Shown: piece after piece, positions 1 through 64,000 of the stretch
Layout of the letters: each line of letters starts with the position of its first letter
Numbering within the stretch: position 1 is the first letter of the stretch
Source of the DNA: a bacterium
GTDB lineage: Bacteria; Patescibacteriota; Saccharimonadia; Saccharimonadales; JAUPVS01
Reading direction: 5' to 3'
Assembly: GCA_029780855.1 (NCBI GenBank)
Contig: JAKOXV010000013.1
Location: 28,873 to 92,872 of the forward strand
Length of the DNA: 64,000 nt
Made by a program: the position numbers and the translations under genes
The notes under the pieces: model-generated
What the model was told of the DNA's origin: nothing
What the model saw: the letters and a program-made list of their open reading frames with translations, nothing else
Database searches by the model: none

Positions 1-531
1 CGCGTAATCGCCGGTAGTTTAGGTGGAAGGCAATTCGAAGCTCCAGCTGGACATCGGACTCATCCGATGAGCGAAAAAGCCCGAGGAGCGATCTTTAATA
101 TGCTAGGAGACATTGAGGGCCTAACGGTACTTGATGCGTTTGCGGGCAGCGGGGCTCTTTCATTCGAGGCTATCAGTAGAGGCGCAAAAAACGCCGTGGC
201 TATCGATATTGACAACGGCGCTATTACCACTGTCGTCAAGAGCATTAGTGATTTAGGTCTCAAAAAATCCGTAAAGGCCATCCGGGCCGGAGTTTCCAGC
301 TGGTCAGATAATAACCCTGATACTAGTTTTGATATTGTGCTAGCCGATCCACCGTTTGAAAAACTACAAATCAAATCTGTCGAGCATTTAGTGGAACATG
401 TGAATGGTGATGGTGTCTTGGTTCTCTCCTGGCCTGGAGCGCTCAAGGCGCCTGAGTTTATGGGACTTACGATGGTTGCACAAAAAACGTATGGCGACAA
501 CCAGCTGGTTTTTTACAAAAAAACAGGGTAA
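1..531 (+). CDS. rsmD: 16S rRNA (guanine-N2)-methyltransferase RsmD-like, 5' end cut by window edge
   Basis: Frame 1 is open from base 1 to the stop at 529-531. It carries the SAM-binding motif VLDAFAGSGALSFEAISRG and the catalytic DPPF motif typical of the RsmD family. Confidence 0.75.
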   Translation, partial: RVIAGSLGGRQFEAPAGHRTHPMSEKARGAIFNMLGDIEGLTVLDAFAGSGALSFEAISRGAKNAVAIDIDNGAITTVVKSISDLGLKKSVKAIRAGVSSWSDNNPDTSFDIVLADPPFEKLQIKSVEHLVEHVNGDGVLVLSWPGALKAPEFMGLTMVAQKTYGDNQLVFYKKTG

Positions 532-556
532 AATAGTTCAGATTTAATCGCATCAT

Positions 557-641
557 GGGGATGTGGTGGAATTGGTAGACACGCGTGCCTTAGGAGCACG
601 TGCCGCAAGGCGTGAAGGTTCAAGTCCTTTCATCCCCACCA
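557..641 (+). tRNA. tRNA-Leu (anticodon UAG), long variable arm, CCA encoded
   Basis: Acceptor ggggatg pairs with catcccc. The anticodon stem cgtgc/gcacg carries loop cttagga (UAG). The T-arm is ggttcaagtcc, and the 3' end is a-cca at 638-641. Confidence 0.9.
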
Positions 642-647
642 AAGCAA

Positions 648-680
648 GGAGCCCAGCAATTCGGGGCTTTTTTCTTTTTT
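648..680 (+). terminator. Rho-independent terminator after tRNA-Leu
   Basis: Stem agccc (650-654) pairs with gggct (664-668), followed by a T-run (tttttctttttt). Confidence 0.6.
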
Positions 681-681
681 A

Positions 682-710
682 TTCATACCCGATTCTGTAT
701 CTGATACAAT
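682..710 (+). promoter_or_regulatory. Putative hisS promoter (TTCATA-17-TACAAT); the -10 ends 9 nt before the ATG and there is no SD
   Basis: By-eye match to the sigma70 consensus. The predicted TSS is ~2-3 nt before ATG 720, giving a leaderless-type layout. Confidence 0.35.
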
Positions 711-719
711 CTAAACAAT

Positions 720-2027
720 ATGACACTATCGACCCAACCATACAAAGGCGCACGGGATTTTTACCCAGAAGATAAGCGTCTCCAAAAGTATCTGTTTGAT
801 GTAATGAGAGGCGTAGTAGAGCGTTTTGGTTACGAAGAGTACGACGCACCGATTCTTGAACCGCTTGACTTGTATCTGGCTAAAACCGGAGAAGAAATTG
901 TAAATGAACAAACCTACGCATTTACTGACCGCGGTGATCGGCAGGTTGCCATACGTCCTGAGATGACGCCAACTGTTTCAAGGATGGTTGCCGCCAAGCG
1001 GCAGGAGTTAGCATATCCACTGCGCTGGTACTCTATTCCTAATCTTTGGCGCTATGAGAGACCGCAACGGGGAAGGCTGCGCGAACACTGGCAATTAAAT
1101 GTTGATCTATTTGGTATAAGCAACCTGGCCGCCGAGCATGAAGCAATTCAGGTGGCCGATGAGATCATGCGGGCATTTGGCGCCAAGCGTGATATGTACC
1201 AGATAAAATTAAATAGTCGTCGACTTATGGATGATCTGCTCAACAGTTACCTCGGCCTAGACGAGGTCGAGGCGCATAGTATTGCAAAACTCATTGACCG
1301 TATGCATAAGATGGATCCCGCAACATTTTCTGCCCAGATCGATGCCATACTCAGCCCAAGCAGGCGCGAAGACGGCACAGAAGACAAGCTCACAAACCTC
1401 TTGAAAATTACCCAACTCAACGAATTGCCAGAGGCGGTAAAGAACCATGCTTCCGTAAAAGAACTTGAAGTACTGTTACGGGTTTTGGAAGGTTCAAAAA
1501 TTACCAACGCTGTATTTGATATCACGCTGATGCGAGGATTTGACTACTATACTGACATTGTGTTTGAGGTGTTTGACACACATCCGGATAATAACCGTTC
1601 CATGTTTGGGGGAGGACGCTACGATGGTCTCGTTGGTTTATTTGGCGTAGAGCCCGTACCGACAGTAGGTTTTGGGATGGGTGATGTGACACTTCAAAAC
1701 TTCTTGGAAACTCATAAACTTCTCCCAAGCCTTAAACCAGAAACTGACGCCTACGTTGTGCTGATAGGCGATGTCTATGAGCAAGCCCAACGGGTGCTCA
1801 TGAGTTTGCGTGAAATGGGTCTGCATGTTGCGGTGGATACCTCAGAGCGTAAGCCGGATAAGCAGATAAAGAGTGCAGTAAAAAAAGGTCTTAGATTTGC
1901 GATTTTTATCGGTGAAAAAGAACTCAAAGACGAACAATACGTTCTGAAGGATCTAAAAACCGGTGAAGAACAAACAATGAGCGAACAGCGTTTAGTTGCC
2001 GCCGTTAAAGACTTCCGAAAAACATGA
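720..2027 (+). CDS. hisS: Histidyl-tRNA synthetase
   Basis: 435 aa with class II HisRS motifs (AIRPEMTP, LWRYERPQRGRLREHWQ, GGGRYDGL) and a C-terminal anticodon-binding domain. Confidence 0.95.
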   Translation: MTLSTQPYKGARDFYPEDKRLQKYLFDVMRGVVERFGYEEYDAPILEPLDLYLAKTGEEIVNEQTYAFTDRGDRQVAIRPEMTPTVSRMVAAKRQELAYPLRWYSIPNLWRYERPQRGRLREHWQLNVDLFGISNLAAEHEAIQVADEIMRAFGAKRDMYQIKLNSRRLMDDLLNSYLGLDEVEAHSIAKLIDRMHKMDPATFSAQIDAILSPSRREDGTEDKLTNLLKITQLNELPEAVKNHASVKELEVLLRVLEGSKITNAVFDITLMRGFDYYTDIVFEVFDTHPDNNRSMFGGGRYDGLVGLFGVEPVPTVGFGMGDVTLQNFLETHKLLPSLKPETDAYVVLIGDVYEQAQRVLMSLREMGLHVAVDTSERKPDKQIKSAVKKGLRFAIFIGEKELKDEQYVLKDLKTGEEQTMSEQRLVAAVKDFRKT

Positions 2028-2467
2028 CTGCATCAAACCATGTAATTGCGGGAGCGCTCATAGGCAGTATTATTGTGAATCCGATAGTCGCCATCCCCGT
2101 CGCTCTGGGTTCGCATTTTATTATGGATGCACTGCCTCATTGGTGCGGTCCAATAAGTCAGATATCACGGGCGTTTAAAACATACCTTATTACCGACATT
2201 GCCATCGCATCGCTCGTTATGTTGAGTATTGTGGCATTTCGGCCAGAACATTGGCCGATCATGTTTTTATGTGCCGGTTTTGCGGCTAGTCCCGATCTGA
2301 TGTGGCTGCCTGGTTGGATAGAGGATTTAAAAAAACTGCCCAAACACCGTATAACAACTATTGAGCGGTTTCATGCCTGGGTCCAGTGGGGACAGTTTTC
2401 TTGGGGCTTTGCTGTTGAAGCGGTCTGGTTTGTAGTTACTGCGGCCTATCTGTTAAGTTTAGTCTGA
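2024..2467 (+). CDS. Small polytopic membrane protein, function unknown (His-containing motifs GSHFIMDALPHW)
   Basis: 147 aa with 4 predicted hydrophobic helices. The start overlaps the hisS stop (ATGA coupling). Confidence 0.6.
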   Translation: MTASNHVIAGALIGSIIVNPIVAIPVALGSHFIMDALPHWCGPISQISRAFKTYLITDIAIASLVMLSIVAFRPEHWPIMFLCAGFAASPDLMWLPGWIEDLKKLPKHRITTIERFHAWVQWGQFSWGFAVEAVWFVVTAAYLLSLV

Positions 2468-2514
2468 AGCGTTAGTAGAATTCGCTCGAATAATCTGTTA
2501 CAGTAGGATTCCAT

Positions 2515-3798
2515 ATGAATGTAAAAAAGACCAATCACTCCCCAACCTCAGTAACATTGCAGTTTAGTGTGCATGAAGCTGAATTATTACCAATTAAACA
2601 AAAGGCTGTAGCAAAGCTTGGCGCCAACCTTAAGATCGCCGGATTCCGTCCCGGAAAAGCACCACAAGGCGTTATTGAGAAAAACATTGACCAATCTCTG
2701 TTGCAAACGGAAGTTCTAGAAGAGGCAGTCAATAACCTGTACGTAAAAGGGGTGGAGGAGCACCAGCTACGACCCGTAGGACAGCCAGAAATTTCTATCA
2801 AAAAGTTTGTACCTTTTACAACGCTTGAGTTTGAAGCGAAGATGGATGTGGTGGGCGAGATTAAGCTAGCGGATTACAAAAAAATCAAAAAAACTAAAGA
2901 AGTAACTAAAGTTCTAGCCAAAGATGTCCAAGAAGTTCTAGATTCGCTGAAAGTTCGTGCCGCTGATAAAAAAGACGTTTCCAGAGCGGCAAAAAATGGA
3001 GATCAGGTGATTATAGACTTCTCAGGAAAAGATACTAAAGGGAAGCCGGTGGCCGGCGCTGAAGGGACTGGCTACCCACTGATTCTTGGCAGTAATTCGT
3101 TTATTCCTGGGTTCGAAGATAATCTTATTGGTATGAAAGCTGGTGATGAAAAAAGTTTTGAAATCACCTTCCCGAAAGACTATGGCGTGCACGCTCTAGC
3201 GAACTCCAAAGTTACGTTTACGGTGAAAGTCGGTGGAGTCCAGGAAGTAGTAGAGCCAAAGATCGATGATGAATTTGCTAAAAAGGTAGGTCCCTTTAAG
3301 ACGGTTGAGGAATTAAAAGCTGATATTAAAAAGCAGCTTACCGCTGAGCGACAGAATGAACTAGACCGAAAATTCGAACAGGAATTGATAGAAGAGATCG
3401 CAAAAAAGAGCACTGTTAACGTGCCAGAAGGCCTCATAGAGGAACAATTAGATGCTGCGGAGCGTGAGGAACGGCAAAATCTTATGTACCGCGGTCAAAC
3501 ATGGGAAGAGCATCTTAAAGATGAAGGTGTTACCGAATCAGAACACCGTGAACGTAATCGGAAGAGTGCCGAAGAGCGCGTAAAAGCCGGCTTGGTTCTG
3601 AGTGAAATATCAGAAAAAGAGCAGCTGAGCGTAACACCTGAGGAATTAGAAATGCGTATCCAACTATACAAGGGTCAGTATCAAGATGCTGCAATGCAGG
3701 CTGAACTAGATAAGCCTGAAAACCGCCGGGATATCGCCATGAGGATCCTCACGGAGAAAACAATAAATAAGCTAACGGATTATGCCACTGCCAAATAA
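2515..3798 (+). CDS. tig: Trigger factor
   Basis: 427 aa with the ribosome-binding signature GFRPGKAP near the N-terminus, a central FKBP-type PPIase region (FIPGFEDNLIGMKAG), and a helical C-terminal arm. Confidence 0.93.
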   Translation: MNVKKTNHSPTSVTLQFSVHEAELLPIKQKAVAKLGANLKIAGFRPGKAPQGVIEKNIDQSLLQTEVLEEAVNNLYVKGVEEHQLRPVGQPEISIKKFVPFTTLEFEAKMDVVGEIKLADYKKIKKTKEVTKVLAKDVQEVLDSLKVRAADKKDVSRAAKNGDQVIIDFSGKDTKGKPVAGAEGTGYPLILGSNSFIPGFEDNLIGMKAGDEKSFEITFPKDYGVHALANSKVTFTVKVGGVQEVVEPKIDDEFAKKVGPFKTVEELKADIKKQLTAERQNELDRKFEQELIEEIAKKSTVNVPEGLIEEQLDAAEREERQNLMYRGQTWEEHLKDEGVTESEHRERNRKSAEERVKAGLVLSEISEKEQLSVTPEELEMRIQLYKGQYQDAAMQAELDKPENRRDIAMRILTEKTINKLTDYATAK

Positions 3799-4165
3799 CG
3801 AGCCTGGCTCGGAACTTTCATTGGTGGAACTTTTTGAGCGGTTTAACGCCGGTGATTTTGATATGGCCCCGGTAGTGCCAGAACCTGTTCCCGTGCCGGA
3901 AAGAACAATATTTGATTGGAACGACCAACCAGAAATCGCTGGAAATCTTGCGGAGCCGGACGACAAGCCATTGAGGCAAACAATAAAAGCCTGTACCGCG
4001 GGAATGTTTGGAGGGCTTGGAATGCTGTGGATTGGTGCTCAGGGCGAAGATCTTCCTCATCAAGTTGTGGAAGGTGTAGGTTTTATTGCGGCCGGATTTT
4101 GTGGAAGTATTGCAATGCTGGGGTCTATGCTTGGCTGCGCTCCAAAAAGATCTCGTCGGATATAA
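3782..4165 (+). CDS. Hypothetical small membrane protein (acidic/Pro-rich N-terminus, two Gly-rich TM helices)
   Basis: 127-aa ORF overlapping the tig 3' end by 17 nt. It has no clear SD, and a strong hairpin follows the ORF. The start is uncertain (alternative ATG at 3863). Confidence 0.4.
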   Translation: MPLPNNEPGSELSLVELFERFNAGDFDMAPVVPEPVPVPERTIFDWNDQPEIAGNLAEPDDKPLRQTIKACTAGMFGGLGMLWIGAQGEDLPHQVVEGVGFIAAGFCGSIAMLGSMLGCAPKRSRRI

Positions 4166-4194
4166 TTAGCACTCTTGCAATGAGAGTGCTAATT
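4164..4194 (+). promoter_or_regulatory. 12-bp perfect hairpin (aattagcactct / agagtgctaatt, 7-nt loop) between the small ORF and clpP
   Basis: Inverted repeat read directly from the sequence. The tail is not U-rich (ggttatc), so this could be a terminator, a processing site or a stabiliser. Confidence 0.45.
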
Positions 4195-4229
4195 GGTTAT
4201 CATGGTGTTACGAGTAATGAGGTACGTAT

Positions 4230-4859
4230 ATGATGAATGAAAATTATGCTAGTAAACCGCAATCAGTTCTGATTCCTACCGTTATAGAGAATGATGGACG
4301 GATTGAGCGTGCTTATGATATTTATTCACGATTACTTAAAGATCGAATTATTTTTATGGGTGAGGATGTTAATCCACATACCGCCAACCTGATCACCGCC
4401 CAACTACTGTTCTTGGATAACGAAAATCCAAACAAAGATATCTATTTGTATATAAATAGTCCTGGCGGTAGCGTCTACGACGCACTGGCAATTTACGATA
4501 CGATGCAATTCGTTAAGGCCGATGTGCAGACAGTGGGAATTGGCATTCAGGCCAGTGCGGCTGCATTCTTATTGAGTTCTGGAACCAAGGGAAAACGCTA
4601 CATTCTACCGAATGCAAGTGTAATGATTCACCAGCCCAGCAGCGGTACACGTGGAAAGGTAACCGATCAAGAGATTGATCTCCGAGAAAGTTTGCGTGTT
4701 AAGAAGCTACTCGAAGAAATAATGGCAAAGAATACTGGTCAGAAACTAGCAACGATCCACGATGATATGGAGCGAGATAAGTGGATGACTGCCGAACAGG
4801 CTAAAAAATACGGTATCGTCGACGCGGTAATCCAAACGGCTCCAAAACCCAAGAAATAA
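4230..4859 (+). CDS. clpP: ATP-dependent Clp protease proteolytic subunit
   Basis: 209 aa. The Ser-His-Asp contexts are conserved ([23 protein letters not shown]). The SD gagg lies upstream. No clpX follows. Confidence 0.93.
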
Positions 4860-4889
4860 TGTGGTCTAACGCTGTCCGTATAAAATTGC

Positions 4890-4918
4890 TTGACAATATA
4901 CTTGCACTCCTTCAGAAT
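4890..4918 (+). promoter_or_regulatory. Putative rpoBC promoter (TTGACA-17-CAGAAT)
   Basis: Perfect -35 hexamer at 4890-4895, a 17-nt spacer, and a -10-like CAGAAT at 4913-4918. Called by eye. Confidence 0.4.
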
Positions 4919-5051
4919 AGAGGTAGAAGTAGGGTAAGTGGGTAGTGCTGTATTTCCTTAAAATACAAGCACCAGAAACGCTCATTTTAGATGGCTTCGC
5001 GCGAAAATCATCAAAATATTACAATTTAACCTCCAAGGAGTATTGCTCTTT

Positions 5052-8000
5052 ATGGCAGCAAAGAGTTCGTCTGATCTTAAACAGAAACAGACTCGCGTAT
5101 TCTTCACTTCGGGTGATGACGCACTAGAACTCCCCAACCTTGTAGACCACCAAAACAAATCATTCCAATGGTTTGTAGAGGAAGGTTTGGGCGAGCTTTT
5201 AAGCGAAATCAGTCCGATTGACGACTATACGGGTACAAAATTAAGCTTACGTTTTAAGGATTATCGGTTTGAAGAACCAAAGATGACCGAAAGCGAAGCT
5301 CGAGAAAACAACGTAAGTTTTGATGCACCGCTAAAGGCGATGGTTGAGCTTACCAACAAAGTAACGGGAGAAGTTAAAGAACAAGAAATTTATCTCGGTG
5401 ATTATCCATGGATGACATCTCGGGGTACTTTCGTAATTAACGGGGCAGAACGCGTTGTAGTCAGCCAGTTAATCCGTTCAGCAGGCGTATTCTTTACCGC
5501 TGATGCGCACGGTTCTACCAATCTATATGGTGCGAAGGTCATCCCTGGCCGTGGTGCATGGTTAGAGTTTGAGACCGCTGCCAACGGTGCCATTTACGTA
5601 AAAATAGACAGAAAGCGAAAAATACCGGTAAGCACCTTGCTTCGCGCGCTCGGTGTTACGGAATCGCAAATGAAAGATCATTTCAAGCATGTCGATCAGG
5701 GAGAAACTAGTTACCTTGACGCAACGATCGAAAAAGATACTTCAAAAGGTGCCAACGATGCACTTATTGAGGTATACCGTCGTCTGCGACCGGGTGATCT
5801 AGCGACCGTTGATAACGCTCGTAGCTTGCTTGAGAACATGTTCTATAACTTCAAGCGTTTTGACTTTAGTCGTGTTGGACGGTACAAGATCAATAAGCGG
5901 TTGAATCTAGACGTTCCAAATACCGCAGAAAACCGAGTCATGCGTCTTGAGGACCTTATCGCTATCATCGCCGAGATTATCCGATTAAACAACACTCAGG
6001 AACCTGCAGATGACATCGATTCATTAGCTAACCGACGAGTTAAATTGGTTGGCGAACTGGTACAGCGTCAGTTCCGCATTGGATTGCTTCGCATGGAACG
6101 CAACACCAAAGATCGCATGAGTATGTCTGAAATAGAGACTGTCACGCCATCTCAGCTAATCAACGCGCGTCCGGTAGTAGCTGCGGTCCGCGAATTTTTT
6201 GCAAGTTCGCAGCTTTCCCAGTTCATGGATCAGATCAACCCACTTTCTGAGCTCGCCCATAAACGGCGCCTGAGCTCTATGGGTCCTGGTGGTTTGAGTC
6301 GAGAACGTGCTGGATTTGAGGTTCGTGATGCTCATGCTACTCATTATGGTCGTATCTGTGCTGTAGAAACACCAGAAGGTGCCAACATTGGTTTGGTGCT
6401 CAACTTGGCGAACTACGCCCGTATTAATGAGTATGGTTTTGTAGAAACGCCATACCGCAAAGTTATTAATGCGGTAACTGCAAAAGATGCTGCTGGCCAT
6501 GTTGCGTCAGTTGACCTTGAGGACGAAAACGGAAAAGTTATCGTTAAGGCGGGTGCGAAGATCTCTGCAGCTGATGCCAAGAAACTTGCTACCGTAAAGA
6601 ATCAAGTTAGGTGGCCAGTTAAAGCTGTAGTCACCAACGAAGTTGTGTACCTGGACGCTTCTGGTGAAGAAAGCGCCGTTATCGCTAACGCAAGTGAACC
6701 GATTGACGAAAATGGTTACTTCACAAACGACCGCGTTAGCGCCCGAAGCCGGCTGGTTTCTGGTGAAGTTGATGCCGATGACGTTACTCATATGGATGCC
6801 GCTCGAAAGCAAATTATTGGCTCTAGCGCCGGCCTGATTCCATTCATAGAAAAGAACTATGTGTACCGATCGCTCATGGGTAGTAACCAGCAGCGACAAG
6901 CCGTGCCGCTGATAAACCCAGCTGCTCCTATTGTGGGAACAGGTTTAGAGGGAGCTGTAGCGCGCAACAGTGGGCAAGTAGTAACTGCCGATGGTCCCGG
7001 AGAAGTTACTTCAGCAAGTGCTGATAAAGTAGTCGTGAAGTACAAAGAAGGTTCAGTTACCTATGAACCGCTTCACTACATTCGTAGTAACGAAGGAACA
7101 TCAATCAACCAGCGCGTTGTCGTTAAAACCGGAGACAAGCTTAAAAAGGGTGATGTCCTAATTGAGGGTATGTCAATCGCTGATGGCGAACTAGCTCTTG
7201 GTAAAGATCTGATGGTTGCCTTCATGCCATGGCGTGGATACAACTTTGAAGACGCCATCATTATTTCCCGTAAGTTAGTCGAGGATGACACGCTTACGTC
7301 TGTCCATATTGTTGACTACATGACAGAAGTGCGGGAAACAAAGCTTGGTCCTGAAGTAGTAACGCGTGATATACCGAACGTCAGCGAGGAATCGCTCCGT
7401 CATTTAGATGAAGACGGAATCGTGCGTATTGGTGCTGAAGTCCATCCAGGAGACATTCTGGTAGGAAAGATCACGCCAAAGGGTGAGCAAGAGTTAAGCT
7501 CTGAAGAGCGTCTACTTCGAGCCATCTTTGGTGAAAAAGCTAAAGAAGTGCGTGATACTTCACAGCGGATGAGCAATGGTAAGCATGGAAAAGTTGTAGG
7601 TGTTAAGGTGTTTAGCCGTGCTAACGGTCATGAACTTAAGGCCGGTGTCATCATGCAGATCCAGGTATTCGTTGCCCAAATGCGTAAGATTTCTGTGGGA
7701 GATAAGCTTGGTGGACGACACGGAAACAAGGGTGTTATCGCCCGCGTACTACCAGCAGAAGATATGCCGTTCATGGAGGATGGTACACCAGTAGATATCG
7801 TCCTTAACCCGCTCGGTGTGCCTTCACGTATGAACGTTGGGCAGTTATTTGAAACGCACCTTGGCATGGCCGCTCGAGCACTTGGTATTAAGGTTGCCAG
7901 CCCTTCATTCAATGGTGTATCAACTGCTAAAATCGAAGATTTGCTAGAGGAAGCTGGCTATCCTAAAGATGGTAAGCAACAGCTATTTGATGGCCGCACA

Positions 8001-8639
8001 GGTGAACCGTTCAAAGAGAGAACAACGGTTGGATCGATGTATATGATTAAGCTAAATCATATGGTTACTGATAAGATTCACGCTCGTTCAACAGGACCAT
8101 ACACCATGGTCACCCAGCAACCTCTCGGTGGTAAGGCGCAAAATGGTGGTCAGCGATTTGGAGAGATGGAAGTCTGGGCCCTGGAAGCTTACGGAGCTGC
8201 CAATACGCTTCAGGAAATGCTCACCATTAAGTCTGACGACGTATATGGACGTAGCAAAGCGTACGAATCTATCATCAAGAAGACCGAAATTGTGGGGCCG
8301 AAGGTACCGGAGAGCTTTAACGTGCTCGTAAAAGAACTTCAAGGTCTTGGACTTAAGGTCGACCTCGTACAATCTGACGAAGTAGTAGACGCCGAAAAGG
8401 TACTTTCCATTAACATTAAAGAAGAAGCAGAGCATCCATCTGATGTAACCGTTCCAGATGAGGAAATTTCAGACATTGACGTAACGAACGATGTAGTGAG
8501 CGACGAGTTTGAGATGATCGAACTTGATGATCAACTGCATGAAGGCGGAGTTGCAACGGCTGAAACAGAATCAACTGAAAGCGAGGAAGCAGCCGGTGTA
8601 ACGTCTGTGGATGAAGATGAAAACAAGGAGGTAGCGTAA
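5052..8639 (+). CDS. rpoB: DNA-directed RNA polymerase subunit beta
   Basis: Conserved beta motifs (GPGGLSRERAGFEVRDAH, GGRHGNKGV, GGKAQNGGQRFGEMEVWALEAYGA). I prefer ATG 5052 (AGGAG 11 nt upstream) over the track's TTG 5043. The protein has a ~90-aa acidic C-terminal tail. Confidence 0.97.
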   Translation: MAAKSSSDLKQKQTRVFFTSGDDALELPNLVDHQNKSFQWFVEEGLGELLSEISPIDDYTGTKLSLRFKDYRFEEPKMTESEARENNVSFDAPLKAMVELTNKVTGEVKEQEIYLGDYPWMTSRGTFVINGAERVVVSQLIRSAGVFFTADAHGSTNLYGAKVIPGRGAWLEFETAANGAIYVKIDRKRKIPVSTLLRALGVTESQMKDHFKHVDQGETSYLDATIEKDTSKGANDALIEVYRRLRPGDLATVDNARSLLENMFYNFKRFDFSRVGRYKINKRLNLDVPNTAENRVMRLEDLIAIIAEIIRLNNTQEPADDIDSLANRRVKLVGELVQRQFRIGLLRMERNTKDRMSMSEIETVTPSQLINARPVVAAVREFFASSQLSQFMDQINPLSELAHKRRLSSMGPGGLSRERAGFEVRDAHATHYGRICAVETPEGANIGLVLNLANYARINEYGFVETPYRKVINAVTAKDAAGHVASVDLEDENGKVIVKAGAKISAADAKKLATVKNQVRWPVKAVVTNEVVYLDASGEESAVIANASEPIDENGYFTNDRVSARSRLVSGEVDADDVTHMDAARKQIIGSSAGLIPFIEKNYVYRSLMGSNQQRQAVPLINPAAPIVGTGLEGAVARNSGQVVTADGPGEVTSASADKVVVKYKEGSVTYEPLHYIRSNEGTSINQRVVVKTGDKLKKGDVLIEGMSIADGELALGKDLMVAFMPWRGYNFEDAIIISRKLVEDDTLTSVHIVDYMTEVRETKLGPEVVTRDIPNVSEESLRHLDEDGIVRIGAEVHPGDILVGKITPKGEQELSSEERLLRAIFGEKAKEVRDTSQRMSNGKHGKVVGVKVFSRANGHELKAGVIMQIQVFVAQMRKISVGDKLGGRHGNKGVIARVLPAEDMPFMEDGTPVDIVLNPLGVPSRMNVGQLFETHLGMAARALGIKVASPSFNGVSTAKIEDLLEEAGYPKDGKQQLFDGRTGEPFKERTTVGSMYMIKLNHMVTDKIHARSTGPYTMVTQQPLGGKAQNGGQRFGEMEVWALEAYGAANTLQEMLTIKSDDVYGRSKAYESIIKKTEIVGPKVPESFNVLVKELQGLGLKVDLVQSDEVVDAEKVLSINIKEEAEHPSDVTVPDEEISDIDVTNDVVSDEFEMIELDDQLHEGGVATAETESTESEEAAGVTSVDEDENKEVA

Positions 8640-11600
8640 TGCGACGGTATTCAAGTGGTACAGACATCGCTGATTTTGACGCTGTCCGATTAGCTGTAGC
8701 GAGCCCGAACGACATTTTGGATTGGTCGTACGGTGAAGTTACGAAACCAGAAACAATCAACTACCGTACCCAAAAACCAGAACGTGACGGATTATTCTGT
8801 GAACGTATCTTTGGGCCGGTGAAAGACATCAATCCTCATGACGCAAAATATAAGGGCGTTCGTTCACGAGAAGCTGCAGTAGACAAAAATGGTGAAATCG
8901 TTACAAAGAGCATCGTTCGTCGTGAACGCATGGGGCATATTAGCCTGGCTAGTCCGGTAGCGCATATCTGGTTCCTACGTGGTACTCCAAGCGCTATAGG
9001 CTTGGTTCTCGGCATGACCGTTAAGAACCTGGAAAGGATTGCGTACTTTGCTTCCTATGTCATTAAGACTGTGGATGAAGAAAAACGGGATCAACTCCGG
9101 GCGGACAAAGAAGCCGAGTTCGACGCTGCAAAACAAGCAATTAAGCTCCGATACGAAAAAGAAGCTAAAGCTGAAGATGCAGACGTAAAAGCTCTTGCTG
9201 AAGCTCAGACTAAGGAATTGGATGAAGTAGCTGCCGAATACGAAACTATCTTCAACCAGTTTGATTCACTCAAAAAGCAGAATCTCATTAACGAGACAGA
9301 TTACCGCGCTCTACCAGATGAGCTCCGAAAGTTAATTACCGTCGGTATGGGTGGTGAAGCACTGAAAGATTTGCTTGAAGAGGTAGATCTAGAAAAACTT
9401 ATTGACGACCTTACCGCTGAAACCGAAGAAGCGAAAGGTCAGCGCAAAAAGAAGCTAATGAAGCGCTTGCGCTTGCTAGAAAGTATGCACCGAGCCGGTA
9501 TTACTCCGAACAGCTTGTGCGTCACGGTTCTTCCAGTTATTCCTCCGGATCTTCGCCCGATGGTGCAGCTTACCGGTGGTCGGTTCGCAACTTCCGATTT
9601 GAACGACCTCTACAGAAGGGTCATTAACCGAAACAACCGTCTTAAGAAACTGATTGAGCTCAATGCACCTGAAGTTATTCGACGCAACGAACAGCGCATG
9701 TTGCAAGAAGCTGTAGACGCGCTCATAGACAACAGCAACGCTCGTTCTGGGCGTGCAGTTGCCGCTACGGGACAACGTCGACGACTCAAGTCACTGAGCG
9801 ACATGCTTAAAGGTAAGCAGGGACGTTTCCGTCAGAACCTGCTTGGTAAGCGCGTTGATTACTCTGGACGTTCAGTAATCGTGGCCGGTCCAGAACTAAG
9901 TATTAGTCAGTGTGGTTTGCCTAAGATGATGGCTCTAGAGCTATTTAAACCATTCGTTATTGGTGAGTTGATCGAAAAAGAACTAGCCCACAACATCCGT
10001 TCTGCTACTCGCATGATTGAAGCAAATGAGACCGCTGTATGGGATGCGTTAGATGAGGTTATTAAGGGAAAATACGTTCTTCTTAACCGCGCTCCTTCAC
10101 TTCACCGCTTGTCAATTCAGGCTTTCCAGCCGATCTTGATTGAGGGTAAGGCGATTCAGTTACATCCCCTTGTATGTAAAGGTTTCAATGCTGACTTTGA
10201 CGGTGACCAGATGGCTGTTCACCTACCGTTGAGTGATAAGGCCCAAGCTGAAGCTCGCGAAATCATGGCCAGCAGCGTTAACTTGCTGAAGCCAGCCGAT
10301 GGTTCTCCGATCCTTCATATCGAGCAAGACATTGTCTTGGGTTGTTACTATCTGACCTACGAGCGTCCGGAGCAGTCAAAGGAAGTGCATTCATTTACTG
10401 GTATTAATGAGGCTATCATGGCCCTCGATGCAGGTACCGTTACGCTCCAGAGCTATGCACGGATGCCTTTCAGAGGTGAAGTTCGTCAGACAACGGTAGG
10501 TCGCATCATCTTTAACGAAGTATTCCCTGAAGACTTCCCATTCCAAGATGAGCCGATGACCAAGAAGAAGTTGCAACAAGTTCTAGCGCTGGCTTACCAA
10601 AAGTATGGTCAGGCTCGTACTGCTGCTATTGCGGACGATTTAAAGACGCTTGGATTTGAATATGCCACCCAATCAGGTCTATCCCTGGGAATGAGTGACT
10701 TCCGAGAAGTTAAAGGCTTGGAAGATATTCTAGAAAGTGGTGAAAAGAATGCAGCTGAAATCAGTGATCAGTACGACCAAGGTTTCATTACCGACGAAGA
10801 GCGCTACCGTTTGATCGTAGATAACTGGCTAAAGATTGACGCTCGCGTACAAGAAACGCTTAGCCAGCAGTTCACCAACGAAGATAGCTCTATGTCTATC
10901 GCAGTGGTTTCTGGTGCTCGCGGTAACATCGGTCAGGTAAAGACTGCTGTTGGTATTCTTGGGGTAACTATGGATACCACCGGTAAAGCTATTGAGCTTC
11001 CGATCAAGTCTGGCTATAAAGCCGGTCTGACGCCGCTTGAATACTTTACTTCTACTCGTGGTACTCGTAAGACGATGATCGACACTGCCCTTAAAACTGC
11101 TGACTCTGGCTACTTAACACGACGTTTGGTTGACGTAGCCCAAGATGTCTTTACGACCGAGGAAGACTGTGATGATCCTGGATTCCCCGTATATCGTTCA
11201 GATTCTGAAGAGATTGGTACAAGCTTTGCTTCTCGACTGGAAGGACGTTTTGCCGCTGAGACAGTTGGTAAACACGTGAAGAAGGGTGCGTTAATCACAC
11301 CCGATATTGCAAAAGCTATTGAAGCTGATGCTGAGCAAGATGGCGTACGCATCATGAGTGTGCTTTCATGCACAACCGTTCGTGGCATTGCTCAAAAATC
11401 ATATGGCGTTGATCCAGCAACCGGTAATATCGTAGCCAACAGCTACCCAGTAGGTGTTATCGCAGCTCAGAGTATCGGTGAGCCAGGAACCCAGTTAACA
11501 GTGCGTTCTTACCATGGTGGTGGTTCTGCTGCTGCAGAAGACATTACCCAAGGTTTGCCTCGTGTTGAAGAACTGTTTGAGGTTCGCGCCCCAAAGGGTC

Positions 11601-12445
11601 AGGCCTTCTTGGCTGAAATCGGTGGAGTGGTTAAAGCATGGGAAGAGGGTGACCATTACGTTGTTGAAGTAGTCGCCAAAGAGCAAGAAAAAGTTGAGTT
11701 TAAACTCGGTGAGCGCGTTGCTAAGGTAAAGAACAATTCAGAAGTAGCGAAGGGCGATGTCGTCGCGGCGCTCGAAGACGATTCTGAGCCAATCGTTGCA
11801 ACGATCGCCGGTAAGGTAGACGTCAAGAAGAAGACGATAAGCATATCGCCAACCGCAAAGAGTGTAGTCCGATACGAGATACCTGGATTTAAGCAGCTTA
11901 CCGTCAAAGATGGTGATGTGGTGAAAGCGGGTGATCGTCTAACAAACGGTTCGATTAACCTACACGAGCTGATGCGCCTGCAGGGCATTGAAGCAACGCA
12001 ACGGTACATCATGAACGAAGTGCTTCGAATCTTTGCAAGCCAGGGTCAAAATATTGCTGACAAACACCTTGAAATCATTGTGCGTCAGATGTTTAGCCGT
12101 GTGCAGGTTGAAGACTCAGGAGACAGCGAATTTGTAACAGGTGATGTTGTTAGCAAGATCGCTGTTCTGGAAGAGAATGAACGACTTCTAGGTGAAGGAA
12201 AAAATCCCGTTCAGTTTAACCAACTGCTACTTGGAATTACTAAATCCTCACTTTCAACCGAGTCATTCCTATCCGCAGCATCTTTCCAGGACACTACTCG
12301 TGTACTGATCAGTGCAGCCACCAGCGGAAAAGTAGACCACCTATATGGTCTGAAAGAAAACGTCATCTTAGGACGTCCGATACCGGTAGGTACCGGCATG
12401 CTTGAAGAAGATGAGCCGGTAGAGATGGTTGCGCCAGAGGCGTAA
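8639..12445 (+). CDS. rpoC: DNA-directed RNA polymerase subunit beta'
   Basis: 1268 aa with the catalytic NADFDGDQMAVH motif. The start overlaps the rpoB stop (TAATG). Confidence 0.97.
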   Translation: MRRYSSGTDIADFDAVRLAVASPNDILDWSYGEVTKPETINYRTQKPERDGLFCERIFGPVKDINPHDAKYKGVRSREAAVDKNGEIVTKSIVRRERMGHISLASPVAHIWFLRGTPSAIGLVLGMTVKNLERIAYFASYVIKTVDEEKRDQLRADKEAEFDAAKQAIKLRYEKEAKAEDADVKALAEAQTKELDEVAAEYETIFNQFDSLKKQNLINETDYRALPDELRKLITVGMGGEALKDLLEEVDLEKLIDDLTAETEEAKGQRKKKLMKRLRLLESMHRAGITPNSLCVTVLPVIPPDLRPMVQLTGGRFATSDLNDLYRRVINRNNRLKKLIELNAPEVIRRNEQRMLQEAVDALIDNSNARSGRAVAATGQRRRLKSLSDMLKGKQGRFRQNLLGKRVDYSGRSVIVAGPELSISQCGLPKMMALELFKPFVIGELIEKELAHNIRSATRMIEANETAVWDALDEVIKGKYVLLNRAPSLHRLSIQAFQPILIEGKAIQLHPLVCKGFNADFDGDQMAVHLPLSDKAQAEAREIMASSVNLLKPADGSPILHIEQDIVLGCYYLTYERPEQSKEVHSFTGINEAIMALDAGTVTLQSYARMPFRGEVRQTTVGRIIFNEVFPEDFPFQDEPMTKKKLQQVLALAYQKYGQARTAAIADDLKTLGFEYATQSGLSLGMSDFREVKGLEDILESGEKNAAEISDQYDQGFITDEERYRLIVDNWLKIDARVQETLSQQFTNEDSSMSIAVVSGARGNIGQVKTAVGILGVTMDTTGKAIELPIKSGYKAGLTPLEYFTSTRGTRKTMIDTALKTADSGYLTRRLVDVAQDVFTTEEDCDDPGFPVYRSDSEEIGTSFASRLEGRFAAETVGKHVKKGALITPDIAKAIEADAEQDGVRIMSVLSCTTVRGIAQKSYGVDPATGNIVANSYPVGVIAAQSIGEPGTQLTVRSYHGGGSAAAEDITQGLPRVEELFEVRAPKGQAFLAEIGGVVKAWEEGDHYVVEVVAKEQEKVEFKLGERVAKVKNNSEVAKGDVVAALEDDSEPIVATIAGKVDVKKKTISISPTAKSVVRYEIPGFKQLTVKDGDVVKAGDRLTNGSINLHELMRLQGIEATQRYIMNEVLRIFASQGQNIADKHLEIIVRQMFSRVQVEDSGDSEFVTGDVVSKIAVLEENERLLGEGKNPVQFNQLLLGITKSSLSTESFLSAASFQDTTRVLISAATSGKVDHLYGLKENVILGRPIPVGTGMLEEDEPVEMVAPEA

Positions 12446-12483
12446 CTGTGGTAAAGTTTACAAGATTTAATTAATGTCCGAGC

Positions 12484-12537
12484 CGTGCACCAAGGAGTTC
12501 GCTATACAGGAGTTGGCGCTCAGTGAACTCCTGCACG
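12484..12537 (+). promoter_or_regulatory. Alternative hairpins in the rpoC-rpsL spacer
   Basis: The 3' arm gaactcctgcacg (12525-12537) can pair either with cgtgca..ggagttc (12484-12500) or with caggagtt (12507-12514). No U-run follows. Confidence 0.3.
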
Positions 12538-12560
12538 ATGCGGTAGACAAAGGAGAATAA

Positions 12561-12974
12561 ATGCCAACAATCAATCAATTAGTGCGCAAAGGACGCCAGG
12601 AGAAATCTGACAAGTCAAAGTCTCCTGCTTTGCAGCGCGTGGTCAACAATTTAAAAACAAAAGCATACGAAAAACCTGCACCATTTAAGCGGGGTGTATG
12701 TGTTAAGGTGACCACCAAGACACCAAAGAAGCCTAACTCTGCGCTTCGTAAAGTGGCTCGTGTTCGGCTTACTAACGGTCAAGAAGTGTGGGCTTATATT
12801 GGCGGCGAAGGCCACAACTTACAGGAACACGCCGTGGTGCTTGTTCGTGGTGGTCGTGTAAAGGACCTTCCTGGTGTACGTTACCACATTGTTCGTGGTT
12901 CTCTGGACCTCCAGGGTGTTCAAAACCGTAAACAAGGCCGATCTAAGTACGGTGCCAAGAAGGAGAGTAAATAA
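12561..12974 (+). CDS. rpsL: 30S ribosomal protein S12 (uS12)
   Basis: 137 aa starting [12 protein letters not shown], with the [10 protein letters not shown] motif. SD aaaggag lies upstream. Confidence 0.98.
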
Positions 12975-13450
12975 TGCCACGTAAAGTAACAAAATCTCTC
13001 GTTCGTGATATTCCTGCAGATCGAATGTATAACAGCGTACAGGTACAGCGCCTGGTTAACCGCGTTATGTTAAACGGTAAGAAACAACTTGCTGAAAGAC
13101 TGGTATACAACGGTATGCAAAAAGCTGCTGACCGCCTTAAAGTGAAAAACCCGCTTGATGTTTTTGAGCAAGCCATGAAGAACGTGCAGCCTCAAGTTGA
13201 AACTCGTTCTCGACGTGTCGGTGGTGCAAACTATCAGATCCCCTTTGAAGTAAAAGGCCAACGCCAGAATCACCTCACTATGATGTGGTTTGTTGCGGCA
13301 GCCCGTGCCCGTAAGGGAATGAGCATGGAGGATCGTATTGCCCTAGAACTCGTTGACGCGTACAACAATACCGGAACAGCAGTTAAAAAACGTGAAGATA
13401 CGCATAAGATGGCTGAAGCTAACCGTGCCTTCGCTCACTTTGCTCGGTAA
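12974..13450 (+). CDS. rpsG: 30S ribosomal protein S7 (uS7)
   Basis: 158 aa with typical uS7 sequence. The start overlaps the rpsL stop. Confidence 0.98.
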   Translation: MPRKVTKSLVRDIPADRMYNSVQVQRLVNRVMLNGKKQLAERLVYNGMQKAADRLKVKNPLDVFEQAMKNVQPQVETRSRRVGGANYQIPFEVKGQRQNHLTMMWFVAAARARKGMSMEDRIALELVDAYNNTGTAVKKREDTHKMAEANRAFAHFAR

Positions 13451-13463
13451 GGAACGTAATTGT

Positions 13464-13724
13464 ATGGCAGAACGTAGTGATATTCCTCAGGAAGTGACGA
13501 TTGATACCTCCGACTATGGCGTTGAACTACACTGCCCCTATCGGAGAACGATAGAAGCAAACTTTTCAGGATTGCATCCTGACGGGTATCAGTTCGAGGA
13601 AAATATTGCATTTCTCAGTGATTTCAAGCAGGAGCAGGAAAAGAACAAGTGCCAATATTTGCAAGACGGTATATGTAAGCTAGCCAGCTTTGCGATACAT
13701 ATAGCACCGGAAGGGTACATATAG
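13464..13724 (+). CDS. Hypothetical acidic 86-aa protein inserted between rpsG and fusA
   Basis: ATG 13464 is preceded by aaggaacg. No recognisable family and no TM helix. It shares a reading frame with a longer track ORF (13353) that overlaps rpsG. Confidence 0.5.
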   Translation: MAERSDIPQEVTIDTSDYGVELHCPYRRTIEANFSGLHPDGYQFEENIAFLSDFKQEQEKNKCQYLQDGICKLASFAIHIAPEGYI

Positions 13725-13734
13725 GAGTACAAAA

Positions 13735-13947
13735 GTGGGCGAAGTATTCAATAACCAAGTCTGTGTAGACCAAGAAATTGCTGGACAAAAAGAACCATCG
13801 TGCGTAGATGCACCTGATTTAGAACCATCGAAATCGTTATTTGTGGTGCTTCCGACAGAACTTATTAAGACTGGCATTAGTAAAGTCCTAGCCCTACAAG
13901 AAGATTTAGAACAACGTGCCTGGGCCTTGATATGGGACAAGCAGTAA
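13735..13947 (+). CDS. Hypothetical acidic 70-aa protein inserted between rpsG and fusA
   Basis: GTG start with AGGAG 7 nt upstream. No recognisable family. Confidence 0.5.
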
Positions 13948-13981
13948 CAAATTTCATAAACAAGAAGTAAGAGGAACAATA

Positions 13982-16069
13982 ATGGCAACTAAAAAGACCG
14001 AAATGAAGAACATCCGAAACCTCGGTATTATCGCGCATATCGATGCCGGTAAAACTACCACTACCGAAGGTATCCTGTATCGTACAGGGCTAAAGCATAA
14101 AATTGGTGCGGTACATGAAGGTGAAACGACAACTGACTGGATGGCGCAGGAACGCGAACGCGGTATCACCATCGTTGCAGCATCTGTGACCTGTTTCTGG
14201 AAGGGAAATCAAATTAACATTATTGACACCCCAGGCCACATCGACTTTACCGTTGAAGTAGAGCGATCACTTCGCGTACTCGACGGTGCTTGTGTGGTCT
14301 TTGACGGCAAAATGGGTGTGGAATCGCAAAGTGAAACTGTTTGGCGTCAGGCGGACAAATACCATGTTCCTCGTATTTGTTTTATTAACAAAATCAACCA
14401 AACCGGTGGCGATTTTTACAAATCTCTTGAATCTATTCACAATCGTCTTAGTAAGCGCGCTTTCCCGGTACACCTCCCAATCGGTTTTGAACAATCAGTC
14501 AATGGCGTAGTGGACCTGGTTGAAATGAAAGCGTACACCTATAAAGATTTCGCTGACAAAGAACTTACTGAAGGAGATATTCCTGCAGACATGATGGATC
14601 AGGTAAAGAAATACCGAAGTCTTCTGATTGAGAATGCGGTTGCAGAAGATGAAGCGATGCTAGAAAAATACTTTGAAGTAGGTGAAGATGGTCTGTCTAC
14701 CGAAGAGATTAAGCAAGCTATCCGTACTGCAACACTTACCGGTCAGTTCTATCCCGTTACTGGTGGAGATGGTCGCGGTGTAATCGTTGAAAAAGTGCTC
14801 GATTTAGTAAATGAATACTTGCCGAGCCCGTTAGACGTTGGCTCAACCTGGGGAACGCACCCTAAAACCGGTGATGAAATTGAGCGTAAACCTAGCGAGG
14901 CAGTGCCGTTTGCAGCCCTAGCGTTTAAAATTACCACTGACCCCTTTGTTGGTAAGCTGGCATACTTCCGGGTATACTCAGGTAAGATAGCCGCTGGTTC
15001 CTATGTGTTAAACAGCTCAACTGGTGAAAAAGAGCGTGTAGGCCGTATCGTACGCTTGCAAGCTGACAGTCGTGAAGACGTTACAGAGGTAGGGGCTGGA
15101 GATATTGCCGCTATCGTAGGATTAAAAGGCACGACAACCGGAAACACATTAAGTGACCAAACGAAGCCGATCGTGCTCGAGAGTATTACATTCCCAGAAC
15201 CCCCCGTTTCTATCGCTATTGAACCAAAAACTAAGAGCGACCAAGAAAAGATGTCACTTGCTCTGCAGCGCTTGGCAGAAGAGGACCCAACATTCCGAGT
15301 CCGAGTAGATGATGAAACTGGTCAAACAATTATTTCGGGTATGGGTGAGCTGCATTTGGAGATTCTGGTAGATCGTATGAAGCGCGAATTTAACGTTGAG
15401 GCAAACATCGGTCAGCCGCAGGTTGCGTACCGTGAAACTATTCGAAAAGACGATGTTGAAGTGGAAGGAAAATTTGTTCGCCAATCTGGAGGTCGCGGTC
15501 AGTACGGTCACGTATGGCTCCGTCTTAGTCAGAACGAAGCTGGTAAGGGATTTGAATTCATAAACAGCATCAAGGGTGGTGTGGTTCCTGCTGAGTATAT
15601 TACGCCAGTCAGAAAAGGTATTGAAGAAGCGATGGCTAATGGTGTTCTGGCGGGCTATCCGGTAGTTGACATTAAAGCTGAACTTTATGATGGAAGCTAC
15701 CACGATGTGGACTCATCTGAAATGGCCTTCTCTATTGCCGGCTCTATGGCTTTGCAGGAGGGCGTTAAGAAAGCAAGTCCTGTACTGCTTGAGCCTGTTA
15801 TGAAAGTCGTAGTGGTTACTCCAGAAGAGTTTATGGGTGACGTTATTGGTGATCTTAATGCTAAACGTGGCCGAATCGAGACTTTGGAAGATCTTTCTGC
15901 TGGTATTAAAGAAATCACTGCTTTTGTGCCACTAGGAGAAATGTTTGGCTACACCACTAACCTGCGCTCAATGACGCAGGGGCGAGCAAGCTCAAGTATG
16001 GAACTTGACCACTATGCTGACGTACCAAATAATGTTACCGAAGCTATCATTGCCAAAAACGCGAAGTAA
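13982..16069 (+). CDS. fusA: Elongation factor G
   Basis: 695 aa with G-domain motifs AHIDAGKTT and DTPGHIDF and domains II-V throughout. The SD is aagagga. Confidence 0.97.
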
Positions 16070-16155
16070 TAAGTGGTTCAGTTAACCTCGTCCTAACAGT
16101 TGTGGCGTTATGGTTATTTTGCTAAGCTTATCTCATAAAGGTAAGTGAGCGGCAC

Positions 16156-18078
16156 ATGGGTAACATCATATATCTGATCAAGGGTTACTACTCTAATGAT
16201 AGGGTTCGTAAGATATTCTACGTGGTTGTTTTTGCACTTATTGGTATGATTTTACTGCGCTTTTCTAGTGCACTGACGCAGATTGCTGGTATTGATCCTG
16301 AAGATGGATCACTTTCTGGCAATGTGGGCATAACTTCAGACCCGGAAGCCTCAAATGGCCAAGCAATTGTATTCGGACAAAAAGCACTGTACGTTTCTTC
16401 ATCCGGGAAAGATAGCAACCCTGGGACAGTTAATGAGCCATTTGCGACGATCGCTCATGCCCGGGATGTCGTTCGCACAATGAATAGCGCTATGACCGGA
16501 AACATTACGGTGTATGTCCGTTCAGGGACTTACGACATTACAAATACGCTTACATTTGATATTGCTGATTCAGGTATGAACGGGCATGACATTATTTATC
16601 GGAGTTACCCAGGTGAAACAGCGACGATTAGTGGCGGGCAAAAGATAACAGGTTGGACGGTTGCAGATAGCGGTAAAAATATCTGGAAGGCAAGCGTACC
16701 TAGCGGATCAAATTTTTTGCAGCTCTATGTTAATGGTGCCAGGGCTCAAGTAGCGAGAGGTAGTGATAGACCAGCTGGCTACACAAAAACAGGTTCAGGA
16801 TTTACAACGCCGGACTCTAGCATGCAAAACTGGAGAAATGTGGAAGATGTAAGAGTTGTCGGTTTCAACCAGTGGAAGCTGTTTAAGTGTCCGATTTCCT
16901 CAATTACTTCTTCGATTATAAACATAGTACAGCCCTGCTGGGATAACGCCTTAGCAACCAATGATAATTGGGTGTTTAATAGTGTCCAGTACATAGAGAA
17001 TGCCTATGAACTACTCGACTCTGAGGGCGAATGGTATCTGGATCGATCGACAAATACGGTGTACTACAAGCCAAAAATAGGAGAAAACTTAACTACTTCA
17101 TCTGTTGTTGCACCTATGACTGAAACATTGATAAAAGGGACGAATGTCCATAATTTAGCATTTGAGAACTTCCGGTTTGCCTACGCAGGTTGGACTCAAC
17201 CGTCTGACAGTAGTGGTTACACAGCACTCCAGGGAGGCTACCATTTTGTTGGAACCACTAGAGAATTACAAAGAATAGCCGGTAACCTGACTTTTCGAGG
17301 TTCAAGTGACATTCGTTTTGAGGGCAATGTGTTTGCTCGTCTGGGAGGGAGTGGCCTTGTATTTGATGGAGGAAGTCAGGATACAGAAGTGATTGGCAAC
17401 AAGTTCGAAGATATATCCGGACCGGCTGTAATGTACGGTGATATTAACGATAGCGCCCAGTCAGATGTAGCTAAACAAAATCGTTTAAGCTCGTTTAAGG
17501 ACAACTACGTGACAAAAGTGGGACAAGATTACTACGATGCTGCCGCCGTGTTTGCCGGATATATTGACGGGCTTTCGATAGATCATAACGAGATTTACGA
17601 TGTACCACATTCTCCGGTTGCTATCGGATGGGGATGGGGGATAGCTTCGTACGCCAAAAATAATGCTGTTACTAATAACTACTTCCATGACTTTACCAAA
17701 GTACTGCAGGATTCGTCTGCAGTGTATTTACTTGGACCCATGCAAAATACTGTAATTTCGAAAAACTATTGGAGTAATGGTGTAAATAAATACGGCTGTA
17801 TATATCCTGATCAAGGAACTGCCTATACAACCTGGAGCAATAATGTCTGTAAACAGGTGCATGAATGGTTGCACATATGGCAGAGTTCAGTACATGATAA
17901 CATCGTGCAAAACAACTATTATGATTCTCCAGGAAACACCAACAATGGAACAAATAATTCCGTTAGCGGAAATACCTATGTATCAAATAATGTCTGGCCA
18001 ACGGCTGCTCAAACAATTATGGATACTGCCGGTATAGAGCAGAAGTATTTGGGAATAAAAAACGCTTCGCTACCCTAA
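16156..18078 (+). CDS. Membrane-anchored right-handed parallel beta-helix (pectin-lyase-fold) protein, possible surface polysaccharide lyase/hydrolase
   Basis: 640 aa with an N-terminal signal-anchor (IFYVVVFALIGMILL). It shows repeated beta-helix turn signatures (VIGNKFEDISG, IDHNEIYDV, VTNNYFHDF, ISKNYWSNG, VQNNYYDSPGNTNNGTNNSVSGNTYVSNN). Confidence 0.65.
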   Translation: MGNIIYLIKGYYSNDRVRKIFYVVVFALIGMILLRFSSALTQIAGIDPEDGSLSGNVGITSDPEASNGQAIVFGQKALYVSSSGKDSNPGTVNEPFATIAHARDVVRTMNSAMTGNITVYVRSGTYDITNTLTFDIADSGMNGHDIIYRSYPGETATISGGQKITGWTVADSGKNIWKASVPSGSNFLQLYVNGARAQVARGSDRPAGYTKTGSGFTTPDSSMQNWRNVEDVRVVGFNQWKLFKCPISSITSSIINIVQPCWDNALATNDNWVFNSVQYIENAYELLDSEGEWYLDRSTNTVYYKPKIGENLTTSSVVAPMTETLIKGTNVHNLAFENFRFAYAGWTQPSDSSGYTALQGGYHFVGTTRELQRIAGNLTFRGSSDIRFEGNVFARLGGSGLVFDGGSQDTEVIGNKFEDISGPAVMYGDINDSAQSDVAKQNRLSSFKDNYVTKVGQDYYDAAAVFAGYIDGLSIDHNEIYDVPHSPVAIGWGWGIASYAKNNAVTNNYFHDFTKVLQDSSAVYLLGPMQNTVISKNYWSNGVNKYGCIYPDQGTAYTTWSNNVCKQVHEWLHIWQSSVHDNIVQNNYYDSPGNTNNGTNNSVSGNTYVSNNVWPTAAQTIMDTAGIEQKYLGIKNASLP

Positions 18079-18314
18079 ATTGTTGCTGAATAAACCGAAA
18101 ACTTACGAGTTATGAAATTGGGGAGTATATATTACATACAAGGAAGAAGAATTACACATACTTGTAGCCCCTGTCGAAAAAAATACGGAGGAAATTGTAA
18201 CTGAATGTCATATTATTGGGAAATTTGCATTGCATCCGATTGAAGCGATGCATGATTTCTTTGACCAGCTTAAGTACATCTCTGACCACCGGCGATATTA
18301 AGTGATAATCTAGC

Positions 18315-18343
18315 TTTACAAACGGTGTTAGATTGGGTAAGAT
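18315..18343 (+). promoter_or_regulatory. Putative tuf promoter (TTTACA-17-TAAGAT)
   Basis: By-eye consensus match within the 338-nt non-coding spacer upstream of tuf. Confidence 0.35.
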
Positions 18344-18416
18344 ATTTCGGTAACTCGCGTGAGTTGTTGCTCGCGTATGTAAATTAGAATTAAACAATAA
18401 GAGGAGTTTCACATAA

Positions 18417-19598
18417 ATGGCAGATTTTGACCGAAGCAAGCCACACGTAAACGTGGGTACCATGGGACACGTCGACCACGGTAAAACCACCCTTACTGCA
18501 GCCATTACTGCGGTATTAGCTAAAAAGCTACCTAGCGACGTAAACAAGCCGATCGCCTATGATCAGATCGACAACGCACCTGAAGAAAAAGCTCGTGGTA
18601 TTACTATTGCTACTTCTCACCAGGAATACGAAAGCGAAAAGCGTCACTACGCTCACGTCGACATGCCAGGACACGCTGACTATGTGAAGAACATGATCAC
18701 CGGTGCTGCGCAGATCGATGGCGCTATTCTTGTTGTTGCTGCTAACGACGGTCCTCTGCCACAGACCCGTGAGCACGTACTACTTGCGAAGCAGGTTGGT
18801 GTACCTAAGATCCTTGTTTTTATGAACAAGATGGATCTAGCTGACCCCGAGCTCGTAGAACTTGTAGAAATGGACATCCGTGAACTGCTCGCTAAGAACG
18901 GTTTTGACGAAGACGCTCCAATCATTAAGGGTTCTGCTACCAAGGCGCTTGAAGGCGATGCTGCCAATGAAGACGCTATCATGGAACTTGTTAAGGCAAT
19001 GGATGACTACATTCCAGAACCTACACGCGACCTAGATAAGCCATTTATGATGGCTATTGAGGACGTATTCTCAATCAAGGGACGTGGAACCGTAGCAACT
19101 GGCCGTATTGAGCAAGGTATCGTTAAGGTTAACGACGAAGTAGAAATCGTTGGTGTACGTGATACTAAGAAATCAGTAGTAACTGGTATTGAAATGTTCA
19201 AGAAGAGCCTAGACCAAGGTCAGGCAGGTGACAACGCTGGTATTCTTTTGCGAGGTATCGAGCGCGACGACATCGAACGTGGTCAGGTTATTTGTAAGCC
19301 TGGTTCTATTACTCCACACACTGAGTTTGACGCCGAAGTCTATATCCTTACAAAAGAAGAGGGTGGTCGACACACTCCATTCTTTAAGGGTTATAAGCCA
19401 CAGTTCTACTTCCGAACAACGGATGTAACGGGTGAAGTTGAGCTTCCTGCTGACAAAGAAATGGTTATGCCTGGCGATACTGTTTCTTTCAAGGTTAAGT
19501 TGCTCGCTCCAATTGCCATGGAACAAGGTGTTAACTTTGCTATCCGCGAAGGTGGCCGAACCGTCGGTGCCGGCGTGGTAACCAAGATTACCAAGTAA
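18417..19598 (+). CDS. tuf: Elongation factor Tu
   Basis: 393 aa with [17 protein letters not shown] and NKMD motifs. A strong SD (agaggag) lies upstream. Confidence 0.98.
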
Positions 19599-19615
19599 GT
19601 AATCTTCTGGTACTT

Positions 19616-19649
19616 AAAAGAGCTCGGTATACCCGGGCTCTTTTATTTT
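19616..19649 (+). terminator. Rho-independent terminator after tuf
   Basis: An 8-bp stem (gagctcgg / cccgggctc, one G-U) with a 5-nt loop, then ttttatttt. Confidence 0.7.
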
Positions 19650-19757
19650 ATGACGTATTATTGTACAATTGCTCGGTACATTAATCGTGGTGACTAAAAG
19701 TCGTTGCAGTTGTTCTCTATAGCACTGCAAAGATGTTACATCACAAAGGAGCATAAA

Positions 19758-20090
19758 ATGGCAGAAGCCAAAAAAGCCGAAACCGGCAAACAGCGCATTC
19801 GAATCCGTTTGAAGGCGTATGATCATAAAGTAATAGACCAGTCCGCGAAGCAGATCGTTGACACTGCAATCCGCACCGGTGCAACAATTGCGGGACCAAT
19901 CCCATTACCGACCAAAAAGACCACGTATACGGTCATTAAAAGCCCACACGTATATAAGAAGGGTCGAGAACAGTTTGAAATGCGTATTCACAAGCGCATC
20001 ATCGATGTTTTGGAGCCAACCCCCAAGACAATTGATAGCCTCATGAACCTGAGCCTTCCTGCTGGTTGTGACGCTGAAATAAAAATGTAA
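19758..20090 (+). CDS. rpsJ: 30S ribosomal protein S10 (uS10)
   Basis: 110 aa from ATG 19758 (SD aaaggag 6 nt upstream) with typical uS10 sequence ([15 protein letters not shown]). The track ORF start at 19704 is an upstream extension. Confidence 0.96.
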
Positions 20091-20115
20091 GCTGACGCTT
20101 AACTAAGCTGAACCG

Positions 20116-20146
20116 AAAACCGCCTCAGATGTAGGCGGTTTTCTTG
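20116..20146 (+). terminator. Rho-independent terminator immediately after rpsJ
   Basis: Perfect 8-bp stem aaccgcct / aggcggtt with a 7-nt loop, then ttttcttg. An A-run lies upstream, so it may work in both directions. Confidence 0.75.
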
Positions 20147-20155
20147 TGGTAGAAT
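20147..20155 (+). promoter_or_regulatory. Extended -10 element (TGgTAGAAT) 7 nt before ATG 20163
   Basis: There is no SD between the -10 and the start codon, so the predicted mRNA is leaderless. Confidence 0.4.
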
Positions 20156-20162
20156 GTAGGTA

Positions 20163-20432
20163 ATGGCTAAAACAAAAAAGAAGACCCAAGACAAAGAAGT
20201 TGATTCGATATATTTCTTAAAGCTGGTTATGTACCTCATACTCGGCTCGTTTTGGCTTAGGCTGGTTTTTGTGTCGGGTTTACAGCTTCCTCTCCCCATA
20301 GGACTGATAATTGGACTGTTATTTGCCTCACGAGAAAAGTTCCAGATTGACCGTAAAATAGAGTATGCGTTGCTTCTTATAGCAATGTTTGTTGGGTTCT
20401 GGCTCCCCATAGGAATAAATATCTCCTTCTAA
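20163..20432 (+). CDS. Hypothetical small membrane protein (3 TM helices)
   Basis: 89 aa with a Lys-rich N-terminus followed by three hydrophobic segments. It sits between rpsJ and rplC. Confidence 0.55.
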   Translation: MAKTKKKTQDKEVDSIYFLKLVMYLILGSFWLRLVFVSGLQLPLPIGLIIGLLFASREKFQIDRKIEYALLLIAMFVGFWLPIGINISF

Positions 20433-20487
20433 AACGCACATGGTGTACTTGTTGTGGTGATGTATTATTGCTTGATTGAGGAGTACT

Positions 20488-21171
20488 ATGGCGCAATACG
20501 GAAATGAATTTGAACCCCTAACTAAAAAAGAAATAGTAAAGGGCTCGGTAAAGGCCACACTTGGCGTGCTCGCCGTTGCGGCTGGGTCTTATCTGGTTCT
20601 TGCAAATAATTATGTTGATATTCTTGGAGATCGACCTGGGCAAAGAACTGCCGATGAAGCTGCAGAAATTGCCCAAGAAACGTATAACCAGACCTTTGAT
20701 TCTCTTAGTCCAGCAGATAAGTTCACGCTTCAATATGGCGGAAAGACAACAATGAGAATCGATTACGCACCTGGAGGAAACGGTATACTCGGAATGATTG
20801 AGCCTGATAATGATTACCGAGTGGAATACAATAACGGCTGTCTCGCTAACACTGCGTATGATATAAATGGTGGTTCGTTTACGTTATCTGTAAGTGGTCT
20901 ATTCTTTCACGTCGAATCAAAAGGAGAGGTTCCAACTGCTGCAGCATATGCGGAAAAAGACCAGGAAAATCCAGACGTAGTTCATATAATCTCTGGTAAT
21001 TCTAATTCAATTAACTTGAACTTTAGTGGCGTATCGTCACACGAACTAAAGCCCATGGACGAAGAGACAAATCGAATACTTGAAACCTATGGCTGCCAGG
21101 TTGGAATGTCTGGACCAGAGTTGATGAACGCATACTATTTCGACGCAAGAAGCATCTACAATAGCTTGTAG
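20488..21171 (+). CDS. Hypothetical signal-anchored/secreted protein
   Basis: 227 aa from ATG 20488 (GAGGAG 4 nt upstream; the track start TTG 20476 overlaps the SD). One N-terminal TM helix (ATLGVLAVAAGSYLVL) precedes a Gly/Asn-rich, beta-type domain with 2 Cys. Confidence 0.6.
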   Translation: MAQYGNEFEPLTKKEIVKGSVKATLGVLAVAAGSYLVLANNYVDILGDRPGQRTADEAAEIAQETYNQTFDSLSPADKFTLQYGGKTTMRIDYAPGGNGILGMIEPDNDYRVEYNNGCLANTAYDINGGSFTLSVSGLFFHVESKGEVPTAAAYAEKDQENPDVVHIISGNSNSINLNFSGVSSHELKPMDEETNRILETYGCQVGMSGPELMNAYYFDARSIYNSL

Positions 21172-21184
21172 AATAAACAACAGC

Positions 21185-21212
21185 TTGACAGAGGTAGCGG
21201 TTTTGTAGTAAT
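21185..21212 (+). promoter_or_regulatory. Putative promoter of the rplC...rplO block (TTGACA-16-AGTAAT) with a ~130-nt leader
   Basis: Perfect -35 hexamer at 21185-21190. Called by eye. Confidence 0.4.
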
Positions 21213-21341
21213 CTGTTACGGTATATCAAGAATTGAGTACACCATGAACTTGGTGAGTTAGCAAGTCTACAGAGGTAGAAACTGCTGAACACCAAGACTT
21301 TTCATGCAATGTCTCATAAACAATAGAGGTAAAAAGACGCT

Positions 21342-21953
21342 ATGAAAGCATTAATCACCCGAAAGGTTGGCATGACCAGTACCATCGCTGAAGACGGTAC
21401 AATGACTGCTATTACCTTGCTTTCCGCTAGTCCCTGTACAATTACACAGGTTAAAACCAAAGAATCTGACGGCTATACTGCTGTGCAGATCGGTTTTGAA
21501 GAAGACAAAAAGATGGGTAAAGCCCAAGCGGGACATTTTAAAAACGCTAAGGTACTACCAAAGATTGTGCGCGAAATCCGCATTGAAGAGATCACCGAAG
21601 ACCTCAAAGTTGGCGAACAGCTAACGGCCGAGGTCTTTTCAGTTGGTGACCAAGTAGCGGTTACCGGAACAAGTAAGGGTAAAGGATTTGCCGGAACTAT
21701 TAAACGACACAATTTCCATCGCCAGCGCAAAACGCACGGTGGTAAGGGTAACACTCGTAAAGTCGGTTCTATCGGCTCTATGTATCCCCAGCACATTTTT
21801 AAGGGAAAAAAGATGGCTGGTCAGATGGGTAATGAACAAGTTACTGTCAAGAATCTCAAAGTTGCCCTCGTTGATCCAGAACTTAATGTAATTGGTGTTG
21901 TTGGAGCCGTTCCAGGTCCACGTAAAGGCATCGTAGTGGTACGGGGAGAATAA
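21342..21953 (+). CDS. rplC: 50S ribosomal protein L3 (uL3)
   Basis: 203 aa with uL3 sequence (KGKGFAGTIKRHNF). It occupies the conserved S10-cluster position. Confidence 0.98.
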   Translation: MKALITRKVGMTSTIAEDGTMTAITLLSASPCTITQVKTKESDGYTAVQIGFEEDKKMGKAQAGHFKNAKVLPKIVREIRIEEITEDLKVGEQLTAEVFSVGDQVAVTGTSKGKGFAGTIKRHNFHRQRKTHGGKGNTRKVGSIGSMYPQHIFKGKKMAGQMGNEQVTVKNLKVALVDPELNVIGVVGAVPGPRKGIVVVRGE

Positions 21954-21954
21954 T

Positions 21955-22593
21955 ATGGCTGTAGGAACATACACTAAAACCGGCGCAAAAGCTACAACCG
22001 CTGCAAAGCTAGACAAACAAGTGTTTGGCGTAGAAGTAGCAAGCCATGATTTGCTTAAGCAAGCATACGTTGCATACCTTTCTAACGGTCGCGTGGGAAG
22101 TGCTAACGTAAAAACTCGAGGTCTCGTAAGTGGTGGTGGTCGCAAACCTTGGAAACAAAAAGGTACGGGTCGAGCACGTTTTGGTAGTATCAGAAACCCA
22201 ATTTGGCGTGGTGGTGGAATTGTCTTTGGTCCAACGGGCGAAGAAAACTATACACATAAAATGAGCACCAATTCTAAGCGATTAGCTATTCGTCAGGCTC
22301 TAAGCACCGCTTCTGAGGCTAACAAGATTTCTGTAATTGAAAGTTTTGAAGTAAAGAGCGGCAAAACGACAGATGCTGTAAAACTATTGCAAAAGCTAGG
22401 TGCGGATCGCAATGTTCTGCTGGTTGTAGAACAAAAGACTCCAGAACTTATCCGGGCAACTAGTAATATTCCATACGTCAAAGTTGTACAGAGTAAGTAT
22501 GTGAACGTGTATGACGTTTTAAATGCCAATAGTATCATCCTGACCAACACAAGCCTTAAAGAAGTCACCGAATGGCTGAAAGGAGCTAAGTAA
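21955..22593 (+). CDS. rplD: 50S ribosomal protein L4 (uL4)
   Basis: 212 aa with the GGGRKPWKQKGTGRAR motif. Confidence 0.98.
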   Translation: MAVGTYTKTGAKATTAAKLDKQVFGVEVASHDLLKQAYVAYLSNGRVGSANVKTRGLVSGGGRKPWKQKGTGRARFGSIRNPIWRGGGIVFGPTGEENYTHKMSTNSKRLAIRQALSTASEANKISVIESFEVKSGKTTDAVKLLQKLGADRNVLLVVEQKTPELIRATSNIPYVKVVQSKYVNVYDVLNANSIILTNTSLKEVTEWLKGAK

Positions 22594-22961
22594 TGAGTAA
22601 GTTCATGCCCCTAAAGCCACGTATGAGTGAGAAATCATTTGGTATGAGTAAAACTGGTATATATGTTTTTGAAGTACCTAAGTCAGCCAATAAAATGACC
22701 ATTGCCGAAGCGGTTACCGATCAGTTTGGCGTTACGGTTGAAACCGTGAATATCGTGGTGAGCAAAGGTAAAGAAAAGCGAACATACAAGCGCGGTGGGC
22801 GACCAATTATCGGATACGATAACGATGTTAAGAAAGCTTACGTTCGTCTTAAAGAAGGTGCTCAGATTCCTGTATTTGCCGCAATTGAAGAGGAAGAAGC
22901 TCAGGAGCAGAAAGCAGCTGAAAAAGCAGCTAAGAAAGCATCCAAGGAGGAGAAGAAATAA
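22593..22961 (+). CDS. rplW: 50S ribosomal protein L23 (uL23) with Glu/Lys/Ala-rich C-terminal tail
   Basis: 122 aa; the start is coupled to the rplD stop. The tail reads EEEEAQEQKAAEKAAKKASKEEKK. Confidence 0.96.
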   Translation: MSKFMPLKPRMSEKSFGMSKTGIYVFEVPKSANKMTIAEAVTDQFGVTVETVNIVVSKGKEKRTYKRGGRPIIGYDNDVKKAYVRLKEGAQIPVFAAIEEEEAQEQKAAEKAAKKASKEEKK

Positions 22962-23797
22962 TGGCTATTAAACAACTACGCCCTACTACTCCCGGTCAGC
23001 GCGGTATGACCACTCAAGACATGAGTGAGATTACCACAAAGAAACCGTTGCGCTCGCTTGTCGTTATCAAGAAGCGGGTTAGTGGCCGAAACAACCAGGG
23101 TCGTATTACTACTCGTCATCGTGGTGGTGGTGCCAAGAAGTTTTATCGTATTGTTAATTTCCGCTTAGCTCCTGGCACAACTGCTACAGTTGAGCAAATC
23201 GAATATGATCCAAACCGATCAGCCCGCATTGCCCGTATTAAAGATACTGACAATAACTACCACTACATTATTGCTTCAAGCAATATGAAAGTTGGTCAAA
23301 AAATCGTTAGCGATGAAGAGGCACCGATAGAAAACGGCAACCGTCTACCACTAAAGAACATCCCAGTAGGTAGCGTTATTCACGCTATTGAGTTACAGGT
23401 AGGAAAGGGAGCGCAGATGGTTCGGTCAGCTGGGGCAAGTGCTCAATTGGCCGCAAAAGAAGGTGAATACGCACAGATAAAACTGCCTAGTGGAGAAGTC
23501 CGTCTGGTACACATAGAGTGCATGGCAAGCCTTGGAGTAGTCGGTAACGTGCAGCACCAAAATATTAAGGTTGGTAAAGCTGGAAGAACTCGTAAAAAGG
23601 GCATTCGCCCAACCGTACGTGGAGTTGTCATGAACGCTGCTGATCACCCTCATGGCGGTGGTGATGGTGGACGTCACCGTATGGCAAGGGCTCCAGTTAC
23701 GCCTTGGGGTCAGAAGACCCTGGGTTACAAAACCCGTCGCCGCAAGAGTAGTAATAAGTTTATTGTAAGAAGCCGACATGCGGCTAAGCGAAGATAA
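22961..23797 (+). CDS. rplB: 50S ribosomal protein L2 (uL2)
   Basis: 278 aa with the HPHGGGDGG motif. Confidence 0.98.
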   Translation: MAIKQLRPTTPGQRGMTTQDMSEITTKKPLRSLVVIKKRVSGRNNQGRITTRHRGGGAKKFYRIVNFRLAPGTTATVEQIEYDPNRSARIARIKDTDNNYHYIIASSNMKVGQKIVSDEEAPIENGNRLPLKNIPVGSVIHAIELQVGKGAQMVRSAGASAQLAAKEGEYAQIKLPSGEVRLVHIECMASLGVVGNVQHQNIKVGKAGRTRKKGIRPTVRGVVMNAADHPHGGGDGGRHRMARAPVTPWGQKTLGYKTRRRKSSNKFIVRSRHAAKRR

Positions 23798-23810
23798 GAG
23801 GTAGGAAAAT

Positions 23811-24086
23811 ATGAGTCGATCACTGAAAAAAGGACCATTCGTAGATCCAAAGCTAACCAAGAAAGTAGGCGCTTTGGGTGCTGAAGACCGTACCATTATT
23901 AAAACATGGGCACGATCTAGTACCGTATCTCCTGATTTTGTAGGAAAAACAATTGCCGTTCACAATGGTAAGGTCCATGTCCCTGTTTTTGTAACTGAAA
24001 ATATGGTTGGTCACAAGCTTGGAGAATTTGCTCCTACCCGCAAGTTCCGAACGCACGGTGGCAAGCTCGCGAAAGGTAAGAAGTAA
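23811..24086 (+). CDS. rpsS: 30S ribosomal protein S19 (uS19)
   Basis: 91 aa starting [12 protein letters not shown], with [10 protein letters not shown]. Confidence 0.98.
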
Positions 24087-24496
24087 TGAGTGTCAAAGCA
24101 GTTGCTAAAGGTGTTCGGATGAGCCCTCGGAAAGTTGGTGTAGTAGCTAGCCTAGTACGCGGTCGTAGCGTTGCTGATGCACTGACTATTCTTAGTCATA
24201 CGCCTCGACGTTCGGCTGTGCCGGTACGTAAAGCGATTGAAAGCGCAAAAGCTAATGCGGATCATAACCATAATCTTAAGGCGGATACGCTTCAGATTGT
24301 GGCCATTACGGTAACGCCTGGCGTACGGTACAAGCGGTATCGCCCTGCTGCGCATGGTCGTGCTTTACCTTTTCAGCGTCGAACATCACACATTACTGTA
24401 GTAGTTGATGGTGAAGCTCGTGCTCCCAAAAAGCCAGTACAAGCTAAAACGGCTGAGCCAAGTAAGAAGCCGGCTGCAAAGAAGGAGACTAAATAA
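24086..24496 (+). CDS. rplV: 50S ribosomal protein L22 (uL22) with Lys/Pro/Ala tail
   Basis: 136 aa with a uL22 core and a basic C-terminal tail. Confidence 0.97.
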   Translation: MSVKAVAKGVRMSPRKVGVVASLVRGRSVADALTILSHTPRRSAVPVRKAIESAKANADHNHNLKADTLQIVAITVTPGVRYKRYRPAAHGRALPFQRRTSHITVVVDGEARAPKKPVQAKTAEPSKKPAAKKETK

Positions 24497-25125
24497 TGGG
24501 ACAGAAAGTTAATCCAATTAGCATGCGTCTCCAGGTTAATAAAGACTGGCGAAGCAAATGGTTCGTTGGTAAAAAAGAGTACGCTACGTACCTCGCGCAG
24601 GATTTAGAAGTCCGCAAACTTATTCAGAATAAGGTTGGTTCACGTGGCGCAATAAACAAAGTTGATATAGAGCGATCACCCAATCTTGTTACTGTGACAA
24701 TTGCCACTGCGAAAGCTGGTGTTGTGATTGGACGAGGTGGATCAGGCGCTCAGGAGCTTAAAGCTGCTATCGAAAAGATTTACGGCGTACCTGTCCGAGT
24801 AAATATTGAAGAAGTTAAGAAACCTGAACTGTATGCCAAGCTCGTGGGTGAGAACATCGCACATCAGTTAGAGCGACGCATTTCTTTCCGACGCGCAATC
24901 AAGCAATCTGCAGCAGCTACGATGCGTGCTGGCGCTCAAGGCATCCGCATTGAAGTTTCCGGACGATTAAACGGTGCTGAAATGTCACGCCGCGAAAAAG
25001 AAGTCCAGGGCAGTGTACCATTACATACTTTGCGAGCAGACATTGATTACGCCCAAGTAAAAGCTCAAACAGTTGCCGGTATCATCGGTGTTAAGGTTTG
25101 GATTTACAAAGGAGAGGTAAGCTAA
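24496..25125 (+). CDS. rpsC: 30S ribosomal protein S3 (uS3)
   Basis: 209 aa with a KH domain and the [10 protein letters not shown] motif. Confidence 0.98.
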
Positions 25126-25126
25126 T

Positions 25127-25540
25127 ATGTTGATACCTAACCGAACGAAACACCGAAAAGTACGTAAAGGCCGAATCCGTGGCGTTGCTACTGCTGGGAA
25201 CACCATTGCGTTTGGTGAATTTGCCCTACAAGCACAAGGTCACGAACGAATAACCTCTCGCCAGATTGAGGCCGCTCGTCAGGCGATGACCCGTCACATT
25301 AAGCGTGGTGGTAAGATTTGGATTAGAATCTTCCCTCATACCCCAGTTACCCGAAAACCTCAAGATGTAAAAATGGGTAGCGGTAAGGGAAATCCAGAGT
25401 TTTTTGCAGCCAAAGTAAAGCCAGGAACAATCATGTTTGAGATGCAGGGAGTCCAAGAAGATGTCGCTCGTGAAGCGATGCGCCTCGCTGCACACAAACT
25501 ACCGGTAAAAACCAAGTTCCTAGTTCGGGAGGAGGCATAA
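25127..25540 (+). CDS. rplP: 50S ribosomal protein L16 (uL16)
   Basis: 137 aa starting [16 protein letters not shown]. Confidence 0.98.
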
Positions 25541-25544
25541 CACC

Positions 25545-25745
25545 ATGAAAATTATCGAAATCCGTAAACTGACCACTGTACAACTCACCAAAGAAAGTAC
25601 AAAGCTCCGAGAAGAAATTGCTGAGCTTCGTCGCCGTACCCATATGGGAGAAGTACAGAATAGTAAAGTTTTACGTAATAAAAGGAAAGATCTCGCACGG
25701 ATGCTAACCGTATTGAGCGAGCAACTCGCAAAGGAGAACATGTAA
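25545..25745 (+). CDS. rpmC: 50S ribosomal protein L29 (uL29)
   Basis: 66 aa, helical, in the conserved position. Confidence 0.93.
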   Translation: MKIIEIRKLTTVQLTKESTKLREEIAELRRRTHMGEVQNSKVLRNKRKDLARMLTVLSEQLAKENM

Positions 25746-26011
25746 TGGCTAAGACATTAGTTGGTACTGTTTCATCTGACAAGGCGGATAAGACGATTGT
25801 AGTTACGGTAGTAACGCGCAAAACACATCCTATTTATAAGAAACAGTACAGTGAAGGTAAGAAGTTTATGGCGCACGATGAAAAGAACGAAGCGCAAGTT
25901 GGCGACAAGGTCTCAATTGAGGAAAGTCGACCGCTTAGTCGTCGTAAGCGCTATGTTTTGAAAAAAGTTATCGAACGTCCGCTAATTCGCGATGAGGGAG
26001 GAGACGAATAA
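25745..26011 (+). CDS. rpsQ: 30S ribosomal protein S17 (uS17)
   Basis: 88 aa with [14 protein letters not shown]. Confidence 0.96.
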
Positions 26012-26379
26012 TGATTCAGCAAGAATCTCGCCTTACTGTTTGTGATAACAGTGGTGCTCGTGAAATCCTTTGCATCCGTGTTCTTGGCGGAACGCGTCGT
26101 CGCTACGCACGTGTCGGCGATATTATTGTCGCTACCGTGAAGGTTGCGAACCCGAGCGGAAATGTTAAAAAGAAGTCAGTTGTTCGAGCCGTGGTAGTTC
26201 GTACTCGCAATACGATTAAGCGAAAAGACGGTTCAAGTATTCGATTTGACGACAATGCAGCGGTAATTATCGGTGAAGATAAGCTTCCCCGGGCTACGCG
26301 TATTTTTGGTCCTGTTCCCCGAGAACTGCGTGACCAAGGGTATGCGAAAATTATCAGTCTTGCTCCGGAGGTACTGTAA
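26011..26379 (+). CDS. rplN: 50S ribosomal protein L14 (uL14)
   Basis: 122 aa starting [18 protein letters not shown]. Confidence 0.98.
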
Positions 26380-26711
26380 TGAATAAAACCGTGTACAAGA
26401 TTAAACTAAGAAAAGACGACACCGTTGTTGTTCTAAGTGGTAAGTATAAGGGAAAAACTGGCAAGATTGTTGCCGTACACCCTGCTGAAAACAAGGTTAC
26501 TGTTGAGGGAATCAACGTTGTCAAAAAACATCAGAAGCCAAACCGTTTGCACCCTCAAGGGGGCATTATCGAAATTACTAAGCCAATCTGGGTTTCAAAA
26601 GTTGCGATCGTTGATCCAACCAGCAAAAAACCAAGTCGCATAGGTATGAAAGTAGATAAAGATGGTAAAAAGGTACGGATCGCTAAGAAAAGTGGAAAGG
26701 AGATCAAGTAA
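26379..26711 (+). CDS. rplX: 50S ribosomal protein L24 (uL24)
   Basis: 110 aa with KOW motif GDTVVVLSGKYKGKTGKI. Confidence 0.97.
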   Translation: MNKTVYKIKLRKDDTVVVLSGKYKGKTGKIVAVHPAENKVTVEGINVVKKHQKPNRLHPQGGIIEITKPIWVSKVAIVDPTSKKPSRIGMKVDKDGKKVRIAKKSGKEIK

Positions 26712-27289
26712 TGGCTACTGCAACAAAGCAAGTTACCGCAACCACCCGTCTGAAAAGCCAGTATGTTACTAAGATAGCTCCGGCATTACAGAAAGAGCTT
26801 GATCTTACAAACCCCCATGAAGTGCCTCGCCTAGAGAAAATCGTTATAAACGTTGGACTCGGTAAAGCTAAAGACGATAAGAAACTTATGGAAGTTGCGA
26901 CAAATACGCTGCGAAAAATCACTGGCCAGGAACCTATCCAGACTACTGCACGCATGTCCGTAGCTTCATTTAAGTTACGCGAAGGAAACAAAATTGGCCT
27001 CAAAGTCACACTTAGAGGTGAAAAGATGTACGAATTTGCTGATCGTCTGATAAATATTGTTTTGCCACGGCTACGTGACTTTCATGGTGTGAGTGCAAAA
27101 GCATTTGATCGGCAAGGAAATTACAGCCTCGGTCTGACCGAACAATCTGTTTTCCCGGAACTGAGTTTTGACGAAACAACCACCCCTCACGGGATGCAAG
27201 CAATATTTGTGATTAAAGCTAAAGAACAAGCGCACAGCCGAGCATTATTGGAAAAGCTAGGTATGCCGTTTGAGAAGGAGGCAAAGTAA
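26711..27289 (+). CDS. rplE: 50S ribosomal protein L5 (uL5)
   Basis: 192 aa with typical uL5 sequence. Confidence 0.97.
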
Positions 27290-27290
27290 T

Positions 27291-27560
27291 ATGGCTAAGA
27301 AATCAATCATTGCCCGCGATCAAAAACGGCAAGCCATGATTAAAAAATATGCTGCTAAGCGGGAAGAATTAAAGAAAATGGGAGACTACGAAGGTTTGCA
27401 CAAACTGCCACGTAATTCATCTCCAACTCGTTGGAAGAACCGCTGCATTGAAACAGGTCGTCCGCACGGCTACATGCGACAGTTTGGTTTGAGCCGTATT
27501 TCCTTCCGAGAACATGCAAGCAAGGGAGAAATCCCTGGTGTAACGAAAGCGAGCTGGTAA
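27291..27560 (+). CDS. rpsN: 30S ribosomal protein S14 (uS14), long non-zinc form
   Basis: 89 aa from ATG 27291; the track ORF start at 27270 overlaps rplE. There is no CxxC pair. Confidence 0.93.
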
Positions 27561-27564
27561 AGAG

Positions 27565-27966
27565 ATGAGTATGGTTTCTACAGATCCAATTGCAGACATG
27601 CTAACACGCGTTCGTAACGCCATTAATGTACGGAAGAACGTAATCCGATTGCCACACTCAAATGTTAAGGAATCGGTTGCTAAGCTGTTGAAAGAAAATA
27701 ATTTTATTGATGATGTGAAGGTTGAAAAAGCTGAAGTCGGCAAGACTCTCGTTATTACCATTAACGGGGAACAAGATAACGCAAGAATTACTGAAATCGT
27801 TCGCTTAAGCAAACCTGGACGTCGTATCTATGCAAACGTAAAGGCAATCCCTACCGTTAAGCGCGGTCGAGGTATCGTTATCGTCTCTACTTCTAAAGGA
27901 GTAATGACCGGTGATAATGCCAAGAAGCAGCAAATCGGTGGTGAATTAATTTGTAAGGTTTACTAA
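27565..27966 (+). CDS. rpsH: 30S ribosomal protein S8 (uS8)
   Basis: 133 aa with DPIADMLTRVRNA. Confidence 0.98.
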   Translation: MSMVSTDPIADMLTRVRNAINVRKNVIRLPHSNVKESVAKLLKENNFIDDVKVEKAEVGKTLVITINGEQDNARITEIVRLSKPGRRIYANVKAIPTVKRGRGIVIVSTSKGVMTGDNAKKQQIGGELICKVY

Positions 27967-27978
27967 GGAAAGGTACTC

Positions 27979-28515
27979 ATGAGTCGTATAGGAAAACTAC
28001 CCATAGATATCCCAAGCGGTGTGACAATCACTGTCGACACAAACGAGATTACCGTTGCTGGAAGCAAAGGAACACTCAAGCAGTTCACTATGCCAGGGGT
28101 AACGGTTACCGTTGAAGGTCAACAAGCTGTCGTAACGCGAGAAAATGATGAGCCAAAGAATCGTGCAAAGCATGGTTTGATGCGCTCGCTCGTATTTAAC
28201 ATGGTAAAAGGCGTAAGCGAAGGTTTTGAAAAAAAACTAGAGCTTAACGGTGTTGGTTACCGTGTTGCAATGGCAGGAACTGATCTTAAATTCAATATTG
28301 GATTCTCACACGATGTAACCTATAAAATTCCCCAAGGAATTACTGCAAAAGTTGAGCAAAATACCATTACCATCAGTGGAATTGATAAGCAGCAGGTTGG
28401 ACAGACCGCTGCTGAAATTCGCGCACTTAAGAAACCTGAACCGTATAAAGGTAAGGGTATTAAGTATGTTGGTGAAAGAATTATCCGTAAGAGCGGAAAA
28501 TCAGGAAAGGATTAG
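27979..28515 (+). CDS. rplF: 50S ribosomal protein L6 (uL6)
   Basis: 178 aa starting MSRIGKLPIDIP. Confidence 0.98.
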   Translation: MSRIGKLPIDIPSGVTITVDTNEITVAGSKGTLKQFTMPGVTVTVEGQQAVVTRENDEPKNRAKHGLMRSLVFNMVKGVSEGFEKKLELNGVGYRVAMAGTDLKFNIGFSHDVTYKIPQGITAKVEQNTITISGIDKQQVGQTAAEIRALKKPEPYKGKGIKYVGERIIRKSGKSGKD

Positions 28516-28528
28516 TAGGTAAGTTACT

Positions 28529-28885
28529 ATGGATCGAATTGCACATAAACTACAGAACCGAAACTTACGCAAATCTCGCGTTCGCTCTGTCGTATCAGGT
28601 ACTACTGAACGTCCACGACTTAGTGTATTTATCAGTAATTTGCATGTATCAGCCCAAATCATTGACGATAGCAAACAGACCACTATTGTTTCGGCAACAA
28701 CCATTGGTAAAAAAGCTGTTTCTGGAACAATGACAGACCGAGCTGCTCAAATTGGTGCTGAGATAGCCAAAAAAGCCAAGGACAAGAATATTAAAAAAGT
28801 GGTATTTGATCGAAATGGTCGAAAGTACCATGGAAGAATTAAAGCGCTTGCAGATGCTGCACGCGAGAATGGATTGGAGTTTTAG
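28529..28885 (+). CDS. rplR: 50S ribosomal protein L18 (uL18)
   Basis: 118 aa with typical uL18 sequence. Confidence 0.96.
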
Positions 28886-28886
28886 T

Positions 28887-29471
28887 ATGGCAGATGACCA
28901 AAGACAGTCCACTGCTCCCCGCCGCCAGGCTCCAGGAACACGTGGTCAAGAACCAGAAGAAAAACAGTTTGATGAACGCGTGGTACACATAGATCGTGTT
29001 GCTCGCGTGGTAAAAGGTGGGCGAAGGTTCCGATTCCGTGCTCTCGTAGTCGTCGGGGACCACAAAAACAAAGTGGGAATCGGCACAGCAAAAGGTGCTG
29101 ATGTTACCGCTGCTGTTTCTAAAGCCGTTGATGTAGCAAAGAAAAATATGGTCACCATTCCCTTGTATAAAGGGACGCTACCTCACGAGGCTGAGGCTAA
29201 GGTTTCTGGTGCTCGTATTTTGCTAAAACCAGCGAGTGCAGGTACCGGTTTGATCGCTGGTGGTGTCGTTAGAACCGTATTGGAAGTAGCCGGAGTACGA
29301 AATGTATTGTCGAAATCACTCGGTTCAACTAACAAAATTAACACCGCCTACGCTACGCTAGCTGCAATGCAAAGCATCGTTCCTGCTGACAAGTGGGTAA
29401 CTACAAAGCAGGATAAGGCGAAGAAAGCTGCTCCAAAAGCCAAAAAAGCTACTAAAGCAGGAGAGAAATAA
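28887..29471 (+). CDS. rpsE: 30S ribosomal protein S5 (uS5) with N- and C-terminal extensions
   Basis: 194 aa from ATG 28887; the track start at 28806 overlaps rplR. It has the VVKGGRRFRFRALVVVGD motif and a Lys/Ala-rich C-tail. Confidence 0.96.
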   Translation: MADDQRQSTAPRRQAPGTRGQEPEEKQFDERVVHIDRVARVVKGGRRFRFRALVVVGDHKNKVGIGTAKGADVTAAVSKAVDVAKKNMVTIPLYKGTLPHEAEAKVSGARILLKPASAGTGLIAGGVVRTVLEVAGVRNVLSKSLGSTNKINTAYATLAAMQSIVPADKWVTTKQDKAKKAAPKAKKATKAGEK

Positions 29472-29941
29472 TGAAGTACAATGAACTCAATATCTCTAGT
29501 CACAAGAATCCTAAGCGAGCCGGCCGGGGCATTTCTGCCGGCCGTGGAAAAACTGCCGGCCGCGGAACGAAGGGCCAGAATTCTCGAACAGGTGGAGGAA
29601 CTCGACCAGGATTTGAAGGTGGTCAAACGCCGCTCATCCAGCAGATTCCTAAACTGCCTGGGTTTACTTCACATCGTCCAAAAGTTGAAAACATTTACAC
29701 CGGTCAGCTAGACCAGTTTGCTGGAAAAACGGTAGACACTGTTGTGCTTTCTGAGTCCGGACTCATCTCTAACCCTTACGTTAAGGTAAAGTTGATTGCC
29801 AAAGGAGATGTCACCAAGAAGGTTACCGTGCGATTACAAGGCGCTAGCGAAAACGCCATTGCCGCTGTTCAAAAGGCTGGTGGTAGCTTTACTGCTACGC
29901 CACAGCTGGGACGTACTGCTAAAGAAAAATCAACAAAATAA
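29471..29941 (+). CDS. rplO: 50S ribosomal protein L15 (uL15)
   Basis: 156 aa with GRGISAGRGKTAGRGTKGQ. The start overlaps the rpsE stop (TAATG), so no L30 gene lies between them. Confidence 0.97.
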   Translation: MKYNELNISSHKNPKRAGRGISAGRGKTAGRGTKGQNSRTGGGTRPGFEGGQTPLIQQIPKLPGFTSHRPKVENIYTGQLDQFAGKTVDTVVLSESGLISNPYVKVKLIAKGDVTKKVTVRLQGASENAIAAVQKAGGSFTATPQLGRTAKEKSTK

Positions 29942-29957
29942 TTTCAATATAATAAAT

Positions 29958-29994
29958 AAACCGGCGTTGTAATATACGCTGGTTATTTTGTTTG
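29958..29994 (+). terminator. Rho-independent terminator after rplO
   Basis: An 8-bp stem aaccggcg / cgctggtt (one G-U) with a 10-nt loop, then attttgtttg. Confidence 0.6.
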
Positions 29995-30029
29995 TATATG
30001 GGATTTAAGGACTGTTTACTGTATAGTAA

Positions 30030-31571
30030 ATGTCTGAAAGCGAAAACAAGAGGGATTCATTCTTATTTATGAATTGGAAAGTAATAGGAAAATCATTAAA
30101 AGACAGCGATATGCGCAAGCGTATCTTTGCGGTTTTGGGTATGCTGCTGGTGTTCCGTGTTCTCGCACACATACCGATCCCCCTCAGTGACCCACAAACA
30201 CTTAAACAGATCCTTGAAACACTCTATACTTCTACGAATAATTCTCAGTTTCTTGGCTTTGTAAACGTACTTTCAGGTGGAGCGTTGGCTAACTTTTCTA
30301 TTATGTTAATTGGTCTTGGGCCGTACATAAATGCTTCGATCATCATGCAGCTACTTACTAAGGCCATTCCCCGGCTTGAAGCGTTAAACAACGAGGGTGA
30401 GTATGGTAGGAAAAAAATTAACCAGTACACCCGTATACTGACCCTTCCCCTTGCCATAATCCAATCTATCGGAGCGATTTATCTCGTGAAACAGTCAGCA
30501 GCTAGCATAGGGGGTCTTGGCGATATAACAGCAAATACTTCCATTATGCAGTGGATCCTGATGATTGCCGCCATGACAGGAGCTTCTATGCTGCTTATGT
30601 GGCTTGGTGAACTGATTACAGAAGAGGGAATAGGAAACGGTATCTCGCTAATCATTACCGTGGGAATTGTAAGTCGGCTTCCAACCACCATAGCTGAATT
30701 AGGATCAGCTATATTTAAAAAAGGCTCATCATGGAACGTTTTTGGTCAGCAATTCCCGATTGATAAGACTGCACTAATGTACGCAGCAATTATTCTTGTT
30801 GCCACTATTGTGGTTACTGTACTGGTCGTGTTGCTGAACGAAGCGGCTGAGAATATCACCGTACACTATGCAAAAAGAATTCAAGGAAACCGTACATACG
30901 GTGGCGTAACGACGATCCTCCCGGTAAAAATGATAACCGCTGGCGTAGTTCCGATAATTTTTGCAGTAGCGTTTTTGAGCGTTCCCAGCTACGTTGGTCA
31001 ACTTTTGGCTGGTTCTGGAAATCCACGGTGGACAGAACTAGGTACGCATCTGGTACAGTGGTTTCAGAATCCTTCGGCTCAAACTTTTGCTGCAGGAGGC
31101 TGGCAACCATATATTTACCCGGTTACATACTTTTTACTAGTCTTTTTGTTTACATTTTTCTACACCGGTATTACGTTCAATTCTAAAGAAATTGCCGAAA
31201 ACCTTCAGAAACAGGGAGGTTTTATAGAAGGGGTAAGATCGGGTACTCAAACCGAAAAATACCTCGGTAGAGTCGTTAATAGACTGACTTTCTTTGGAGC
31301 GCTTAGTCTTGGATTGCTAGCGCTACTCCCGATAATTGGACAGGTATTTATAAGTACCAATATAGCTCTCAGTGGTACGAGTATACTTATCTTAGTAGCA
31401 GTGGCTCTGGAAACACTTCGACAGGTAGAATCAAGAGCACTCATGATCACCTATGATCAGTATGAACAACCAGACTTCTTTTACGATGTTAGCACTCCTG
31501 CTGATGCTGCGACGGGCGGCAGGCGTCTACTATTTGGTATTCCGCGTGGATTTAAGAAGAAAAAAGATTAA
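30030..31571 (+). CDS. secY: Preprotein translocase subunit SecY
   Basis: 513-aa ORF with 10 TM helices and typical SecY sequence. The start is ambiguous (ATG 30030 or ATG 30069, MNWKVIGK...). The C-terminus has a basic extension. Confidence 0.95.
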   Translation: MSESENKRDSFLFMNWKVIGKSLKDSDMRKRIFAVLGMLLVFRVLAHIPIPLSDPQTLKQILETLYTSTNNSQFLGFVNVLSGGALANFSIMLIGLGPYINASIIMQLLTKAIPRLEALNNEGEYGRKKINQYTRILTLPLAIIQSIGAIYLVKQSAASIGGLGDITANTSIMQWILMIAAMTGASMLLMWLGELITEEGIGNGISLIITVGIVSRLPTTIAELGSAIFKKGSSWNVFGQQFPIDKTALMYAAIILVATIVVTVLVVLLNEAAENITVHYAKRIQGNRTYGGVTTILPVKMITAGVVPIIFAVAFLSVPSYVGQLLAGSGNPRWTELGTHLVQWFQNPSAQTFAAGGWQPYIYPVTYFLLVFLFTFFYTGITFNSKEIAENLQKQGGFIEGVRSGTQTEKYLGRVVNRLTFFGALSLGLLALLPIIGQVFISTNIALSGTSILILVAVALETLRQVESRALMITYDQYEQPDFFYDVSTPADAATGGRRLLFGIPRGFKKKKD

Positions 31572-31627
31572 AAAACTCTTTACAAACTGTTGTAATATGG
31601 GGTATACTTGTCCATTAGTTATATTCT

Positions 31628-31849
31628 ATGGCAAATAATAAGGAAGTGATCGAGCTCAGCGGGACAATTATAGAGACCCTTCCAGGTACTCAGTTTCGTG
31701 TCGAACTCGAAAATGGCCATCAGATTATAGCTCATGTAGCCGGTAAGATGCGCAAGCACTTCATTCGCATTGTCCCGGGCGACACCGTTACGGTAGAGTT
31801 AACGCCCTACGACCTCACCAAGGGACGTATCACCTACCGTAAATCATAG
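31628..31849 (+). CDS. infA: Translation initiation factor IF-1
   Basis: 73 aa with an S1-like OB fold ([31 protein letters not shown]). Confidence 0.97.
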
Positions 31850-32008
31850 GACCTTTTGCAGAGCATAAGCGTTAGAGATTACGGCTGAGGATTATATCGA
31901 AACCAGGTATAGAATGCAGCAGCTGTCCCTAAACCTTATGGAGTTTACAAGGGAACAATTATCAAATTAAGCAGTGTGTCATTCGCACAAGTAAGGAGAA
32001 TGATCCGC

Positions 32009-32125
32009 ATGAAAGTGCGTGCAAGTGTCAAAAAAATCAGTCCAGACGATAAGATCGTACGTCGCAAAGGTCGTCTGTACGTTATAAACAAATTTAAGCC
32101 TAAGCATAAGCAAAGGCAAGGGTAG
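32009..32125 (+). CDS. rpmJ: 50S ribosomal protein L36 (bL36)
   Basis: Not in the ORF track because it is under 60 aa. I translated 38 aa, [38 protein letters not shown], with SD aaggag upstream. It lacks the usual Cys zinc ligands. Confidence 0.9.
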
Positions 32126-32130
32126 GTTAT

Positions 32131-32517
32131 ATGGCTCGAATATCAGGTGTAACCATTCCTAACGAAAAGCAAGTGCAAATTGCTCTTACCTATGTCTACG
32201 GTATTGGCCGAAAAACTGCGGTTGATATCTTGAACGAAGCTAAAGTAGAACCTACCGTTCGCGTTAAAGATCTGACTGATGCAGAAGTTTCGCGTATTCA
32301 GGACATAATCAACGAACGCCACACTGTAGAAGGTGATCTTCACCGAATCGTGGTAGGTAATATCAAACGTCTAAAAGACATCAATGCTTACCGTGGTTTG
32401 CGCCATAAAGCTAATCTGCCGTCACGCGGCCAGCGCACTAAGACCAATGCCCGCACTCGAAGAGGTAAAAAGTCAACTGTTGGTGGAACAGCTAAAAAGG
32501 TAGCGTCTAAGACGTAA
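32131..32517 (+). CDS. rpsM: 30S ribosomal protein S13 (uS13)
   Basis: 128 aa starting MARISGV.IP. Confidence 0.98.
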
Positions 32518-32531
32518 GGAATGGAATAGAT

Positions 32532-32936
32532 ATGGCAGAAACAACCCCAATTACAACATCAGCGAAGAAACGAAAATCAAAGCGATCAGTTCCGTCCGGT
32601 CAAGTACATATCTTGGCGACCTTTAACAATACCATTGTTACGGTGACTGACTCTAAAGGTGGCGTACTTACATTCGCAAGTGCAGGTGGATGCGGATTCC
32701 GCGGTTCAAAAAAGGGTACAGCTTATGCAGCTCAGGTAGCCGCAGAAAAAGCAATTCAGGCTGCTAAGCAGCTTCATGGTCTCGCTAAAGCAGAGGTGTT
32801 TATCAAAGGTGTCGGATTAGGACGCGATGCAGCAGTACGTGCTCTTGCCGGTAATGATATTCAAGTAGATAGCATTAAAGATGTTACAGGCGTCCCTCAT
32901 GGCGGTGTTCGACCTCGAAAGGCACGGAGGATTTAG
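32532..32936 (+). CDS. rpsK: 30S ribosomal protein S11 (uS11)
   Basis: 134 aa with typical uS11 sequence. Confidence 0.98.
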   Translation: MAETTPITTSAKKRKSKRSVPSGQVHILATFNNTIVTVTDSKGGVLTFASAGGCGFRGSKKGTAYAAQVAAEKAIQAAKQLHGLAKAEVFIKGVGLGRDAAVRALAGNDIQVDSIKDVTGVPHGGVRPRKARRI

Positions 32937-32939
32937 TAT

Positions 32940-33557
32940 ATGGCTAGAGATAGACAATCAATTGTAAAAATGAGCCGTCGTGAAGGCTATGCGCTTCATC
33001 CTAAGGCTCACAAAGCGCTCGTAAAGCGCAGTACTCCTCCCGGACAGCAATCAATGCGCGGCATGCGAAATAAGCCTAGCCAGTATTCATTGCAGCTTCG
33101 GGAAAAGCAAAAAGTTAAGCGTCTGTACGGCCTCTTAGAGCGTCAGTTCAGCAACCTCATGAAGGAAGCTAGTCGAACCCAAGGCCAATCAGGTGAAATG
33201 CTATTGCAGCTTTTGGAGCGTCGTCTTGACAATGCCGTATATCGGAGTGGATTTGCTCCATCACGACGTGCTGCACGTCAACTTGTTACGCATGGTCACT
33301 TCATGCTAAACGGTCGAAGAGTAGATATTCCCTCTATTCGTCTAAAACCGGGCGATGAAATTGTGCTACGAGACCATAGTAAAAACAATGAGTATTTCAA
33401 GAAAATCGATGAGGTTAGCCCTGCTGGCGACGCAAGCGCAAGCTGGCTTAAGGTTAATCGTAAGAAGTTTGAAGTAAGTGTCACCGGCCTGCCCGCAAGA
33501 GAAGAGGCTGAGCCAGAGATAAATGAACAACTAATAGTTGAGTACTACTCACGTTAA
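32940..33557 (+). CDS. rpsD: 30S ribosomal protein S4 (uS4)
   Basis: 205 aa with an S4 RNA-binding domain. Confidence 0.98.
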   Translation: MARDRQSIVKMSRREGYALHPKAHKALVKRSTPPGQQSMRGMRNKPSQYSLQLREKQKVKRLYGLLERQFSNLMKEASRTQGQSGEMLLQLLERRLDNAVYRSGFAPSRRAARQLVTHGHFMLNGRRVDIPSIRLKPGDEIVLRDHSKNNEYFKKIDEVSPAGDASASWLKVNRKKFEVSVTGLPAREEAEPEINEQLIVEYYSR

Positions 33558-33574
33558 CGGAGGCAGGAAGTAAA

Positions 33575-34516
33575 ATGTCAAAAATGATTCACACACCAGG
33601 AGTTGTAAGCGTCGACGAACACAGCAAGACTAGCGCGACGTTTAGTATTGAGCCTCTCCACACAGGTTATGGTATGACCCTCGGAAACAGTTTGCGACGC
33701 GTACTGCTTTCCAGTATTGCGGGAGCAGGTGTAACCTCCTTCAGAATTGAGGGAGCAACACACGAATTCACCACACTTTCAGGTGTAAAAGAAGATGTAG
33801 TAGAAATTATGCTCAACCTTAAAGGTATACGCTTCCGTGTATTTGGTGATGAGCCTCAAACACTCCGCGTTATCAAAAAAGGTCCTGGAGCGGTAACAGC
33901 CAAAGATATTCAGGTAAACGCGGACGTTGAGGTAGTCAACACTGATCATCCTATTGCTACGCTAGACGGAAAAGCAGAGTTTGTAATGGATATCGTTGTA
34001 GATACAGGCCGAGGCTACCGAACGGTAGATGAAAGTGGCGCTAGAAAAGCTAGCGACATGATTGCTGTTGATACAGTATTTAGTCCAGTACAGCGTGTTC
34101 GATATAAGGTAGAAAATACTCGCGTTGGTCAAATGACTGACCTTGATAAGCTTATCCTAACAGTCGACACCGACGGAACGATCACGCCTCAAGACGCTTT
34201 TGAAGAAGCGGCGGCAATACTGGTTAATCAGTATACTGCTCTTGCAGGACAGACTCGTGTTGAGACTGGTGTTCCTGCAGGTGGTGTAGCTGCCGGCTTG
34301 GGAGTCGCAGATGAAACTGATGATTCAGCAGAGCTAATGACACCAATTGAAGATCTTAATCTGTCTGCCCGAACCACTAACGCACTCATCAATAACGACA
34401 TTCACACACTTAAAGATTTATTTTCTCTCAGTGATGCAGAACTAAGAGACCTTAAAGGTTTTGGAAGTAAAGCACTCGATGAAGTTAAAGAGAAGATGGC
34501 GGAGTTGGAGCTTTAG
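33575..34516 (+). CDS. rpoA: DNA-directed RNA polymerase subunit alpha
   Basis: 313 aa with the N-terminal dimerisation domain (GNSLRRVLLSSI) and a C-terminal HhH domain. Confidence 0.97.
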   Translation: MSKMIHTPGVVSVDEHSKTSATFSIEPLHTGYGMTLGNSLRRVLLSSIAGAGVTSFRIEGATHEFTTLSGVKEDVVEIMLNLKGIRFRVFGDEPQTLRVIKKGPGAVTAKDIQVNADVEVVNTDHPIATLDGKAEFVMDIVVDTGRGYRTVDESGARKASDMIAVDTVFSPVQRVRYKVENTRVGQMTDLDKLILTVDTDGTITPQDAFEEAAAILVNQYTALAGQTRVETGVPAGGVAAGLGVADETDDSAELMTPIEDLNLSARTTNALINNDIHTLKDLFSLSDAELRDLKGFGSKALDEVKEKMAELEL

Positions 34517-34518
34517 GC

Positions 34519-34971
34519 ATGCATCGACACGGATATAAAGGTAGAAAGTTCCATAGGGAACGTGACCAGCGAGAAGCGCTGATTGAAGGGCTCGCAGATT
34601 CTCTCATCAAATACGAGTCTATTGAAACAACAGTTACTAAGGCAAAAGAACTCGTGCCTTATGTTGAAAAACTGATCACCAAAGCAAAAAAGGGTGATCT
34701 GCACAATCGTCGTCAGGTGATTAGCGGTTTGCAAACCGTTGAAAGTGCGCACAAGCTCGTTGATGAGATTGCGCCAAAATTGACGACACGAAACAGTGGG
34801 CACTTGCGTATTGAGCGTACTGGCACTAGGCGGGGAGATAATACTCAAATGGCACGCGTCAGCTTTGTAGACGACCTAACACAAGCTCCTGTAGCTAAGT
34901 CTGCTGCTGCCAATAAGCCAGCTGCAAAAGCTACGCCAAAGAAAACTCCCGCAAAAACGGAGGCTAAATAA
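34519..34971 (+). CDS. rplQ: 50S ribosomal protein L17 (bL17) with Ala/Lys/Pro tail
   Basis: 150 aa with a bL17 core and a basic tail. Confidence 0.96.
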   Translation: MHRHGYKGRKFHRERDQREALIEGLADSLIKYESIETTVTKAKELVPYVEKLITKAKKGDLHNRRQVISGLQTVESAHKLVDEIAPKLTTRNSGHLRIERTGTRRGDNTQMARVSFVDDLTQAPVAKSAAANKPAAKATPKKTPAKTEAK

Positions 34972-35411
34972 TGAAAACTTTTAGTGCAAGACCAACTGAC
35001 GTAAACCGTGTATGGTACGTAATTGACGCAAGCGAAGCTTCGCTGGGTCGTGTTGCGACGGCAGCCGCTAGTCTATTGATTGGTAAAGGTAAGCCGAGCT
35101 TCACTAAACATATTGATGTCGGTGATTACGTAGTAATTGTTAATGCCGATAAACTAGTTGTTACCGGTGATAAGCTAAACAAAAAGATGTACTACCATCA
35201 TTCACACTATCCTGGTGGCTTGAAAGAAGCAACACTCCAAGAAAAAATGGATAAGGATTCTACACAGGTCATTATTAAAGCGATTCGTGGCATGCTGCCA
35301 GTCAATAAACTCCGACCGGCTCGCCTTGAAAGACTTAAGGTGTATGCTGGAAGTGACCATAACCATGAGGCTCAAAAACCTCAGAAATACTCAGTAAAGG
35401 AAGGTAAGTAA
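34971..35411 (+). CDS. rplM: 50S ribosomal protein L13 (uL13)
   Basis: 146 aa. The start overlaps the rplQ stop, so it is fused to the alpha operon. Confidence 0.97.
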   Translation: MKTFSARPTDVNRVWYVIDASEASLGRVATAAASLLIGKGKPSFTKHIDVGDYVVIVNADKLVVTGDKLNKKMYYHHSHYPGGLKEATLQEKMDKDSTQVIIKAIRGMLPVNKLRPARLERLKVYAGSDHNHEAQKPQKYSVKEGK

Positions 35412-35812
35412 TGGCAGCACCAAAAAACTATTTCTATGCACTTGGTCGCCGGAAAAGCTCCACCGCACGCGTTCGATTGATGAACGGGAAAGGTGAGATT
35501 AGCGTTAACGGACAGCCGGCTAACGAATATTTTGCAAACAGTAAAATGCTACTGAACGAACTACAAAAACCGTTTGCAGTTTTAGAACAGGAAAACAAGT
35601 TTGATGTAAGCGCAGTAGTTAGTGGTGGTGGACATGCTGGTCAAGTTGACGCCATTAGACTGGGAATTGCAAAAGCTCTCGCCCTCATGAACGAGGATCT
35701 AAAGAGTACGCTCAAACGTGCTGATCTACTTGGTCGTGACCCCCGCGAGAAAGAACGCAAGAAGTTTGGCCTGAAGGGCGCTCGTAAGCAACGCCAGTTC
35801 ACCAAGCGATAA
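35411..35812 (+). CDS. rpsI: 30S ribosomal protein S9 (uS9)
   Basis: 133 aa ending ..KQRQFTKR. Confidence 0.97.
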   Translation: MAAPKNYFYALGRRKSSTARVRLMNGKGEISVNGQPANEYFANSKMLLNELQKPFAVLEQENKFDVSAVVSGGGHAGQVDAIRLGIAKALALMNEDLKSTLKRADLLGRDPREKERKKFGLKGARKQRQFTKR

Positions 35813-35846
35813 AAAGTTGCCGGCAATGTCGGCTCTTTTTATGTTA

Positions 35847-35875
35847 TTGACAAAAGTTAATAATAGTACTATTGT
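35847..35875 (+). promoter_or_regulatory. Near-consensus promoter (TTGACA-17-TATTGT) driving a short leader transcript
   Basis: Perfect -35 hexamer with a 17-nt spacer. The -10 ends 9 nt before ATG 35885. Confidence 0.5.
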
Positions 35876-35884
35876 ATTTCAGGT

Positions 35885-35965
35885 ATGAAAACAGTGATTA
35901 ACCAATTCTTTTATTTCTGGTTTACAACCCCACCTATGTGGCGGTCGGTTAACTGTTACCTTTAA
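35885..35965 (+). CDS. Candidate 26-codon leader peptide MKTVINQFFYFWFTTPPMWRSVNCYL (aromatic-codon run)
   Basis: Not in the ORF track; I translated it by hand. It lies between a strong promoter and an intrinsic terminator, with six consecutive aromatic codons at 35906-35923. Confidence 0.45.
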   Translation: MKTVINQFFYFWFTTPPMWRSVNCYL

Positions 35966-35998
35966 TACATACAGCAAATAACCATGAAAAACCGCCAC
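35927..35998 (+). promoter_or_regulatory. Candidate anti-antiterminator/antiterminator pairings of the trpS-upstream attenuator
   Basis: 35927-35933 pairs with 35938-35945 (7 bp, one bulge). gtggcggt at 35938-35945 pairs perfectly with accgccac at 35991-35998 (8 bp). Both pairings exclude the terminator stem. Confidence 0.4.
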
Positions 35999-36011
35999 TA
36001 GGGCGGTTTTT
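35986..36011 (+). terminator. Rho-independent terminator (aaaaaccgcc-acta-gggcggttttt)
   Basis: A 6-bp GC-rich stem accgcc / ggcggt with a 5-nt loop, a T5 tail and an upstream A-run. Confidence 0.75.
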
Positions 36012-36031
36012 AAATATATGAAAGGAAATTA

Positions 36032-36274
36032 ATGAAACCCGAACAGCATGAAATTGAAGAAGCGCAGTCTAATATCCCAGTAGAGTTGGTAGATATGGTT
36101 ATGGAATCCCCACGGCTATTCCCCAGCGTAGTTAAATCTATTGGCGGTACAAGTATAGAAGGGATGAGGGCTGCAAGAGATGAACTAGCACTTGAAATAG
36201 CCAGGCGCAGAATGTACGAACATCTTGGGCAGTACGCCACGTATAGACCAGAAGATTCTCCGTTCGTTCGTTAA
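36032..36274 (+). CDS. Hypothetical 80-aa protein
   Basis: SD gaaagga lies 5 nt upstream. The protein is acidic and helical with no recognisable family. Confidence 0.5.
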   Translation: MKPEQHEIEEAQSNIPVELVDMVMESPRLFPSVVKSIGGTSIEGMRAARDELALEIARRRMYEHLGQYATYRPEDSPFVR

Positions 36275-36323
36275 GCTAGGGTATTTGGGCGTTTGAACAA
36301 AATGCGGCTATAATGGAGTAAAT

Positions 36324-37349
36324 ATGAGTAAACAAGTTATATTAACGGGCCTGAGGGCCAATAATGACTTACACCTTGGCAATTACCTTGGTGCATTGCT
36401 CCCTATGGTTGATTTACAAAAGAAATACGCTGGTGAGTACCAAATAAACCTATTTGTCCCTGATTTACACAGTTTTACTACTCCGATTGACCATAGCAAA
36501 CTCTATGAACAGACGATGCATAATCTGAAATTGTTTGTTGCTGCCGGGCTTGATATTGAAAATAGTGACACGTATATCTACCGGCAAAGTTATATCCCAG
36601 CCCATAGCGAGCTCACCGTTATACTCAATAGCTTCACGTACATGGGTGAACTCTCGAGAATGACTCAGTTTAAAGAAAAAGGAGAAGGTAAGCAGAATGT
36701 ATCGGCCGGATTATTTGATTATCCTGTTTTGATGGCGGCAGATATTTTGCTATACGGCGCAATGTACGTACCGGTTGGGGCAGATCAAACCCAGCACGTA
36801 GAATTGACGCGTAATATTGCTATTCGTATGAATAATAAGTTCGGCGAACTATTTACGCCACCAGTGGAAATAAAGAAACAGCTAGAATTTATGTCACAAA
36901 ATGAACGTTTACGGATCCGTGATCTAGTCCAGCCAACGAAAAAAATGAGTAAATCAGACGAATCAGGTATGGGTGTGATATTTTTGAGTGACTCACCAGA
37001 AATCGCGGCGAAAAAGATCATGGGAGCTACCACGGATAGTATGGGTAAAGTCCAGTACGATTATGAAACACAGCCAGGTGTAAGCAATCTTTTGGACATG
37101 CTTGCTACACTGTCTAATGAACCGATTGGTAATGTCGTAAAACGTTATGAAGGCCAAGTCCAATACGGGCCGCTCAAAAAAGATGTGGCAGAGGCTGTAA
37201 AAACGTTTTTGACAGACTTTCAGGGTAAACTTGCAAATGTTAATACAGATAAACTGATGCATAAGCTTGAATCAAGCGAAGCTGAAATGAATGTTATGGC
37301 AAATAGCACCCTCACTAAAGTACAAAAAGCCGTAGGCCTGCGCCAGTAA
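36324..37349 (+). CDS. trpS: Tryptophanyl-tRNA synthetase
   Basis: 341 aa, class I aaRS, with a HIGH-type motif (DLHLGNYLG) and KMSKS (KKMSKSD). Confidence 0.95.
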   Translation: MSKQVILTGLRANNDLHLGNYLGALLPMVDLQKKYAGEYQINLFVPDLHSFTTPIDHSKLYEQTMHNLKLFVAAGLDIENSDTYIYRQSYIPAHSELTVILNSFTYMGELSRMTQFKEKGEGKQNVSAGLFDYPVLMAADILLYGAMYVPVGADQTQHVELTRNIAIRMNNKFGELFTPPVEIKKQLEFMSQNERLRIRDLVQPTKKMSKSDESGMGVIFLSDSPEIAAKKIMGATTDSMGKVQYDYETQPGVSNLLDMLATLSNEPIGNVVKRYEGQVQYGPLKKDVAEAVKTFLTDFQGKLANVNTDKLMHKLESSEAEMNVMANSTLTKVQKAVGLRQ

Positions 37350-37355
37350 CACAAA

Positions 37356-38216
37356 ATGAAATTAGTCGTACCTGAATCAGCTGTAAAACACCGACTTGAT
37401 GTGTTCGTGACTGAAGAGATTGGATCGGTTAGTCGGGCATTTATCGGAAAATTGTGTGACGACGGCAAGATACTAGTTAATGGATCTTCAGTCAAGAATG
37501 GATACAAGCTCAAAGTGAGGGATATTATAGCAATTGACTACGACTTCGAGCGGTTACAGCAAATACCAACTATTGAATTGCCGATACTATACGAGGATGA
37601 AGATTGTATAGTTTTAAACAAACCAGAAGGAGTGTTAACACACAGCAAGGGGGCATTTAATCCGGAAGGTACGGTAGCCACATTTATAGCGCCTAGAATT
37701 ACCGGTATGGATGGCGATAGAGCCGGAATAGTTCACAGGCTCGATCGACTAACCTCTGGTGTGCTTATTGCTGCTAAGAACCGTGCAGCACTCGCCTGGC
37801 TCCAAAAACAGTTCAGTGTACGAAAGGTAAAAAAGACGTACTTTGCAGTTGTTTCAGGTACCCTTGAGCAAAAGGAAGCTATTATAGACATGCCTATAGA
37901 ACGTAATCCAAAAAATCCAAAAACATTTCGGGTGGGTAGTATGGGTAAGCCGGCAGTTACAAAGTATAAAGTAGCTGCTGAGGATCACAATAAAACTTTA
38001 GTCCAGCTTACGCCTGAAACGGGGCGGACACATCAGTTACGCGTTCATCTAGCGCAACTAGGACACCCTATTGTTGGTGATCCATTTTATGGTGAAGTAG
38101 CAGCCGACCGCATGTATTTGCATGCTGAAAGCTTAGAAATAACCTTACCTTCTAGACAAAGAAAAACGTTTGTTGCGCCTCTACCAGACAGCTTTCGCGC
38201 TATACTTAACTCATGA
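37356..38216 (+). CDS. rluD: RluA-family 23S rRNA pseudouridine synthase (RluD-like) with S4 domain
   Basis: 286 aa with the catalytic motif HRLDRLTSG and an N-terminal S4-like domain. Confidence 0.85.
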   Translation: MKLVVPESAVKHRLDVFVTEEIGSVSRAFIGKLCDDGKILVNGSSVKNGYKLKVRDIIAIDYDFERLQQIPTIELPILYEDEDCIVLNKPEGVLTHSKGAFNPEGTVATFIAPRITGMDGDRAGIVHRLDRLTSGVLIAAKNRAALAWLQKQFSVRKVKKTYFAVVSGTLEQKEAIIDMPIERNPKNPKTFRVGSMGKPAVTKYKVAAEDHNKTLVQLTPETGRTHQLRVHLAQLGHPIVGDPFYGEVAADRMYLHAESLEITLPSRQRKTFVAPLPDSFRAILNS

Positions 38217-39082
38217 ATGGACTACTTCTGCATGAGCGCAGTAAACACGAACTAAGTGAGTTCCTGCTTTACCCAAAACAAAGTATTTTGATTGTAGGCC
38301 CCAAAGGTAGCGGAAAACATTCGGTTGCGAAAGTCTTAGTGGCTACCATATTAGGAATTGAGCAAAACAAAGTACACGAACATCAATCGGTACTGTATAT
38401 TTCTGCCGAAAAATCCACCATATCAATAGATGCTATACGAAGGAGCCAAGAGTTTGTCCGGCTAAAAACAGCAGGAAAGGGAAAGATTAGGCGAATTATA
38501 TTTGTTGATGGAGCGCACCATATGACAAAAGAAGCCCAAAATGCATTTTTAAAGCTATTAGAGGAGCCCCCAGAAGATTGTATGATCGTTATGACTACTG
38601 ATAGTCAGGATGCGCTTCTGGCTACAATCCGCTCGCGCACCAATACGTTGCTCCTAAAGCCTCCCTCCAAAGAAACTTCTAGTAGCTATTTTATGGAAAA
38701 AGGTCACAGTACTGATGAAGTACATAAAGCCTACCTTCTTTCCAGGGGCTACGCAGGACTTATGACGACGATTCTCGAACACACCACTGACGACGCTACG
38801 CTAGCTTCTCTAGAAACAGCAAAACAATTTTTGGTTTCAAAAAAATTCGAGCGTTTAGTGATTGCAGATACGGTTGCTAAAAAAAGTTCCGATTTAACAA
38901 GCTTTTTATGGGGATTGCAACGCATTTGTGATGCTGCGCTTCACCAAGCAATTATTAATAGATCTGATACGCAAATAAGATATTGGATCAAAGCATCGAA
39001 ACTTGCGCTTGATTCGCAAGAAACCCTAAAAGCCAATCCCAACGTTAAGTTGCTGTTAACAGATCTGGCACTTCAGCTGTAG
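38213..39082 (+). CDS. holB: DNA polymerase III delta' subunit
   Basis: 289 aa with an AAA+ clamp-loader fold (VGPKGSGKHS, AFLKLLEEPP, TIRSRT). ATGA overlap with rluD. Confidence 0.8.
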   Translation: MNGLLLHERSKHELSEFLLYPKQSILIVGPKGSGKHSVAKVLVATILGIEQNKVHEHQSVLYISAEKSTISIDAIRRSQEFVRLKTAGKGKIRRIIFVDGAHHMTKEAQNAFLKLLEEPPEDCMIVMTTDSQDALLATIRSRTNTLLLKPPSKETSSSYFMEKGHSTDEVHKAYLLSRGYAGLMTTILEHTTDDATLASLETAKQFLVSKKFERLVIADTVAKKSSDLTSFLWGLQRICDAALHQAIINRSDTQIRYWIKASKLALDSQETLKANPNVKLLLTDLALQL

Positions 39083-39110
39083 GTAAGGCCATGATATACT
39101 TTATCTCACG

Positions 39111-39764
39111 ATGCTTGAACTAGCACTTTTAGCCGGATTTGGCTTCTTAGTATTTCGGAATACAAAATTACGAGATGACGAACTTTCGCCGCTACCTCGT
39201 AAGATTTCTGATAAACTCGGAAAACTCTGGGACATCGCCCACCAAGGAATGCGGGAAAACCGGTTTTTACGCGCTGAAAAAGCACTGCTTACTATACTCA
39301 AGATAGATGAAAAGAATGCCGCTGCATACAATCGCTTAGGTATTCTCTACGCTAAACAAAAAGAGTATAAAGATGCAATCGATTGTTTTGAGATAGCCAG
39401 CAGTATAGAGGCAACCGCTTCAAGTCTGCACAACCTTGGACTTATATACTACGAAACCGAGAACTACCAAAAAGCGGCCCTAGCTTTTGAACAAGCATTA
39501 AAGATGGAAGATTCATTGGCCGCCCGGCACATCGCCTATGCCAAGGTTTTAGAGAAACTTGGTTCCGATAAACTAATGTTCGAACAGCTACATAAAGCAA
39601 TTGAGCTTGAGCCGAACAAAGAATCGTATATGCTACTCCTTAAAGCATACGAGGCTCATGGTATGCAGGCTGAAGCAGACCAGTTGGCAAGTAAGCTCAA
39701 AAAGCTAGTAGTGCCAGCTGGGAGGCCAAAGCGCGTATTGCGGCCGAGGAAAGTAGTTATTTGA
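39111..39764 (+). CDS. Tetratricopeptide-repeat protein with N-terminal TM helix
   Basis: 217 aa with TPR repeats (AAYNRLGILYAKQKEYKDAIDCF, HNLGLIYYETENYQKAALAFEQAL). An extended -10 TGaTATACT at 39092-39100 lies 10 nt upstream. Confidence 0.75.
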   Translation: MLELALLAGFGFLVFRNTKLRDDELSPLPRKISDKLGKLWDIAHQGMRENRFLRAEKALLTILKIDEKNAAAYNRLGILYAKQKEYKDAIDCFEIASSIEATASSLHNLGLIYYETENYQKAALAFEQALKMEDSLAARHIAYAKVLEKLGSDKLMFEQLHKAIELEPNKESYMLLLKAYEAHGMQAEADQLASKLKKLVVPAGRPKRVLRPRKVVI

Positions 39765-40363
39765 TGGTTGAGTCTTTTGAGGACTATATTTCAGAAGACA
39801 TTATCATTTCTGTTTTACCTGGTGGGCGACTACCTGAGCGCAAATCAGAAGGTGCTATAGGTTATGATACATACGTGCGGGCTATAGTAGACCCGTATGA
39901 AATGAATGACCAAGATCCTAGATTGCGCAAAACAATTTTTGATTTCGAAGAAGTTCCAGAGAGCCCGGCATTGCAAGAACATATTGTTCCAGATCCAGAC
40001 GAAGAAAACCTTTGGGCGTATGAACTGCATCCTGCTGAATCGGTTCTAATTGGTATCGGCTTTGCCACTCAGATGGAATTACCTGGGTACTACTGGGTTG
40101 CTCCACGCAGTGGTCTTGCATCTAAACATCGTATTACCCTTGGTAATGCTCCTGGTACGGTAGACGCAGACTATCGAGGTGAGGCTGGTGTGATCGTTAA
40201 GAATGAGTCAAATAAGCCATTTTTAATCCAACGTGAGCTAAGGATTGCCCAAATAGTCTTTGCTAAGGGAGAGATTGTATCAATGAAAGAAGTTCCATTT
40301 GACCAGCTGGGCGAAACTGAACGTTCTGCAGGTGGCTTTGGGTCAACAGGGTTTAAAGACTAG
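39764..40363 (+). CDS. dut: dUTP diphosphatase (trimeric dUTPase family) with ~50-aa insertion
   Basis: Motifs PRSGLASKH, GTVDADYRGE, RIAQIVF and the C-terminal GGFGSTG. I prefer ATG 39764, which overlaps the upstream stop (TGATG). Confidence 0.85.
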   Translation: MVESFEDYISEDIIISVLPGGRLPERKSEGAIGYDTYVRAIVDPYEMNDQDPRLRKTIFDFEEVPESPALQEHIVPDPDEENLWAYELHPAESVLIGIGFATQMELPGYYWVAPRSGLASKHRITLGNAPGTVDADYRGEAGVIVKNESNKPFLIQRELRIAQIVFAKGEIVSMKEVPFDQLGETERSAGGFGSTGFKD

Positions 40364-40410
40364 CTTTTCATTGAAAATTACTCCGTTATCTGGTAAACTT
40401 TTGCAGTTAC

Positions 40411-40487
40411 GCCACCTTAGCTCAGTTGGTTAGAGCGACGGTTTTGTAAACCGTAGGTCGTCGGTTCGAATCCGACAGGTGGCTCCA
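40411..40487 (+). tRNA. tRNA-Thr (anticodon UGU), CCA encoded
   Basis: Acceptor gccacct / aggtggc, anticodon loop tttgtaa, T-arm ggttcgaatcc. Confidence 0.92.
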
Positions 40488-40600
40488 GAGTGGTTCAGAT
40501 GCATTTGCGAGAGTATCCGAACTACGTAGAGACTTCTGCCACTGTGAGGGCAGTTCAAGAAGGTGTTACAATAACGGAGTGCTTTTTGCTCCGTTTTTGC

Positions 40601-40686
40601 GCAGGGGTAGTGAAGCGGTCAAACACGGCAGACTGTAAATCTGCTGGCATATGCCTTCGGGGGTTCGAATCCCTCCCCCTGCACCA
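40601..40686 (+). tRNA. tRNA-Tyr (anticodon GUA), long variable arm, CCA encoded
   Basis: Acceptor gcagggg / cccctgc, anticodon stem-loop gcaga-ctgtaaa-tctgc, T-arm gggttcgaatccc. Confidence 0.9.
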
Positions 40687-40822
40687 GAGACCTGGAAGTA
40701 GCTGTTGTTACTGGCGGGTCTCTTTTGTATTAGAGAGGAAGTCGAAAGAAATTGTCCAGCTTACAAAAGCACAACATAAGCTTCTTTAAGTAGCGTTCCA
40801 TATCTGTTATATTTAGTGAGAA

Positions 40823-41170
40823 ATGGAGCAAAACAAAAACGACAACCGGTCGTGGTTCCGCGTTCATATAGTTAATGGCGAAATCGCAAAACTGATCGTG
40901 AAAGCATCTGATGAAGATGCAGCGTACTTGAAGGTAGAACAATATTGTGAAGAAAATCCGTGGTTGGGGATAGTTCCTTTTGATGAACCTCTAGCAGCGC
41001 ATCTTGCAGCTAAGCCGCTAGATCCTATTGAGGAAGATTACTACAATACTGTTGGTGAATGGAATGGAACCGTTAAGTTACAAGAAGTTCGATACCATCA
41101 GCCACTGGAGGTACAGAAACCAGTGCAGAGATCAATAGGGCAGTTAGCCCTACAATTCCCCCTATTCTAA
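40823..41170 (+). CDS. Hypothetical 115-aa protein inside the tRNA cluster
   Basis: ORF with SD-like gtgagaa upstream. No recognisable family. Confidence 0.45.
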   Translation: MEQNKNDNRSWFRVHIVNGEIAKLIVKASDEDAAYLKVEQYCEENPWLGIVPFDEPLAAHLAAKPLDPIEEDYYNTVGEWNGTVKLQEVRYHQPLEVQKPVQRSIGQLALQFPLF

Positions 41171-41207
41171 TTTACTGCTTTTTCTGTTAAAATCACCTAG
41201 TATTTAC

Positions 41208-41282
<75 letters not shown>

Positions 41283-41340
41283 TTTTCAAGTACTGAAAAA
41301 TGGCTTGAATAATTAGTTCTTATCTGTTAGGATATAATTT

Positions 41341-41544
41341 ATGGCTAAAAAAGGCGACAAGAGAAAGATTATTGGTTTGGTGTGCGAAGAAAGCGGACAT
41401 CGGCACTACTATACTGTCAAAAATACTCAGAATACACCCGATAAACTCCGCCTTCGAAAATACAATCCTGTTCTTAGAAAACATACGTGGTACAGTGAAA
41501 CCAAGAAAAACCTTGGACGAAACGAAGTAAAAGGCCGCAAATAG
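41341..41544 (+). CDS. rpmG: 50S ribosomal protein L33 (bL33) with C-terminal extension
   Basis: 67 aa with a bL33 core (IIGLVCEESGHRHYYTVKNTQNTPDKLRLRKYNPVLRKHT) and an extra ~12 aa. Confidence 0.88.
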   Translation: MAKKGDKRKIIGLVCEESGHRHYYTVKNTQNTPDKLRLRKYNPVLRKHTWYSETKKNLGRNEVKGRK

Positions 41545-41556
41545 CGGTCTTTTTTT
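41533..41556 (+). terminator. Rho-independent terminator overlapping the rpmG stop
   Basis: Stem ggccgc / gcggtc (one G-U) with a 5-nt loop and a T7 run. Confidence 0.6.
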
Positions 41557-41774
41557 ATGCTAGTGACACAAAAAAGACATATCACAACACCAGATGTAGT
41601 GTTGTAATATTGTAATGCCCCACTAGGGTAAGCATAGGTATTTTCTTGACATAGATTTTCAGTTTAGTAAGCTAGTCTTTGTGTCTTTTTACGTGTGAGG
41701 TGAAAAGTACACAAAATCCTACTGCGAATAATTCAGCTTCATTACAAATTAAGTAAACCATTTGATTATATTGA

Positions 41775-42431
<657 letters not shown>

Positions 42432-42453
42432 TAGCATAGCCAACTACTCAATT

Positions 42454-42492
42454 AAATCCGGACGTACTCAACACTGCGTTCGGATTTTTGTG
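42454..42492 (+). terminator. Rho-independent terminator after the LysM/Rpf gene
   Basis: An 11-bp stem aaatccggacg / cgttcggattt (one G-U) with a 12-nt loop, then tttttgtgtg. Confidence 0.7.
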
Positions 42493-42662
42493 TGTTTAAC
42501 TGGAATGAATAAGCTTTTGTTGATGGGCAGTGAGATGCGTGGAAAACAGCATTTCACTTTGTGCTCGGAGCTAGCTCCTGCGCACAAAGCTAATGAACTA
42601 GCCCAAGATTGCGCCCGCTTTCACGGGCTATCGTGGCTCGCTCCAAGAGTCAGCAATATAAA

Positions 42663-42685
42663 AAGACCTGCCGTTGGCAGATCTT
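42663..42685 (-). terminator. Terminator hairpin downstream of tRNA-Trp (minus strand)
   Basis: A 10-position stem aagacctgcc / ggcagatctt (one mismatch) with a 3-nt loop. The minus-strand reading ends in ttttatatt. Confidence 0.55.
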
Positions 42686-42692
42686 CTTATAT

Positions 42693-42767
42693 TGGCAGGG
42701 GCACGTGGAATCGAACCACGATCTAGGGTTTTGGAGACCCTCATACTAGCCGTTGTACTATGCCCCT
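42693..42767 (-). tRNA. tRNA-Trp (anticodon CCA), CCA 3' end encoded
   Basis: The reverse complement gives acceptor aggggca / tgcccct, anticodon stem-loop agggt-ctccaaa-accct, and T-arm tggttcgattcca. Confidence 0.92.
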
Positions 42768-42853
42768 ATAACTCCGCTATAGTACTGTAAAAATTATTTT
42801 TTGTCACTTACTACCGCTTCCAAAAGAGCCTCAAATCTGTTATACATATAGCA

Positions 42854-43507
42854 ATGAGCAAACTTACGACCACTAAACCCGTGCTAATAATGCTGTACGG
42901 TTTTCCAGGAGCCGGCAAAACCCATTTTGCTGATGAGTTTGCTACTACCCTTGGTGCCGCACATGTTCAGGGTGACCGAATCAGACATGAGCTATTTGAA
43001 AAACCACGCTACGATAAGCAAGAAGACGATATCGTTTCTCATCTTGCTGAGTACATGGCTGAAGAGTTTTTAGCTGCTGGAGTTAGTGTGGTATTCGATG
43101 ATAATGCCTCTCGATTAGTACAGCGTAGGGCATTACGAGATATCGCCAGGAAGCAAAAAGCATCAAACCTGCTTATTTGGCTCCAGATTGATAAAGAAAG
43201 TGCTTTTCTACGCATATCCAAGCGGGATAGACGTCGTAGTGATGACAAATACGCTCGTCCGTATACCCGCACTGATTTCGAAAGCAGTATTGCAAAAATG
43301 CAGAATCCTCAAAACGAAGAGTACATCGTTATTAGCGGTAAACACACTTTTAATACCCAGAGAAGTGCTGTTCTGAAGAAAATGTATGAACTTGGTATTA
43401 TTGATTCTACAAACTTATCTCACAATGTAGCGAAACCAGGTTTAGTAAATCTTGTTCCTGCAGCCGGACGTGTAGATACGAACCGCCGAAATGTAATCAT
43501 TAGATAG
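42854..43507 (+). CDS. P-loop NTPase/kinase (AAA_33 / zeta-toxin-like nucleotide kinase fold)
   Basis: 217 aa with Walker A GFPGAGKTH near the N-terminus and Walker-B-like VVFDD. No SD; a TATACA hexamer lies 7 nt before the ATG. Confidence 0.6.
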   Translation: MSKLTTTKPVLIMLYGFPGAGKTHFADEFATTLGAAHVQGDRIRHELFEKPRYDKQEDDIVSHLAEYMAEEFLAAGVSVVFDDNASRLVQRRALRDIARKQKASNLLIWLQIDKESAFLRISKRDRRRSDDKYARPYTRTDFESSIAKMQNPQNEEYIVISGKHTFNTQRSAVLKKMYELGIIDSTNLSHNVAKPGLVNLVPAAGRVDTNRRNVIIR

Positions 43508-43516
43508 TGACGATAT

Positions 43517-44215
43517 ATGCCCGCTAAGCTGTTTGATGTGCCAGATATAGGCACTATAAGAGTCTACAAACGAAAAGGGAGCCGCAACATCCGTTTAAGC
43601 GTTACTTCTGATGGAGTTGTCAGGGTTACTATGCCATCATGGTTGCCTTACCGGTCTGCCCTAACTTTTGTACGTCAAAAACAATCTTGGATACAGCAAA
43701 ACAACACAAAGCGACTGCTGCATCATCAGCAAGTAATCGGAATTGACCACAAATTATATTTTACCCCCCATAGATCTTCGACTATTTCTTCTCAGGTTGG
43801 GGAATCTACTTTGACCATATTCTACCCCTCATCAATGACGTTTTCTGATAATGAAGTACAAGAAGCAGCGCATGTAGCCGCTAAAAAGGCGTTAAAAAAA
43901 CAGGCAATACGCATTTTGCCCGGTAGGTTGGAATCGCTTGCCGAACAAACCGGCCATACGTATAAATCGGTCAGTATCAGACACCTTAAAACTCGGTGGG
44001 GTAGCTGTAACAGCAACCAGGAAATAACCCTGAATTATTACTTGATGCAATTACCGTGGGAGCTTATCGACTATGTTTTAGTCCATGAACTGTCTCACAC
44101 CGTACATATGAACCATAGTCAGCAGTTTTGGGAGGAAGTGGCAAAGTTTCAGCCTCGCTACAAAGAAATGAAAAAACAAATAAAACAGTACCAGCCAAGT
44201 ATAATATCGGGCTAA
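43517..44215 (+). CDS. YgjP-like metal-dependent hydrolase (DUF45 / M48-type HExxH)
   Basis: 232 aa with WGSC...ITLNYYL and the zinc motif HELSHTVHMNHS, followed by FW. Confidence 0.75.
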   Translation: MPAKLFDVPDIGTIRVYKRKGSRNIRLSVTSDGVVRVTMPSWLPYRSALTFVRQKQSWIQQNNTKRLLHHQQVIGIDHKLYFTPHRSSTISSQVGESTLTIFYPSSMTFSDNEVQEAAHVAAKKALKKQAIRILPGRLESLAEQTGHTYKSVSIRHLKTRWGSCNSNQEITLNYYLMQLPWELIDYVLVHELSHTVHMNHSQQFWEEVAKFQPRYKEMKKQIKQYQPSIISG

Positions 44216-44244
44216 AAGCATTAGAAATATGCAATAATGGTTGC

Positions 44245-45354
44245 ATGGCCAAATCTGTCCAGACACCAAAACCTCAGAACGCAGAACTAGAGCATGAACG
44301 TCTCAAAAGCCTTATCAATAGTATGGCAGATGGCGTAATAGCAACAGATGAACATACTAAGATTGTGCTATACAACGGTGCGGCGCTCAATATACTTGAC
44401 CTCAACAGTGATATGTCAGGTAAAAATATTGAAGCAGTTATCAAATTAATTGATGGCAATAATCAGTCGGTAGATATTAAAAAGCTAGTTTCACAAACAA
44501 AAACTTCTACCGCAAATCGGGATTATAAATTAGTTTACCCAAGCGGTGATTCGGTCAACCTCTATTTAAGCATTGCACCGGTACATCTTGGGTATGGAGC
44601 AGCTGGGCAAAAGGGTTTCGTAGTTCTACTAAGGGACATTACTCGTGAAAAATCCCTTGAAGAAGAACGTGATGAATTTATAAGTGTTGTCAGCCACGAG
44701 CTGCGAACTCCCATTGCGATTGCTGAGGGAAATATAAGCAACGCCCTTTTTATCGCTCAAAAAGAAGCTAAAGGTAAAAAAACACCCATAATTGATGCTC
44801 TCAGCCAAGCTCACGACCAGATTAATTTCTTAGCTGGGTTAATTAATGACCTTTCTACGCTCTCCCGTGCAGAACGTGGCAAGCTGACCGTTGATGTCGA
44901 AGCGATTAATGCCCATGAGCTAATAGAAGATTTGATTAAAAACTACACACCTGAGGCGGAGAGAAAGGGTCTTAAATTGTTAAAAGACCTCGATCCCAGC
45001 CTGGAACTGTTACAATCCAGCAAACTGTACGTGCGTGAAATACTACAGAACTTCATTACCAACGCCATAAAGTACACCGAAAAAGGGAGTGTAACGATTG
45101 GTGCAAATAAAAAGGATAAAGGGATTGAATTCTTCGTCCGAGATACGGGAATTGGTATTAGCAAAAGTGACCAAGAAAAAGTTTTTGATAAGTTCTTTCG
45201 TAGCGAGGATTTCCGTACCCGTCAAAATAGCGGGACGGGATTGGGACTATACGTAACCGTTAAACTTTCCCGGATGATTCATGCGGATATTGACCTGAAA
45301 AGTGAAATCAACAAAGGTTCGACTTTTACTATTTTTATACCTGATCTACAGTAG
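44245..45354 (+). CDS. Cytoplasmic PAS-domain sensor histidine kinase (no TM, no adjacent response regulator)
   Basis: 369 aa from ATG 44245; the track start at 44128 overlaps the upstream gene. It has a PAS region, H-box SHELRTPI, N box NAIKYT, and G boxes DTGIGI and GTGLGL. Confidence 0.85.
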   Translation: MAKSVQTPKPQNAELEHERLKSLINSMADGVIATDEHTKIVLYNGAALNILDLNSDMSGKNIEAVIKLIDGNNQSVDIKKLVSQTKTSTANRDYKLVYPSGDSVNLYLSIAPVHLGYGAAGQKGFVVLLRDITREKSLEEERDEFISVVSHELRTPIAIAEGNISNALFIAQKEAKGKKTPIIDALSQAHDQINFLAGLINDLSTLSRAERGKLTVDVEAINAHELIEDLIKNYTPEAERKGLKLLKDLDPSLELLQSSKLYVREILQNFITNAIKYTEKGSVTIGANKKDKGIEFFVRDTGIGISKSDQEKVFDKFFRSEDFRTRQNSGTGLGLYVTVKLSRMIHADIDLKSEINKGSTFTIFIPDLQ

Positions 45355-46846
45355 CGTCAATATCGGGAAGCTTTGGGGTAACGTGCATAACGGGGAGGCA
45401 AATATTCCTACCCTTCCATTCTACGGTCGAAAACTCATAACGATACATGGATTCGTTAATCAGATATAGTTCGGACATAAAAACAAAAGGTAGATTTGCA
45501 ATGCCTAAAAATGCACCCTTTGGATTGCTCAGGCGCATAATTATGACATGAGCCACGGTAAGTAAAATAATACTGAACAAAGCGATTAGTGCTGCAGAAT
45601 CAATTCCGGTATATAGTCCCTTCAGTACGGTTGCATATGGTTCAAGCAAAAAGACTACGATGAAAAATGATATTGATAGAACAGATTCAGGTCTTTTATG
45701 CATTTCTGGATATCGTACTCGTATAGCAGTATTAAACTGATCACGTGGCGGTTTTAAGGTGGTTACTGCTATTTCGTTAGTACTTCTAAGAAACTGATAC
45801 TTACCAGACTTGTGTGTCTCTCGGGCAAAGTATGTTTCCGGTCGAACACGACGACTAACCGCATCGAAGGATCCTTTACTATCCAGAGCGTCTTTCTGGA
45901 TCAACCAACAACTACTTAAAGACGGTGGTTGGACGAGTAGGTAGCGTGGTATTGCAAGTTCCCACCAGTACCTAAGCGGCTGTATGATTTGTTCGGTAAT
46001 AGAATATTGGACTCTACTAGGCAATATTGAAATCATGTCTAATTTGTTTTCAATCATATACTGTACTGCGTTTTGTATGCTGTCTTTTTCGAACCTTACA
46101 TCTACTCCGCAAAAGAGGATGATATCGCCTGTGGCCGCATCGGATAGTGCGTCGTATGCCTGATTCTTTGCTAGCCAGTTCAAATGCGGTTCTTCACCAT
46201 GAATAAATCGGACGCCCGCATGCGCAAAATGTTTCACCACATCGGACGTTGCGGTTTGTGAGCAATCATCAAACACAATTGTTTCCAGTTTGGGATACGA
46301 AGAGTTAACTATAGATTCCAGACAATCGAATAAAGCCGTCGTTTCATTACGTGCAGGAATACACACCGAGACGGTTGGTAGGTCCCTTTGAGCATGTGGC
46401 GCTATAGAACCAATTAATTTTGATCTACGAAAGCCGATCATAATATTTAGCACTATCCACATTGCAACAAACACCTGCGCTATAGAGAGAATTAGCATAG
46501 ACCATCGTTCAGGGTGGAGTATATATACTGAAGTTGTTAGCAGTAGTTGAATTGCAACAAGCCACAGTGAACTTCTAATGACTACTCTGCGTAAATAGGC
46601 ACTATGCATACGTCCTTCTATAATTCTGGTTAAGTTAATAATCCTATATACCGAAACAAATGAAAAAACGATAGCGACCGGCGGATTGGTTTGCATAAAA
46701 ACCCATAAAGTTAAGACAACGATTCCAACTACTATTCCAGTTGATAGTAACTTACGGATGCGCCAAAAAGGGGGGATTAAGAGCATGAAGAGTTCGATAC
46801 AAAATAGACAAAGATACGCAACTACACCTGTTTCGGTAATGCTCAT
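45335..46846 (-). CDS. Integral-membrane family-2 glycosyltransferase
   Basis: 503 aa with N-terminal TM helices, a GT2 core (VSVCIPARNE...IVFDDCS...FCGVD) and C-terminal TM helices. It converges on the kinase gene with a 20-nt overlap. Confidence 0.8.
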   Translation of the reverse strand: MSITETGVVAYLCLFCIELFMLLIPPFWRIRKLLSTGIVVGIVVLTLWVFMQTNPPVAIVFSFVSVYRIINLTRIIEGRMHSAYLRRVVIRSSLWLVAIQLLLTTSVYILHPERWSMLILSIAQVFVAMWIVLNIMIGFRRSKLIGSIAPHAQRDLPTVSVCIPARNETTALFDCLESIVNSSYPKLETIVFDDCSQTATSDVVKHFAHAGVRFIHGEEPHLNWLAKNQAYDALSDAATGDIILFCGVDVRFEKDSIQNAVQYMIENKLDMISILPSRVQYSITEQIIQPLRYWWELAIPRYLLVQPPSLSSCWLIQKDALDSKGSFDAVSRRVRPETYFARETHKSGKYQFLRSTNEIAVTTLKPPRDQFNTAIRVRYPEMHKRPESVLSISFFIVVFLLEPYATVLKGLYTGIDSAALIALFSIILLTVAHVIIMRLSNPKGAFLGIANLPFVFMSELYLINESMYRYEFSTVEWKGRNICLPVMHVTPKLPDIDATVDQV

Positions 46847-46874
46847 GGTAAAATCATACCCTGCCAGTAACTCC

Positions 46875-46903
46875 TTGACCAGAGCCTTTACTTACGGTAC
46901 TAT
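46875..46903 (+). promoter_or_regulatory. Putative secE-nusG promoter (TTGACC-17-TACTAT)
   Basis: By-eye consensus match in the divergent region between GT2 and secE. Confidence 0.45.
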
Positions 46904-46915
46904 TGACTTGACCGC

Positions 46916-46943
46916 AAAACCTACCATTTAGAGTAGGTTTTTT
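46916..46943 (+). terminator. Terminator-type hairpin inside the secE-nusG 5' leader
   Basis: Perfect 8-bp stem aaacctac / gtaggttt with an 8-nt loop and a T6 run. It lies ~7 nt after the predicted TSS and 6 nt before the secE SD. Confidence 0.5.
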
Positions 46944-46958
46944 AAATTAGGAGTGATT

Positions 46959-47378
46959 ATGGCGGAAAAAAAGAGTAAAGACGGTAAGCGGAAAGTAAGC
47001 CAAACCGTTCGTGAACGAACTAAAAGTAGCGAGTCCAAAAGTAATAAACGCCGCCTTCGGAAGACAGCCGGAACGGTGGCTAGGCCAGTAAAAGCCGGGG
47101 GAAGAGGCGTTAAAAAGGCTCTTCGACGGTTCTCATTTATTCTTAAACCGTTCAAAACACGTCCTGTGCGGGCAGTAGGGCGAATACTGTATAAGGTACT
47201 GTTTTTGCAGTTTATCGTTAACAGCTGGCGAGAACTAAAAAAGGTTACCTGGACAAGTAAGCGCCAGACTGCAAGCTTAACAGTAGCCGTATTTATCTTT
47301 GCTATCGCTTTTGGTGTGGTAATCGCGATCACTGATTATGGCCTAGACAAACTATTCAGAAAGGTATTACTCAAATGA
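46959..47378 (+). CDS. secE: Preprotein translocase subunit SecE with ~75-aa basic N-terminal extension
   Basis: ATG 46959 (AGGAG 5 nt upstream). The C-terminal SecE core reads ELKKVTWTSKRQT followed by a TM helix. Confidence 0.85.
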   Translation: MAEKKSKDGKRKVSQTVRERTKSSESKSNKRRLRKTAGTVARPVKAGGRGVKKALRRFSFILKPFKTRPVRAVGRILYKVLFLQFIVNSWRELKKVTWTSKRQTASLTVAVFIFAIAFGVVIAITDYGLDKLFRKVLLK

Positions 47379-47917
47379 GCAAACGTTACGACACAAGCAA
47401 ACAATGGTACGCAATCCACACATACAGTGGGTATGAAGAAAAAGTAGCAGAAAGCATCCGGCAACGAGCGGATAGTCTTGATATGAAAGACAAAATCTTT
47501 CAGGTTTTAGTTCCGAAAGAAAAGATGATTGAAGTGCGTAACAGTAAGCGCAAAGTTGTTGAAAAACGCATTTTTCAAGGCTATGTGCTTGTACAGATGA
47601 AGCTAACCGAAGACGCATGGTACATCGTCCGTAACACACCCTCTGTTACCGGATTCGTTGGTAGTGGTACTGAACCTACGCCGGTAAGCGATGAAGAAAT
47701 TGAAAAAATCATGAAGCGTATGGGTCGTGCCGAGCCTAAGCACAAAATTGATTACAAGGTCGGTGAAGTCGTAAGCATCACTGACGGGCCATTTAAGGGC
47801 TTTGACGGTACTATTAATGAACTTGATGAACAAAAAGGTAAGCTTAAGGTACTCGTGAACATGTTTGGCCGTGAAACACCGGTAGAACTTGACTCTCTGC
47901 AAGTAAAACGAGTGTAA
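47375..47917 (+). CDS. nusG: Transcription termination/antitermination factor NusG
   Basis: 180 aa with an NGN domain (WYAIHTYSGYEEKV) and a KOW domain (GEVVSITDGPFKGFDG). ATGA overlap with secE. Confidence 0.96.
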   Translation: MSKRYDTSKQWYAIHTYSGYEEKVAESIRQRADSLDMKDKIFQVLVPKEKMIEVRNSKRKVVEKRIFQGYVLVQMKLTEDAWYIVRNTPSVTGFVGSGTEPTPVSDEEIEKIMKRMGRAEPKHKIDYKVGEVVSITDGPFKGFDGTINELDEQKGKLKVLVNMFGRETPVELDSLQVKRV

Positions 47918-47919
47918 TT

Positions 47920-48183
47920 ATGCGCGATGGTACTGAAAAGATTTATAACTTTCAAAGGGTCAAAATCTTAGATAAGTTAGCAAGGTCAAAAAATGGTCCT
48001 ACAACATTTGCTTTGGGAGCAATGGCATTAGAATTTGGAGCAGGAGTTGCGATGGCAAATGGAGAACTGGTTGCAAGTTTTGCTCTTGCTTGTGCTGGAG
48101 TTATCCCAATTAGTCTAACAGTCGCAAGTACTGAGATATTAGTAAACTCCAGTGAAGAAGAAGTTTCTGGACAACAGGGGTGA
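47920..48183 (+). CDS. Hypothetical small membrane protein (2 TM helices) between nusG and rplK
   Basis: 87 aa. The ATG lies 2 nt after the nusG stop. It has Ala/Gly-rich hydrophobic segments. Confidence 0.5.
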   Translation: MRDGTEKIYNFQRVKILDKLARSKNGPTTFALGAMALEFGAGVAMANGELVASFALACAGVIPISLTVASTEILVNSSEEEVSGQQG

Positions 48184-48196
48184 CTTGTAGTATAAT
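48168..48196 (+). promoter_or_regulatory. Putative rplK promoter (TGGACA-17-TATAAT) with a 77-nt leader
   Basis: Perfect -10 hexamer and a 5/6 -35 match. It overlaps the 3' end of the small membrane ORF. Confidence 0.45.
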
Positions 48197-48273
48197 CTAC
48201 CAGTTACGCACTTCTATTCATAAATAAGAAAGGGAAGGAGAACCTCCTGCAAGAACGGGGTTCGAAATAAACT

Positions 48274-48705
48274 ATGGCAGATGCAAAGAAAGTAAAAGCG
48301 AATCTTAAGATGAAGATTCCAGCTGGAAAAGCCAGCGCAGCGCCTCCGGTAGGTAGCACGCTTGGACAGTACGGTGTTAACATGATGGATTTTATTAATC
48401 CATTTAACGACGCAACTAAAGAAATGCGTGGCACCGTTACGGCTCATATCACTATTTATGACGATCGAAGCATGGATTTCCGTGTAGTTTCACAGCCAAC
48501 AGACGATCTTATTCGTCAGAAGCTCAATATTAAAAAGGGTTCTGGTAAACCAAATAGCGAAAAGCTTCCACAAAAGCTAACTGATGCAATGTTGACTGAA
48601 ATTGCCGAAGAAAAAGCAAAAGACATGAATGCCGAAGACATAGAAGCAGTCAAAAAAATGGTTGCCGGCACGGCCCGCTCAATGGGTGTTGAAGTAGAAG
48701 GATAG
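48274..48705 (+). CDS. rplK: 50S ribosomal protein L11 (uL11)
   Basis: 143 aa with PAGKASAAPPVGSTLGQYGVN. Confidence 0.97.
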   Translation: MADAKKVKANLKMKIPAGKASAAPPVGSTLGQYGVNMMDFINPFNDATKEMRGTVTAHITIYDDRSMDFRVVSQPTDDLIRQKLNIKKGSGKPNSEKLPQKLTDAMLTEIAEEKAKDMNAEDIEAVKKMVAGTARSMGVEVEG

Positions 48706-48706
48706 T

Positions 48707-48874
48707 ATGGAGTTTGGTTTGTATCCGGGCATTCTCCTGACTGACGAAGAGGGCGCTCAGACAACTCGCCGTGTTATTGGTGAGACCCCGATATCGCCAG
48801 AATTATTTAGCAGTTTACGTAGAGCAATGCAATTACAAACCTTACTTAAGATAGAAGACTTACCAGAGAATTAA
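48707..48874 (+). CDS. Hypothetical 55-aa ORF between rplK and rplA (MEFGLYPGILLTDEEGAQTTRRVIGETPISPELFSSLRRAMQLQTLLKIEDLPEN)
   Basis: Not in the ORF track; I translated it by hand. The ATG lies 1 nt after the rplK stop, which suggests coupling. Confidence 0.35.
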   Translation: MEFGLYPGILLTDEEGAQTTRRVIGETPISPELFSSLRRAMQLQTLLKIEDLPEN

Positions 48875-48882
48875 AGTAATTA

Positions 48883-48912
48883 CGTGGGAGGCTTACGGCC
48901 GCTAGTACCACG
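48883..48912 (+). promoter_or_regulatory. Stem-loop just 5' of the rplA SD (cgtgg-ga-ggc-ttacg-gcc-gctagta-ccacg)
   Basis: Nested helices read from the sequence. A possible L1 autoregulatory site, but this is inference only. Confidence 0.25.
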
Positions 48913-48925
48913 AAGGAGAATAATC

Positions 48926-49903
48926 ATGGCAGAAGCCAAGAAAGCAAGCAAAAAGGCAAAAAACGAAGCTGAAAAGCTCGAGGAAATCAAGGCTACAGAA
49001 GCTAAGATTGTTGAAAAAGAAGCTGCTGAAATCGTAGAAGAAGCTGCAGTCGAAGAAAGAACGGAAAAAACAACCGCAAAAGCTGGTAAACGAAGTGCAA
49101 AGGCCGTAATGGAAAGCGAAGCAAAGCAGGCCAAAGAAGCACGAAAAGCCGCAAAATCAGAAGAAAAAGCAAAGGAAAAGCCTAAGCAGAAGCAAAATCC
49201 ACCAAAAAGCCAGTTAGAGCGTAAAGGTAAGAACTACCGAAAACTCGCTGAGTTAGTCGACAATACTAAGGAATACACCCTTAACGAAGCACTTGATTTA
49301 GCAACCAAAACCAACCCGGCTAAGTTTGATGCAACCGTTGAACTACATATCAGACTCGGTGTTGATCCGCGACACGCTGATCAAAACATTCGAGATATCG
49401 TTGTGTTGCCAGCAGGAACTGGTAAAACCGTTAAAATTGCAGTGTTTGCTGATGCTGAGGGCGCTGAAGCTGCTAAGAAGGCCGGTGCTGATATTGCCGG
49501 AGAAGAAGCAGTTCTTGCACTGTTAGAGAAAGGAAATCTGGACTTTGACGTACTCATTTCAACACCGCAGCTTATGGCTAAGCTTGGTAAGTACGCTCGA
49601 GTTCTAGGTCCCAAGGGCTTAATGCCTAACCCAAAAAGCGGTACCGTTGCGCCAGATGTAGCTAAGGCAGTCCAAGAAGCAAAGGCCGGACGGGTTGAGT
49701 ATCGTGTTGATAGCACGGGAATTGTACATCTTGGAATCGGAAAAGTAAGTTTTGGTAAGGATAAGCTTTCGCAGAACGCAAAGGCTGTTGTATCTAGCAT
49801 CAAAGCTGCGAAACCATCTTCTCTAAAGGGTGCTTACGTAAAAGGCTTCTTTGTCACCACCTCGATGGGTCCGAGCATCCAGGTCCAAACAAGCGAAATC
49901 TAA
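48926..49903 (+). CDS. rplA: 50S ribosomal protein L1 (uL1) with ~105-aa Lys/Glu/Ala-rich N-terminal extension
   Basis: ATG 48926 (AAGGAG 8 nt upstream). The canonical uL1 core begins near GKNYRKLAELVD. Total length is 325 aa, against ~230 for a typical uL1. Confidence 0.93.
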   Translation: MAEAKKASKKAKNEAEKLEEIKATEAKIVEKEAAEIVEEAAVEERTEKTTAKAGKRSAKAVMESEAKQAKEARKAAKSEEKAKEKPKQKQNPPKSQLERKGKNYRKLAELVDNTKEYTLNEALDLATKTNPAKFDATVELHIRLGVDPRHADQNIRDIVVLPAGTGKTVKIAVFADAEGAEAAKKAGADIAGEEAVLALLEKGNLDFDVLISTPQLMAKLGKYARVLGPKGLMPNPKSGTVAPDVAKAVQEAKAGRVEYRVDSTGIVHLGIGKVSFGKDKLSQNAKAVVSSIKAAKPSSLKGAYVKGFFVTTSMGPSIQVQTSEI

Positions 49904-49904
49904 T

Positions 49905-51581
49905 CTAACGAAGCTTGTTCATTGCTTTGTTGAGCGCATATACAGTCCGCGTAAAGTTCCGTACACCACCTCTATAGACGATGTACCTACTTCGCCACTG
50001 CGGACTGTATTTGGATTTGAACCGGTGTAAGCCACTAAACGAATAGAACCTATCACCATTTGCGTACAGAAATCGAAGTGAGGAATCGATTACCGATCTT
50101 TCTCCACTTTCTTTTTTTAGACCACTTAGTGGGCATAGTCCGAGATTAAAGGTGACATATCCTTTGGCTAAGCAGTGACTCATTGCGGCCATAAGTAGAT
50201 AGTCATTAATATTTCCTAGCGCGTATTTACCGTGTCGTAATAGGTCAAAGTTAGCTTCATGATCTTGGTATGAGGGTATGATATTTACGAAACCCTGTAC
50301 CGTACCGGCCGCATCACGGGCAATTACAAGCGTACTTTGCTGTATGTATTCTTCGGAAAAGTATCCCATCATAAAACCTCGTTCTTGTCTTCCAGGCTTG
50401 TGTAGCCAGTCATCGGATATTTCGTGTAAACGGTTAAGTATAGCTTCCTGGTGTGGCGGCTCAAGTATTTCGGTAGAGTAGTTTTGTTTCTCGAACTTAT
50501 TCCTAATTTGTCGAAAGTACTTTGTGGTTACCGTAGTTTCTGCAAACTCTTTGAGATCTACTACTGCTTCTTCACCAATTTTTTGCATAGACAACGACTC
50601 ATTCGCAACTCTTTCGCACTGTTTTTTTGTTAAATGAACAAATGCCGGTAGCCAATCGTTGGTCATACATAGTTCAGCAAATGAGTTTAATATAGGCGTT
50701 ACAGTGTTTTCCGCGCCGATTGGCGGTGAGACGGCCAGTGCAACCCCTCTTTCTATGTGGAATGGTAAAAAACCCTTACCGTCAGCGCTAAAAATATAGT
50801 TCTTGTCATGAGGCCAAATCGTGAAGAAATCCTCACTATCTTCTGAGTATTTTTGCAGTAGTTTTTCTGTGTGTTCCCTATTAACTGTCTGATCACTAAA
50901 CTTCGCTTTAATTGGCTGAAATAGGGAAACGATAACATATGCCACCGCGGCCGCACTTATGATATTGAGTGAATCGACAAATATTTTAGCTCGCCTGGTA
51001 TACGGTAGAAGTTCGTTGTCGGTTGTAAAATCAAACTGGTCTACCGTATGGTGGAGGGCTTTCGGAATTGTTATATCTTGATGAAAATCATGAGTATCGA
51101 GTAGTACGTATCCGGCCGTACCGTATACCACTATTATACCGATCATCAGGATAGCTACGCGTAGCGATGACCGAAATGACTGAATATCGCTCTTAACAAC
51201 ATACTGCCTACGTACCATGATTAGAAGGAGAACGATAACGGCGGGGATCACAATTGAACGGATGAACGCAAGGGGTTGGTGATGGATTTCAAATGTAAGG
51301 TATTGGTACGTATTTATGCTTAAAACTAAAGAATATAGCGGTATTGTAACTAGCCATGCAGCTTTTTTCCGCCTATTCAGCAACGTTCCGAGATAGACGA
51401 GTGTCATGCCGGCAAGTAACGGCAGACTGACCACAATATCGTTAATGTGAACATCACCATTATGAATAAATAGCTGGTTATATAGAGAGCCGGCAATGAT
51501 TAGTGTGCCGTTTGCAATAACACTATAAGAGATAACCTTGAGCCAAATATATTGTGAGTATTTTTTCATGCTACTGCTCAT
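49905..51581 (-). CDS. MprF-like membrane protein with C-terminal aminoacyl-phosphatidylglycerol synthase domain (DUF2156/LPG_synthase_C)
   Basis: 558 aa with ~6 N-terminal TM helices. The C-terminal domain ends ..FSGLHRFKSKYSPQWRSRYIVY, typical of this family. Confidence 0.75.
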   Translation of the reverse strand: MSSSMKKYSQYIWLKVISYSVIANGTLIIAGSLYNQLFIHNGDVHINDIVVSLPLLAGMTLVYLGTLLNRRKKAAWLVTIPLYSLVLSINTYQYLTFEIHHQPLAFIRSIVIPAVIVLLLIMVRRQYVVKSDIQSFRSSLRVAILMIGIIVVYGTAGYVLLDTHDFHQDITIPKALHHTVDQFDFTTDNELLPYTRRAKIFVDSLNIISAAAVAYVIVSLFQPIKAKFSDQTVNREHTEKLLQKYSEDSEDFFTIWPHDKNYIFSADGKGFLPFHIERGVALAVSPPIGAENTVTPILNSFAELCMTNDWLPAFVHLTKKQCERVANESLSMQKIGEEAVVDLKEFAETTVTTKYFRQIRNKFEKQNYSTEILEPPHQEAILNRLHEISDDWLHKPGRQERGFMMGYFSEEYIQQSTLVIARDAAGTVQGFVNIIPSYQDHEANFDLLRHGKYALGNINDYLLMAAMSHCLAKGYVTFNLGLCPLSGLKKESGERSVIDSSLRFLYANGDRFYSFSGLHRFKSKYSPQWRSRYIVYRGGVRNFTRTVYALNKAMNKLR

Positions 51582-51721
51582 AGTTTATACGGTTTTTGAT
51601 CTTGTGGTGCATTAAAACCAAAACATAAGAGTAAAACATCAGTTTGATAATTCTACAACAACTTAGTAAACCATAGCTATTGCGCCATACTATTACAGAA
51701 TCGTACAATATTTTGAAAGGA

Positions 51722-52447
51722 ATGGAGGAGTACGTGGGGGTTTATAGTAACGTTCAAATTAGAGAGGCTGTAGCAGATGGACATATTGTCTGCACGCCAT
51801 TTGATCCAAGACACGTGGCTCACGCGAGCCTAGATGTAACACTCGGCTACTATTACTACCGTACCGGCCAGGCACATAAGGGCTACGTATATAACCCATT
51901 CGATAAAAAAGATGTACAGAGATACTTTGGTGACGTCCATCAGGCGGTGATTCACCAGGATTGGTGTAACGCCAACGGTGTGAAGCTACTCGAGGGCATA
52001 CCGGCTGACCACCCAGTTATTCCCCTTCGTCCCGGTGAACGCATTCTTGCCCACACTCACGAATTCTTTGGTATTAGGCCACCGGGCGCCTGCGAGGTTA
52101 AAAGCCGTTCAAGCTGGGGACGGAATGGTGTAGCGGTGTGTTTTGATGCAGGCTGGATTGATCCCGGCTATATTAACCGATTAACTTTAGAAATCTATAA
52201 CCTTAACCAGCACGAAACCGTCTTGCTTCCAGTAGGTGAGCGAATAGCACAGATAGTGTTCCACAGTACTGGAGAAGTTGAAGGAGACTATGGCGAAGGA
52301 CGAGATAACGGATTCAGCGGAAAATATCAACGCGGCACTAATCTTGATGAATTGATTAGAAACTGGTCTCCAGATCAGATGCTGCCGCGTGCTTATAAAG
52401 ATACTCGCAAGCTGCCGGAGAATATAACGGGTTTAAAAGCGCGATGA
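51722..52447 (+). CDS. dcd: dCTP deaminase family protein (long form)
   Basis: ATG 51722 (gaaagga upstream); the track start TTG 51680 is possible. Motifs KSRSSWGRNGV, WIDPGYINRLTLEIYN, RIAQIVF, FSGKYQ. Confidence 0.85.
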   Translation: MEEYVGVYSNVQIREAVADGHIVCTPFDPRHVAHASLDVTLGYYYYRTGQAHKGYVYNPFDKKDVQRYFGDVHQAVIHQDWCNANGVKLLEGIPADHPVIPLRPGERILAHTHEFFGIRPPGACEVKSRSSWGRNGVAVCFDAGWIDPGYINRLTLEIYNLNQHETVLLPVGERIAQIVFHSTGEVEGDYGEGRDNGFSGKYQRGTNLDELIRNWSPDQMLPRAYKDTRKLPENITGLKAR

Positions 52448-54795
52448 CTACTACGCATGAGAACCCTGGTGTATATATCGTTATCGAGGGCACAGATGGA
52501 TCCGGCAAAGGTACACAGTTTAAACTTCTAGCGGATAGGCTAGCTAATGAAGGATATGATGTTGCAGTGTTCGATTTTCCGCAGTATGATCAGCCATCAA
52601 GCTACTTTGTTAAAGAGTACTTAAATGGTAACTACGGAACAGGAGAGGAAGTTGGGCCATACACTGCTTCACTGTTTTTTGCACTTGACCGGTATCAAGC
52701 TGCTCCTGCAATTCGGCAAGCCGTAAATGACGGTAAGATTGTTCTTGCAAATAGGTTTGTTGGCTCAAGTATGGCGCATCAAGGAACGAAGTTTCATCAT
52801 TCAGAAGAGCGCCGCGGATTTTACATTTGGCTGGATAATTTAGAGTTTCAGATGCTCGGTATTCCAAGGCCAGATAAAAGCTACGTCTTAAAGGTACCTG
52901 CAGAAATTGCACAAAAATTAGTTGATAAAAAGGAAAAACGATCTTACACCGATAAAAAACGAGATATTCATGAAGCAGATCTTACCCACATGCGTCGATC
53001 GGTTGAGATCTATGATGAAATGTGTTCGTTATTTCCAAAAGATTTTAAAGCAATTAACTGCGTTTCAAACGGTCAATTGCTTAGCATAGAAGCGGTAGAA
53101 GAGCTACTTTGGAAGGAAATCTCTACGTTATTACCACGCAAACAACCTAAGAAACAGGGGAGTGTTCACATGGAAAAAATACCAACTAACCCGTACATCA
53201 CACAACAAGGTGAAGGATGGGAAATCACAGAGACCGGTCGGGAATTTTTGGAGCAAGCCGTAACCGATACAGAAGGAAATGTATATTCATTCACTGGCGA
53301 AAAGATAGGGCCTTTGATGGTAGCCGCCGCTATGGCACGGTTGAGCCGACGAGGTGACGATATGCGCGTAACTATTCTTGATGAGTTTGCAACAGACGAA
53401 AAAGAGGGCAAAGATGAGCAGCTGATACACCGTGTTGTTTCGGCATACGGTGATGACTCAGTACAGCAGCTAGTGGGCAATCACGTCGTTGTAGAAGGAG
53501 CAAGCAACCTTCTTACTAAGCAGCTTGAGTGGGGTCGATTAGCCGCCTATCTTGAACAATCTACCCGGTACATATACTTTGACCAGAAAGACGAAACTGG
53601 TAAATACAAGTACTTCACGCCTGAAAACTTTGATTCTGAAACAACACAATCGTTTAACGAAGCTATGGATCGTATATTTGGGCTGTATTCGGGCATGGTT
53701 CGTAGTCTTACCGAGTACATTCGGCAAAACGATTCTACACCACAAGAAGAGCGGGATGGCGCTTGGAAGGGTGCTACAAGAGCACAAGCTTGTGATGCGA
53801 TACGACCGGTATTACCAGTCTCTACCAAATCTACTGTGGGAATATTTGCAAGTGGGCAAGCGCTTGAATCTATGATTATGCGCCTAATGTCCAGCGACAG
53901 CGAAGAAGCCCGGACGACCGGAGAGAAAATACTACAGGAATCTCGTAAAGTAATACCAGCGTTCCTTGAAAGAGCAGATAAACCCGATCGCGGTGGTGCT
54001 ACGATGGCCTATCTTGCCAACACTCGTCAAAATGTTGCAGAGCTTTCGCAAACACACCTGCCAGAAACGTATAGCGCTGAAACAGAACCAGTAACACTGG
54101 TCCACCACTGGCCAAATAATGAACTGGATTTAGTGCCGCACATGTTGTATGAATCTAGTAACCTTTCAATTAAAGAAATAGCCCAAGAGGTGAGTACATG
54201 GCCAATAGAACGCAAAATGGAAGTTTTTGATGCGTACATCGGCGAACGATTGAACCGCCGTCACCGCCCTGGCCGAGCCCTTGAGCAAGCACACTATACA
54301 TGGGATCTAGTGTGTGATTACGGCATATTCCGTGACCTTCAGCGTCACCGCATGGTTGATGATTTAGAGTGGCAGGCACTTAGTCCGCGTTACGGTTACG
54401 AGGTTCCTGAAATCGTAGAAGAGGCCGGATTAACCGAACAGTTTGAAGCCTGTTTTGATTTGTCTGCTGAACTGTATAGCTACCTGCAGTCAAGAGGGTA
54501 TACCTATGAAGCTCAGTATGCCACACTACTTGGACATAAAATGCGCTGGACTGTCACCTATAACGCCCGCGAAGCATTTCACCTACACGAACTTCGTACC
54601 TCACCTCAAGGGCATCCTGGTTACCGCAAGCTGGTACAACAGATGCATGAGAGGCTAGCAGAAGTTCACCCTACCATCGCTAATGCCATGATTTTTGTTA
54701 ATAAGGGAGAAGATCCAGAACTTACCCGCTTAGCAGCAGAGCGATATACCCAATTTAAATTGGAACAGATAGAGCAACAGGAAACGCCCAATTAG
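52444..54795 (+). CDS. Fusion protein: thymidylate kinase (N-terminal ~230 aa) + tandem flavin-dependent thymidylate synthase ThyX domains
   Basis: The Tmk P-loop is IVIEGTDGSGKGTQ. The first ThyX-like repeat is degenerate (EWGRLAAYLEQSTRY). The second carries the signature (FRDLQRHRMVDDLEWQALSPRY; YNAREAFHLHELRTSPQGH). ATGA overlap with dcd. Confidence 0.85.
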   Translation: MTTTHENPGVYIVIEGTDGSGKGTQFKLLADRLANEGYDVAVFDFPQYDQPSSYFVKEYLNGNYGTGEEVGPYTASLFFALDRYQAAPAIRQAVNDGKIVLANRFVGSSMAHQGTKFHHSEERRGFYIWLDNLEFQMLGIPRPDKSYVLKVPAEIAQKLVDKKEKRSYTDKKRDIHEADLTHMRRSVEIYDEMCSLFPKDFKAINCVSNGQLLSIEAVEELLWKEISTLLPRKQPKKQGSVHMEKIPTNPYITQQGEGWEITETGREFLEQAVTDTEGNVYSFTGEKIGPLMVAAAMARLSRRGDDMRVTILDEFATDEKEGKDEQLIHRVVSAYGDDSVQQLVGNHVVVEGASNLLTKQLEWGRLAAYLEQSTRYIYFDQKDETGKYKYFTPENFDSETTQSFNEAMDRIFGLYSGMVRSLTEYIRQNDSTPQEERDGAWKGATRAQACDAIRPVLPVSTKSTVGIFASGQALESMIMRLMSSDSEEARTTGEKILQESRKVIPAFLERADKPDRGGATMAYLANTRQNVAELSQTHLPETYSAETEPVTLVHHWPNNELDLVPHMLYESSNLSIKEIAQEVSTWPIERKMEVFDAYIGERLNRRHRPGRALEQAHYTWDLVCDYGIFRDLQRHRMVDDLEWQALSPRYGYEVPEIVEEAGLTEQFEACFDLSAELYSYLQSRGYTYEAQYATLLGHKMRWTVTYNAREAFHLHELRTSPQGHPGYRKLVQQMHERLAEVHPTIANAMIFVNKGEDPELTRLAAERYTQFKLEQIEQQETPN

Positions 54796-54827
54796 GTGAG
54801 AGCTGAAACAAACGGACTATAATCTCG

Positions 54828-55247
54828 CTATGTCGAAGTTTTTCTATAACAATCCAGTAGGTCGAGGAGTGTAAGCGTAAAAGCTCGAGGAGCTCTAGAT
54901 ATCTGTTGTAGCTTTAGCCGGTCAGCCACTTCGTCTGTTAAGTAGGCGTTGAAGCGTTCTTGAATATCCTCCATGCATTCAATTGAAGACCCTAACAAAA
55001 GTTCCGCCTCTACTTTGAGTATCCGGCTAGCATTGTTGTTGGCACTGTGCATATTAGACGGAGATTCAAAATGCACCCTCTGTAGAGCATTTAAGTATGT
55101 AGTTGCAGTATGAGAATATGACTGTTCCGAACTTACTGGATTATGAAGTTCTTCTTTGAAAACTTCTCTTGCCATAGCTAACTCAATCCCAGCCATCTCC
55201 TGGGTATCCTTACCGAATTGACTTTCTAGATCCGTTAATACGCTCAT
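54828..55247 (-). CDS. Hypothetical 139-aa helical protein
   Basis: I chose ATG 55247 because AGGAG lies 5 nt upstream; the track start at 55370 has no SD. No recognisable family. Confidence 0.45.
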   Translation of the reverse strand: MSVLTDLESQFGKDTQEMAGIELAMAREVFKEELHNPVSSEQSYSHTATTYLNALQRVHFESPSNMHSANNNASRILKVEAELLLGSSIECMEDIQERFNAYLTDEVADRLKLQQISRAPRAFTLTLLDLLDCYRKTST

Positions 55248-55476
55248 TGCGTCTCCTAGTAAAAAACCGGCCTCTTTTCGGGAGTCCGGTTTTGATTTCC
55301 AAATTCTGTTTCGCAAAACGAACTCCAAACAATTTACGCCATAATGAGCACGAGGCCGTACTGGCGGCATACATGCTTGGCGAAAACTATTTGGATACTT
55401 GTTGCTTTCACGTAAATCAATGTATACCTACGGTAAACCCTTGTCAACTTTAAAAAAAGGAGTACGCTATGTTCAT

Positions 55477-55557
55477 ATGAAACGTTTTAACCGTGTAAGC
55501 ACACTAGGACTCCTCCTCGGCCTTTCTGGGCTGTGCTTTAGCACGGTTGAAGCCTGA
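55477..55557 (+). CDS. Candidate 26-codon Leu-rich leader/small hydrophobic peptide MKRFNRVSTLGLLLGLSGLCFSTVEA, coupled to a 3-codon mini-ORF (55469-55480)
   Basis: Not in the ORF track. SD AAGGAG at 55457-55462 serves ATG 55469 (M-F-I-stop). Its TGA overlaps ATG 55477 (ATATGA). Confidence 0.35.
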   Translation: MKRFNRVSTLGLLLGLSGLCFSTVEA

Positions 55558-55614
55558 GCGTTACACGCATCTCGCACAGCCCAAATATACAGAAATCAGG
55601 CTTCACCGAAGCCT
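55527..55614 (+). promoter_or_regulatory. Mutually exclusive helices around the end of the 26-codon ORF
   Basis: There are three competing helices: 10 bp between 55527-55536 and 55574-55583; 9 bp between gaagcctga (55549-55557) and tcaggcttc (55596-55604); 7 bp between aggcttc (55598-55604) and gaagcct (55608-55614), followed by atttaaatt. Confidence 0.35.
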
Positions 55615-55637
55615 ATTTAAATTATTGGAGAAACGTA

Positions 55638-55889
55638 ATGGTATATTTTGATATTGAAAGAATGGAACCAGTACCATTTGGTCAGGTTGCAGAACAGGTG
55701 TACTTTAACCGTGGGGGCTACTCAGAAGAGGTACGACAAAAAGTGTTTGAACGAGTGGCAAGGGTCGGTTGCGCACTAGGACGTGAAGCTATGATCCGAT
55801 ATGTACACGATGGAGAAGTAGGTGGTCAATTTATGGCCTTTCCCAAAAACCCTCCGGAAGTTCATGATCCAATCGCCATGGGCGTGTAG
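55638..55889 (+). CDS. Hypothetical 83-aa protein
   Basis: SD ggag lies 8 nt upstream. No recognisable family. Confidence 0.45.
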   Translation: MVYFDIERMEPVPFGQVAEQVYFNRGGYSEEVRQKVFERVARVGCALGREAMIRYVHDGEVGGQFMAFPKNPPEVHDPIAMGV

Positions 55890-56028
55890 TAGTTGACAAA
55901 CGCCCAACCGAAGCGCAAGCTGGAAGCATGACTCGAACAGTAATTATCGTTAAGGTAATTATTTCCTCCGCATAGCGAGGTTATTTGGGTCGTTGGAACA
56001 ACAAAACAAGCACACGAACAGTCCTCGC

Positions 56029-56047
56029 AAACAGCGGGGGCTGTTTT
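56029..56047 (+). terminator. Weak terminator-like hairpin (aacagc-gggg-gctgtttt)
   Basis: A 6-bp stem with a short T-run. Confidence 0.3.
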
Positions 56048-56064
56048 AAATATAAGGAGAAAAT

Positions 56065-56250
56065 ATGACAGTGAAACAATTACAGCTTAATTCTATACCA
56101 GAACTGCGAGCTCAAATATCACAAACAGAAGCAGAACAAGATGAAAGTCTAAAAGAATACGTTGCTCAAACAGCTGGCGAACTAGCACTGCGGCAAACAT
56201 CGACGTATCCTGATTTCTCAAAACTATTCTATTTGGGTGAAGGCGCTTAG
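56065..56250 (+). CDS. Hypothetical 61-aa protein
   Basis: A strong SD (aaggag) lies 7 nt upstream. The protein is helical and acidic with no recognisable family. Confidence 0.45.
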   Translation: MTVKQLQLNSIPELRAQISQTEAEQDESLKEYVAQTAGELALRQTSTYPDFSKLFYLGEGA

Positions 56251-56279
56251 TTGACACTAGCTCTATAATCTAGTAAAAT
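56251..56279 (+). promoter_or_regulatory. Putative rplJL promoter (TTGACA-17-TAAAAT)
   Basis: Perfect -35 hexamer at 56251-56256, a 17-nt spacer, and the -10 at 56274-56279. Confidence 0.5.
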
Positions 56280-56362
56280 CTTCTCTGTTACCAAAGACAG
56301 TGACTGGAATGATTCCTTAATTTGTCACCGAGGTGCAAATGAATGTATTTGTATTTTGAACT

Positions 56363-56391
56363 AGTCTTTGGAGAAGTCCGAAGACTTTTTT
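56363..56391 (+). terminator. Intrinsic terminator inside the rplJ 5' leader (L10-leader-type attenuator)
   Basis: A 9-bp stem agtctttgg / ccgaagact (one G-U) with a 6-nt loop and a T5-6 run, located 60 nt before the rplJ ATG. Confidence 0.55.
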
Positions 56392-56451
56392 GATGGTAAC
56401 ACTCCTTTAACAATTAGGTCGATATAATAGTAAGTAAAGGAACCAAACTTT

Positions 56452-56976
56452 ATGGCTTTAACAAAAGATCAGAAGCATGAAGTTGTCGGTGATATTAGCG
56501 AACTCCTCAGCAACTCGCGAATGACTGTTGTGGCCGAATACAAGGGCACGCCAGTCAAAGCAATGCAGGAACTCCGCCGTCAGTCCCGCGAAAACGGAAC
56601 ATCCATAAAAGTTGTCAAAAACCGCTTGGTTATCAAGGCCCTGCAGCAAAACGACACTTTTAAAGATGTTGATGTCAGCGGATTAAACGGTATGCTCTTG
56701 TATGCATTCAACAGTGAAGATGAGGTAGCTCCAGCGCAAGCTCTGGCTACATTCGCCAAAAAGCAACCAACAATTCAGTTTGTTGGAGCATTTTCTTCTG
56801 AAGGCGCATTTTTAAACGCAGACGAAGTAAAATCACTTGCAACCTTGCCAAGCAAGAACCAGCTTATTGCTGGCGTTATTAATACCCTTAACTCACCAGT
56901 ACGTGGTGTGGTAAGTGGCTTAAGTGGTAACCTACACGGCCTATTACAGGCTCTGGAAGCCAAAGCAAACGGATAA
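56452..56976 (+). CDS. rplJ: 50S ribosomal protein L10 (uL10)
   Basis: 174 aa with typical uL10 sequence. Confidence 0.96.
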
Positions 56977-56990
56977 GAAAGGAAGAAAAC

Positions 56991-57374
56991 ATGGCAGATT
57001 TAAAGAAACTAGCCGAAGAACTTGTGAATCTAAGCGTTCTAGAAGTTAACGAACTCGGTACCATTCTTAAGGATGAATACGGGATCGAACCAGCAGCAGC
57101 CGCAGCAGTAGTTGCAGCAGCTCCAGCTGGTGGTGAAGGTGGTGATGCAGCAGCAGAAGAGAAGAGCGAATATGACGTTGTTCTAAAAGACGCTGGTGCG
57201 CAAAAGGTTGCCGTTATCAAGGCTGTTAAGGACCTAACCGGTCTTGGTCTTGGTGAAGCAAAGGCAATCGTTGATGGTGCTCCAAAAACTGTGCTTGAAA
57301 AAGCAAAGAAAGAAGACGCCGAAAATGCCAAGAAAGCTTTGGAAGAAGCTGGCGCAACCGTCGAACTCGCATAA
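56991..57374 (+). CDS. rplL: 50S ribosomal protein L7/L12 (bL12)
   Basis: 127 aa with an Ala-rich hinge and a C-terminal domain ([24 protein letters not shown]). Confidence 0.97.
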
Positions 57375-57390
57375 TCAGTGGGTTGACACT

Positions 57391-57425
57391 AAAAAGACTC
57401 GGAGTAACTACCGAGTCTTTTTTTA
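57391..57425 (+). terminator. Rho-independent terminator after rplL
   Basis: Perfect 9-bp stem aagactcgg / ccgagtctt with an 8-nt loop and a T7 run. Confidence 0.8.
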
Positions 57426-57530
57426 TCCACAGTTTTATTATGCTTTTTTTGACTTGACTAACAAAACATGATAGGTTGTGGGTAAAGTGTATCTAAACAA
57501 ACACTTAGCAGTATAAGCAGAGACACTAAC

Positions 57531-58040
57531 ATGGCAGAAATAGCAGACAAACAGATCAAACGCTTACGAGCTTTGATCCAAGAGGCGGAAACTAACTTAG
57601 CGGCAGCGAAAGAGCTGCTTGTTAGTGTTGTTGGTGAAGATACCGCGGCCGTAGCAAGTGTTAAAGAAGAAAACCTCGGTAAAGTCATTGAAGGCGTCTT
57701 TGACGGTCAAAATATGGTTGGTTCAGACGGTAAAACCTATCCCGTACCGGCAAACTATGCTTCTAAGTCAAAACTAGTTCAAGGTGATATTTTAAAGCTT
57801 ACTATTGGTGATGATGGCGCATTTATGTATAAGCAGATCGGGCCAATACCACGCAAACAGCTAGTGGGCGTGCTAGAGCAAAAAGATGGCCACTACTTTG
57901 TTAAAGTGGCCGACCATGAATACCGAGTATTACTGGCAAGTGTTACCTACTTCAAGGCCAAGCCAGGCGACCAAGTAAGCGTTAACGTTCCTGAAGAGGA
58001 AGAAAACGCTGAATGGGCTGCATTAGAAGCAGCGCTCTAA
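57531..58040 (+). CDS. Hypothetical 169-aa protein (coiled-coil N-terminus, beta-rich C-terminal domain)
   Basis: The ORF has a weak SD and no recognisable family. Confidence 0.5.
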   Translation: MAEIADKQIKRLRALIQEAETNLAAAKELLVSVVGEDTAAVASVKEENLGKVIEGVFDGQNMVGSDGKTYPVPANYASKSKLVQGDILKLTIGDDGAFMYKQIGPIPRKQLVGVLEQKDGHYFVKVADHEYRVLLASVTYFKAKPGDQVSVNVPEEEENAEWAALEAAL

Positions 58041-58107
58041 GTCCCTAAGCTCAAACTACATAAACACAACAGAATACAGGGCTCTATTGCTTTATAATGA
58101 AGGCATT

Positions 58108-59586
58108 ATGGGGCAAGCGTTATATCGAAAATATCGTTCTAAAAGTCTTTCTGAAATCGTTGGCCAAGAACATATCAAAAAAACCCTCGCCAATGCTCTA
58201 AAAAACGGGACCATTAGCCATGCGTACCTTTTTACGGGGCCAAGGGGGGTTGGAAAAACTAGTATTGCTCGAATTTTGGCGTATGAGGTAAACGGGATCC
58301 CCTATGACGAATCCAACCCCGCTATAGACATAATCGAAATAGATGCCGCTAGTAACCGTAGAATAGATGAGATTAGAGATCTTCGAGATAAGGTACACAT
58401 TGCTCCGGCTTATGCAAAGTATAAGGTGTACATAATTGACGAAGTGCACATGCTAACAAAAGAAGCTTTTAATGCGCTACTTAAAACGCTTGAAGAACCT
58501 CCAGCACATGCCATTTTTATACTCGCCACAACCGAAGTACATAAACTGCCTGACACTATCATAAGCCGAACACAGAGATTCACGTTTAAACCTGTTGACC
58601 AGGAAAAAACTGTTGCCCATCTTTCAAATATAGCCAAGAAAGAACATATCTCTATAGATCAGGAGGCTCTGGAACTGATTGCAGAACATGGCGAAGGAAG
58701 CTTTAGAGATAGTATTAGTTTGCTCGATCAGGCGAGTAATATCAGGGACACAATATCTGCTGAAGATATCCGCACCATGCTGGGTGTTGCTCCGCTTACT
58801 GCAATTGAACAACTCCTCGATTCTACGAAAACTTCGCACACCGCTGATGTTGCCAAACAGCTATCTCAACTTAAAGAGGCCGGTTACGAAGCGGCACAAA
58901 TTGCTAAACAGCTTTCTGCTTTACTGCGCACAAGGCTGTTAGACAGTTCCGCTACAGACGCACTATGGTTGATGAAGTTGCTCGGGGATCTTCTGGAAGT
59001 TCCCACCAAAAACGACCAAACAACATTTTTGGAACTTACGTTATTGGAAGCTAATTTACGCGCCGCCAGCAAACCCCAGCCTGAAACACATGAACCCGTC
59101 AAACAATCAAAAGAACTGCCCGAGAAGCCGAAAAATATCACACCAAAACCAAAAGAAGTTAAGCAATCACCAACGACTGTTGAACCTGCGCCGTCAATTA
59201 GCGCCCCCGTTACTGATATTATGCATGCCTGGGATGCATTGCTTGACGAAATAAAAGTGAAGTACAACACGTTGTACGGCGTACTAAAAATGGGTGTTCC
59301 GAAAATGGATGAAAGCAATACGATAATCTGCACTTTTCGCTTCGCTTTCCATCAGAAGAGAATTAACGAACCTAAAAACAAGAAATTGATCCATGATATC
59401 TTAGCAAAGCAATTTGGTATGCCAGTGCAACTATCATGTGTCGTTGATAGCAAGCCACCAGAAGAATTAACAGAACAAGGCCTACCTGTTATTAGACAGG
59501 ACGAACAAGAAAACAAACCATTAACCGCCGCCGATGTTGACACCATAAGCAATATTTTTGGTGGCGCAGAAGTGATAGAATCGTAA
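58108..59586 (+). CDS. dnaX: DNA polymerase III subunit gamma/tau
   Basis: ATG 58108; the track start TTG 58087 is less likely. Motifs: Walker A GPRGVGKTS, Walker B IIDEVHML, sensor SRTQRF. Confidence 0.93.
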   Translation: MGQALYRKYRSKSLSEIVGQEHIKKTLANALKNGTISHAYLFTGPRGVGKTSIARILAYEVNGIPYDESNPAIDIIEIDAASNRRIDEIRDLRDKVHIAPAYAKYKVYIIDEVHMLTKEAFNALLKTLEEPPAHAIFILATTEVHKLPDTIISRTQRFTFKPVDQEKTVAHLSNIAKKEHISIDQEALELIAEHGEGSFRDSISLLDQASNIRDTISAEDIRTMLGVAPLTAIEQLLDSTKTSHTADVAKQLSQLKEAGYEAAQIAKQLSALLRTRLLDSSATDALWLMKLLGDLLEVPTKNDQTTFLELTLLEANLRAASKPQPETHEPVKQSKELPEKPKNITPKPKEVKQSPTTVEPAPSISAPVTDIMHAWDALLDEIKVKYNTLYGVLKMGVPKMDESNTIICTFRFAFHQKRINEPKNKKLIHDILAKQFGMPVQLSCVVDSKPPEELTEQGLPVIRQDEQENKPLTAADVDTISNIFGGAEVIES

Positions 59587-59591
59587 ATACT

Positions 59592-60947
59592 ATGGCCGAC
59601 GGAGCAAAAATCCCACCTCAGAACAGCGAGGCTGAAGCAAGTCTGCTCGGCGCAATACTTATTGATAGTGATGCGCTGGTCAAAATTGCCGATATTATCA
59701 CTGTGGAAGATTTTTATGAAGATCGTCATCAGCGAATATTTGAGGCAATATCTACACTGTACGAACGTCGCAGTCCAGTTGACGTACTCACAATTTCGGA
59801 TCAGTTAAAAGCACTTGGTTTTCTAGAAGCTGTAGGCGGCGCTGCATATCTAACGGAACTAACTAATTTTGTACCAACTGCTGCTCACGTTGAACAGTAT
59901 GCTGAAATCGTTTCACAAAAAGCCCTTAGAAGAAGACTCATCCGAACTTCTCAAGATATAGTAGGTCTTGGCTACGATGAAGCAAAAAATCTTCAAGAAC
60001 TAATTGAAGAAGCAGAGTCCAAACTGTTCGAAGTTAGCCAGAAACATGTTAAGCAAGACATTGCTAGCATAGAGAACATCCTAGCAGATAGTTTTGAAAG
60101 ATTAGATGAGCTCCATAAAGATAAGGGAAAGCTCCGAGGAATACCGACCGGGTTTAAAGATTTAGATGCGATGCTCGCCGGTCTACAGCGATCCGATCTC
60201 TTTATAATTGCTGCTCGTCCATCTATGGGTAAGACAGCCTTCGTTCTTAATCTTGCTCACAATGTTGCCGTGAAAGCTGAGCAGCCGGTGCTGATTTTTA
60301 GCCTTGAAATGGGTAAGGAGCAACTCGTTGACCGAATGCTTGCTCGTGAATCAGGTGTTGATGCATGGGCTCTGCGTACCGGTAATCTGACGGATGCAGA
60401 CTTTGAAAAGATTGGCCACGCTATGGGCACGCTTAGTGAAGCAAAAATCTACATTGACGACACGCCTGGAATTACGGTTAGCGACTTGCGGACCAAAGCC
60501 AGAAGGGAAGCGCATCAACATCAGCTTGGCTTGATAATCGTCGACTATCTCCAGCTCATGAGTGGTGGCAGTAGGTTTAGTGGTGATGGAAATCGCGTAC
60601 AAGAAATTTCTGAAATATCACGTGGCCTAAAGGGCATAGCTAGGGAGCTCAATGTTCCGCTTATCGCTCTGAGCCAGTTGAGTAGGTCGGTGGAAAGTAG
60701 AACGCCCCCACATCCTCAACTTGCCGATTTACGTGAATCAGGATCGATCGAACAGGATGCTGACGTGGTTGCATTTCTATACCGCGAAGACTACTATAAC
60801 CCTGAAACCGACCGGAAAAATATCATGGACATTATGATCAAAAAGCACCGCAATGGTCCTGTAGGAAATGTAGAGCTTTACTTTGATCGAGAAAAGCAAC
60901 GTATTAGTTCACTCGACACCAAGCATTCGCAGCCATTCAACGATTAA
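59592..60947 (+). CDS. dnaB: Replicative DNA helicase DnaB
   Basis: 451 aa with Walker A ARPSMGKTAF, then IIVDYLQLM, and a RecA-like C-terminal domain. The length rules out an intein. Confidence 0.96.
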   Translation: MADGAKIPPQNSEAEASLLGAILIDSDALVKIADIITVEDFYEDRHQRIFEAISTLYERRSPVDVLTISDQLKALGFLEAVGGAAYLTELTNFVPTAAHVEQYAEIVSQKALRRRLIRTSQDIVGLGYDEAKNLQELIEEAESKLFEVSQKHVKQDIASIENILADSFERLDELHKDKGKLRGIPTGFKDLDAMLAGLQRSDLFIIAARPSMGKTAFVLNLAHNVAVKAEQPVLIFSLEMGKEQLVDRMLARESGVDAWALRTGNLTDADFEKIGHAMGTLSEAKIYIDDTPGITVSDLRTKARREAHQHQLGLIIVDYLQLMSGGSRFSGDGNRVQEISEISRGLKGIARELNVPLIALSQLSRSVESRTPPHPQLADLRESGSIEQDADVVAFLYREDYYNPETDRKNIMDIMIKKHRNGPVGNVELYFDREKQRISSLDTKHSQPFND

Positions 60948-60964
60948 TACGCATAAGCATTTAA

Positions 60965-60973
60965 TGGTATACT
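60965..60973 (+). promoter_or_regulatory. Extended -10 element (TGgTATACT) 8 nt before ATG 60982
   Basis: No SD lies between the element and the start codon, giving a leaderless-type layout. Confidence 0.4.
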
Positions 60974-60981
60974 ATCAATAA

Positions 60982-62163
60982 ATGAAGCGGAGGATTGATA
61001 AACTCTTTGCCCACATAGGGCAGCAGACCGTTTTTTACGGATTTGTTTTTGCCGGAATGGGTCTGATTCTTTGGTACCACCTTGGGACCTTGACACCTGG
61101 CTTCAGTGCACCAGAACTAATGGCTAGATCAGCCGCCAGTTCAGGTAAAGAAATTGTAGCTAATCCCTTATTTTTACCGCATAAGCTTCTTCAGTACCTC
61201 CTCATAAGCCTTGGCCATACCGGGGCATTCTGGATGAGGTTTGTTTCTACGCTATTTGCTGGACTAATCGTCGTTGCCTTTTATCGTATTCTTAGAACTT
61301 GGTATACCGCTCGGGTTGCACTTTTCAGTTCTTTTCTACTGCTTTCATCTGCCTGGTTTTTGCATTTTGCGCGGCTTGCAACACCGCAGATTCTGCTCGG
61401 TTCTTCGATCGGACTCCTCTGGGCGGGGTTGCGCTTACGGGGCAATGAGCCCCGCCACAGCACCGTACTGCTTAGTTTTGCGATTGTTCTTTACTGTCTC
61501 TATATCCCTGGATTAATCTGGTTTATTGCTCCGCTTATAGTTTGGCGACATAAAATAATTTTTAGAGAGCTCCGGCGCATTCATAAGGGGATGCTTTCAC
61601 TTATGATTCTTGCGTTTTTGTTTTGTATAACGCCTCTGGTTTATTCGTTTACGCAAAATACTCAAATACTGCTTGATTGGCTCTATGTACCGCACACCAT
61701 ACAGCTCAGCACCATTATCTCTAACTCGTGGGGTCTTCCGATATGGTTACTTTTGCGGGCGCCAGTTAATTACGCGTACTGGCTCGGAAGGGTGCCATAC
61801 CTTGATATTTTCAGTGTTGTAATGCTAGCACTTGGTGTGTTTGTGAGTATTCATAACCTTATTCTCGACAGGGTAAGGACAATATTTGGCATGCTCATTA
61901 TTGGAATTGTACTTACTATTCTGAACGGACCACTTGCTCTTATGTTGATTATTCCCATCATCTTTGTCCTTATCGCCAGTGGGATTGCACTTCTATTACA
62001 ACAGTGGTTCACGGTCTTTCCTAAAAATCCACTTGCGAGGACAGTAGGAGTAATTATGGTGCTTTCCGTAGTACTCATAGCAGGCCTTTACAATTTAAAA
62101 GCTTACTTTGTGGCCTGGCCAAACAACATAGAAACTATACAATCCTTCCAAGAAAAAGGATAA
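60982..62163 (+). CDS. Polytopic membrane protein (~11 TM), possibly GT-C/ArnT-PMT-like glycosyltransferase
   Basis: 393 aa, very hydrophobic, resembling GT39/ArnT-type N-terminal regions. The functional assignment is weak. Confidence 0.4.
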   Translation: MKRRIDKLFAHIGQQTVFYGFVFAGMGLILWYHLGTLTPGFSAPELMARSAASSGKEIVANPLFLPHKLLQYLLISLGHTGAFWMRFVSTLFAGLIVVAFYRILRTWYTARVALFSSFLLLSSAWFLHFARLATPQILLGSSIGLLWAGLRLRGNEPRHSTVLLSFAIVLYCLYIPGLIWFIAPLIVWRHKIIFRELRRIHKGMLSLMILAFLFCITPLVYSFTQNTQILLDWLYVPHTIQLSTIISNSWGLPIWLLLRAPVNYAYWLGRVPYLDIFSVVMLALGVFVSIHNLILDRVRTIFGMLIIGIVLTILNGPLALMLIIPIIFVLIASGIALLLQQWFTVFPKNPLARTVGVIMVLSVVLIAGLYNLKAYFVAWPNNIETIQSFQEKG

Positions 62164-62204
62164 AGTTTGCTACAATTAATTGGTAACGGTAAGGAGTAAA
62201 TTTG

Positions 62205-62498
62205 ATGAATCGTTTTGACCAAGCAAAAATGCTAATGAAGGCACGTAAGCTGCAGAAAGAATTACAAAAAGAGATCATCACCATAGAAAAGGGTGATGGT
62301 GCCGTGAAAGTCGAAATTACTGGCGAACAAAAGATAAAAAAGATCCATATTGATAAAGATTCTGTGGACCTGGATGACATAGCCCAGTTGGAACGATGGA
62401 TTGAAGAAGCGGTAAAAGAAGCAATAAGTGAAAGCCAAAAACTTGCCGCCGAAAAAATGCAACCGCTCATGGGTGCTCTGGGTAATCTAGGTCTATAG
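62205..62498 (+). CDS. ybaB: Nucleoid-associated protein YbaB/EbfC
   Basis: 97 aa from ATG 62205 (AGGAG ~8 nt upstream) with typical YbaB sequence (MLMKARKLQKELQ...VKVEITGEQKI). Confidence 0.9.
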   Translation: MNRFDQAKMLMKARKLQKELQKEIITIEKGDGAVKVEITGEQKIKKIHIDKDSVDLDDIAQLERWIEEAVKEAISESQKLAAEKMQPLMGALGNLGL

Positions 62499-62501
62499 TA
62501 A

Positions 62502-63110
62502 ATGCAGGTACTGCCGCCGGCACTCGAAAAGCTAATAGATGCACTTGGAAATTTACCTGGTGTGGGACCGCGAACAGCTGAAAGGTACGCTTACTACCTG
62601 CTAAAGTCTGATGGTCATAAATCAGCAGAACTATCAGATGCGCTTTCGCAACTCCACAAGAACATTTCTTATTGCAAAAAGACCTTCGCCCTGGTTGAGG
62701 AGGGAATGGAGCTGTCTGATCTTTACACTGATCCAGCGAGAAACAAACAAATTGTAGCTGTTGTTGCAGAACCTTTTGATATCATTGCGCTAGAAAAAAC
62801 TCACAACTTCAGCGGTACTTACCATGTATTAGGCGGTTTAATATCACCGATTGACGGGATAGGCCCCGAACAACTCCACATAGAGGAGTTGGTTGCAAGA
62901 ATTGATGAAGACAAAGTAGAAGAGATTATTTTAGCCACCAATGCTAGTGTAGAAGGCGAATCCACAGCTCTGTACATACGGAAACAAATTGGCGATCGTA
63001 ACGTAAAAGTTTCGCGGCTTGCTCGGGGACTCCCCATAGGACTAGATTTGGAATACGCCGATCAAATTACGCTTTCTCGCGCACTTGAGGGCCGCCAGCT
63101 ACTCTCATAG
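62502..63110 (+). CDS. recR: Recombination protein RecR (zinc-finger cysteines absent)
   Basis: 202 aa with HhH (LPGVGPRTAERYAYY) and Toprim (VVAEP...ATNASVEGESTALYI). A single Cys sits where the C4 finger is expected. Confidence 0.92.
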   Translation: MQVLPPALEKLIDALGNLPGVGPRTAERYAYYLLKSDGHKSAELSDALSQLHKNISYCKKTFALVEEGMELSDLYTDPARNKQIVAVVAEPFDIIALEKTHNFSGTYHVLGGLISPIDGIGPEQLHIEELVARIDEDKVEEIILATNASVEGESTALYIRKQIGDRNVKVSRLARGLPIGLDLEYADQITLSRALEGRQLLS

Positions 63111-63136
63111 CCAGTTATCCGGTATACTAAGGTAAA

Positions 63137-64000
63137 ATGAGTCAAAAGTATCCAGAAGCAGCTAAAATCAGGCAACTGATTGAAGGTAGCCAGAAAATCA
63201 TTATTATCCAGGCCGACAATCCCGATGGAGACAGTCTTGCTTCGGCATTGGCTCTGGAACAGATATTAGGCGACCTAGGCAAAGAACCGATGCTGTACTG
63301 CGGAGTCGATATTCCCACTTATCTACGATATCTACCTGGATGGGATAGAGTTGATAAAGAAATCCCAAAGCAATTTGATCTGAGTATCATAGTAGATACG
63401 AGTGCGGAAACGTTGCTAGAAAAATTATCCCAAACGAACCAACTGATGTGGATAAAAAGCAAGCCTTCAATTGTAATTGACCACCATGGCGGAGACCAGC
63501 GAATTTCATTCGCTACGGTAAGTTTAGATGCCGATGCGGTAGCAACTGGAGAAGCTCTTTATGAATTAGCCTGTGAATTTAACTGGCCGTTAAACCACGC
63601 CGCCCTGCATATGTTAGCCACTTCGATTATGGCAGATAGCCGAGGTTTGACCACCGACAAGACTTCCGCAAGAAGTATCCATATTATTGCTGAGTTGGTA
63701 GAAAAAGGCGTTTCCATTCCCGAACTCGAAGCGGCACGCAGGGAGACTATGAAACGATCTTCTGAGCTCGTCCATTATAAAGGTCAGCTACTACAGAGAG
63801 TTGAATACCACCATGAAACAGCCATTGCCACGGTGAGTATTCCTTTTGATGAAATCGAGCGTTACAGTCCTCAATACAACCCATCTATGCTAGTTATTGA
63901 AGATATGCTGCTTACTGAGGGAACAAAAGTTGCGATTGCTTTTAAACAGTACCCTGACGGCAAGGTGACCGCTAAAATACGCGCTAATTTCGGAAGTGAT
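63137..64000 (+). CDS. DHH-family phosphoesterase (NrnA-like oligoribonuclease/pAp phosphatase), 3' end cut by window edge
   Basis: Not in the ORF track because there is no stop in the window. I read 288 stop-free codons from ATG 63137. DHH motifs: IIQADNPDGDSLAS, IVDTS, IDHHG. Confidence 0.8.
   Translation, partial: MSQKYPEAAKIRQLIEGSQKIIIIQADNPDGDSLASALALEQILGDLGKEPMLYCGVDIPTYLRYLPGWDRVDKEIPKQFDLSIIVDTSAETLLEKLSQTNQLMWIKSKPSIVIDHHGGDQRISFATVSLDADAVATGEALYELACEFNWPLNHAALHMLATSIMADSRGLTTDKTSARSIHIIAELVEKGVSIPELEAARRETMKRSSELVHYKGQLLQRVEYHHETAIATVSIPFDEIERYSPQYNPSMLVIEDMLLTEGTKVAIAFKQYPDGKVTAKIRANFGSD

Follow-up and report, generated by a model that had tools for sequence, protein, structure and literature searches.

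What governs the expression of tryptophanyl-tRNA synthetase in a bacterium that depends on another cell for its amino acids? Saccharibacteria are generally regarded as host-dependent amino-acid auxotrophs, and to our knowledge little is known about gene regulation in this group or in the wider CPR/Patescibacteria. The question is raised by the spacer between rpsI and trpS in a genome of the Saccharimonadales (JAUPVS01; assembly GCA_029780855.1). The window, that is, the whole stretch of DNA analysed here, comprises 64,000 nt of contig JAKOXV010000013.1 (positions 28,873 to 92,872, forward strand). A first-pass annotation had placed in this spacer a short leader peptide rich in aromatic codons and an RNA switch upstream of trpS; its coordinates all match the sequence. 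The features are as follows.

35819 to 35839, plus strand: terminator-like hairpin GCCGGCAATGTCGGC (35819-35833), then TCTTTTT
35847 to 35875, plus strand: predicted promoter, with −35 box TTGACA (35847-35852), 17-nt spacer and −10 box TATTGT (35870-35875)
35885 to 35965, plus strand: leader ORF of 26 codons, with ATG at 35885, stop codon at 35963 and predicted peptide MKTVINQFFYFWFTTPPMWRSVNCYL
35915 to 35923, plus strand: proposed sensor codons TTC TGG TTT (Phe-Trp-Phe), with the Trp codon at 35918-35920
35927 to 35933, plus strand: region 1 (accccac), 5′ arm of the 1:2 hairpin
35938 to 35945, plus strand: region 2 (gtggcggt), partner of region 1 or region 3
35987 to 36011, plus strand: intrinsic terminator AAAAACCGCC-ACUAG-GGCGGUUUUU, with region 4 at 36002-36007 and the T-run at 36007-36011
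35991 to 35998, plus strand: region 3 (accgccac), 5′ arm of the terminator and 3′ arm of the antiterminator
36032 to 36274, plus strand: 80-aa orphan ORF, the first gene past the terminator, preceded by an SD-like aaagga
36309 to 36314, plus strand: TATAAT, 9 nt 5′ of the trpS ATG, a candidate −10-only promoter
36324 to 37349, plus strand: trpS (tryptophanyl-tRNA synthetase; Pfam tRNA-synt_1b, PF00579, E = 1.3e-57)

The terminator-like hairpin at 35819-35839 closes the rpoA-rplQ-rplM-rpsI operon, in which rpsI ends at 35812, and thereby sets the element apart from rpsI. In relatives the distance between the two reaches 1.5–2.6 kb (loci L002 and L009). On the downstream side, the 80-aa ORF yielded no match in Pfam or NCBIfam and none by tblastn in relatives, where its slot is filled by other genes or by unrelated small ORFs, the latter mostly singletons.

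The three mutually exclusive pairings that had been proposed are all present in the window. Regions 1 and 2 form a hairpin of 7 bp with one bulged C (−8.2 kcal/mol, RNAfold), whereas regions 2 and 3 form 8 perfect base pairs that are extended by a CUA/UAG pairing (duplex energy −17.0 to −18.8 kcal/mol). The terminator, in which region 3 pairs with region 4, has an energy of −14.5 kcal/mol; the comparison of energies thus places the 2:3 pairing (−17 to −19 kcal/mol) above the 3:4 pairing. Taken alone, the window is only suggestive: its fold has a z-score of −2.47, with 3 of 200 shuffled sequences folding equally well, and promoter-like sites are not enriched across the region (8 found versus 10.1 expected). 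It is the conservation and covariation seen across about 100 related elements that make the case. On these comparative grounds, the element is likely to be a ribosome-mediated leader-peptide attenuator that gauges how much charged tRNA-Trp is available and controls read-through into an operon ending in trpS.

TrpRS similarity retrieved 43 loci from the Saccharibacteria genomes sampled, of which about 27 carry the element. A metagenome scan with a DNA pattern blind to trpS returned 120 loci, 72 of which were true elements. For 28 of the metagenome elements at least 2 kb of sequence is available on the 3′ side, and in 26 of these 28 it includes trpS on the same strand. When scored with a covariance model, 97 elements reach 47–96 bits. 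The copies share a CCGCC/GGCGG-T-run terminator, a weak 1:2 hairpin and a stronger 2:3 antiterminator. All 28 genome elements have the 1:2 hairpin, its energy ranging from −2.7 to −11.6 kcal/mol. In the 3:4 helix, 91% of the cells are paired over 98 elements. The leader ORF, the frame in which it runs to the Trp codon, the three pairings and the promoter are conserved in about 100 elements. The comparison thus shows the conserved anatomy and reading frame, the covarying alternative helices and the link to trpS.

The next gene is always on the same strand and starts 15–40 nt past the T-run, and no second promoter is evident by eye between the T-run and this gene. Genes inserted in element-led operons include those for DAHP-synthase-family proteins and a prephenate dehydratase; in several Saccharibacteria a DAHP-synthase-family gene directly follows the element, and in some operons tandem elements precede successive genes. 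The constant position of the downstream gene and the tandem copies argue against a small stand-alone gene for a micro-protein or small RNA that would merely lie beside the trpS operon while trpS is transcribed from its own TATAAT. The compact build of the element, a self-contained unit of strong promoter, ORF and terminator, would suit such a gene, as would the TATAAT that is found 5′ of trpS even in genomes without the element. However, the peptide is conserved over 3–4 residues at most, and the covariation of region 2 with both region 1 and region 3, described below, points to selection for mutually exclusive folds, which likewise counts against a gene of this kind. We assign very little probability to it.

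The promoter at 35847-35875 agrees with the consensus at 10 of 12 positions and is the top sigma-70-like match within 33000-39000. The arrangement TTGACA-17-TAnnnT recurs in the majority of the 28 genome elements, and an exact TTGACA is present in 31 of the 72 metagenome elements, which bears out the near-consensus promoter that had been assigned 5′ of the leader ORF. Across elements, 6–10 nt (mostly 7–9; 9 in the window) separate the end of the −10 box from the ATG. This gap makes an SD sequence impossible in nearly all elements and implies leaderless translation. Judging from this spacing, the leader transcript is very probably leaderless or nearly so, with a start predicted at the ATG or a few nucleotides away from it; the first-pass annotation had put it about 3 nt before the ORF.

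An open frame with an ATG 7–16 codons 5′ of the Trp codon is found in 94 of 98 elements, as compared with 1 and 4 of 98 in the other two frames. The frame also remains open through region 2 in 97 of 98 elements (71 and 49 of 98 in the other frames). The leader ORF is probably translated. Among the copies it is 15–31 codons long, with the Trp codon 7–15 codons, usually 9–11, into the ORF. The pN/pS of the N-terminal codons is 0.66–0.85 with pS saturated, which at best weakly supports a constraint on the peptide. On the opposite strand, a 39-aa ORF at 35879-35998 (minus strand) was considered and rejected as not conserved, an open stretch of at least 39 aa being present in just 30 of 98 relatives.

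The sensor of the first-pass annotation was a run of six aromatic codons. Such a run is indeed present at codons 8–13 of the window leader (F F Y F W F, 35906-35923), but it is peculiar to the window lineage, and the conserved part is a single Trp codon within a Tyr/Phe-Trp-Phe triplet. Not one of the 28 genome elements departs from this Trp codon, which the search did not force in that set; the metagenome search pattern fixed this codon, and invariance was judged on the genome elements. The preceding position (W−1) is Tyr or Phe in 90 of 98 elements and switches between TAT and TTT/TTC, so that its aromatic character is kept. The following position (W+1) is Phe in 23 of 28 elements of a set found without fixing it. 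Residues beside the Trp vary in some genome elements (HWH, YWK, YWL, SWF and IWF). As there is one sensor Trp codon where E. coli trpL has two, sensitivity may be modest. In 29 of 98 leaders region 2 contains a second Trp codon, and a ribosome stalled there would promote termination.

Since the stall sites of all three codons of the triplet would cover region 1 and yet free region 2, which begins at W+19, and since each codon is aromatic, the triplet may tentatively be read as a combined sensor of the three aromatic amino acids, a reading that we consider possible but rather doubtful. If it holds, one attenuator would integrate the charging of tRNA-Tyr/Phe, tRNA-Trp and tRNA-Phe. TrpRS would then be induced together with the DAHP-synthase-family and prephenate-dehydratase genes, and the element would report the aromatic amino-acid supply of the host.

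Conservation of the motif at the amino-acid level, with the interchange of Tyr and Phe at W−1, could alternatively reflect a nascent-peptide sensor of the TnaC kind, in which the peptide Tyr/Phe-Trp-Phe-Thr, from within the exit tunnel, would halt translation when free tryptophan or a different ligand is present; the halted ribosome would then set the RNA switch. The distance from the Trp codon to the stop codon, with a median of 14 codons, resembles the W12–P24 spacing of TnaC (MNILHICVTSKWFNIDNKIVDHRP), which also has W12 followed by Phe-Asn. However, the peptide beyond Trp-Phe-Thr is read in three frames and offers no counterpart of TnaC D16 or P24, and the N-terminal constraint is weak (pN/pS about 0.7). 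Moreover, a stall at the Trp codon leaves about 11 residues made, too few for the tunnel, and the induction of TrpRS and DAHP-synthase-family proteins at high tryptophan would make little physiological sense. With neither a conserved Asp or Pro nor a conserved C-terminus, the leader was rejected as a TnaC-type arrest peptide, and we regard ligand-dependent arrest in general as quite improbable.

The attenuator reading predicts that region 2 is matched to two different partners. RNAalifold run on the first alignment gave the terminator only, and the 1:2 and 2:3 helices were specified and counted explicitly. In the MAFFT alignment, 80.4% of the cells of the 2:3 helix are paired, compared with 33–55% when the strands are slid against each other. 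Cells with changes on both sides of a pair number 58 in this helix, versus 28.7 after shuffling, and none of 500 shuffles reached the observed value. The 2:3 covariation was also recovered from an alignment that had been fitted to the competing structure, the terminator. For the 1:2 and 3:4 helices together, 84.3% of the cells are paired, with 39 double-change cells versus 10.9 after shuffling (0 of 500 shuffles). Compensatory changes in the 1:2 helix are seen, for example, at columns 16/37 and 17/36 of alignment A3. The realignment with the covariance model missed a one-codon insertion in region 1 of the window lineage, so that the 1:2 counts understate pairing there.

An alignment-free comparison of each region with its own and with foreign partners gave the same picture. 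Own partners of the 2:3 pairing give −16.1 kcal/mol and foreign ones −12.7 kcal/mol (0 of 20000 permutations reached the observed value); the corresponding values for 1:2 are −7.9 and −6.6 kcal/mol (3 of 20000 permutations). The last two bases of region 3 form part of the terminator loop and yet covary with region 2: the A3 column pair 36/107 is GC in 59 elements, UA in 8 and CG in 6, and the pair 37/106 is UA in 69, AU in 3 and CG in 3. Covariation of region 2 with bases of the terminator loop is explained by the antiterminator alone. The compensatory changes that conserved pairings should show are thus present, those of the 1:2 and 2:3 helices exceeding both the shuffle and the slide controls.

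The spacing of the elements is that of a ribosome-mediated switch. Region 1 spans W+6 to W+13 and so would be covered by a ribosome stalling at the Trp codon, whereas region 2 starts 19 nt after this codon. Across elements, region 2 falls in all three reading frames relative to the ORF (42, 32 and 24 elements), which indicates a constraint at the RNA level. The stop codon lies a median of 17 nt beyond region 2 and 21–33 nt before region 3. When the transcript was cut before region 4 and masked up to W+13 to represent the ribosome, the 2:3 pairing was part of the minimum-energy fold in 97 of 98 elements. These data support the proposal, already made at first pass, that a stall on the aromatic codons would mask region 1 and free region 2 for the antiterminator.

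Two results bear on how the switch would have to work. The 2:3 pairing is favoured in 92 of 98 elements even without a ribosome and the 1:2 hairpin is weak, at −4 to −8 kcal/mol, so that termination as the default state would need tight coupling of transcription and translation. When the full-length RNA is folded to equilibrium under the ribosome mask, 20 of 28 elements adopt the terminator and 8 the antiterminator, which makes the model dependent on co-transcriptional kinetics. As the decision would be a kinetic one, we judge the equilibrium fold of the full-length leader to be uninformative.

The preferred mechanism can be outlined for the window, with the start site, the translation of the leader, the stall and the regulatory outcome predicted from the conserved anatomy. 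Transcription from the strong promoter would begin at the ATG (35885) or no more than a few nucleotides from it, and a ribosome would load on this leaderless mRNA. With ample Trp-tRNA, the ribosome would translate past both region 1 and region 2, reach the stop codon (35963) and occlude region 2 while regions 3 and 4 are made; the 3:4 terminator would then form, and a transcript of about 125 nt would end at the T-run (36007-36011). With scarce Trp-tRNA, the ribosome would stall with the UGG at 35918-35920 in its A site, and a shortage of Phe- or Tyr-tRNA may act likewise at the flanking codons. The footprint of the stalled ribosome would cover region 1 and leave region 2 uncovered. Region 2 would take region 3 as soon as the latter is made, and because this pairing is stronger than the terminator, termination would fail and transcription would read through into the 80-aa ORF and trpS.

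That the 2:3 pairing is the favoured fold even in the absence of a ribosome would also be expected of a translation-independent switch, in which the UGG serves as a T-box-like specifier for the anticodon of tRNA-Trp, or a ligand or protein binds, to stabilise 2:3. The UGG is the sole invariant codon, region 2 holds a UGGC complementary to the GCCA 3′ end of the tRNA, and trpS is T-box regulated in Firmicutes (PMC1262725). Against this, only about 33 nt lie 5′ of the UGG, too short for a Stem I, and the UGGC/GCCA complementarity becomes UGGA/UCCA in one lineage. Apart from a sub-threshold Trp_leader hit, neither a T-box nor another Rfam family matched the element in the window at E ≤ 10 or in 40 related loci at the gathering score; for the T-box family itself (RF00230), the window search covered 35700-36400. 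Finally, an in-frame ATG at a fixed distance from the −10 box in 94 of 98 elements, as opposed to 1–4 of 98 in the other frames, and an ORF that stays open through region 2 in whichever of three frames it is read are inexplicable without translation. We therefore regard a translation-independent switch as very improbable.

The best Rfam match in the window is RF00513 (Trp_leader), with 25.9 bits and E = 0.006; as this score lies below the gathering score of 41 bits, the element is not a member of that family. No gathering-level Trp_leader match was found in 20 element-bearing loci, and in the 40 related loci only tRNAs scored above threshold in Rfam, no family covering the element. With E. coli trpL it shares a short ORF, Trp codons just before or inside region 1, the 1:2 / 2:3 / 3:4 scheme and an intrinsic terminator. 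It differs in its one sensor Trp codon in place of two, its predicted leaderless transcript and its stop codon, which follows region 2 and does not lie between regions 1 and 2. It would also control an aminoacyl-tRNA synthetase (aaRS) gene instead of trp biosynthesis, and is found in Saccharibacteria and not in gamma-proteobacteria.

Closer in its target is E. coli pheM, cited in PMC1262725 and PMC11802643 as the leader-peptide attenuator of pheST. Here, too, an attenuator precedes the gene for the synthetase of the amino acid encoded by its codons, but pheM has a run of Phe codons in an SD-led ORF, whereas the element has a single Trp codon and trpS as its target; there is no detectable sequence homology between the two. 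Seliverstov et al. (2005, PMC1262725) predicted classical attenuators before the Streptomyces genes trpS2 and leuS, likewise by comparative genomics alone; the target trpS and the proposed mechanism are the same. Those predictions concern GC-rich Actinobacteria and few genomes, in contrast to the approximately 100 instances and quantified covariation reported here. In Corynebacterium glutamicum, a mixed aromatic triplet, Phe-Tyr-Phe, in the aroR leader before aroF controls a DAHP synthase (Neshat et al. 2014, as cited in PMC11802643). The resemblance extends to the DAHP-synthase-family genes that the element immediately precedes in several Saccharibacteria; aroR contains no Trp codon and responds to Phe, whereas the Trp codon of the element is invariant and trpS is its constant target.

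Leaderless short ORFs with polycysteine stretches act in mycobacteria as amino-acid-responsive attenuators at the 5′ end of polycistronic transcripts (bioRxiv 10.1101/834739). The element would resemble them in that its short ORF is predicted to open the transcript directly, but they contain runs of Cys codons, while the element has a covarying intrinsic-terminator switch. The mycobacterial ORFs reportedly do not depend on a canonical terminator/antiterminator pair. The trpS T-box of Firmicutes has the same target, the signal proposed for the element, uncharged or scarce tRNA-Trp, and the same choice between terminator and antiterminator; it reads the tRNA through Stem I and the T-box bulge, and the element has none of these parts.

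A literature search found no description of a leader-peptide attenuator in Saccharibacteria or the wider CPR. This agrees with the earlier remark that no such attenuation of an aaRS gene was known to have been described in CPR-type organisms; elsewhere there are precedents in pheST and, as predictions, in Streptomyces trpS and leuS. The element would be one of few attenuators before an aaRS gene, and about 100 instances and three-way covariation support it. Many Saccharibacteria appear, from this comparative evidence, to use ribosome stalling to sense tryptophan supply. If so, these reduced epibionts would couple transcription and translation tightly enough for attenuation. They would monitor the charging of tRNA-Trp and respond to a shortage of host-derived or environmental tryptophan by raising TrpRS and, in some genomes, aromatic-pathway enzymes too. 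The covariance model allows the element to be annotated in new genomes, and the element offers a compact candidate readout of amino-acid supply in host–epibiont co-cultures.

The attenuator is probably not the sole source of trpS mRNA but supplies an inducible read-through. A perfect TATAAT is present 9–12 nt 5′ of trpS in about 22 of 28 relatives, genomes without the attenuator included, and the copy at 36309-36314 is a probable additional −10-only promoter of trpS. Given this conserved TATAAT, the attenuator may give only part of trpS transcription. The gene under direct control of the attenuator would be the variable small ORF. The regulon also fits, from trpS and the inserted aromatic-pathway genes to the TrpRS encoded in the window, which contains no Trp residue.

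The window comes from a Saccharibacteria (TM7) genome, and the nearest relatives of its TrpRS (54-76% identity) are all from Saccharibacteria MAGs. The promoter, leader ORF and four RNA arms that the first-pass annotation had proposed were each confirmed in the sequence and are listed here with their neighbours.

Features of the rpsI-trpS interval in the window (forward strand)
35812: end of rpsI
35819-35833: terminator-like hairpin of rpsI, followed by a T-run
35847-35852: -35 box, TTGACA, followed by a 17-nt spacer
35870-35875: -10 box, TATTGT
35885-35965: leader ORF of 26 codons, product MKTVINQFFYFWFTTPPMWRSVNCYL
35927-35933: region 1
35938-35945: region 2
35991-35998: region 3
36002-36011: region 4 and T5 run
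36032-36274: 80-aa orphan ORF, first after the terminator
36324-37349: trpS, encoding a TrpRS of 341 aa

The 1:2 hairpin has a fold energy of -8.2 kcal/mol, and the 2:3 antiterminator yields -17.0 to -18.8 kcal/mol versus -14.5 kcal/mol for the 3:4 terminator. The fold z-score is -2.47, and no local enrichment of promoter-like sites was found around the element. Taken alone, the window sequence is only suggestive of an attenuator. A 39-aa antisense ORF (35879-35998, minus strand) overlaps with the leader; only 30/98 relatives have an open stretch like it, so that it is probably spurious.

Genome loci, one genome per species, were gathered by TrpRS similarity and searched with the core T[TA][TC]TGGTT[TC] and then nhmmer; metagenomes were scanned with the pure DNA pattern TGGTTTACN{51,81}CCGYCN{3,12}GGCGGTTTTT, which contains no trpS information. 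The element occurs in ∼27 of 43 Saccharibacteria loci, and the metagenome scan returned at least 120 loci, at least 72 of them with true elements. Of the 98 sequences from which a covariance model was built, 97 score 47-96 bits against it, and in the 64-kb window the model detects a single copy (65.6 bits). Core-pattern, nhmmer and covariance-model searches revealed no element in the animal-associated clade (L027-L038, L042). It is likewise absent from L022 and L041, where rpsI abuts trpS, and from the non-Saccharibacteria loci searched. One non-Saccharibacteria Patescibacteria MAG (L059, 1966-2046) gave a weak covariance-model match of 31.6 bits, ∼1 kb ahead of its trpS, where segments resembling regions 2, 3 and 4 (GGCGGCTTG ... 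CAAGCCGCC ... GGCGGCTTTTT) are preceded by a short ORF that lacks Trp; this may be a different attenuator.

Three loci carry a second copy, the tandem copies preceding successive genes: L002 (451-578 and 2772-2901), L004 (868-995 and 1252-1385) and L019 (852-979 and 2139-2272). The sensor contexts of the second copies are divergent (HWH, YWY, YWL). A decayed copy in L009 (1853 to about 1990) has an early stop and lacks the CCGCC/GGCGG terminator.

The TTGACA-17-TAnnnT promoter arrangement is found in most copies, with 6-10 nt, mostly 7-9, between the end of the -10 box and the ATG. This gap is too short to accommodate a Shine-Dalgarno sequence, so that the leader mRNA would be leaderless or nearly so, as known for regulatory short ORFs of mycobacteria (10.1101/834739). 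An ATG 7-16 codons 5' of the Trp codon followed by an open frame is present in 94/98 elements, and in all 98 when GTG or TTG starts are allowed, compared with 1/98 and 4/98 in the other two frames. These frame statistics require translation and thereby argue against a T-box-like or other translation-independent switch, for which there is also no Rfam match and only ∼33 nt ahead of the UGG.

All 28 elements found without the core constraint keep the Trp codon, whereas the residues on either side of it vary (HWH, YWK, YWL, YWY, SWF, IWF, VWF). The preceding codon encodes Tyr or Phe in 90/98 elements and the following one Phe in 23 of those 28; codons further upstream are much less aromatic, and the N-terminal part of the leader peptide is weakly constrained (pN/pS ∼0.7). 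Hence, of the originally proposed sensor, the reading frame is conserved, but the six-codon aromatic run is a lineage feature of the window; the conserved sensor is Tyr/Phe-Trp-Phe.

Compensatory changes exceed expectation for both 1:2 and 2:3 in the 98 elements. On a sequence-only MAFFT alignment, 80.4% of 2:3 cells are paired, compared with 33-55% after shifting the partner by 1-3 columns, and 58 double-change cells are seen versus 28.7 in shuffles (0/500 reach the observed value); an alignment made to fit the competing terminator-state fold gave the same outcome. The two outermost 2:3 pairs (GC:59 UA:8 CG:6 and UA:69 AU:3 CG:3) use terminator-loop bases, whose covariation with region 2 is explained by the antiterminator only. 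The same two region 2 columns covary with region 1 (CG:53 AU:9 GC:5 and AU:45 CG:5 UA:5). Alignment-free comparisons gave -16.1 kcal/mol for region 2 with its own region 3 and -12.7 kcal/mol with foreign ones (0/20000 permutations), and region 1 also paired better with its own partner (3/20000). This three-way covariation, together with the constant placement ahead of a same-strand gene, speaks against an unrelated small gene that merely neighbours trpS. In 26 of the 28 listed metagenome elements whose downstream sequence extends for at least 2 kb, trpS lies on the same strand 0.2-2.2 kb downstream, and one L002 copy sits 102 nt ahead of trpS and 2.6 kb from rpsI.

Region 1 spans nucleotides 6 to 13 past the Trp codon and the region 2 core starts at a median of 19. 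The median distance from region 2 to the stop codon is 17 nt (interquartile range 14-19), and region 3 follows the stop by 21-33 nt. All three frames are used across the GGCGG core of region 2, which encodes Trp-Arg, Arg-Gly-Gly or Val-Ala-Val depending on the element (42/32/24); this indicates conservation at the RNA level and disfavours a TnaC-like sensor of the nascent peptide. The ORF is nevertheless open through region 2 in 97/98 elements, whereas the alternative frames are open in 71 and 49 of the 98, a bias that indicates selection for ribosomes crossing region 2. With transcripts ended ahead of region 4, the minimum-energy fold contains 2:3 in 97/98 elements when a ribosome masks up to nucleotide 13, and 2:3 is favoured in 92/98 without any mask; default termination thus seems to depend on active translation across region 2. 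If the ribosome were held at the Trp codon, region 2 would be left free. The logic suggested at the outset, in which stalling masks region 1 and frees region 2, agrees with the covariation, the geometry and the folding of these shortened transcripts.

We consider it quite likely that the element acts by classical ribosome-mediated attenuation sensing Trp-tRNA, possibly aided by the Tyr/Phe and Phe codons on either side. Anatomy, reading frame, covariation and trpS linkage were established by the comparisons, and the start site, translation, stalling and regulatory response are inferred. Its working scheme would be that of E. coli trpL and the pheM-pheST attenuator; membership in the Rfam Trp_leader family was rejected (25.9 bits, threshold 41). 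Attenuators have been predicted upstream of Streptomyces trpS2 and leuS (PMC1262725), and the Phe-Tyr-Phe leader aroR controls a DAHP synthase in C. glutamicum (PMC11802643). The searchable literature yielded no description of attenuation in either Saccharibacteria or the wider CPR group, in line with the first-pass annotation, which knew of no leader-peptide case for an aaRS there.

A perfect TATAAT lies 9-12 nt before the trpS ATG in ∼22/28 Saccharibacteria loci (36309-36314 in the window; about 2980-2992 in L001-L026, L039, L022, L041 and L024), with no conserved -35 box. It is present also in genomes without the attenuator, so that trpS likely has its own basal promoter, probably of the -10-only type and giving a near-leaderless mRNA, to which the attenuator would add inducible read-through. 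The window TrpRS contains no Trp in 341 aa, and neither do 27 of 54 TrpRS proteins in relatives; overall, the TrpRS of relatives has 0.28% Trp versus 0.80% in other window ORFs. This fits a protein needed when Trp is scarce, although 5/18 long window ORFs are likewise Trp-free.

The genes between terminator and trpS vary and comprise small ORFs, DAHP-synthase-family (class I/II), prephenate dehydratase and Asp/Glu racemase genes, and two uncharacterised families. In most related loci the gene next to the terminator encodes a small protein that evolves fast (50-150 aa; 49/80 are singletons by blastp), and several of these proteins have the motif [ED]A..[IL][LM]R...[IV].V...D.RS..EIA in common. 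None of these small proteins matched Pfam, nor did the window's ORF match NCBIfam. DAHP-synthase-family or prephenate dehydratase genes occur in L010 (1814-2938), L017 (2076-2969), L019 (996-2114), L039 (2065-2976), L040 (1731-2915), L021 (1978-2826) and many metagenome loci, which is unexpected in organisms thought to lack amino-acid biosynthesis. The DAHP-synthase-family genes are divergent. Pfam scores exceed the threshold for all of the listed genes except that of L039, which matched neither Pfam nor NCBIfam and was assigned by blastp alone; the two class-I examples tested fall far short of the NCBIfam equivalog cut-offs. The two recurrent families, of ∼350 aa (L002 607-1653, L008 1979-2971, L086, L095) and ∼295 aa (L004 1404-2291, L149, L178, L182), match nothing in Pfam or NCBIfam, and Trp residues are missing from every sampled member of both.

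What the first reader, a model, noticed from the sequence alone, without database searches (positions are those of the whole stretch)
51722..54795. dCTP deaminase translationally coupled to a thymidylate kinase - tandem ThyX fusion protein
**Fusion architecture.** ORF 52444-54795 (783 aa) joins a complete thymidylate kinase to two ThyX (Thy1) repeats. The kinase has P-loop IVIEGTDGSGKGTQ and a lid/DR region, covering aa ~8-230.
- The N-terminal ThyX repeat has lost the signature: EWGRLAAYLEQSTRY replaces RHRxxSxxxxSxRY.
- The C-terminal repeat retains it: QRHRMVDDLEWQALSPRY, plus NAREAFHLHELRTSPQGH.

**Coupling to dcd.** The fusion's ATG overlaps the stop of a long-form dCTP deaminase (ATGA at 52444-52447).

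**Pathway.** Together with dut at 39764, the window encodes the route dCTP -> dUTP -> dUMP -> dTMP -> dTDP, with the last two steps on one polypeptide. An intramolecular pseudo-dimer of ThyX with one degenerate active-site half, fused to the next pathway enzyme, suggests substrate channelling of dTMP. Double-domain ThyX proteins are known (for example in Chlamydia). I cannot recall a characterised Tmk-ThyX-ThyX fusion.
Basis: partly seen in the sequence, partly recalled or inferred. Interest (0 to 1): 0.55.

Follow-up and report, generated by a model that had tools for sequence, protein, structure and literature searches.

The report
Thymidylate kinase fused to split-function ThyX
A Saccharibacteria gene really does join thymidylate kinase to a duplicated flavin-dependent thymidylate synthase whose two copies have each lost a different half of the active site; the protein is widespread in this group but has not been studied.

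Summary
ORF 52444-54795 encodes 783 aa: a thymidylate kinase (aa 8-230), a variable linker, and two complete Thy1/ThyX domains. Each ThyX domain passes Pfam's cut-off on its own. Its ATG overlaps the stop of a dCTP deaminase gene (ATGA), and a dUTPase gene lies at 39761-40363.

It is not an assembly artefact. The same single-frame protein occurs in 80/80 listed species genomes of Saccharimonadia and in thousands of metagenomic proteins. dcd sits directly upstream in about 75/80 genomes.

- **N repeat:** keeps the dUMP-loop residues (Tm R80, E86, S88, R90, Y91, R147) and lacks R78, H79, R165 and R174.
- **C repeat:** keeps RHR, N163, R165 and R174 and lacks R147.
- This pattern is invariant in 120/120 fused proteins and 120/120 stand-alone tandem relatives.

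Given the published three-subunit ThyX site, I infer a dimer acting as a pseudo-tetramer with two live sites.

In relatives with thyA, DHFR and dCMP deaminase adjacent (3/3 degenerate members examined), the ThyX residues have decayed while the Tmk residues stay intact. This argues that the ThyX part is the working synthase here. Substrate channelling is untested.

Verdict: a new variant of a known kind, of moderate interest.

The parts
51734..52447 (+). dcd, a long-form dCTP deaminase of 237 aa counted from the GTG at 51734. An ATG at 51722 is an alternative start; the mechanical ORF runs from TTG 51680.
   Evidence: Pfam DCD at 115 bits, E 3.8e-33. TIGR02274 at 92.5 bits against a cut-off of 92.8. 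Best solved relatives are dCTP deaminases 4xjc and 2qxx, and the TLE catalytic-Glu segment is present. Homologues align from residue 1 of the GTG form.
52444..52447 (+). ATGA: the start codon of the fusion overlaps the TGA stop of dcd.
   Evidence: Read directly. The same 4-nt overlap occurs in 34 of about 75 related loci, and other short overlaps in 11 more.
52444..54795 (+). Fusion gene tmk-thyX(N)-thyX(C), 783 aa plus stop.
   Evidence: Conserved as one frame in 80/80 listed species genomes.
52465..53133 (+). Thymidylate kinase domain (aa 8-230). It has the P-loop EGTDGSGKGT (aa 15-24, nt 52486-52515), D82-R83-Y84, and the basic LID region aa 162-177.
   Evidence: Pfam PF02223 at 76.7 bits against a cut-off of 27. 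Closest solved relative is M. tuberculosis TMPK (4unn/1g3u, E about 2e-19). K22, D82, R83, R104, R166 and R173 are invariant. AF2 gives a five-strand alpha/beta fold with pLDDT about 80-88 in the core.
53134..53190 (+). Lys/Pro-rich linker of variable length (aa 231-249).
   Evidence: Poorly conserved and length-variable in alignment A1. pLDDT is below 50 at aa 235-246.
53191..54078 (+). N-terminal ThyX repeat (aa 250-545): a small beta-hairpin lead-in (aa about 250-285) followed by the Thy1 core (aa 290-505, nt 53311-53958).
   Evidence: Pfam Thy1 at 67.2 bits on its own. TIGR02170 best stretch is aa 315-509. A profile of the family aligns this repeat to M. tuberculosis ThyX residues 62-227. 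AF2 pLDDT is about 90.
53530..53571 (+). Half-degenerate ThyX motif of the N repeat, WGRLAAYLEQSTRY (aa 363-376). R78 and H79 are lost (now W363 and G364). R80, E86, S88, R90 and Y91 are kept (R365, E371, S373, R375, Y376).
   Evidence: Mapping to T. maritima ThyX. Each of these residues is invariant in 120/120 fused proteins, and in 119-120 of 120 stand-alone tandem proteins apart from the two lost positions (W363 107/120, G364 68/120).
53779..53817 (+). N-repeat helix RAQACDAIRPVLP (aa 446-458), carrying R454, the equivalent of T. maritima R147 and M. tuberculosis R172.
   Evidence: R454 is present in 120/120 proteins of both classes.
54079..54792 (+). C-terminal ThyX repeat (aa 546-783), with the Thy1 core at aa 552-744 (nt 54097-54675).
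   Evidence: Pfam Thy1 at 74.2 bits on its own, covering profile positions 2-191 of 191. hhalign against T. maritima ThyX gives E 1.1e-5. AF2 pLDDT is about 90.
54343..54393 (+). C-repeat motif RHRMVDDLEWQALSPRY (aa 634-650). RHR is intact, and the S-x-R-Y loop follows after a 3-residue insertion.
   Evidence: R634, H635 and R636 are present in 120/120 proteins. R649 is present in 120/120 Tmk-fused proteins but is replaced (mostly K or D) in stand-alone tandem proteins.
54562..54597 (+). C-repeat segment NAREAFHLHELR (aa 707-718). N707, R709 and R718 are the equivalents of T. maritima N163, R165 and R174.
   Evidence: 120/120 in both classes. The R147 position is Q691 in this repeat: 120/120 in fused and 118/120 in stand-alone proteins.
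39761..40363 (+). dut (dUTPase), a separate gene downstream of holB and a TPR-protein gene. It supplies dUMP.
   Evidence: Pfam dUTPase at 70.5 bits, E 1.5e-19.

Best explanation
**What it is.** This is the thymidylate module of a Saccharibacteria (CPR) genome.
- Dcd makes dUTP from dCTP.
- The separately encoded Dut makes dUMP.
- The 783-aa protein makes dTMP with its tandem ThyX part and phosphorylates it to dTDP with its N-terminal Tmk.

**How the ThyX part most likely works.** It acts as a built-in heterodimer.
- The C repeat supplies the flavin-binding and catalytic residues: RHR, N163, R165 and R174 in T. maritima numbering.
- The N repeat supplies the dUMP-binding loop (E86, S88, R90, Y91) and R147.
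- Two chains would therefore assemble into a pseudo-tetramer with two complete active sites and two crippled ones, instead of the four sites of canonical ThyX. A dimer would also suit Tmk, which I recall as normally dimeric.

**Shown.**
- The domain identities and the ThyX fold.
- The reciprocal, invariant pattern of residues.
- The conserved dcd linkage.
- The decay of the ThyX residues where thyA is adjacent.

**Inferred.**
- The dimeric assembly and the two-site stoichiometry.
- The enzymatic activities themselves.

**Speculative.** Any transfer of dTMP from ThyX to Tmk without release.
For: **Domains and fold.**
- Pfam hits for Tmk and for each Thy1 repeat separately.
- The AF2 model of aa 246-783 has pLDDT 90.2 and pTM 0.85.
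- All 50 listed Foldseek PDB hits are ThyX chains, with TM-score 0.63-0.75 on the target and about 225 aligned columns.

**Residue pattern.**
- Residues were mapped onto T. maritima ThyX. That sequence was checked as 100% identical to PDB 1kq4/1o26.
- The reciprocal pattern is invariant, or nearly so at a few positions, in 120 fused and 120 stand-alone tandem proteins.

**Subunit roles from the literature.** Review PMC6514825, section 3.1, assigns the residues of one ThyX active site to three subunits:
- RHR and M. tuberculosis R199 (Tm R174) come from subunit A.
- M. tuberculosis R190 (Tm R165) comes from subunit B.
- S105, R107 and Y108 (Tm S88, R90, Y91) come from subunit C.
The C repeat keeps exactly the A and B roles, and the N repeat keeps the C role.

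**Gene context.**
- dcd lies immediately upstream in about 75/80 related genomes, with a 4-nt overlap in 34.
- One relative (P0084, 1047 aa) fuses Dcd as well.

**Natural experiment.**
- Three of three degenerate relatives examined have thyA, DHFR and dCMP deaminase next to the gene, in the same rplA-rplJ neighbourhood (P0175, P0488, P0140).
- These relatives have lost RHR, R165, R174 and the N-repeat loop. They keep all the Tmk residues.
- thyA and DHFR are absent from the window and from 79/80 full-length loci.
Against: - No activity, cofactor content or oligomeric state was measured. No multimer model or coordinates were available.
- The ThyX part is very far from solved ThyX in sequence. 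Single-sequence phmmer against PDB gives E = 1.2, and a family profile gives E = 0.018.
- The residue mapping rests on modest hhalign probabilities (35% for the N repeat, 82% for the C repeat), supported by the fold match.
- NCBIfam equivalog cut-offs for thyX and tmk are not reached.
- The assignment of Tm R147 to the same subunit as S88 and R90 is from my memory, not from a tool.
- The C repeat keeps its own S/T-P-R-Y loop (R649 in 120/120 fused proteins). A simple 'dead site' model does not explain this.
- One genome (L035) has an intact fusion together with thyA and DHFR.
- Whether the genome lacks another tmk or thyA outside the 64-kb window is unknown.
Confidence: 0.7

Rival explanations
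1. This is a bifunctional enzyme, but the fusion has no kinetic meaning. The two activities are joined only for co-expression, fixed stoichiometry or stability in a streamlined genome, and dTMP diffuses freely between the two sites.
For: - The linker is variable and disordered.
- Closely related CPR bacteria carry the same tandem ThyX without Tmk: 55-59% identity over the tandem region to the 53 stand-alone sequences in alignment A2. The synthase therefore does not need the kinase.
- The ThyX remnant persists on Tmk after its catalytic residues decay. That could simply be structural dependence.
Against: - C-repeat R649 is invariant only in Tmk-fused proteins (120/120, and 95/98 in degenerate ones). 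It is replaced in stand-alone tandem ThyX. This hints at a fusion-specific role.
- Nothing here measures kinetics either way.
Confidence: 0.5
2. The tandem ThyX part is not a dUMP methylase in this organism. It is either a pseudo-enzyme that scaffolds or regulates Tmk, or a flavin enzyme acting on another pyrimidine nucleotide.
For: - It is very divergent from solved ThyX in sequence, and TIGR02170 scores below its cut-off.
- A large set of relatives (98 cluster representatives) carries a ThyX-like domain that clearly cannot be a synthase, yet it is retained on Tmk.
- From memory only: ThyX homologues that methylate UMP exist (PolB of polyoxin biosynthesis).
Against: - In the window-type proteins the full catalytic set is invariant when both repeats are taken together.
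- In the three degenerate members whose loci were read, that set has decayed and thyA, DHFR and dCMP deaminase sit beside the gene.
- The upstream partner is a dCTP deaminase, and a dUTPase is nearby. Together they make exactly the ThyX substrate.
Confidence: 0.07
3. The long ORF is an artefact: a sequencing or assembly error has joined separate tmk and thyX genes.
For: None found.
Against: - A 100% identical protein occurs on an independent record (P0001).
- Single-frame full-length matches occur in 80/80 listed species-level genomes from many studies.
- The search found 7593 related proteins, and the best 120 are all fused.
Confidence: 0.01

Closest known systems
Canonical flavin-dependent thymidylate synthase ThyX (T. 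maritima TM0449, PDB 1o26; M. tuberculosis Rv2754c, PDB 2af6/3gwc)
   Same: - The fold matches: Foldseek probability 1.0 and TM-score 0.63-0.75 on the target.
- The Pfam Thy1 domain is present.
- Equivalents of RHR, S88, R90, Y91, R147, N163, R165 and R174 are all present in the protein taken as a whole.
   Different: - The domain is duplicated in one chain, and the residues are split between the two copies. No single repeat has a full set.
- The motif spacing in the C repeat is RHR-x10-SxR.
- Sequence identity is 17-22%, and single-sequence search of PDB finds nothing significant.
- I predict two active sites per pseudo-tetramer rather than four.
- It is fused to Tmk.
Stand-alone tandem ThyX of CPR/Patescibacteria (for example P0137, 545 aa; records named Patescibacteria, Liptonbacteria, Saccharibacteria)
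   Same: - Same two-repeat module, including the short beta-hairpin lead-in.
- 52-60% identical to window aa 246-783 for the 53 stand-alone sequences in A2.
- Same reciprocal residue pattern, invariant or nearly so in 120 proteins.
   Different: - No Tmk domain.
- The C-repeat R90 equivalent is not conserved (K, D, A or S instead of the invariant R649).
- These proteins are also uncharacterised, as far as the literature searches show.
M. tuberculosis-type thymidylate kinase (TMPKmt, PDB 1g3u/4unn)
   Same: It is the best solved relative of aa 10-194 (E about 2e-19). It shares the P-loop, the DRY motif and a basic LID. NF005923 (PRK07933, dTMP kinase) is the best NCBIfam hit.
   Different: The window protein scores below the NCBIfam equivalog cut-off (127 bits against 193). 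It carries a 550-aa C-terminal extension.
Bifunctional DHFR-TS of protozoa and plants (from general knowledge, not tested here)
   Same: Two enzymes of the thymidylate cycle on one polypeptide that works as a dimer. It is the classic case in which a fusion was proposed to channel an intermediate.
   Different: Unrelated folds (ThyA and DHFR). The partner steps differ (dTMP synthesis plus dihydrofolate reduction). No tandem pseudo-subunit is involved.
Double-length ThyX reported for Chlamydia
   Same: Possibly the same kind of two-domain ThyX.
   Different: This could not be checked. No Chlamydia sequence was reachable with the tools, and the papers read do not describe its domain structure.

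Membership tests
Thymidylate kinase (Pfam PF02223; NCBIfam TIGR00041 / NF005923) | Profile match above the curated cut-off | tested here: met
   Pfam gives 74.1-76.7 bits against a cut-off of 27. The stricter NCBIfam equivalog cut-offs are not reached: 65 bits against 83.25, and 127 against 193.
Thymidylate kinase (Pfam PF02223; NCBIfam TIGR00041 / NF005923) | P-loop GxxGxGK(S/T), DR(Y/H) motif and basic LID residues | tested here: met
   GTDGSGKGT at aa 16-24, D82-R83-Y84, and R166/R173 in the LID. All are invariant in alignment A1 and kept even in the degenerate relatives.
Thymidylate kinase (Pfam PF02223; NCBIfam TIGR00041 / NF005923) | dTMP + ATP -> dTDP activity | not testable with these tools
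   Needs an enzyme assay or tmk complementation.
ThyX / flavin-dependent thymidylate synthase (Pfam PF02511; NCBIfam TIGR02170) | Profile match above the curated cut-off | tested here: met
   Each repeat passes Pfam alone: 67.2 and 74.2 bits against a cut-off of 24.8. The TIGR02170 equivalog scores 66.7 bits against 87.9, so it is not reached.
ThyX / flavin-dependent thymidylate synthase (Pfam PF02511; NCBIfam TIGR02170) | ThyX fold | tested here: met
   AF2 pLDDT 90.2 and pTM 0.85. All 50 listed Foldseek PDB hits are ThyX chains, probability 1.0, TM-score 0.63-0.75 on the target. The tool does not report which repeat was aligned.
ThyX / flavin-dependent thymidylate synthase (Pfam PF02511; NCBIfam TIGR02170) | ThyX motif RHRxxSxxxxSxR within one domain | tested here: not met
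   The N repeat reads WGRxxAxxxxSxR, so R and H are lost. The C repeat reads RHR-x10-SxR, three residues longer. The motif's residues are present only when both repeats are combined.
ThyX / flavin-dependent thymidylate synthase (Pfam PF02511; NCBIfam TIGR02170) | Remaining substrate and flavin residues (Tm R147, N163, R165, R174) | tested here: met
   R454 is in the N repeat. N707, R709 and R718 are in the C repeat. Each is present in 120/120 proteins. No single repeat has all of them.
ThyX / flavin-dependent thymidylate synthase (Pfam PF02511; NCBIfam TIGR02170) | Homotetramer with four equivalent active sites; FAD bound; dUMP -> dTMP activity | not testable with these tools
   No multimer prediction, coordinates or assay were available. 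The residue pattern predicts a dimer of tandem chains with two sites.
dCTP deaminase (Pfam PF22769; NCBIfam TIGR02274) | Profile match and catalytic segment | tested here: met
   Pfam DCD gives 115.2 bits against a cut-off of 27. TIGR02274 gives 92.5 bits against 92.8, just below. SRSSWGR and GWIDPGY...TLE align to dCTP deaminases 4xjc and 2qxx. Whether it is mono- or bifunctional (dUMP-forming) was not resolved.
Tandem ThyX of CPR bacteria (uncurated group defined here) | Two Thy1 repeats with reciprocal loss of active-site residues | tested here: met
   The window protein shares the pattern with 120 fused and 120 stand-alone relatives.

The most novel reading that the evidence does not exclude
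The two 'dead' sites of the pseudo-tetramer may not be inert. Each is formed by the flavin-less N repeat together with the C repeat's T/S-P-R-Y loop. In Tmk-fused proteins these sites may have been turned into a nucleotide-binding site that serves the kinase, for example by holding dTMP for hand-off or by acting as a regulatory site.

This would explain two observations:
- C-repeat R649 is invariant only when Tmk is attached.
- That loop, and the domain around it, survives on Tmk even after thyA has taken over and every synthase residue has decayed.
Probability: 0.15. Interest if true: 0.6.

Novelty: new variant of a known kind. Interest (0 to 1): 0.42.

Why it matters
- **A natural asymmetric ThyX.** ThyX is an antibacterial target, and its active site is built from three identical subunits. 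A natural ThyX in which those roles are separated onto two different domains of one chain would let each residue's role be tested without mixing mutant subunits.
- **A possible rule for CPR metabolism.** Saccharibacteria appear to make thymidylate with a fused Dcd-coupled ThyX-Tmk module. The module decays to a kinase with a dead appendage once a thyA-DHFR-dCMP deaminase set arrives. That is a ready-made marker for reading thymidylate metabolism from CPR genomes.
- **A warning for annotation.** Automatic names such as 'FAD-dependent thymidylate synthase' or 'dTMP kinase' can be wrong for part of this family.
- **Channelling.** If dTMP channelling were shown, this would be a second example alongside DHFR-TS.

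Tried and rejected
- **First structure prediction.** The full-length model built on a shallow 22-sequence alignment (about 70% identity) was poor (pLDDT 64.7, C repeat about 30-40). I did not use it for the ThyX part. Adding 53 stand-alone tandem sequences gave the usable model.
- **Sequence searches against PDB.** Single-sequence phmmer of the ThyX part found no significant ThyX hit (E = 1.2). A family profile gave only E = 0.018.
- **Repeat-versus-repeat comparison.** hhalign of the N repeat against the C repeat is weak (probability 8%). The duplication is therefore inferred from Pfam and from the fold, not from similarity between the repeats.
- **Promoter and terminator scan.** The scan of 51400-55600 gave fewer matches than shuffled sequence and no useful sites.
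- **Literature.** Eight literature searches found nothing on a Tmk-ThyX fusion, on tandem ThyX, or on the domain structure of Chlamydia ThyX.
- **Cluster look-ups.** They gave few organism names for the divergent representatives.
- **Frameshift or assembly artefact.** Considered and rejected.


Full report
**Observation.** The window has a single open frame at 52444-54795 (+) of 783 aa.
- Pfam finds Thymidylate_kin at aa 14-185 (E 1.5e-20) and Thy1 with two matched stretches (E 5.9e-39).
- When the protein is cut in three, each piece stands alone. Aa 1-239 gives Thymidylate_kin at 76.7 bits. Aa 240-545 gives Thy1 at 67.2 bits (aa 290-505, profile 9-190 of 191). Aa 546-783 gives Thy1 at 74.2 bits (aa 552-744, profile 2-191 of 191). 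The cut-offs are 27 and 24.8 bits.
- The quoted motifs are present.
- The ATG of the fusion overlaps the TGA of the upstream gene as ATGA at 52444-52447.
- The upstream gene is a dCTP deaminase (Pfam DCD 115 bits; TIGR02274 92.5 bits against a cut-off of 92.8). Its best solved relatives are dCTP deaminases, and the SRSSWGR and TLE segments are present.
- Homologues start at the GTG at 51734 rather than the ATG at 51722.
- A dUTPase gene lies at 39761-40363.

**Not an artefact, and not rare.**
- A database search returned 7593 relatives. The best 120 are 765-806 aa with both Pfam domains, apart from one of 1047 aa. Many are named Saccharibacteria, and JGI already calls them 'thymidylate kinase/thymidylate synthase ThyX'.
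- In one genome per species, 324 stretches encode a relative. The 80 kept all match in one frame over nearly the whole protein. Nearly all are Saccharibacteria, Saccharimonadales or Patescibacteria bins. Three hits carry other taxon labels (Nevskiaceae and Limnocylindria bins; a Dormibacteraeota-labelled protein); these could be mis-binned, which I did not check.
- dcd lies directly upstream in about 75 of 80 loci. The 4-nt overlap recurs in 34 loci, and other short overlaps in 11 more.
- One relative, P0084 (1047 aa), has Dcd fused in front as well.
- An exhaustive profile-free search gave 1259 clusters (at 50% identity) at E <= 1e-30.
- Among the best 150, three architectures appear: Tmk plus two ThyX repeats (about 700-800 aa); stand-alone tandem ThyX (525-560 aa); and Tmk plus a shortened, divergent ThyX-like region (about 510-690 aa).
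- The stand-alone tandem form occurs in records named Patescibacteria, Liptonbacteria and Saccharibacteria.

**Anatomy.**
- *Tmk.* Aa 8-230 has the P-loop GTDGSGKGT, D82-R83-Y84 and a basic LID. All are invariant in the family. It is closest to M. tuberculosis TMPK (E about 2e-19).
- *Linker and lead-in.* A variable Lys/Pro-rich linker (aa 231-249) follows. A short beta-hairpin (aa about 250-285) leads into the N repeat and is also present in the stand-alone proteins.
- *Distance from solved ThyX.* The tandem ThyX region is very far from solved ThyX in sequence: phmmer gives E = 1.2 and a family profile gives E = 0.018 to M. tuberculosis ThyX.
- *Model and fold.* A model built on 74 sequences is confident (pLDDT 90.2, pTM 0.85). 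All 50 listed Foldseek PDB hits are ThyX chains (probability 1.0, TM-score 0.63-0.75 on the target, about 225 columns, 17-22% identity).
- *Repeated topology.* The same order of strands and helices occurs twice in the model.

**Reciprocal degeneration.** I mapped both repeats onto T. maritima ThyX. I recalled that sequence from memory and then confirmed it as 100% identical to PDB 1kq4/1o26. The mapping used hhalign and agrees with the HMMER alignment to M. tuberculosis ThyX.

| Repeat | Keeps (Tm numbering = window residue) | Lacks |
|---|---|---|
| N | R80 = R365, E86 = E371, S88 = S373, R90 = R375, Y91 = Y376, R147 = R454 | R78 (W363), H79 (G364), N163 (S470), R165 (Q472), R174 (M482 here; variable R/L/Q/M across the family) |
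| C | E58 = E614, R74 = R630, R78-H79-R80 = R634-H635-R636, N163 = N707, R165 = R709, R174 = R718 | R147 (Q691), Q75 (D631) |

- A census of 120 fused and 120 stand-alone tandem proteins shows this pattern in 120/120 of the fused class and in 118-120 of 120 of the stand-alone class at every kept position.
- The repeats are therefore not 'one good, one decayed'. Each is under strict selection for a different half of the catalytic equipment.

**How it most likely works.**
- A review of ThyX structures describes each active site as built from three subunits (PMC6514825, section 3.1). Subunit A gives RHR and M. tuberculosis R199 (Tm R174). Subunit B gives S71 and R190 (Tm R165). Subunit C gives S105, R107 and Y108 (Tm S88, R90, Y91).
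- The C repeat keeps exactly the A and B roles, and the N repeat keeps the C role.
- From memory, R147 belongs with the C role.
- I therefore infer that two chains assemble as a pseudo-tetramer. The two C repeats would pair around two FAD molecules, and each N repeat would close one site with its dUMP loop. That gives two complete sites. The other two positions would lack flavin-binding residues.
- This assembly is inferred. No multimer model or coordinates were available.
- Tmk would then convert dTMP to dTDP. Whether dTMP is handed over directly is unknown.

**Evidence that the ThyX part is the working synthase.**
- The 98 'short' representatives have lost RHR, R165 and R174 and most of the N repeat. 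They keep every Tmk residue and the C-repeat T/S-P-R loop.
- For the three such proteins whose loci could be read (P0175, P0488, P0140), thyA (PF00303), DHFR (PF00186) and a dCMP deaminase (PF00383) lie next to the gene. All three genes sit just upstream of rplJ (rplA is also seen in L081), and no dcd is present.
- By contrast, thyA and DHFR are absent from the window and from 79 of 80 full-length loci.
- The exception is L035. It has both an intact fusion and thyA plus DHFR, and it is one of the few loci without dcd upstream. It may be a recent acquisition.
- This pattern is what one expects if ThyX is essential until thyA arrives.

**An unexplained point.** The C repeat's own loop (S/T647-P648-R649-Y650) would sit in the crippled sites. 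Yet R649 is invariant in all 120 fused proteins and in 95 of 98 degenerate ones, while it is replaced (K, D, A or S) in stand-alone tandem ThyX. Its conservation therefore follows the presence of Tmk, not synthase activity. This is the basis of the more novel reading given separately.

**Comparison and novelty.**
- The parts are known families: Tmk, ThyX and Dcd.
- Three things are not described in any paper I could find: the fusion itself, the reciprocal split of the ThyX active site between two repeats, and the decay of the synthase part after thyA acquisition.
- I rate it a new variant of a known kind. It is of moderate interest: it is common in databases and its overall function is predictable, but it offers a natural asymmetric ThyX and a clear evolutionary pattern.

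**Limits.**
- There are no activity data.
- The residue mapping depends on distant alignments supported by the fold.
- The rest of the genome outside the 64-kb window was not available, so a second tmk or a thyA elsewhere cannot be excluded.
- The promoter and terminator scan was uninformative.

Noticed in passing
L081:8001-9659, L082:8001-10079, L084:2203-4164: A large set of relatives (98 cluster representatives, 510-690 aa) is Tmk fused to a ThyX-like region that has lost RHR, R165 and R174 and most of the N repeat. They keep all the Tmk residues and the T-P-R-Y loop. In 3/3 loci read, thyA, DHFR and dCMP deaminase lie beside the gene and dcd is absent. Source names for these proteins vary: NCBI uses 'FAD-dependent thymidylate synthase' for intact fused relatives, while one degenerate relative (P0450) is named only 'dTMP kinase'.
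   Followed up: partly
L035:3500-8334: One full-length relative (P0479, 787 aa) keeps every ThyX residue. It nevertheless has thyA and DHFR immediately upstream and no dcd. It may be an intermediate stage of pathway replacement.
   Followed up: partly
P0084 (1047 aa, on a 406,725-base contig): A triple fusion, Dcd-Tmk-ThyX-ThyX, with a linker of about 25 residues between Dcd and Tmk. It is a single cluster. It could be a true fusion, or an indel at the ATGA overlap.
   Followed up: no
window 54382-54390 (aa 647-649): C-repeat R649 (Tm R90 equivalent) is invariant in Tmk-fused proteins (120/120, and 95/98 of degenerate ones). It is replaced by K, D, A or S in stand-alone tandem ThyX. Its conservation follows the kinase fusion rather than synthase activity.
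   Followed up: partly
window 48884-56976: The block sits between rplA (48884-49903) and rplJ (56452-56976), which are usually adjacent. It comprises the dcd and fusion genes, an MprF-like lysyl-phosphatidylglycerol synthase gene (49905-51581, minus strand) and an unassigned 180-aa ORF (54828-55370, minus strand). The thyA-type loci of relatives occupy the same gap (L081).
   Followed up: partly
window 48884-49903: The L1 ORF is 339 aa, with the Ribosomal_L1 domain only at aa 142-330. In L081 the called L1 gene is 302 aa. This is either an N-terminal extension of L1 in this lineage or an over-long mechanical ORF (GTG start).
   Followed up: no
window 38213-40363: holB (DNA polymerase III delta') at 38213-39082 is followed by a TPR protein and then dut. 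From memory, tmk sits next to holB in many bacteria, but no tmk is there in this window. This is consistent with the only Tmk seen in the window being the fused one.
   Followed up: no
window 51734-52447: The dCTP deaminase has an insertion of about 45 residues (aa about 45-90) and a C-terminal tail of about 40 residues compared with solved enzymes. Both are conserved across Saccharimonadia (full-length tblastn matches). A 2023 paper places a eukaryotic and giant-virus Dcd2 clade inside CPR Dcd sequences (PMC10733785). Whether this gene belongs to that clade was not tested.
   Followed up: no
window 54828-55370 (-), 57531-58040 (+), 60982-62163 (+), 40823-41170 (+): Four ORFs of 180, 169, 393 and 115 aa have no Pfam match at the thresholds used (E <= 0.1 for the first, E <= 0.001 for the other three).
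   Followed up: no
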